This document shows, in pieces, positions 1 through 20,000 of a stretch of DNA of 20,000 bases. The stretch lies in IMG/VR virus record IMGVR_UViG_3300042465_006498, one strand, 5' to 3'. Positions within the stretch are counted from its first letter, which is position 1, and every line of letters begins with the position of its first letter. Below the pieces are notes generated by a model. It worked only from the letters and a program-made list of their open reading frames with translations. It had not been told where the DNA came from and did not search any database. Position numbers and translations under genes: made by a program. Origin of the DNA: an uncultured virus (IMG/VR IMGVR_UViG_3300042465_006498). Its lineage: Duplodnaviria; Heunggongvirae; Uroviricota; Caudoviricetes.

Positions 1-951
1 AATGCTACTATTCTGAGTTTGCAAACTCTAGGAAATTCAGTATGTCCCGCATTGGGTGACAGTATCCCTGCTGCGTCAGCTAACACTGCACCATTTCCTG
101 TGGGCAACAGCCTGGGGTTTCTGGGATTTCTAGAAACTGTGGGCAACACACAACTAGGCTCAGGCGATGTGGGAAAATTTGCACAGGCGTTTTCAGCAGC
201 ACAAGGATATGTGGGGCAAGTTAATTTGTTCATTACCAGTGCGGCCAATGCTAACGAATATCTTGGCCCGACATTTACCAACCTTGACGACATGATCACC
301 GGCGATCTCACCAGGGTGTCGCTGGCGTTGCCTGCACTGGGAGCAGATCTTGAAAAGCTAGGCAACTTGTTGGTGCTTTCTAATATTCAAAATCTAGGTG
401 AACCTGCTGCACTATTGCAACAATTAAGCAAGGTAGGCAATATGGGCAACAACACACTACCGTGTGTGCAAGCTGCCCTGGAAATGTCTGGACTTGACTC
501 CGTAGAAATCACAGGCCTAATCAGCAACAATAGACAAAGTTTGTTTAATCCCAATGGATTGACTACCAATCAATTTGATCGTCTACAACAACGAGCATAC
601 CAGGGTATGAACATGGTAGCAGGAGACTGCTTGGCTGATGTATTGGCCATCTTGGATGTGACCACTCCCGGAATTACTGTTATGACAGATCTGTTGGATC
701 CGGCCAAAATATTGCCCACAAGTTACCCCACCTTGAAGTTTGAAGACCAGTTGATTTACGCACCCGACGGAGCAGTAAATTCAGGAATATCCAACACACT
801 AAATGCAACCACAGCCACAGGCTGTGACGAACTGGGCAAAATTATACCTCCGTCCCAGGCAGTGGCCAACAAGGCCTTGCAGTATCAACTGCAGCAGGTC
901 AGCGGTATTCAAAATCTAACATTGCCACAGTTGGCAGCCATACTGGTATGA
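1..951 (+). CDS. Hypothetical protein, 5'-partial, putative virion structural protein
   Basis: Frame is open from base 1 (NATILSLQTLGNS...). Low-charge, Gly/Ala/Leu/Asn/Gln-rich sequence. ATGA overlap with the next ORF. Confidence 0.6.
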   Translation, partial: NATILSLQTLGNSVCPALGDSIPAASANTAPFPVGNSLGFLGFLETVGNTQLGSGDVGKFAQAFSAAQGYVGQVNLFITSAANANEYLGPTFTNLDDMITGDLTRVSLALPALGADLEKLGNLLVLSNIQNLGEPAALLQQLSKVGNMGNNTLPCVQAALEMSGLDSVEITGLISNNRQSLFNPNGLTTNQFDRLQQRAYQGMNMVAGDCLADVLAILDVTTPGITVMTDLLDPAKILPTSYPTLKFEDQLIYAPDGAVNSGISNTLNATTATGCDELGKIIPPSQAVANKALQYQLQQVSGIQNLTLPQLAAILV

Positions 952-1754
952 CCATAGAAACTCTAAAAAATTTGCCCCTGGTTGAGGCTCAAACTCAACC
1001 TATTACTGATGCAGTAAAAAACTTCTACGCCAACACATTTGCCGGCGGCTCAGGACCTGATGGCACATACCTGATCACTGACTTTTTTGGCACAGCAGCT
1101 GGAATTCCTGCTGTGGATGTACTGCCTCAGGCCAACGCTATCTTGGCTGCAAGAGTTGCAGACGGAACACTTGCTGCTTTAAACGCAGTGTATGCCAACA
1201 TGCTGGGCACAGTCAACGGCACATTTGGCGATCCTGTGTTGGGCCCAGTGGTTATCCCGTCAGGCCCGGGTACCGGAGCATATGCCGATGCCGAAGCAGC
1301 CATGGCCATACTGATTCCATTAGCAGAGTCAGCTATTGTTACTGCAGCCGCAGCCATGGGAAGCGATACTGCAACTCTGAACAGTGCATTCACCAGCATG
1401 GCTGAACAGGCCACTTCGGAAGTGGTCAATCAAGGCAAAGCTGCTATCAATTTGAGTGATCTCACAGCAGGTGATCAGACCAGTGTGATGGCCCTGATAA
1501 CCAATTTTACTAGTCTGGGTACAGACGTTGCAGTGGGACAGGCTGCCCAGTTTTTTGAAGACATTGTGGACATCAATAGTACCACTGGCCAGGCCATCAT
1601 TGGAGCCATGCGAGAAGGCCGCAATCAAGTGCAACTGGCCGAAACAGGCATCAACGGCTATGACATTGTGCCTGACCAACCAGAAACTCCACCACCTGTG
1701 GCACCATTGCTGGGCAGCAGTTACACAGTGGCCGAAGCCGAATCGGCCAGTTGA
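948..1754 (+). CDS. Hypothetical acidic Ala/Gly/Thr-rich protein, putative structural
   Basis: 268-aa ORF coupled to the upstream gene by an ATGA overlap. Its stop TGA lies inside the next -35 box. Confidence 0.6.
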   Translation: MTIETLKNLPLVEAQTQPITDAVKNFYANTFAGGSGPDGTYLITDFFGTAAGIPAVDVLPQANAILAARVADGTLAALNAVYANMLGTVNGTFGDPVLGPVVIPSGPGTGAYADAEAAMAILIPLAESAIVTAAAAMGSDTATLNSAFTSMAEQATSEVVNQGKAAINLSDLTAGDQTSVMALITNFTSLGTDVAVGQAAQFFEDIVDINSTTGQAIIGAMREGRNQVQLAETGINGYDIVPDQPETPPPVAPLLGSSYTVAEAESAS

Positions 1755-1779
1755 CCAAAATTGCCTGGTGTTGTATAAT
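1751..1779 (+). promoter_or_regulatory. Sigma70-type early promoter
   Basis: TTGACC (1751-1756), 17-nt spacer, TATAAT (1774-1779). Confidence 0.8.
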
Positions 1780-1813
1780 TAAACATACAACAACCATGTG
1801 ACAACGTATGCTG

Positions 1814-1845
1814 AATTAAGCCGTACTTGGCTAGCTTGATTTTTT
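1814..1845 (+). terminator. Putative intrinsic terminator or sRNA 3' hairpin
   Basis: AATTAAGC (1814-1821) pairs with GCTTGATT (1834-1841) with one G-U pair, running into a T-tract (1840-1845). Confidence 0.4.
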
Positions 1846-1850
1846 GCAAT

Positions 1851-1879
1851 TTGACCTAAATTAACACTTGTGCTATAAT
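1851..1879 (+). promoter_or_regulatory. Sigma70-type early promoter with extended -10
   Basis: TTGACC (1851-1856), 17-nt spacer, TGcTATAAT (TATAAT at 1874-1879). Confidence 0.85.
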
Positions 1880-1902
1880 TAACACTTAAACAGCAACAAG
1901 GA
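1871..1902 (+). repeat. 32-bp direct repeat, copy 1 (-10 box, leader and RBS)
   Basis: TGCTATAATTAACACTTAAACAGCAACAAGGA, identical to 2166-2197. Confidence 0.95.
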
Positions 1903-1909
1903 ACACTGC

Positions 1910-2149
1910 ATGACAGTACAAGAACTCATCAATTCCCTGCAATTATTGGACCCTACTGCCGAAGTACACTTTAGTTATAACTATGGTGACCACTGGCAGA
2001 CGCAGGTTGCGCCCACTGTGGACCGCGTGGATCTGGCCTTGATCAAGTACAGTGAGTATCACCGTATGAACAAACTCCTAGACGAAGATGACATGTACGA
2101 AGATGAGGGTGACTACGAAGGCACACGCCGTGTGGTGGTGCTTGGTTGA
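1910..2149 (+). CDS. Small acidic hypothetical early protein
   Basis: 79 aa, AAGGA RBS and its own promoter. MTVQELINSL start is typical of small phage proteins. Confidence 0.8.
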   Translation: MTVQELINSLQLLDPTAEVHFSYNYGDHWQTQVAPTVDRVDLALIKYSEYHRMNKLLDEDDMYEDEGDYEGTRRVVVLG

Positions 2150-2174
2150 CCTTTATTCACCGAAATGCTATAAT
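2146..2174 (+). promoter_or_regulatory. Sigma70-type early promoter with extended -10
   Basis: TTGACC (2146-2151), 17-nt spacer, TGcTATAAT (TATAAT at 2169-2174). Confidence 0.85.
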
Positions 2175-2197
2175 TAACACTTAAACAGCAACAAGGA
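2166..2197 (+). repeat. 32-bp direct repeat, copy 2
   Basis: Identical to 1871-1902. Confidence 0.95.
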
Positions 2198-2204
2198 GCC
2201 CCGG

Positions 2205-2486
2205 ATGCCCACAGCAACTTACCAAGCACTTACTGAGCAAGAAAAACGCCAAGTTGGCATGTATGGTGTAACCGAAAAAGGCATGCGTGAAGCTGTAGAG
2301 TCCAGCATGACTTTCCGTTCTAGTGGTCCTGCTATGATGGCGGCCGGCCTGTTGAGCGATTGCCAAGAGATGATGGCTTACGGTCCCTATGACTCAGACA
2401 CGCTGGCCAACATCCAGGAAGATCAGCGTCAAATACTGAATCGTGCCAAGTGGATCCTGTTTGAATATCTTTCATCCAAAGCCTAA
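2205..2486 (+). CDS. Hypothetical early protein
   Basis: 93 aa, AAGGAG RBS, directly behind a promoter. Confidence 0.8.
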   Translation: MPTATYQALTEQEKRQVGMYGVTEKGMREAVESSMTFRSSGPAMMAAGLLSDCQEMMAYGPYDSDTLANIQEDQRQILNRAKWILFEYLSSKA

Positions 2487-2498
2487 TAGGAGAATAAC

Positions 2499-2585
2499 AT
2501 GATGCGACAATTGCTAATTGACCTTGCTCACGCCACTGTGGTATATGCAGTGCCCTTGACACTATACTGGACCTTGATAGGCTAA
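2499..2585 (+). CDS. Small hydrophobic protein, 28 aa (not in ORF track)
   Basis: AGGAG RBS then MMRQLLIDLAHATVVYAVPLTLYWTLIG*. It fills the gap between two genes. Confidence 0.6.
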   Translation: MMRQLLIDLAHATVVYAVPLTLYWTLIG

Positions 2586-2595
2586 GGAGATTGTT

Positions 2596-2841
2596 TTGAA
2601 CGACAAAAAAATTGATTTTAGTTGCTTGGGCTTTGACCGCTATCAAAGCATTGACCTTCAAATTCTTATGAGTCTGCAAAATCATAAGGACATCTGTGAA
2701 TGGGCCAAGGCAGTGGGCGAAGATGATGTGCGTTACGGACTCGGATTGCTGGAACAGGCCGCCTTGGCTGAACTAGATCGCGACACTGAAAATATGAAAC
2801 AGTTTCCTGAAGCAATGGCTGCAATTAGAAAGGTAATGTAA
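2596..2841 (+). CDS. Hypothetical protein
   Basis: 81 aa, TTG start after AAGGAG, TAATG overlap with the next gene. Confidence 0.7.
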   Translation: MNDKKIDFSCLGFDRYQSIDLQILMSLQNHKDICEWAKAVGEDDVRYGLGLLEQAALAELDRDTENMKQFPEAMAAIRKVM

Positions 2842-3191
2842 TGGGACTGGACATGTACGCCTATGTTGCCGCCAAAGCAGGTCAAGAGGCCACTGCTCGT
2901 GAACTGGCCTACTGGCGCAAGCATCCTAATCTGCATGGCTGGATGGAACAACTTGCCAAATCTAAAAATGTTGAGTACGGCTCATTTAATGGCGTTGAAC
3001 TAGAACTGACCTGGGCAGACATTGATGCACTGGAGCAGGCAGTGACGCATAAGCAATTGCCGGGCACTGGCGGTTTCTTTTTTGGGCGTGATGCTGATGA
3101 ACACTATCAAGAAAGTGACCTAGCGTTTGTCAAGGCTGCGCGAGCAGAATTGTTTCTGGGCTTGCGAGTGTTTTATAATAGCTCGTGGTAA
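2841..3191 (+). CDS. Conserved hypothetical phage protein (MGLDMY...YWRKHP...FFFG...YNSSW type)
   Basis: 116 aa with a motif pattern I recognise from a widespread uncharacterised phage family. Confidence 0.8.
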   Translation: MGLDMYAYVAAKAGQEATARELAYWRKHPNLHGWMEQLAKSKNVEYGSFNGVELELTWADIDALEQAVTHKQLPGTGGFFFGRDADEHYQESDLAFVKAARAELFLGLRVFYNSSW

Positions 3192-3203
3192 AAGATTAAA
3201 TAT

Positions 3204-4580
3204 ATGAATGACATCAATTTTTCCAACTCACGCTTTGATGGTCTAACCATGTCAGCCGACTGGATCCAAGATCTTGAAAGTTCCGACAGCCGATTGCACA
3301 AAGAAAAAGTAATCGAAAAAGCCCTGATGGCTGCAAAATTGGGCAGTGCCAGTGCTCAGGGCTTTTTGTTCAACGCTTATCAGGCCTACAATCCCTTCCA
3401 TGTGTTTGGTGTGCAACAAGTGTCTGAGACTACAGGCATCACTCATGCTCCAAACCCCTGGTCCACATTCTGGGCCCTGCTAGAAGATCTGCGTACTCGT
3501 ACTATCACTGGCCATCGTGCTCGCGACCGTATCAAGGAAGTGTCCCAACTGTTTGACAGTGTGGAATGGAACACAGTTTGTCGACGTGTGCTGATCAAGG
3601 ACCTAAGATGTGGTATTTCAGAAAAGACTCTGAACAAGGTGCTGGGCAAAACAGAATGGAAAATCCCTGTGTTCGGTGTGCAGCTGGCACAGGACTCAAC
3701 TGATCAGCCCAAGAAAATGAAAGGCATCAAACGCCTGGAAGTCAAACTGGATGGTGTGCGTGTTATTGCAGTGGTGTCGGGCAGTAGCTGTGTGTTGTAC
3801 AGCCGCAATGGCAAGGAGTTTGAAAACTTCCCACAAATTGCTGAGGCTGTCCTGGACAACCGTCGAGCTTTCCAATACGGCCGAGGAACAGGTGGCCACT
3901 TTGTGTTGGATGGTGAAATTGTAGGTGAGAATTTTCAAGCCTTGATGAAACAGGCACAACGCAAAAGCAATGCCAACACAACTGGCATGGTTTATCACAT
4001 TTTTGATATTGTTCCGCTGGATGCACTCAAAGAAGGTCACTGCAATTTACAACAGCACAAGCGTATAGAATGGATTGAAAGTGCAAGATCCATTCTTGAC
4101 ACCACTGATTGCTTGCGCATCATGCCAGGTATGAATGTGGACTTGGACACTGCTGAAGGACATGATGTCATGCAGCGTTTTGCCAGCGCCAGTGTGGAGC
4201 AAGGATATGAAGGCATCATGATCAAGAATCTTGACGCCCCGTACGAATGCAAGCGTAGTGACCACTGGATGAAATGGAAACCCACAATCACAGTTGACCT
4301 GACCATTGTGGGTTTTGAAGAAGGAACTGGTCGCAATCAGGGCCGACTGGGTGCTATAATTTACGAAGGAGTTGACAATGAACGAAATATTCGGGTCAAT
4401 GTTGGTACTGGCTATAGCGATAATGATCGTGATGAGTTTTGGGCTGCCAGGGATCAGTTACTTGGCGTCATTGGCGAAATCCAAGCTGATGCAGTTACTC
4501 AGAATCAAGACGGATCATTCAGTTTGAGATTTCCTCGACATGTTCGATTCCGTGGATTTGAAGCCGGAGAGAAACTGTAA
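3204..4580 (+). CDS. lig: ATP-dependent DNA ligase (T4 gp30-like)
   Basis: Motif I EVKLDGVR (adenylated Lys), SRNGK, motif III VLDGEI, IIIa FDI, IV EGIMIK, V WMKWKP, and OB-fold motif VI SLRFPR. Confidence 0.96.
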   Translation: MNDINFSNSRFDGLTMSADWIQDLESSDSRLHKEKVIEKALMAAKLGSASAQGFLFNAYQAYNPFHVFGVQQVSETTGITHAPNPWSTFWALLEDLRTRTITGHRARDRIKEVSQLFDSVEWNTVCRRVLIKDLRCGISEKTLNKVLGKTEWKIPVFGVQLAQDSTDQPKKMKGIKRLEVKLDGVRVIAVVSGSSCVLYSRNGKEFENFPQIAEAVLDNRRAFQYGRGTGGHFVLDGEIVGENFQALMKQAQRKSNANTTGMVYHIFDIVPLDALKEGHCNLQQHKRIEWIESARSILDTTDCLRIMPGMNVDLDTAEGHDVMQRFASASVEQGYEGIMIKNLDAPYECKRSDHWMKWKPTITVDLTIVGFEEGTGRNQGRLGAIIYEGVDNERNIRVNVGTGYSDNDRDEFWAARDQLLGVIGEIQADAVTQNQDGSFSLRFPRHVRFRGFEAGEKL

Positions 4581-4675
4581 TGCACTGGATACTGGTACTG
4601 ATACTGACATTCGTTAACCTGCCGCTGGCCCTGGCCTTGTCAGCAATTTTTATATTTTTTGGAAATCAAAAATGA
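4580..4675 (+). CDS. Small membrane peptide, 31 aa (not in ORF track)
   Basis: MHWILVLILTFVNLPLALALSAIFIFFGNQK*. TAATG overlap with the ligase stop and ATGA overlap with the next start. Confidence 0.65.
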   Translation: MHWILVLILTFVNLPLALALSAIFIFFGNQK

Positions 4676-4869
4676 GCAAGAATAAACTGGAAATTGACGT
4701 TGACACAGCAGATCGAATTGCAGTGCTTGTGCTCAAGGAACATCGCAAGTATCTCAAGAAAGAACTAGCCGACTTCAAAAAAGGTCAGTACCTGCATCCT
4801 GAAGATGTAAGTGGAAACACAATCATGGTTCATCACTTGGATGCTGTTATCAAACATTTTGGTGGCTAA
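4672..4869 (+). CDS. Hypothetical protein
   Basis: 65 aa, in a tightly packed operon. Confidence 0.75.
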   Translation: MSKNKLEIDVDTADRIAVLVLKEHRKYLKKELADFKKGQYLHPEDVSGNTIMVHHLDAVIKHFGG

Positions 4870-5295
4870 ATGAAAATTGGACTCAGTTATAGCCGATGTG
4901 TTCGAGACATTGTGGAAGGTCGAGTAGACATTGACGATGTGCTGGTGATCATTTCTCGTACAGATTTTGATCCGCAAGACGATGATCAATGGCAAGGAAT
5001 TTGGTCATCGTACTGTTTAGGCGGAAGAAGTAATCCCGAGTGGAGCAATTACGATGTTAACAGCAAAGAGGATGAGGACAAGTTCCGCAGTGTGAGTGTA
5101 GGCTTATGGAAGTTGGGCAAGTTTCACCAGCCACGCAAGTTTGGCGCACATCCTAGTCGTCGCTCAGAATTTTGGTTGGAAGCAGTGTTGCCTGATTCTG
5201 AATTACAAGCTCGTCCAGCAGTAAAAGACGCATGGGATCAGTTTCAGATACTGGCCGGCCTAACAAACACAAAGTTGGATAGAGATTATCAATGA
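4870..5295 (+). CDS. Hypothetical protein
   Basis: 141 aa, abuts the upstream stop and has an ATGA overlap downstream. Confidence 0.8.
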   Translation: MKIGLSYSRCVRDIVEGRVDIDDVLVIISRTDFDPQDDDQWQGIWSSYCLGGRSNPEWSNYDVNSKEDEDKFRSVSVGLWKLGKFHQPRKFGAHPSRRSEFWLEAVLPDSELQARPAVKDAWDQFQILAGLTNTKLDRDYQ

Positions 5296-5756
5296 AAAAG
5301 GTGTACTATGAAAAAATTGGACGGCGGTATCGGCCTGTGGCTGAGTATGATAATGATCTTTTGGATAGTTTCCATAAAGGTAGTCATCTTGTCTGTGTAT
5401 ACCCCGGGGGTCAATCCCGTAGGTATAACGTGGAACCTAACCATGCGGCCATGATTGCAGCAGGGCGTGTGGCTGAAGATGCTATCTGTCAGGCCTTACA
5501 TAAAGCCAGTGAAATGCGGCCACAGCGAACACCTATCACTCTGGGACAACAACGAGCCTGGCAAAAATTAGCCAAAGAGTTTGGTGATGAATTATGCCCA
5601 TTGATGCACGCCAGCGCTAGAGATGTGGCCGAAGCTGGCGTCAAGGCCATGCAGACAGAAGCTAACAAACTGATGAGTCATCCCGCAGTGGTTGACGCCT
5701 GGGAGAAATTTATGTTAACATGTGAACTTACTAGGGAGAGAGAAAATGGCAACTAA
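5292..5756 (+). CDS. Hypothetical protein
   Basis: 154 aa, coupled by an ATGA overlap. Confidence 0.8.
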   Translation: MKKVYYEKIGRRYRPVAEYDNDLLDSFHKGSHLVCVYPGGQSRRYNVEPNHAAMIAAGRVAEDAICQALHKASEMRPQRTPITLGQQRAWQKLAKEFGDELCPLMHASARDVAEAGVKAMQTEANKLMSHPAVVDAWEKFMLTCELTRERENGN

Positions 5757-5958
5757 AACAACAGTATCTAAAATCAGCGACAAGCTGATCAAGATAAATG
5801 AATCATACACTGTGTATCGTTACGACAACGGCTTCATGGTAGAAGCAGGTGGGCGCAACAAAAAAGGCGACTACGTCACTGCCAAGATCCTGTGCAACAC
5901 ACTGGATGAGGTGCTGATTCTTGCAAAAGAAGCTGGCGAGATGGACTTGGATATTTAA
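5746..5958 (+). CDS. Hypothetical protein (start moved to MATKTT)
   Basis: GGGAG RBS before the ATG at 5746, 70 aa. Confidence 0.75.
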   Translation: MATKTTVSKISDKLIKINESYTVYRYDNGFMVEAGGRNKKGDYVTAKILCNTLDEVLILAKEAGEMDLDI

Positions 5959-5968
5959 GGAAACTACC

Positions 5969-6490
5969 ATGACACAGACTATACCAAATGTAACCTTTGC
6001 CTTTAGACAAGGCGACGAAGCACCTGAGGAAGGTGGATGCCCCATAGGCGGCGAGTTTGTTTTTAAAACAACCAATGACTTGTTTGCCAACAAACGAGTG
6101 GTGGTGTTTAGCCTGCCAGGCGCATTCACACCCACTTGCAGCACCTATCAATTGCCGGGCTTTGAAGAACAGTACAATGACTTCCGAGCAAAAGGTATCG
6201 ATGAAATTTATTGTGTCAGCGTGAATGATGCCTTTGTCATGAACGAATGGGCCAGAGCATTAAACATCAAGAATGTTCGAGTCATCCCCGACGGTGGTTA
6301 CAACTTCACACGAGGCATGGGCATGTTGATTGACATGAGTCACATTGGCTTTGGCTGGCGCAGTCGTCGTTATGCGGCTGTGATCAACAACGGTCTAGTG
6401 GAACACATGTTTGTGGAACCAGAATCCAGCGCAGCTGATCCTGATCCCTACAGTGTTTCCAGTCCTGAAAACGTAATGAAACACCTGTAA
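5969..6490 (+). CDS. Peroxiredoxin (Prx5/redoxin family)
   Basis: LPGAFTPTCS peroxidatic Cys motif, plus CVSVNDAFVM, PDG and RSRRYA. AAGGA RBS before the ATG at 5969. Confidence 0.95.
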   Translation: MTQTIPNVTFAFRQGDEAPEEGGCPIGGEFVFKTTNDLFANKRVVVFSLPGAFTPTCSTYQLPGFEEQYNDFRAKGIDEIYCVSVNDAFVMNEWARALNIKNVRVIPDGGYNFTRGMGMLIDMSHIGFGWRSRRYAAVINNGLVEHMFVEPESSAADPDPYSVSSPENVMKHL

Positions 6491-6500
6491 GGAGAACAGC

Positions 6501-7181
6501 ATGGCCATCTGGAAACTATCACCACAGCATAAAAAATCAGCAGTAGAAAAAATGTTTTTCTACAATGGCAGCAAAGCTATCGTTGTTGAACAAGGCTGGC
6601 GCTGGGGCACGTTCACAGTGGAATCAGATGAGCGTCCGCTTACCGATTCGGAACTGGTAAATGAAGACGGCTATGAACTTGGTTGCATTGACAACGACGA
6701 GTCATGGGAACTGTCTGAAATGACCGACGGTTGTTGGCTAGATATTGACGCATTGCGCGATGCCACCGAAGAAGATGTGACAGCATTTGAACAGGCCTGG
6801 GAACAAGATGGCTATGACGGCGTAGAAGAACTGGGCTGGAGCAATGACGATACAGAATACTACTACCTCGGTCCTTTGGAATTGACCAACGAAGACACTG
6901 GTCAAGTATTTCTGGGTGATGCTGTTGAGCCTCAAGCTCAAACCGAACAACAGTTGATAGCAGAGTTGGACCAGCTTATTGCAACCATGCCAGAGCCAGA
7001 AGAACCTGCTGTCACAGACTGGTTCCCAATCACAGTCAATCCTGCACATGTTGGCAGTTATCAAATAACTGAGACCAAATATCCCAATTGGCCGTTTCCG
7101 CAACATGCTACCTGGGATGGCAAATCCTGGAGTGAATCGGACATTGTGTCCTGGCGTGGCCTGGCAAACAAGCCCGAATAA
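6501..7181 (+). CDS. Highly acidic, Trp-rich hypothetical protein
   Basis: 226 aa, AAGGAG RBS. Appears to have a small C-terminal domain (WFP...P.HVG.Y...WDG..W...WRGL). Confidence 0.8.
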   Translation: MAIWKLSPQHKKSAVEKMFFYNGSKAIVVEQGWRWGTFTVESDERPLTDSELVNEDGYELGCIDNDESWELSEMTDGCWLDIDALRDATEEDVTAFEQAWEQDGYDGVEELGWSNDDTEYYYLGPLELTNEDTGQVFLGDAVEPQAQTEQQLIAELDQLIATMPEPEEPAVTDWFPITVNPAHVGSYQITETKYPNWPFPQHATWDGKSWSESDIVSWRGLANKPE

Positions 7182-7185
7182 TAAG

Positions 7186-7214
7186 TTGACAACATGTCAC
7201 ATGATCTGTATAAT
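7186..7214 (+). promoter_or_regulatory. Perfect-consensus sigma70 promoter
   Basis: TTGACA (7186-7191), 17-nt spacer, TATAAT (7209-7214). Confidence 0.9.
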
Positions 7215-7220
7215 TACTAT

Positions 7221-7381
7221 GCATGATCAAGGAAATGGTGCTGTTCAATAGTGCGGCGGGGGTCCTAGGCCCGCTGCTACTGTGGCATGTGAACGTTAGT
7301 CGCATAGGTTGAGACACTGTCCTTGAGTCAAATCAAAACCTGGTTGGTAGCCAGGGGTATGCCATAAAAGGAATAAAACAG
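7221..7381 (+). ncRNA. Candidate structured non-coding RNA or 5' leader
   Basis: About 170 nt without a long ORF after a strong promoter. Several G-U-containing stems on the + strand (7253-7260/7270-7277, 7281-7289/7358-7366, 7339-7345/7349-7355). Confidence 0.45.
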
Positions 7382-7396
7382 TGAAAGGATATGTAT

Positions 7397-7708
7397 ATGT
7401 CTGTTGAAATTGGGGCCGCTGCGTCGAGCATGTCCGAGTCACTCAGCTCTCTTGAATCAACGCCCTTGGTCATGCACCGTATTTGGTTTGATATCGACAG
7501 TACCGACGTCTGGTATTCAATCCAGCGTGAAGCAAAAAAACTCTATGGCCGCAACTGGAAAAGTCAATCTCGAGTCAGGCGCAAACTAGAAAACATCTGG
7601 GGCCATCAAGTGACCCATCCAGTTTGGTTTGATGTGCCCGATCAGTCATTTGCATCCTGGATCTCGGTAAAGTACGCTGTGACCGCCAAGCTAGGTCCCA
7701 ATAAATAA
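7397..7708 (+). CDS. Hypothetical protein
   Basis: AAAGGA RBS at 7384-7389 favours the ATG at 7397 (alternative 7391). Trp-rich C-terminal domain. Confidence 0.75.
   Translation: MSVEIGAAASSMSESLSSLESTPLVMHRIWFDIDSTDVWYSIQREAKKLYGRNWKSQSRVRRKLENIWGHQVTHPVWFDVPDQSFASWISVKYAVTAKLGPNK
7701..7707 (+). promoter_or_regulatory. T4-like late promoter motif
   Basis: ATAAATA ends 4 nt before the ATG at 7712. The motif recurs at several gene starts. Confidence 0.5.
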
Positions 7709-7711
7709 TCT

Positions 7712-9166
7712 ATGTTCCTTAGTTATATCACCCTGGCAGTTGCATTAAGCCTGTCAGTTATTGCTGCCTACTACTCAATCATGGGTCTTGCGGCCATTTT
7801 TGCTGCGGCCGTGATACCTATTATTATCATGGGTTCTATTCTAGAACTGGGCAAGGTGGTTGTCACGCTGTGGTTGCACGAGTATTGGTCTCGCTGCCGA
7901 CTACTGATGAAAATGTATCTGGTGCCTGCTGTGGCAGCCCTGATGCTGATCACCAGCATGGGTATTTTTGGTTTTCTTAGTAAAGCACACAGCGACCAGA
8001 GCCTGGTATCAGGTGATGTGCAGGCCAAGATCTCAGTGTATGATGAAAAAATTCGAACAGCCAAGGACAATATAGATGCAAACCGTAAGGCGCTTAAACA
8101 GATGGATGAGGCAGTCGACCAAGTTATGGGTCGAAGTGCAGATGAAAAAGGTGCCGATAAAGCCGTATCAATCCGCAGATCTCAAGCTAAAGAACGTGCT
8201 CGTTTACTATCCGAAATCTCCTCCGAGCAGAAAACTATTGCTACAGTCAATGAGGCTCGTGCGCCTATTGCAGCAGAGGTCAGAAAGGTTGAGGCCGAAG
8301 TTGGCCCCATCAAGTACATAGCTGCACTGATTTACAGTGATACCACCAATGTTAATATGCTAGAAGAAGCAGTGCGCTGGGTTATTATTTTGTTGGTCAT
8401 TGTGTTTGACCCCTTGGCCATCATGATGCTGTTGGCGTCTACTGAAAGCCTAAGGTGGGAACGAAAGACACGTGAAGATCAAGCCGCTATGAGTATTGTT
8501 CCGCCTGACATAGTCACAAGATCGTTTACTCCAGAAGAAATTGCAGCATTGGATCAAAATGAATCTGAACCCAAGTATGACTCTGACGACGGACCGTTGA
8601 CTGATGATCAGGTGCAACAGATTAAAAAAACAACAGCAGAGCAACACCCGTATCTTGATCAGCCTTTTGTGCATTTTAAAAACCTTACACCCATACCAGC
8701 ACCTGCAACTGTTAGGCCAGAAACAGATGTAGATGAGCTTGATAATGAACAAGAACTGCCTTATGTGAAAGAAGCCATCAAACAGTGGAAATCAGTTAAT
8801 CCTAATGACACCATCAAGAACCAACGACACCTGTTGTCTCGGGGAGAAATTGCTGAACTGCCATGGATGGCCTTGATTAAATCTTTGCCTGAATACCAAG
8901 CTGTACACAGCTTTGGCACACAGTTACCCAGGTCAGGCAACAAAGGCGACACCTACATTCGAACAGATCAAGTGCCTAATCGCTTGTTTAAACACAATGG
9001 CCACAACTGGATCGAGCTTGACAAAACCATCAGCGACAGTTATACTTACAACACTGCCTACATCGATTATCTCATCGACAAAATTGCCCGGGGGGAATAC
9101 GACCCTGACTTGCTGAGCGACAGAGAGAGCGAACAAGTTGCCCTACATTTACAAGAAAGACAATAA
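7712..9166 (+). CDS. Membrane-anchored coiled-coil protein
   Basis: N-terminal hydrophobic helices, a charged coiled-coil segment, a further TM helix (WVIILLVIVFDPLAIMMLLA), an acidic/Pro linker and a C-terminal P..G.KGD.Y...LFK.NG..W motif. Confidence 0.8.
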   Translation: MFLSYITLAVALSLSVIAAYYSIMGLAAIFAAAVIPIIIMGSILELGKVVVTLWLHEYWSRCRLLMKMYLVPAVAALMLITSMGIFGFLSKAHSDQSLVSGDVQAKISVYDEKIRTAKDNIDANRKALKQMDEAVDQVMGRSADEKGADKAVSIRRSQAKERARLLSEISSEQKTIATVNEARAPIAAEVRKVEAEVGPIKYIAALIYSDTTNVNMLEEAVRWVIILLVIVFDPLAIMMLLASTESLRWERKTREDQAAMSIVPPDIVTRSFTPEEIAALDQNESEPKYDSDDGPLTDDQVQQIKKTTAEQHPYLDQPFVHFKNLTPIPAPATVRPETDVDELDNEQELPYVKEAIKQWKSVNPNDTIKNQRHLLSRGEIAELPWMALIKSLPEYQAVHSFGTQLPRSGNKGDTYIRTDQVPNRLFKHNGHNWIELDKTISDSYTYNTAYIDYLIDKIARGEYDPDLLSDRESEQVALHLQERQ

Positions 9167-10372
9167 ATGAAAAATATCAAACCGATAGATACCTGTAATT
9201 TTTGCGGCAAACACAAAGACACTGTGACCAAGCTTATAGTAGGCGATTCAGTTGCTATTTGCAACGAGTGTGTGGATCTGTGTCAAACTCTCTTGGTAGA
9301 TGACCCAGCAGAACTCAACAAACAAACCGCTACACTGGATCCATTGGCCATTAAAGATCATTTAGACCAGTATGTGATTGGCCAAGATCAAGCCAAACAA
9401 GTGTTGAGCGTGGCAGTGGTCAATCACTACAAACGGATCAACAATCAAGACCAAAATACTGAAATTGAAAAAGCCAACATTCTCATGCTTGGCCCCACAG
9501 GGTCAGGCAAAACACTCTTGGCTCGCACAGTGGCCCGTTATCTTGACGTGCCGTTTGTGATTGCTGATGCCACCAGCTTGACTGAAGCTGGTTATGTAGG
9601 CGACGATGTGGAAAGTCTAATCAGTCGCTTGTATGCTGCTGCAGACTACAACGTAGACCGTTGCCAACGCGGCATTGTGTTTGTGGATGAAATTGACAAG
9701 ATTGCTAGAAAAAGTGAAGGAACCAGTATCACACGTGATGTGTCGGGCGAAGGTGTACAACAAGCCCTGCTCAAACTGGTGGAAGGCACTCGATGCCGAA
9801 TTACTCCGCAAGGCGGGCGTAAACACCCGTCGGGGGAAACGGTAGAAATTGATACCACAAACATCTTGTTCATTGCAGGTGGTGCTTTTGTGGGCCTGGA
9901 AACTATTCTTAAAAATCGCATCAAAGGCAGCACCATTGGCTTTGGTTCTAAACTGGCCACACAAGATGATGTTAATCTCATGAACCAGACCATGCCAGAC
10001 GATCTGGTACGCTTTGGTCTTATTCCAGAGTTTGTGGGACGATTCCCCAGCTGGGTTGCACTGCAGGAACTGACCAAACAGGATCTGTTGCGTATTCTAC
10101 AAGACGTCAAGCACAACTACATCAGTCAGTACCATTGGTTGTTTGAGCGCGATGAAGTTGAACTCAATTTCTCCCCTGCTGCATTAGAATTGATTGCTGA
10201 ACGTACTATTGCTAACAAAACAGGTGCCAGAGGTCTGCATTCAGAACTTGAACGAGTATTGTTACCACACATGTTTTACCTAGCAGCATATCGTCGCCAA
10301 GGCATCAAGTGCGTGGACATTGACGTAGATCTAGTAAACTCACCAGTAGAATTGAAACAAGTCAACGAGTAA
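9167..10372 (+). CDS. clpX: ATP-dependent Clp protease ATP-binding subunit ClpX
   Basis: C4 zinc domain (CNFC...CNEC), Walker A GPTGSGKT, pore-1 GYVG, Walker B FVDEIDK, pore-2 RDVSGEG, RKH loop, IGF ClpP-docking loop, and sensor-2 GARGL. Confidence 0.97.
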   Translation: MKNIKPIDTCNFCGKHKDTVTKLIVGDSVAICNECVDLCQTLLVDDPAELNKQTATLDPLAIKDHLDQYVIGQDQAKQVLSVAVVNHYKRINNQDQNTEIEKANILMLGPTGSGKTLLARTVARYLDVPFVIADATSLTEAGYVGDDVESLISRLYAAADYNVDRCQRGIVFVDEIDKIARKSEGTSITRDVSGEGVQQALLKLVEGTRCRITPQGGRKHPSGETVEIDTTNILFIAGGAFVGLETILKNRIKGSTIGFGSKLATQDDVNLMNQTMPDDLVRFGLIPEFVGRFPSWVALQELTKQDLLRILQDVKHNYISQYHWLFERDEVELNFSPAALELIAERTIANKTGARGLHSELERVLLPHMFYLAAYRRQGIKCVDIDVDLVNSPVELKQVNE

Positions 10373-10644
10373 TGTATATTGAATTTACTCTGCCACAGGG
10401 GCCTAGTGGGATAACCGCACTACAGCCAGGAATACATGCTTTGAACATAGTTTCCAAAAAACTCTCCGCCTGGGCACAACAGTACAACGTTGAGTACAAG
10501 ACAAAAACAATCAAATATAAAATACGAGTAACTTTTGATTTGGACGAGTATTACACATTGTTTGGACTGACCTGGACTGTGGACCCAAAATATCCAAGCT
10601 GGACAGATTACCGCGTGATATCTAATCTAAATAACAAAACATAA
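10372..10644 (+). CDS. Hypothetical protein
   Basis: 90 aa, TAATG overlap with clpX. Confidence 0.75.
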   Translation: MYIEFTLPQGPSGITALQPGIHALNIVSKKLSAWAQQYNVEYKTKTIKYKIRVTFDLDEYYTLFGLTWTVDPKYPSWTDYRVISNLNNKT

Positions 10645-10654
10645 TTGATTTTTG

Positions 10655-10668
10655 TGTTATACTAAATA
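10655..10668 (+). promoter_or_regulatory. Overlapping extended -10 promoter and late-promoter motif for the sHsp gene
   Basis: TGtTATACT (10655-10663) overlaps CTAAATA (10662-10668). Confidence 0.5.
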
Positions 10669-10672
10669 ACAA

Positions 10673-10735
10673 TGTAGTGCCCATAGTGGGGCTACACTTC
10701 AAAGTCATCTTGCTTAATAAAGGAGAAAACAAATG
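10673..10735 (+). promoter_or_regulatory. ROSE-like RNA thermometer in the sHsp 5' UTR
   Basis: 5' hairpin at 10673-10696. TCTTGCTT (10708-10715) pairs with the SD region AAGGAGA (10720-10726) with a bulged G and contains the ROSE U(U/C)GCU signature. Confidence 0.65.
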
Positions 10736-11194
10736 ACAAAAACTCTCACCCTTCGTAGTTTCGACATCCCCGCAATTCACAAATTTGGTATTGGTTTCGA
10801 TAACATGTTTGATGATCTAATGCGTGTGACAGCTCAACAATCCAGCACAAACTATCCACCTTACGATATTGTACAAATCAGCGAAGATGAGTACATGATC
10901 AATCTAGCAGTGGCAGGTTTTGGGCACGACAATCTTTCAGTGACCAAGGACAAAAAGTTTTTGATAGTTGAAGGTACACACAGTGTAGCAAAGTTGGCAG
11001 ATGAAGATGATGCCAACTACACATATCTACACAAAGGCATCAGCGAAAGACATTTCCGCAGAGAATTTCAACTTGCAGATCATGTGGAAATCAGCAATGC
11101 ACACCTTGAACTTGGTATCTTGAGCATACGTTTAAAACGTGAAGTTCCTGAAAGCGCCAAGCCAAAAACTATTGCTATTACGCACGTTTCTTAA
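10733..11194 (+). CDS. Small heat-shock protein (Hsp20, IbpA-like)
   Basis: IGFD, NYPPYDI, LAVAGF, YLHKGISERHFRREFQLADHVEI, A.L..GIL.I.L and C-terminal IxI (TIAI). Confidence 0.96.
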   Translation: MTKTLTLRSFDIPAIHKFGIGFDNMFDDLMRVTAQQSSTNYPPYDIVQISEDEYMINLAVAGFGHDNLSVTKDKKFLIVEGTHSVAKLADEDDANYTYLHKGISERHFRREFQLADHVEISNAHLELGILSIRLKREVPESAKPKTIAITHVS

Positions 11195-11210
11195 TATAAT
11201 AGTGTAAATA
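11172..11210 (+). promoter_or_regulatory. Tandem sigma70 and late-type promoters upstream of clpS
   Basis: TTGCTA (11172-11177), 17-nt spacer, TATAAT (11195-11200), then GTAAATA (11204-11210). Confidence 0.5.
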
Positions 11211-11211
11211 C

Positions 11212-11237
11212 AGTGGCAGCAATTTCGCTGCCACTTT
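11212..11237 (+). terminator. Perfect 9-bp hairpin (terminator or 5' stabilising stem)
   Basis: AGTGGCAGC-aatttc-GCTGCCACT followed by only a short T-run. Confidence 0.5.
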
Positions 11238-11253
11238 ATCAAGGAAAGTAACA

Positions 11254-11562
11254 ATGCCTCAATCAGATATCCGCACACGCATCAAACCACTAGAAGCTGT
11301 AAAAGAACCCCCAATGTACCGCGTGGTTTATTTGAATGACAATCAAACTTCATCAGAGTTTGTGGTTGAAAGTTTGATGGAGCATTTTGATTATACTGCC
11401 GAAACAGCGGATCAAATCACAATTGACATTCACGAATCTGGCTCAGCTGTGGTAGCTGTGTTGCCCTACGAAATTGCCGAACAAAAAGGCGTAGAAGTGA
11501 CCATGCTGGCTCGAGCACAAAGTTATCCTTTGCAGATCAAACTAGAACCTGAATCAAATTAA
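11254..11562 (+). CDS. clpS: ATP-dependent Clp protease adaptor ClpS (variant pocket)
   Basis: PPMYRVVYLNDNQT..EFVV, IHESG.AVV, EIAEQK, AR...YPL. AAGGA RBS. Confidence 0.93.
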   Translation: MPQSDIRTRIKPLEAVKEPPMYRVVYLNDNQTSSEFVVESLMEHFDYTAETADQITIDIHESGSAVVAVLPYEIAEQKGVEVTMLARAQSYPLQIKLEPESN

Positions 11563-12350
11563 TAGTTAATCACAATACGCTTTGGGTAGTACACCTGCTG
11601 TGAATAAGTTGTGTCTCCCCGACCTCTGCAGTTGTTGACAAATCTAACTCCGCTACGAACTTGATCCACAGATCCATGATAGTGCCCAAAACACCAGGTG
11701 TGAATCTTTTTTTCAGTGTCAGCACCTAGTGCCTGCATCATGTATCGGTTGCCCGCAGTGTTCATTCTTGAAGATCCTACTAGATCAATGTCGTGCGCAA
11801 CCAAGGCAGGATCAGGTACTGTGTGAGTAACCACGATGATTTTTTTAACATCAGGATGTGTTTGCAATCGTTTGATACTGGTATTCATGTACAGAGCATC
11901 GCTTACAGCCATTTGTGCAATGGATCGAACAGTTGCTACGTCAAGGTCATGACGCTCGGCATACCATAGCATGGCGTCAGCTGAATCAATGGATGAGTCA
12001 AAGTCAAATGCCCACCACCCGGAAGTGCCCACAATAGCAACACCGTCGATCACAACCACATTGTCTTGCAAGTACACCACATTGGGTATGAGTTCAATTT
12101 GTTGACTCAGATACTGATAACTAAAATCCAGCTGTGTGATATAATTTTTGTGTTCATCATTGCCGTCTATGTAAAAAACAGCTCGATAGCAGGTTCCTAG
12201 ATGTTTGAGAGTTTTTAACAACAATGCTTGATCTTTGCACACATCACCGGCCACAATACACACAGGACTAGTGGCCTGAGCTGTCCAGTCAAAAGATTCA
12301 GGCCAGGTTTCAATGTGTAGATCAGAAATTAAATCAAAAGCAAATTGCAT
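11559..12350 (-). CDS. Calcineurin-like metallophosphoesterase
   Basis: Metal-binding motifs SDLH, AGD, GNDEH, THTVP and FGHYH. Confidence 0.9.
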   Translation of the reverse strand: MQFAFDLISDLHIETWPESFDWTAQATSPVCIVAGDVCKDQALLLKTLKHLGTCYRAVFYIDGNDEHKNYITQLDFSYQYLSQQIELIPNVVYLQDNVVVIDGVAIVGTSGWWAFDFDSSIDSADAMLWYAERHDLDVATVRSIAQMAVSDALYMNTSIKRLQTHPDVKKIIVVTHTVPDPALVAHDIDLVGSSRMNTAGNRYMMQALGADTEKKIHTWCFGHYHGSVDQVRSGVRFVNNCRGRGDTTYSQQVYYPKRIVINY

Positions 12351-12356
12351 GATACA

Positions 12357-12363
12357 TATTTAA
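12357..12363 (-). promoter_or_regulatory. Late-promoter motif for the phosphoesterase (likely leaderless)
   Basis: Minus strand reads TTAAATA-tgtatc-ATG. Confidence 0.45.
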
Positions 12364-12374
12364 AAGGAAAACAC

Positions 12375-12728
12375 ATGAACATTATATTTGGAGACTCAAT
12401 CAATCAAATTCCCAACAGTTTTACTGTGCTGGAACTGGACACATTCCGTATGATCAACGAAGGTCGTAACGCCACCGCATATTGCGTGATTGAAAAAATT
12501 CCCTTGACTGATTTTGACAAGCTGACAGCCTACAAAAAAGTACATAGTGATCTCCTGGAGAACTATCGCAGACGCGAATGGACCTATTGTGAGCATGCTA
12601 TTGAAGGCCTTATGGGCAAGTGGAACAACGAACTAGATTCTTTTTATTCTGACCTGTTGTTACGAGTACAGACATATCGTCAAAATCCCCCTGGAGACGA
12701 ATGGGATGGCACTAGAGTCAAGATTTAA
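12375..12728 (+). CDS. Hypothetical protein resembling the C-terminal part of class III adenylate/guanylate cyclases
   Basis: AAAGGA RBS before the ATG at 12375. FTVLELDTFRM...AYCV and Y.RREW...D.FY...R...Y...PP..EWDG resemble the cyclase RELD.IRVKGK...IYE segment and PP..WDG tail. Confidence 0.55.
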   Translation: MNIIFGDSINQIPNSFTVLELDTFRMINEGRNATAYCVIEKIPLTDFDKLTAYKKVHSDLLENYRRREWTYCEHAIEGLMGKWNNELDSFYSDLLLRVQTYRQNPPGDEWDGTRVKI

Positions 12729-14007
12729 CGTTAGAATGTTTTAGTAATTCTTTTGTTCTTTCATATTGTGCCAGAGTCGCCCAGGATGGCCTCCATTGAG
12801 GATGGTATTTAGATTCTAAATATTGAAATTTAATTCCGGTTGTGTAATTGTTCATTTCTGTAATTCCTTGATTTAAATTTTGTTGATATTCAAGAATAAC
12901 CTGTTGTTGAAATTCTTTACTAAAGAATCTTTTGTGATTGTGTTCGCATACTTCTTGCATTTTTTTATACATGATTTCTTTTTGTGCGCCTGGCATAGTT
13001 GCAATTGATTTCATTAGATCAACAATTGCAACAAGCCTTTGTGCTGGATCCTGAATATTGTCATAATCTTCGTCGATAATATTCTCAAATGTCTGAAAGC
13101 CGTAACTTTGCAAATATGCTAGACTTCCTGGTGTAGATACCAAAATAAACGGCTGTCCACAAGCTATTGGTCTCAATATTTTTTCAGTAAGATGCCATCT
13201 AGTGTCGTCAAACAATGTTTCTAAAACAATTTCTATGCCGCATGTTTGATAATCCTCACCTGCATAATCAGCGCTGGCTGAGCTTGGTGTTAAGTTGTTT
13301 TCAAAGAAATCTTCAAGATCAAATCTTGAAATAGACAACGTGGGATTTTTGAATTGATGAGATTGATAATGGTAATTTTGATCTGTATCACTGAATGACA
13401 TCTTGCATTTTTCAGCCAGATCATAGTTAACGATTAACTCAGTAAACCTTAACCGATATTCCCTGACCCCAGACCAAGCTCTGTTATACACCAGGAAGTC
13501 TTTTGTTATTGATTTGTTTTTTAATAACGGGTCTATTTCTGCGTATCTGAACCAGTCTCTTGCAATAATAGCATGACTCCAGAGATACACCGGAACCAAC
13601 TCATTAGATTGATATTTTAAAACCTCGTTACTATTTTTTTCTGAGTGTAATATTAAGGTACGGTCATAAACAGATGGTGGTCCTATTGTACGTAACATGA
13701 ATTCTTTAGCTGTTTTTGAGCTGGTCTCCATGTAAATTTCAAACTCGGGGGAGTTTGTAGTAAATGGGCAAGAATTTTTTATAAAATTGATTATGTCAGA
13801 TTCTGAATAGTAATTGTAATCCAATGGTTCTTGATCGTGACATATCATGGCAGGAATGTTGGGCCACAAATCTGATTTGTCGTAACTTTTTAACATGGTT
13901 AGATTGTTGAGATTTCTTGAGCCATGAGGATTCCAACGATAAATTAATAAGTTATGATTACTGATGCTGTCTAAAAAATTGTATAATCTATCTAAAGGAA
14001 TTGACAT
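12718..14007 (-). CDS. Putative glycosyltransferase-like protein (GT10-like motif), AT-rich
   Basis: 429-aa ORF. IVLETLF...LTEKILRPIACGQPFI...YLQSYGFQTF..IIDEDYD resembles the E...(Y)xTEK...P motif of GT10/GT-B enzymes. Confidence 0.55.
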   Translation of the reverse strand: MSIPLDRLYNFLDSISNHNLLIYRWNPHGSRNLNNLTMLKSYDKSDLWPNIPAMICHDQEPLDYNYYSESDIINFIKNSCPFTTNSPEFEIYMETSSKTAKEFMLRTIGPPSVYDRTLILHSEKNSNEVLKYQSNELVPVYLWSHAIIARDWFRYAEIDPLLKNKSITKDFLVYNRAWSGVREYRLRFTELIVNYDLAEKCKMSFSDTDQNYHYQSHQFKNPTLSISRFDLEDFFENNLTPSSASADYAGEDYQTCGIEIVLETLFDDTRWHLTEKILRPIACGQPFILVSTPGSLAYLQSYGFQTFENIIDEDYDNIQDPAQRLVAIVDLMKSIATMPGAQKEIMYKKMQEVCEHNHKRFFSKEFQQQVILEYQQNLNQGITEMNNYTTGIKFQYLESKYHPQWRPSWATLAQYERTKELLKHSNVKS

Positions 14008-14010
14008 CGA

Positions 14011-15261
14011 ATGAAAAATGTTGGATTTATTGGTCTCGGCAAGTTAGGGCTTGAATGTGCCGAAGTGTTTGCTGAATATTATACTGTGTACGGATATGAT
14101 ATTTACCCAAGATCAAGTGACCTTGTTAAAGTTTGCGATGTGCAGCAAGTAATAGAATCATGTGAATGGATTTTTGTGGCAGTGCCTACTCCGCATGCTG
14201 ACGGTTATGACGGATCAGTTCCGTCAAGCCACATGTGTCCGCAAGATTTTGGTCACCACGCGGTAATTGATGCGCTGGAAAAAATCAATGCCTATGCTGA
14301 CTCTCCAAAAAAAGTTGTGCTGATCAGCACAGTGCTTCCTGGTACTACTAGAAAACACTTTGCAACACTATTAGATCCCAAACACACATTCTTATATAAC
14401 CCCTATCTTATTGCCATGGGATCGGTTAAGTGGGACATGGTCAACCCTGAGATGGTCATGATTGGTTCAGACACCGGAGCAGGCACAGAAATACAGGAAC
14501 TAGTGGAGTTATATCAGTCCATGATGAAAAATTCGCCACGCTATGTGACAGGCACCTGGGAAGAATGTGAAGCTATTAAGATCTTCTACAATACATTTAT
14601 TTCAGCCAAAGTGGGCATAGTAAACATGATTCAAGACTTTGCGGTCAAGATTGGTAACATCAATGTGGATGTGGTTACCGATGCACTGGCTGCCAGCACC
14701 ATGCGGATCATGGGACCTAAATACATGACCGCGGGCATGGGCGATGCAGGTGCTTGCCATCCGCGTGACAACATTGCTCTACGCTGGTTGGCCAAAGAAT
14801 ACAATATTGGCTATGACTTGTTTGACACCATCATGCGGGCTCGAGAACAGCAAGCTCGCAACCTTGCTCAGTTTTTGTTTGACACTGCACTACAGGATGG
14901 AAAGGCTTTTGGTCTTTTGCCCATAGTGATTCATGGCAAAGCCTACAAGCCCAACGTGCCTTACTGTATTGGCAGCTACAGCACCTTGGTTGGACACTAC
15001 TTGAAAGAGCTAGGAGTCCTGGTTAAATATGTTGACCCATTGGCAGATGACCGCACAGATTGTGTAACATCGTTTGATCAGCCAGCAGTGATTCTTATGG
15101 CACACAATCGCAACATCACATATGGCTACACAGGTGTACAAGCAACAGATCCAGACTACTTTGAATTTGTTCAAGGCAGCATCATTGTTGATCCGTTCCG
15201 ACAAGAAGCAAATCGAACAGGCATGACAGTAATACATTATGGCAACACACGCAGTCTCTAA
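14011..15261 (+). CDS. UDP-glucose/GDP-mannose dehydrogenase family protein (divergent)
   Basis: Rossmann GLGKLG, VAVPTP, STVLPGTT, EAIKIFYN, catalytic GACHPRD and GKAYKPN. Confidence 0.9.
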   Translation: MKNVGFIGLGKLGLECAEVFAEYYTVYGYDIYPRSSDLVKVCDVQQVIESCEWIFVAVPTPHADGYDGSVPSSHMCPQDFGHHAVIDALEKINAYADSPKKVVLISTVLPGTTRKHFATLLDPKHTFLYNPYLIAMGSVKWDMVNPEMVMIGSDTGAGTEIQELVELYQSMMKNSPRYVTGTWEECEAIKIFYNTFISAKVGIVNMIQDFAVKIGNINVDVVTDALAASTMRIMGPKYMTAGMGDAGACHPRDNIALRWLAKEYNIGYDLFDTIMRAREQQARNLAQFLFDTALQDGKAFGLLPIVIHGKAYKPNVPYCIGSYSTLVGHYLKELGVLVKYVDPLADDRTDCVTSFDQPAVILMAHNRNITYGYTGVQATDPDYFEFVQGSIIVDPFRQEANRTGMTVIHYGNTRSL

Positions 15262-15763
15262 ATATCATATTCCTGCATTTTGGGATGATGAATTCCTGGA
15301 CCTTGAATATATCAATGAAACATTCAACGACAATGAATCAATTGAACATTGGTTGGCACAAGGATTTTCAAGCAAGTTCACAGGCGACATGTGCGACATG
15401 CGTAGTGCACAACCCAGCTGGAACCAAACTATCATTGAAGTGTTCACCCAGCTGGGATGGCAAGATATTGGCACCAGTTACTACAGAATGATGCCAGGAA
15501 CAATTTTGCCCACACACCAAGATCTTTACAAAAAATACATTGACATATTTGATCTGCAAGGTCAGGAACACACCATTTGCCGAGCTGTGATATTTTTACA
15601 GGATTGGCAACCTGGACACTACTTGGAGGCCATGGACGAACCTGTGGTCAAGTGGCGTGCGGGTGATGTGATAGAATGGTGTTATGACACTCCACACATG
15701 GCAGCCAACATGGGTGCCACAGTCAGGTACACGTTACAAGTTACTGGACATGTGCCCAAATGA
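15239..15763 (+). CDS. 2OG-Fe(II) oxygenase (Asp/Asn beta-hydroxylase-like)
   Basis: PGTILPTHQD (HxD), distal H in TPHMAANMG, and RYTLQV (2OG-binding Arg). Confidence 0.8.
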   Translation: MATHAVSKYHIPAFWDDEFLDLEYINETFNDNESIEHWLAQGFSSKFTGDMCDMRSAQPSWNQTIIEVFTQLGWQDIGTSYYRMMPGTILPTHQDLYKKYIDIFDLQGQEHTICRAVIFLQDWQPGHYLEAMDEPVVKWRAGDVIEWCYDTPHMAANMGATVRYTLQVTGHVPK

Positions 15764-16683
15764 TCTCCAGCTACAACGAATACAGCACACTAAAACGCAT
15801 TGTGGTAGGTGACGCTGCCTATGCCAACTGGCCCACAAAGGATCCTGTGTTTAGATCCGAAGCTGAACGCACACTGTGGAAACATACACCATTACCCAGC
15901 GGACCAGTGCCCGAGCACATTATACAGGAAACCAATCAAGACCTACAAGGCTTGTGCAGCATTTTGACCATGCATGGTGTGGAAGTTGTGCGTCCCAGTA
16001 CATTTGACTTTCAAACCCATGATGGGCTGTACAACTATTGCCCACGTGATCGATTTATTGTGTATGGTTCTATCATAATTGATCCTGCCATGATGTATCC
16101 TTGCCGTGATCAAGAATACCAGTGTTATATAGACATACTTGAAGATGCTGATCAGATCATTCACATGCCTCGAGACTCAGGTATGGTGCTGGACGCTGCT
16201 AATGTGCTGAGAGTAGATCAGCACCGATGGTTATTTTTGGAATCTGCTAGCGGCAATCGAGCTGCTTACGAGTGGCTATGTGCACAATTGCCCGAGGTAG
16301 ATATTGAACTGTGTAACTTTTATTCTGGAGTACATATTGATTCAACAATAGTGGCACTGAATGCAGATCAATTTGTTGTTAATGGCAGCAGACTAGATCG
16401 GAATAGAAAAGATCTACCACGACATCTCAAGGGAAAAGAGATATTTTTTGTTGAAGAAGTAATAGCGCAAGGATTTTACGAATATCCGTATGCATCAAAA
16501 TGGATTGCACTCAACATGTTGAGCATTGATCCTAAAACCGTCATAGTTGATGCCAAACAGGAAGCCATGATACAGGCGCTAGAACAAGGTATGGGCATGA
16601 CGGTTATACCCCTGGAACTGCGTCACAGCAGGACTCTAGGCGGGGGATTCCACTGTGTAACGCTTGATTTGGTACGATGTTAA
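15760..16683 (+). CDS. Amidinotransferase (StrB1/glycine amidinotransferase family)
   Basis: SYNEY..L..IVVG, YCPRD, DAANVLR, SGN, HIDSTIV, and HSRTLGGGFHCVTLD. The Asp-His-Cys catalytic triad is intact. Confidence 0.93.
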   Translation: MISSYNEYSTLKRIVVGDAAYANWPTKDPVFRSEAERTLWKHTPLPSGPVPEHIIQETNQDLQGLCSILTMHGVEVVRPSTFDFQTHDGLYNYCPRDRFIVYGSIIIDPAMMYPCRDQEYQCYIDILEDADQIIHMPRDSGMVLDAANVLRVDQHRWLFLESASGNRAAYEWLCAQLPEVDIELCNFYSGVHIDSTIVALNADQFVVNGSRLDRNRKDLPRHLKGKEIFFVEEVIAQGFYEYPYASKWIALNMLSIDPKTVIVDAKQEAMIQALEQGMGMTVIPLELRHSRTLGGGFHCVTLDLVRC

Positions 16684-16967
16684 CCGGATTCAACTTGGCC
16701 AGTAGCTACACCATCACTGTTTGATAACACATAATTAACAAATGTTTCAGCCGCTTCTTGTGTGTGCCAGCCGCGTTTGACTTCTACAGATGTTTGGTCA
16801 GTATTTGCAGTTATGTTTGCTGCATTTTCGTATCCTGGCATCAAGTCCCCGCCAAGACCGTTGTCAATCATTTCTTGTGCTTTGATTTGAATATCTCTTA
16901 AAATATTCAAATTTGCTGAATTAGTCCTAACTGCCTCAACCGAATATGTAACTACAGATATCCACAT
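16680..16967 (-). CDS. Hypothetical protein
   Basis: 95 aa. AGGAG RBS (CTCCT on + at 16973-16977) and an upstream ATAAATA motif on the minus strand (16984-16990). Confidence 0.75.
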   Translation of the reverse strand: MWISVVTYSVEAVRTNSANLNILRDIQIKAQEMIDNGLGGDLMPGYENAANITANTDQTSVEVKRGWHTQEAAETFVNYVLSNSDGVATGQVESG

Positions 16968-17004
16968 AAAAACTCCTTTTTTTTATTTATGAACAGCTAC
17001 TGAT

Positions 17005-17033
17005 TTGACATTATTCCAGATGTGTTGTATAAT
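17005..17033 (+). promoter_or_regulatory. Perfect-consensus sigma70 promoter (leaderless uvsE transcript)
   Basis: TTGACA (17005-17010), 17-nt spacer, TATAAT (17028-17033). The ATG is at 17040. Confidence 0.88.
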
Positions 17034-17039
17034 ACAAGC

Positions 17040-18068
17040 ATGATTACACCTAAGATTGGTTTTTGTTGCAAATGGCTAAATGATCCGAGCGAATGTGGCG
17101 GCATGAAAGTCAATGCAGTGGACCGTGAACTAAACGGCCGATCAACCACCATGCGCTGGCTTCGCGAACATGCAGACGAAGCTGAACAACGGCAATGGGA
17201 CATAATGAATCACAATGCTGCCGCAGCAGTAAAAATGATTGAACGAGTGGCCACGCTACCTCCCGAACGCAGAATGGTGCGCCTGGGTAGTGAAATGCTG
17301 CAAGGATATACTGAAGCCAGCTGGATTGACTGGTGGCAGCGAACAGAGATACAAGATCATCTGGCCCGTATTTTTGCTCCTGTTGGCGAAACTGCCCGCA
17401 GACTGGGTGTGCGACTCAGCTTCCATCCCGGACAGTTCTGTGTGCTGGCCAGTGAGTCGGATGAAATTGTAGAACGCAGTATCCTGGAATTTGAGTATCA
17501 TGCAGACATGGCCCGTTGGATGGGCTATGGAAAAACCTGGCATGATCATGGTTTTAAAATCAACGTACATTTGTCGGGTAAAGGTGGTCCCGACAAGTTT
17601 TTGCGCACACTGGGTCGACTGACTCCTGAAGCGCGAAATCTAATTACCATCGAGAATGATGAGATGACAAATGGGATTGATACTACTTTGCTTGTGGCTG
17701 AGCATGTTGCTCTTGTGCTGGATGTACACCACCACTGGATCAACTCGGGGGAATACATCACCCCCACTGACTCTCGTACAATGCGGGTTATTGAGTCTTG
17801 GCGTGGTCAGCGTCCTGCTCTTCACTACTCTGTTAGTCGTGAAGATATTTTGGTTGGGCATGATCGAAGCGTTCGACCAGACCTTTCTGAACTTCTTGAT
17901 CGAGGTTTTAAAAAGCAAAAGCTCCGCGCACATAGTGACTTCATGTGGAATGATGCCTGCAACAAATGGGTAGTGGGGTTTGCTGACAATTTTGACATTC
18001 AGTGCGAAGCCAAGGGCAAGAATCTAGCATCCATGCAGGTGTACGAGCACTACAAACAACTAGCATGA
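17040..18068 (+). CDS. uvsE: UV damage endonuclease (UvsE/UVDE)
   Basis: IGFCC, RLGS, RLSFHPGQF, NVH, IENDE, VLDVHHH, LHYS, RAHSD and CEAKGK. Confidence 0.93.
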   Translation: MITPKIGFCCKWLNDPSECGGMKVNAVDRELNGRSTTMRWLREHADEAEQRQWDIMNHNAAAAVKMIERVATLPPERRMVRLGSEMLQGYTEASWIDWWQRTEIQDHLARIFAPVGETARRLGVRLSFHPGQFCVLASESDEIVERSILEFEYHADMARWMGYGKTWHDHGFKINVHLSGKGGPDKFLRTLGRLTPEARNLITIENDEMTNGIDTTLLVAEHVALVLDVHHHWINSGEYITPTDSRTMRVIESWRGQRPALHYSVSREDILVGHDRSVRPDLSELLDRGFKKQKLRAHSDFMWNDACNKWVVGFADNFDIQCEAKGKNLASMQVYEHYKQLA

Positions 18069-18355
18069 ACATAATTCTCAAAGATATTTTTACCTGGATA
18101 CATGATGATTACAAAACTAACAGATTCCGTTTTGTCGTGGAAGTACTTGCTTGGGCTATCAGTATTGGCTGTAGCATTACGATGGCTGCCACTGTACCCA
18201 CTCCCCCTTTACTTGCTATGTATCCTATTTGGATTCTTGGTTGTGCTATGTACGCTTGGGCTAGTTGGACTCGCAAATCGTTTGGTATGTTGGCTAACTA
18301 CATCCTGCTGGTGACCATTGACAGTGTTGGCTTGATCAGGATGCTGACACAATAA
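18065..18355 (+). CDS. Small membrane protein with about 3 TM helices
   Basis: ATGA overlap with the uvsE stop. 96 aa with three hydrophobic segments. Confidence 0.75.
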   Translation: MNIILKDIFTWIHDDYKTNRFRFVVEVLAWAISIGCSITMAATVPTPPLLAMYPIWILGCAMYAWASWTRKSFGMLANYILLVTIDSVGLIRMLTQ

Positions 18356-18379
18356 TTTTACAAACGCGATCTCTGACTA

Positions 18380-18874
18380 TCAGCTGCCGCAACCTACCAA
18401 TTTACAGTATTTGACAAATTCGTAGGTTCCCCATATGGTTCCCAATACCATTATTATTAGCAGTGTTGCTAGTAATACTGTTTCTATTAGATCTTCAAGT
18501 TCTTTTTTGTGACGGGCTGCTGCTTCTTTTTCACGACGAATAGCATGTGCTTCATCCGCATCCATGGCAGCGGAGCGTGATTTGATCTTGTTCCAGACGT
18601 CTACCTTGCCTGCTTGCATGAACAGCAGTTGCAACTCGTCTTCAAATCGTTTGGCCTGATCCAGAGCCATCTCAATCTGGATGGCTGTGCCCATACTGGA
18701 TTTTTTACCACTGTTTTTGGATTCCACCATGGCCTTGGATGCAGTGCTCTTGGCGTCAAAGTATTTGCCCAGCACTGGTCCCAAGGACGCTACATCGTCC
18801 ACAGTCTTGGATACTTTTTTAATCAATGCAACAGCAGCTTGTATGCCGGCCAGTGCGGTTAGCGGATCAATCAT
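18380..18874 (-). CDS. Hypothetical protein with coiled coil and C-terminal TM helix
   Basis: 164 aa (MIDPLTALAG...), ATGA overlap with the upstream minus-strand gene. Confidence 0.8.
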   Translation of the reverse strand: MIDPLTALAGIQAAVALIKKVSKTVDDVASLGPVLGKYFDAKSTASKAMVESKNSGKKSSMGTAIQIEMALDQAKRFEDELQLLFMQAGKVDVWNKIKSRSAAMDADEAHAIRREKEAAARHKKELEDLIETVLLATLLIIMVLGTIWGTYEFVKYCKLVGCGS

Positions 18875-19107
18875 TTTAGTTCTTTTCTTCCTTCTAATTT
18901 ACATATTTCTTTGTGCAATCGATTGGAGCAATCTTTCTTTTGCCATTCCACGCAAACTACTCGACGATCATATACATCGCCCGTCCAGGTCCATCTAACA
19001 CATGCCCATGTGTAGTCCGTGGCTTTTTCAGTATCTTTTTTGGTTTGAGCACCTGAATTCAACATGCCCAAACATACCACAACAATAAACACCACAGTTT
19101 TGATCAC
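18871..19107 (-). CDS. Small secreted or periplasmic Cys-containing protein
   Basis: GTG start, signal-peptide-like N-terminus, four Cys in the mature part. GTAAATA motif upstream on the minus strand (19125-19131). Confidence 0.65.
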   Translation of the reverse strand: MIKTVVFIVVVCLGMLNSGAQTKKDTEKATDYTWACVRWTWTGDVYDRRVVCVEWQKKDCSNRLHKEICKLEGRKELK

Positions 19108-19198
19108 AAAAAAGCCTCATGCAGTATTTACATAGGGCTTTTAAATTGTAAACCGGGCAGTTATCGCGGCTGGAACTGGTTTGCATGTTATGCAACTG

Positions 19199-19216
19199 GT
19201 GTAACAAAACTGTAAT
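19199..19216 (+). promoter_or_regulatory. Pho box (PhoB-type) upstream of pstS
   Basis: GTGTAAC-AAAA-CTGTAAT matches the 7-4-7 direct repeat CTGTCAT-A(A/T)A(T/A)-CTGT(C/A)A(C/T). An AT-rich -10-like element lies 10 nt downstream. Confidence 0.7.
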
Positions 19217-19254
19217 ATTTGGTTGTTAAATAAATGTACTAACAAGGAGACTTT

Positions 19255-20000
19255 ATGAAACGATTTATCACAATGCTGCTGGCAGCAGTAGCAGTCACAG
19301 CTCACGCAGACATCACAGGTGCTGGTGCAACATTCCCCTACCCTATCTATGCCAAGTGGGCAGAAGCCTACAAGAAAGAAACCGGTATTGGACTCAACTA
19401 TCAGTCAATTGGCAGTTCAGGTGGTATACGCCAGATCAACAACAAAACAGTGACATTTGGTGCCAGCGATGCTCCTGTGGCAGGTGCTGAACTAGACAAG
19501 CTAGCTCAAGTACAGTTTCCCGCTATCATTGGCGGCACAGTGCCTATCGTGAACTTGGAAGGGTTTAAACCTGGAGAATTGCGTATCACTGGGCAAGTAT
19601 TAGCCGAAGTGTTCTTGGGTGATATCACTCGATGGAATGACGCTAAACTAGCAGCATTGAATCCTGGTAAGAAATTGCCCGATCAACCGATCACAGTGGT
19701 TCATCGTGCTGACGGATCAGGCACAACATTCAACTGGACTGACTACTTGACTGTGGCCAGCCCAGACTGGGCCAAGCGTGTGGGTCGTGGTGCAGCAATT
19801 AAATGGCCTGCTGTGAGCAGTATTGGTGGCAAAGGCAACGAAGGTGTTGCAGCCATTGTGAATCGTACTAAGGGCGGTATTGGTTATGTTGAGTATGCTT
19901 ATGTAAAGAAAAATAACATGACCTTTATGCAACTACAAAACAAAAATGGTAAGTTTGTCAGTCCTGATGATGTGACATTTGCAGCCGCAGCCGCAGGGGC
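19255..20000 (+). CDS. pstS: Phosphate ABC transporter substrate-binding protein PstS, 3'-partial (not in ORF track)
   Basis: AAGGAG RBS. Signal peptide MKRFITMLLAAVAVTAHA, then ITGAGATFPYPIYAKWA, NYQSIGSSGG, FGASDAP, HRADGSGTTF, GKGNEGVA and IGYVEYAY. Open to the window end. Confidence 0.97.
   Translation, partial: MKRFITMLLAAVAVTAHADITGAGATFPYPIYAKWAEAYKKETGIGLNYQSIGSSGGIRQINNKTVTFGASDAPVAGAELDKLAQVQFPAIIGGTVPIVNLEGFKPGELRITGQVLAEVFLGDITRWNDAKLAALNPGKKLPDQPITVVHRADGSGTTFNWTDYLTVASPDWAKRVGRGAAIKWPAVSSIGGKGNEGVAAIVNRTKGGIGYVEYAYVKKNNMTFMQLQNKNGKFVSPDDVTFAAAAAG

Follow-up and report, generated by a model that had tools for sequence, protein, structure and literature searches.

What might a virus gain from a dehydrogenase, an oxygenase, an amidinotransferase and a glycosyltransferase-like protein encoded side by side? 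These genes lie in a 20,000-nt window, the whole stretch of DNA analysed here, from an uncultured Caudoviricetes virus (IMG/VR IMGVR_UViG_3300042465_006498). A first-pass annotation proposed that they build a guanidino sugar and transfer it to virion proteins, the host surface or DNA. The positions and orientations it gave, along with the 3-nt gap and the overlaps, were reproduced from the open reading frame list:

12718..14007, minus strand: ORF1, glycosyltransferase-like, 429 aa, assigned from its predicted fold
14008..14010, no strand: intergenic gap between ORF1 and ORF2, 3 nt (CGA), with divergent start codons on both sides
14011..15261, plus strand: ORF2, predicted NDP-sugar 6-dehydrogenase, 416 aa, assigned from Pfam, PHROG and residues
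15239..15763, plus strand: ORF3, predicted minimal 2OG/Fe(II) dioxygenase, 174 aa, assigned from fold and invariant residues
15760..16683, plus strand: ORF4, predicted StrB1-type L-arginine amidinotransferase, 307 aa, assigned from its match to 1bwd

ORF1 and ORF2 are arranged head-to-head with 3 nt between their start codons, and any promoters would therefore sit within the adjoining coding sequences. A perfect TATAAT occupies 13982-13987, 24 nt ahead of the ORF2 start codon, but a promoter scan showed no enrichment over shuffles (15 found versus 15.8 expected). ORF2 and ORF3 overlap by 23 nt, while the 4-nt overlap of ORF3 and ORF4 (ATGA) is predicted to couple the translation of ORF4 to that of ORF3. 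The carrier is a large lake phage, and the cassette lies on a 98.9 kb contig that is 29% complete.

ORF4 aligns along its full length (residues 2-306) with StrB1, the L-arginine:inosamine-phosphate amidinotransferase of Streptomyces griseus (PDB 1bwd; E 5.6e-47, 163 bits). It also matches AGAT (5e-26, 95 bits), SxtG (3.5e-19) and HsvA (4.9e-19), enzymes with non-sugar acceptors. All four motifs that had suggested StrB1 in the first-pass annotation (YCPRD, DAANVLR, HIDSTIV and HSRTLGGGFHC) are present in the translation, and the Asp-His-Cys triad (D145, H192 and C299) is invariant in 34 sequences, occupying the same positions as in StrB1, where D179 and C332 are aligned counterparts. The phage enzymes span 303-309 aa versus 337-379 aa for their bacterial relatives; they are some 40 residues shorter than StrB1, with a gap between ORF4 residues 127 and 139 versus StrB1 138-173, and a quick tree places them apart from the bacterial StrB1-like enzymes across a branch with 99% SH-aLRT support. 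We therefore predict from sequence that ORF4 is a genuine StrB1-type amidinotransferase of a shortened, phage-specific subfamily.

ORF2 matches PF00984 (1e-14), PF03721 (2.7e-12) and phrog_9148 (2.3e-83), and its best solved relative is the UGDH 3vtf (8e-15). TIGR03026 also matches at 3e-39, but its 135 bits fall below the 189.8 cut-off. N194, K200, C249 and D253 are invariant across 41 homologues: ORF2 is a divergent member of the UDP-glucose/GDP-mannose dehydrogenase family and retains the catalytic residues. It alone resembles known phages at the DNA level, namely the UGDH genes of Bellamy and pelagiphage HTVC008M (68-70%). ORF3 returned no match in Pfam and PHROG searches. Its AF2 model (pLDDT 94.3) adopts a 2OG/Fe(II) dioxygenase fold, with the P. 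putida prolyl-4-hydroxylase 4j25 as best Foldseek match (E 1.1e-5) and VIA-align Z-scores of 14.9 for 3dkq, 14.5 for PiuC, 13.4 for P4H, 13.3 for PHD2 and 13.0 for SnoN, so that protein prolyl hydroxylases and PiuC head the fold matches in a tie with small-molecule enzymes (Z 13-15). All 41 sequences compared share the HxD...H...R signature (H93, D95, H153 and R163) and T165; fold and signature together point to a minimal 2OG/Fe(II) dioxygenase built on a double-stranded beta-helix like that of P4H and PiuC. Metagenomes hold 2079 relatives at E ≤ 0.001, and the 120 matches listed all lack a Pfam domain and are named no more specifically than 'hypothetical protein'. In one single-member metagenome protein (P0125), which may be a gene-calling artefact, the ORF3 domain is fused to tail-sheath domains.

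ORF1 could be placed by predicted fold. Pfam and PHROG searches gave no family, 0 of 41 family members match a Pfam GT family at E ≤ 1, and Foldseek found no match to the model at E ≤ 0.001. The AF2 model (pLDDT 89.8) has a GT-B fold, for which VIA-align ranks T4 beta-glucosyltransferase (GT63, 1c3j) first at Z 12.1 (rmsd 4.6, 280 aligned), followed by the GT10 alpha1,3-fucosyltransferase 5zoi (10.7), POGLUT2 (10.6), POGLUT1 (10.3) and T4 AGT (9.9). Invariant positions comprise D58-Q-E-P61, R182, R185, E263-T264, L273 and E275-K276, and H272 and T274 are conserved at ≥90%; E275-K276 with T274 resembles the GT10 TEK motif, and the nearest named atlas clusters are likewise GT10 (0.80, a lead only). 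ORF1 thus appears to be an orphan GT-B glycosyltransferase, with fold as the sole basis, from a huge and diverse family (12,986 representatives at E ≤ 0.001). It is also an AT-rich, swapped, fast-diverging allele, alone among the cassette members exchanged between close relatives: its GC is 0.34 and GC3 0.30 versus 0.44-0.45 and 0.40-0.46 for ORF2-4, and against one such locus (L005) it retains about 65% nucleotide identity within flanks at 86%. The fast divergence and exchange suggest that the acceptor is most likely variable, for instance a protein of the virion surface or a glycan of the host envelope, with DNA less likely. On this evidence (the 1bwd match of ORF4, the Pfam and PHROG matches of ORF2, and the folds of ORF3 and ORF1), all four enzyme assignments of the first-pass annotation hold as predictions.

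The annotation's premise that the four genes form one cluster is borne out in relatives, where they co-occur very strongly. Our synteny sets comprise the closest relatives, with many near-duplicates: 70 viral loci anchored on ORF4, holding 49 distinct ORF4 sequences, and the best 80 of at least 590 anchored on ORF3. ORF3 adjoins ORF4 in 70/70 of the former; in the latter ORF4 lies downstream of ORF3 in 79/80, 72 of them within 30 nt, and the sole exception stops 7 nt past ORF3, leaving 79/79 assessable loci in agreement. ORF1-family genes occur in 62/70 and 76/80 loci; most of them either directly abut ORF3 or stand 2-3 nt away from ORF2. ORF2 is present in 61/70 and 63/80 and absent from 9/70 and 17/80, and the core chemistry therefore does not depend on the dehydrogenase; ORF2 is optional and ORF3-ORF4 obligate as a pair. 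All four genes are under purifying selection (dN/dS 0.07-0.21 for pairs with computable dS). This and the recurrence across both sets of viral loci (70 + 80), with protein identities as low as about 50%, show that the arrangement is real and far beyond chance. The ORF3-ORF4 pairing is also phage-specific: near bacterial StrB1-like genes (32-35% identity), tblastn found no match to ORF1-3 in 11/12 loci (L086-L097), locus L098 has only a local ORF2 match (41%, E 8e-4), and the Pfam contexts of the 9 bacterial loci scanned are unrelated to the cassette.

As the first-pass annotation had remarked, an aminotransferase would be expected and is missing from the window; a PF01041 search likewise gave 0 candidates in the 98.9 kb contig (29% complete). 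A full-length DegT-family aminotransferase is encoded in 4/4 complete related jumbo-phage genomes, at least tens of kilobases away from the cassette, and the link is therefore only permissive. In one of these (G004) the gene adjoins an NDP-sugar epimerase/dehydratase, and a half-size DegT-like ORF lies within or beside two distant cassette versions, those of Synechococcus phage S-SCSM2R and of locus L085, the latter running ORF2, ORF3, short DegT, GTP cyclohydrolase I and then ORF4.

We tentatively favour, at a little under an even chance, a glycan-tailoring module, specific to phages, in which four soluble enzymes make and attach a guanidino sugar. ORF2 would oxidise an NDP-hexose at C6 to an NDP-uronic acid, an optional step, given that the gene is missing from some relatives. 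The DegT-type aminotransferase encoded elsewhere in the genome would add an amino group to the sugar, and ORF4 would pass the amidino group of L-arginine, through a covalent Cys-amidino intermediate, to this amine, forming a guanidinium and releasing ornithine. ORF3, always translated with ORF4, would hydroxylate or otherwise oxidise the same intermediate with the help of Fe(II), 2-oxoglutarate and O2, and ORF1 would transfer the finished sugar to the variable acceptor proposed above. The enzyme superfamilies, conserved catalytic residues, purifying selection, joint travel of the four genes, phage-specific pairing and sugar setting of the distant versions (the S-SCSM2R glycosyltransferases and the L085 short DegT) speak for glycan tailoring, as do the DegT genes of the complete relatives, the diversification of ORF1 and StrB1 as nearest solved relative of ORF4. 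Counted against a guanidino sugar are the window and contig without an aminotransferase, the loci without ORF2, the AGAT, SxtG and HsvA relatives, the ORF3 fold ties and the placement of ORF1 by predicted fold only. The overall interpretation of the first-pass annotation is partly supported.

Three rival readings are less probable. ORF3 and ORF4 could be a small-molecule auxiliary metabolic pair: the amine that receives the amidino group from ORF4 would be glycine, lysine, a polyamine or a similar non-sugar compound, and ORF3 would hydroxylate either the resulting guanidino compound or the precursor of that compound. The arginine, nitrogen or guanidine metabolism of the infected cell would be rewired, and ORF2 and ORF1 would be neighbours with a sugar function of their own. 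That only ORF3-ORF4 is obligate while ORF2 is often absent would fit, as would a cassette lacking an aminotransferase and the ORF4 matches to enzymes with non-sugar acceptors. The next gene after ORF4 in 37/70 loci encodes a 243-aa protein that is class I SAM methyltransferase-like by language-model features only (0.94), an order echoing AGAT-GAMT, and one report describes an enrichment of virus-encoded GAMT in ocean viromes (PMC11360552). This gene, however, has no HMM or PDB support and is absent from the window's lineage; StrB1 is the best match by far (163 bits versus 95 for AGAT), an ORF1-family gene accompanies the pair in nearly all loci, and the distant versions have glycosyltransferases and DegT-like genes around them. 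We consider this pair reading unlikely.

More doubtful still is modification of protein, by a logic like that of collagen, Skp1 or mimivirus L230: ORF3 would hydroxylate a virion or host protein residue, ORF1 would glycosylate the hydroxyl with a uronic-acid donor from ORF2, and ORF4 would place a guanidino group on the glycan or turn a lysine side chain into homoarginine. The best Foldseek match of ORF3 is an EF-Tu prolyl-4-hydroxylase, PHD2-type protein hydroxylases reach Z 12-13, the protein O-glucosyltransferases POGLUT2 and POGLUT1 resemble ORF1, and rapid ORF1 diversification would fit, but SnoN, AsqJ and PiuC, which act on small molecules or sugars, equal these ORF3 matches within 1-2 Z units, and we know of no protein-directed amidinotransferase. 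A 421-aa ORF that follows the cassette in 47/70 loci looks coiled-coil/fibre-like by eye from its sequence, yet has no PHROG or Pfam match and is absent from the 98.9 kb contig; the P0125 tail-sheath fusion would also fit, but is a lone case and may be artefactual. Finally, ORF1 could be a T4 BGT/AGT-like DNA glycosyltransferase whose sugar, possibly guanidino-bearing, evades restriction, and anti-restriction arms races could account for its diversification. Its top match is indeed T4 beta-glucosyltransferase and T4 alpha-glucosyltransferase is also matched, but unrelated GT-B enzymes score only about 1.4 Z units below that top match. Thymidylate synthase in the complete relatives is canonical (349-361 bits; in G004, the only genome whose context was inspected, it adjoins DHFR) or absent (G003), so there is no sign of a hydroxymethyl-pyrimidine handle. 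TGT/DpdA and QueC were found in 0/4 of these genomes, which show no hydroxymethyl-pyrimidine or 7-deazaguanine DNA-modification genes, and the 98.9 kb contig yielded no recognisable gene for base modification. We regard this role as highly improbable; among the targets first proposed, DNA is the least supported.

The favoured guanidino-sugar reading follows the logic of the streptidine branch of streptomycin biosynthesis, where a dehydrogenase and a DegT/StsC-type aminotransferase prepare the amine, which is then amidinated from arginine; StrB1 itself acts on the resulting aminocyclitol phosphate. The phage dehydrogenase, however, is of UGDH type rather than an inositol dehydrogenase, the cassette lacks an aminotransferase and a kinase, and the small 2OG oxygenase and orphan GT-B partners occur in none of the bacterial relatives examined. 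Soluble NDP-sugar tailoring enzymes and glycosyltransferases borne by a lytic virus are likewise found in the UGDH/glycosyltransferase/carbamoyltransferase cluster of cyanomyovirus Bellamy and in the virion glycosylation systems of chloroviruses, mimiviruses and mycobacteriophages, but none of the clusters known to us pairs an amidinotransferase obligately with a 2OG oxygenase. Among the sequenced isolates of the phage collection, S-SCSM2R (PQ898602; ORF308 and ORF309, 31% and 34% identity) is alone in having a homologous adjacent pair, set among 5 glycosyltransferases, the short DegT/AHBA_syn-like ORF and a radical SAM gene. This pair is very divergent, its amidinotransferase falls in the bacterial clade on a long branch in the quick tree, and its gene neighbours are different, with no UGDH or ORF1 homologue. 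The two genes are annotated '2OG-Fe(II) oxygenase family protein' and 'inosamine amidinotransferase', and the paper speaks of an 'antibiotic synthesis gene' from annotation alone, without experiments (PMC12801897). The first-pass annotation knew of no characterised phage pathway of this composition, and our literature search agrees: among the papers that could be searched, it found only that annotation (PMC12801897) and no report of a guanidino sugar of a virus. What is new here is the purifying selection on all four genes, the ORF1 allele swap, the DegT gene in trans in complete relatives and the finding of no hydroxymethyl-pyrimidine or 7-deazaguanine modification genes in those genomes. It is plausible that with this cassette the phage makes and attaches a positively charged guanidino sugar.

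Four co-localized enzyme genes form the cassette. The first-pass annotation placed them correctly according to the ORF list, and its four enzyme assignments hold, that of ORF1 by fold only.

12718–14007 (−): ORF1, 429 aa, predicted GT-B-fold glycosyltransferase
14011–15261 (+): ORF2, 416 aa, predicted NDP-sugar dehydrogenase
15239–15763 (+): ORF3, 174 aa, predicted 2OG/Fe(II) dioxygenase
15760–16683 (+): ORF4, 307 aa, predicted StrB1-type amidinotransferase

ORF1 and ORF2 start back to back 3 nt apart, ORF2 and ORF3 overlap by 23 nt, and the end of ORF3 and the start of ORF4 share an ATGA, a stop/start overlap typical of translationally coupled genes. Purifying selection acts on each of the four, dN/dS being 0.07–0.21 wherever dS was computable.

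Co-occurrence of the four genes in relatives had been set beforehand as a test of the proposed cluster, and ORF3 and ORF4 were found together from either direction, in 70 of 70 loci and in 79 of 80 stretches, both sets being the closest relatives with near-duplicates included. The 70 viral loci, found through ORF4, hold 49 distinct ORF4 sequences, and the ORF3 relative is always adjacent to ORF4. An ORF2 relative is present in 61 of them, and in the nine that lack it an ORF1 homologue abuts ORF3; an ORF1 relative is present in 62, with a contig end accounting for two of the eight misses. Because this set was chosen through ORF4, the reverse test was anchored on ORF3, a relative of which is encoded in at least 590 viral stretches. 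In the best 80 of these, ORF4 lies downstream of ORF3 in all but one, within 30 nt in 72, and the sole stretch without ORF4 stops 7 nt past ORF3; ORF1 relatives occur in 76 and ORF2 relatives in 63 of the same 80.

In cellular genomes, the matches above 55% identity are metagenome-assembled genome (MAG) contigs (L080–L084) that carry the phage cassette or as much of it as fits on the contig, and they probably represent phage DNA that ended up in cellular bins. Three or four cassette genes lie on each of L080, L081 and L083, the first two being contigs of one Haliscomenobacter MAG; L082 and L084 are short and have ORF3 and ORF4. The bins (Haliscomenobacter, Terrimicrobiaceae, Bacteroidetes and Legionella) are at most a weak hint to the hosts. 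Among 13 bacterial StrB1-like loci (L086–L098, 32–35% identity), 12 have no tblastn match to ORF1–ORF3 within 8 kb and L098 has one weak local match to ORF2 (41%, E 8e-4), and the Pfam contexts of the nine loci scanned are unrelated to the cassette. The lack of cassette partners at these bacterial loci suggests that the ORF3–ORF4 pairing is, as far as the data reach, a phage invention.

The first-pass annotation had likened ORF4 to StrB1, the inosamine-phosphate amidinotransferase of the streptomycin pathway, and this likeness is borne out over the whole length of the protein. The ORF4 translation contains each of the quoted motifs, and the best PDB match by phmmer is StrB1 (residues 2–306, E 5.6e-47, 163 bits), with weaker matches to AGAT (4.6e-26), SxtG (3.5e-19) and HsvA (4.9e-19). 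Curated HMMs do not recognize ORF4, as Pfam returns none at E≤0.01 and NCBIfam nothing significant. StrB1 D179 and C332 align with D145 and C299 of ORF4, and D145, H192, D194 and C299 are invariant among 34 phage ORF4 sequences; in the AGAT and StrB1 structures the Asp-His-Cys triad is catalytic. Judged by its sequence, ORF4 is a predicted member of the AGAT/StrB1 amidinotransferase family (pentein fold).

Within that family, ORF4 shares full-length similarity with StrB1 but is shorter and falls in a separate phage group. In a quick tree of cassette enzymes, bacterial genome homologues and the enzyme of S-SCSM2R (a Synechococcus phage with a divergent ORF3/ORF4 pair), built without the named StrB1, AGAT, SxtG, CyrA and AmtA and with long branches flagged, a branch of 99% SH-aLRT sets the cassette enzymes apart from nine bacterial enzymes and S-SCSM2R. 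The cassette amidinotransferases are 303–309 aa long, compared to 337–379 aa for the bacterial StrB1-like enzymes. As neither grouping in this tree nor architecture, judged by length, is shared with the bacterial StrB1-like enzymes, we do not class ORF4 as an inosamine-phosphate-specific StrB1 orthologue. Downstream of the cassette, three loci (L033, L044 and L048) encode one or two further amidinotransferases of 375–423 aa, paralogs that are very distant from ORF4 in the same quick tree (branch length >5); in some relatives, as many as three amidinotransferases thus lie next to one another.

ORF2 exceeds the Pfam cut-offs for the NAD-binding (PF03721, 2.7e-12) and central (PF00984, 1e-14) domains and matches phrog_9148 at 2.3e-83. 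It scores below the cut-offs for the C-terminal domain (PF03720, 16.9 bits against 30) and for TIGR03026 (135 bits against 189.8), and reaches only 58 bits against solved UGDHs. Its GACHPRD aligns with GSCFPKD of the UGDH 3vtf, and N..K with N..K. Residues N194, K200, C249 and D253, which are invariant in 41 homologues, are presumably the Cys, Asn, Lys and Asp of UGDH catalysis. Within the UDP-glucose/GDP-mannose dehydrogenase family, ORF2 is a putative member and a divergent one.

Neither Pfam nor PHROG has a match for ORF3. Its AF2 model (pLDDT 94.3) is a double-stranded beta-helix with 121 PDB matches at E≤0.001, P4H 4j25 first, and VIA gives Z of 13–15 to 3dkq, PiuC, P4H and PHD2, with SnoN also among the nearest folds. 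All 41 sequences compared share H93, D95, H153, R163 and T165; going by the motif pattern, HxD...H is the putative iron triad and the basic residue would bind 2OG. The modeled fold places ORF3 in the 2OG/Fe(II) dioxygenase superfamily as a predicted member. This uncharacterised oxygenase family has 2079 metagenome relatives; of the 120 listed, none has a Pfam domain or is named anything but 'hypothetical protein'. A search for longer, fused forms returned one protein, a single-member tail-sheath fusion (P0125), and no fusion to a glycosyltransferase, which says little for or against such fusions. This 675-aa metagenomic protein joins PF04984/PF17482 tail-sheath domains to a domain that resembles ORF3 (56% identical over 83% of the length of ORF3); the fusion may be genuine or may come from faulty gene calling.

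The AF2 model of ORF1 (pLDDT 89.8) adopts a GT-B fold with two Rossmann-like domains. VIA-align returns 29 chains at Z≥8, the top 27 rows being nearly all GT-B enzymes; T4 beta-glucosyltransferase (BGT) is first (Z 12.1), with alpha1,3-fucosyltransferase, POGLUT and other GT-B enzymes close behind, and Foldseek gives matches at E≥3e-3 only. None of 41 ORF1 family members matches a Pfam glycosyltransferase family at E≤1, and the atlas lead is GT10, at 0.80 only. On these matches we therefore place ORF1 in no named sequence family, be it GT10, GT63 or a Pfam GT family; the model predicts a GT-B enzyme that is assigned to none of the known GT families. With a GT-B model and no sequence family behind it, the earlier label 'glycosyltransferase-like' is right by fold only. 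The ORF1 family is very large and diverse, with 12,986 representatives at E≤0.001, of which the closest 150 are the listed matches, and 1,406 at E≤1e-30.

ORF1 differs from the rest of the cassette in how it diverges. In comparison with L005, the closest relative, DNA identity is 86% across the flanks and ORF2–ORF4 and the ORF2–ORF4 proteins are 85–91% identical, whereas the body of ORF1 has ~65% DNA identity over only 809 alignable bases and its protein 51%. The GC3 of ORF1 is 0.30, against 0.40–0.46 for its neighbors, and low ORF1 GC3 is seen again in most lineages examined. Given this divergence, the low GC3 and the large family, ORF1 behaves like an exchangeable specificity module attached to a core of conserved chemistry. 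Such behavior suggests an acceptor that differs between close relatives, and the swapping of ORF1 alleles points to a role at the phage–host interface.

The window spans bases 4450–24449 of a 98.9 kb viral contig with a CheckV completeness of 29%. Complete genomes of 329–357 kb are among its close relatives, and the contig is therefore a fragment of a jumbo aquatic phage. It encodes PhoH, PstS, ribonucleotide reductase, a clamp loader, and ClpX-, ClpS-, Hsp20- and Lon-like proteins, and it carries tail-fibre and other virion genes. A GT4 glycosyltransferase and a D-Ala-D-Ala carboxypeptidase are also encoded, and there are five fatty-acid-desaturase-family paralogs plus one PHROG-only relative. 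The desaturases, carboxypeptidase and GT4 on one contig look like a sizeable envelope-directed gene set. The desaturase ORFs lie in two stretches of the contig, L075 and L077:

L075:3734–4540 (−): desaturase-family gene
L077:13295–16290 (+): four tandem desaturase-family genes
L077:15514–16290: final tandem copy, PHROG family match only

PF00487 (phrog_35201) is matched by four of these five ORFs and by relatives external to the window. Upstream of the cassette, window 9167–11562 holds a series of proteostasis genes (ClpX-like, a 90-aa ORF, Hsp20 and ClpS-like), with synteny kept in the closest relatives.

Against known phages, the whole window has no megablast match, distant blastn matches only the dehydrogenase (ORF2), and tblastn of ORF1 finds none. 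Twenty-four runs are listed for the locus, with no RNA runs among them; 21, all labeled lake-water metagenome and one possibly the source run, contain at least half of the sampled words. In the window, Rfam gave nothing at E≤0.1, no tRNA genes were found, promoter and terminator scans showed no excess over shuffles, and the T4-type late TATAAATA had 0 matches against 0.49 expected. At 17005–17033 (+) there is a perfect sigma-70 consensus (TTGACA, 17 nt, TATAAT, 12/12), just ahead of and overlapping the listed GTG start (17022) of a UvdE UV-endonuclease gene. UvdE translation thus probably begins downstream of the listed GTG, and host RNA polymerase may transcribe the gene.

An aminotransferase had been expected and reported missing; indeed, there is none in the window and none on the 98.9 kb contig. 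Each of the four complete relatives has a full-length enzyme of the DegT family (matches at E 7e-61 to 5e-85) as well as a DegT-like ORF of ~200 aa, both encoded far from the cassette. In one of them (G004) the full-length enzyme adjoins an NDP-sugar epimerase/dehydratase and is near a carbamoyltransferase. A distant version of the cassette (L085) has the order ORF2, ORF3, short DegT, GTP cyclohydrolase I (FolE), ORF4. In another distant version, from S-SCSM2R, the ORF three genes upstream of the ORF3/ORF4 pair is a 195-aa 'AHBA_syn', in a neighborhood with five glycosyltransferases. These occurrences favor an amino-sugar acceptor for ORF4, as permissive support. The half-size DegT (~195–200 aa) immediately followed by GTP cyclohydrolase I occurs in two unrelated contexts, at L085:6647–7980 and, in G004, at L114:8076–9436.

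Many relatives have a longer cassette, with a 243-aa protein after ORF4 in 37 loci and a 421-aa ORF in 47, and often UvdE and a second ORF1 paralog further on. Read from its sequence alone, the 421-aa ORF (cluster 4) is coiled-coil or fibre-like and might be the acceptor. The 243-aa protein (cluster 6) is class I SAM methyltransferase-like by language-model features only (0.94) and lacks a credible PDB match (best E 0.043). Neither these two nor a 185-aa protein (cluster 13) has a Pfam (representatives L029, L040 and L056) or PHROG match, and none of the three is present on the 98.9 kb contig. The accessory pair lies directly 3' of the amidinotransferase in L011–L066 and others, and is not in the window.

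Taken together, we read the cassette as a phage-specific module that would tailor a nucleotide sugar, including arginine-dependent amidination, and transfer it via the diversifying GT-B enzyme to a variable surface acceptor, and we give this nearly an even chance. A bolder reading, a virus-only module in which a cationic guanidino (possibly uronic, hydroxylated) sugar is made with arginine and put by ORF1 on the virion surface or the infected-cell envelope, is a tentative proposal that may well prove wrong. DNA as the target is highly improbable. T4 BGT is the nearest fold to ORF1, but its lead over the other GT-B matches is only ~1.4 Z. The hydroxymethyl-base supply of a T4-type system was not found in the relatives. 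Thymidylate synthase (PF00303, 349–361 bits) is present in the complete genomes G001, G002 and G004, adjoins DHFR in the one context examined (G004) and looks like an ordinary ThyA; PF00303 is absent from the cassette-bearing G003 and from this 29%-complete contig. TGT/DpdA and QueC are found in none of five records (the four complete relatives and this contig). With no phage-made hydroxymethyl-pyrimidine or other DNA handle found in these records, a T4-type DNA glucosyltransferase system is not supported.

Creatine, toxin and aminoglycoside biosynthesis all employ amidinotransferases, which are not known from viral glycobiology. We consider a small-molecule guanidino pathway unlikely. A protein hydroxylation/glycosylation system, to which the P4H fold of ORF3 and the POGLUT match of ORF1 could belong, we think quite unlikely. 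The remaining probability goes to an explanation not yet thought of. In the literature covered, which included few subscription journals, PMC12801897 is the only paper to mention a viral amidinotransferase of this kind. There, S-SCSM2R ORF309 is annotated as an inosamine amidinotransferase and termed an antibiotic synthesis gene from annotation alone, ORF266 is a second 'glycine amidinotransferase', and a prolyl dihydroxylase is in the virion proteome (PMC12801897). Another study reports that virus-encoded GAMT is enriched (PMC11360552).

The cassette, on our reading a form of virus-encoded sugar tailoring, is widespread: large aquatic phages carry it repeatedly, and many lake metagenomes contain this particular phage. 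S-SCSM2R offers a culturable relative that carries the ORF3/ORF4 pair. The identity of the product would give function to three large viral dark-matter families at once, and might bring to light both a novel cationic sugar and a novel activity, nucleotide-sugar amidination, that could be useful for glyco-engineering. Should the bolder guanidino-sugar reading be right, no virus would have been known before to make a glycan that depends on an amidinotransferase, and phages would have a new route to altered surface charge, for example in adsorption, superinfection exclusion, or evasion of recognition by hosts or grazers.
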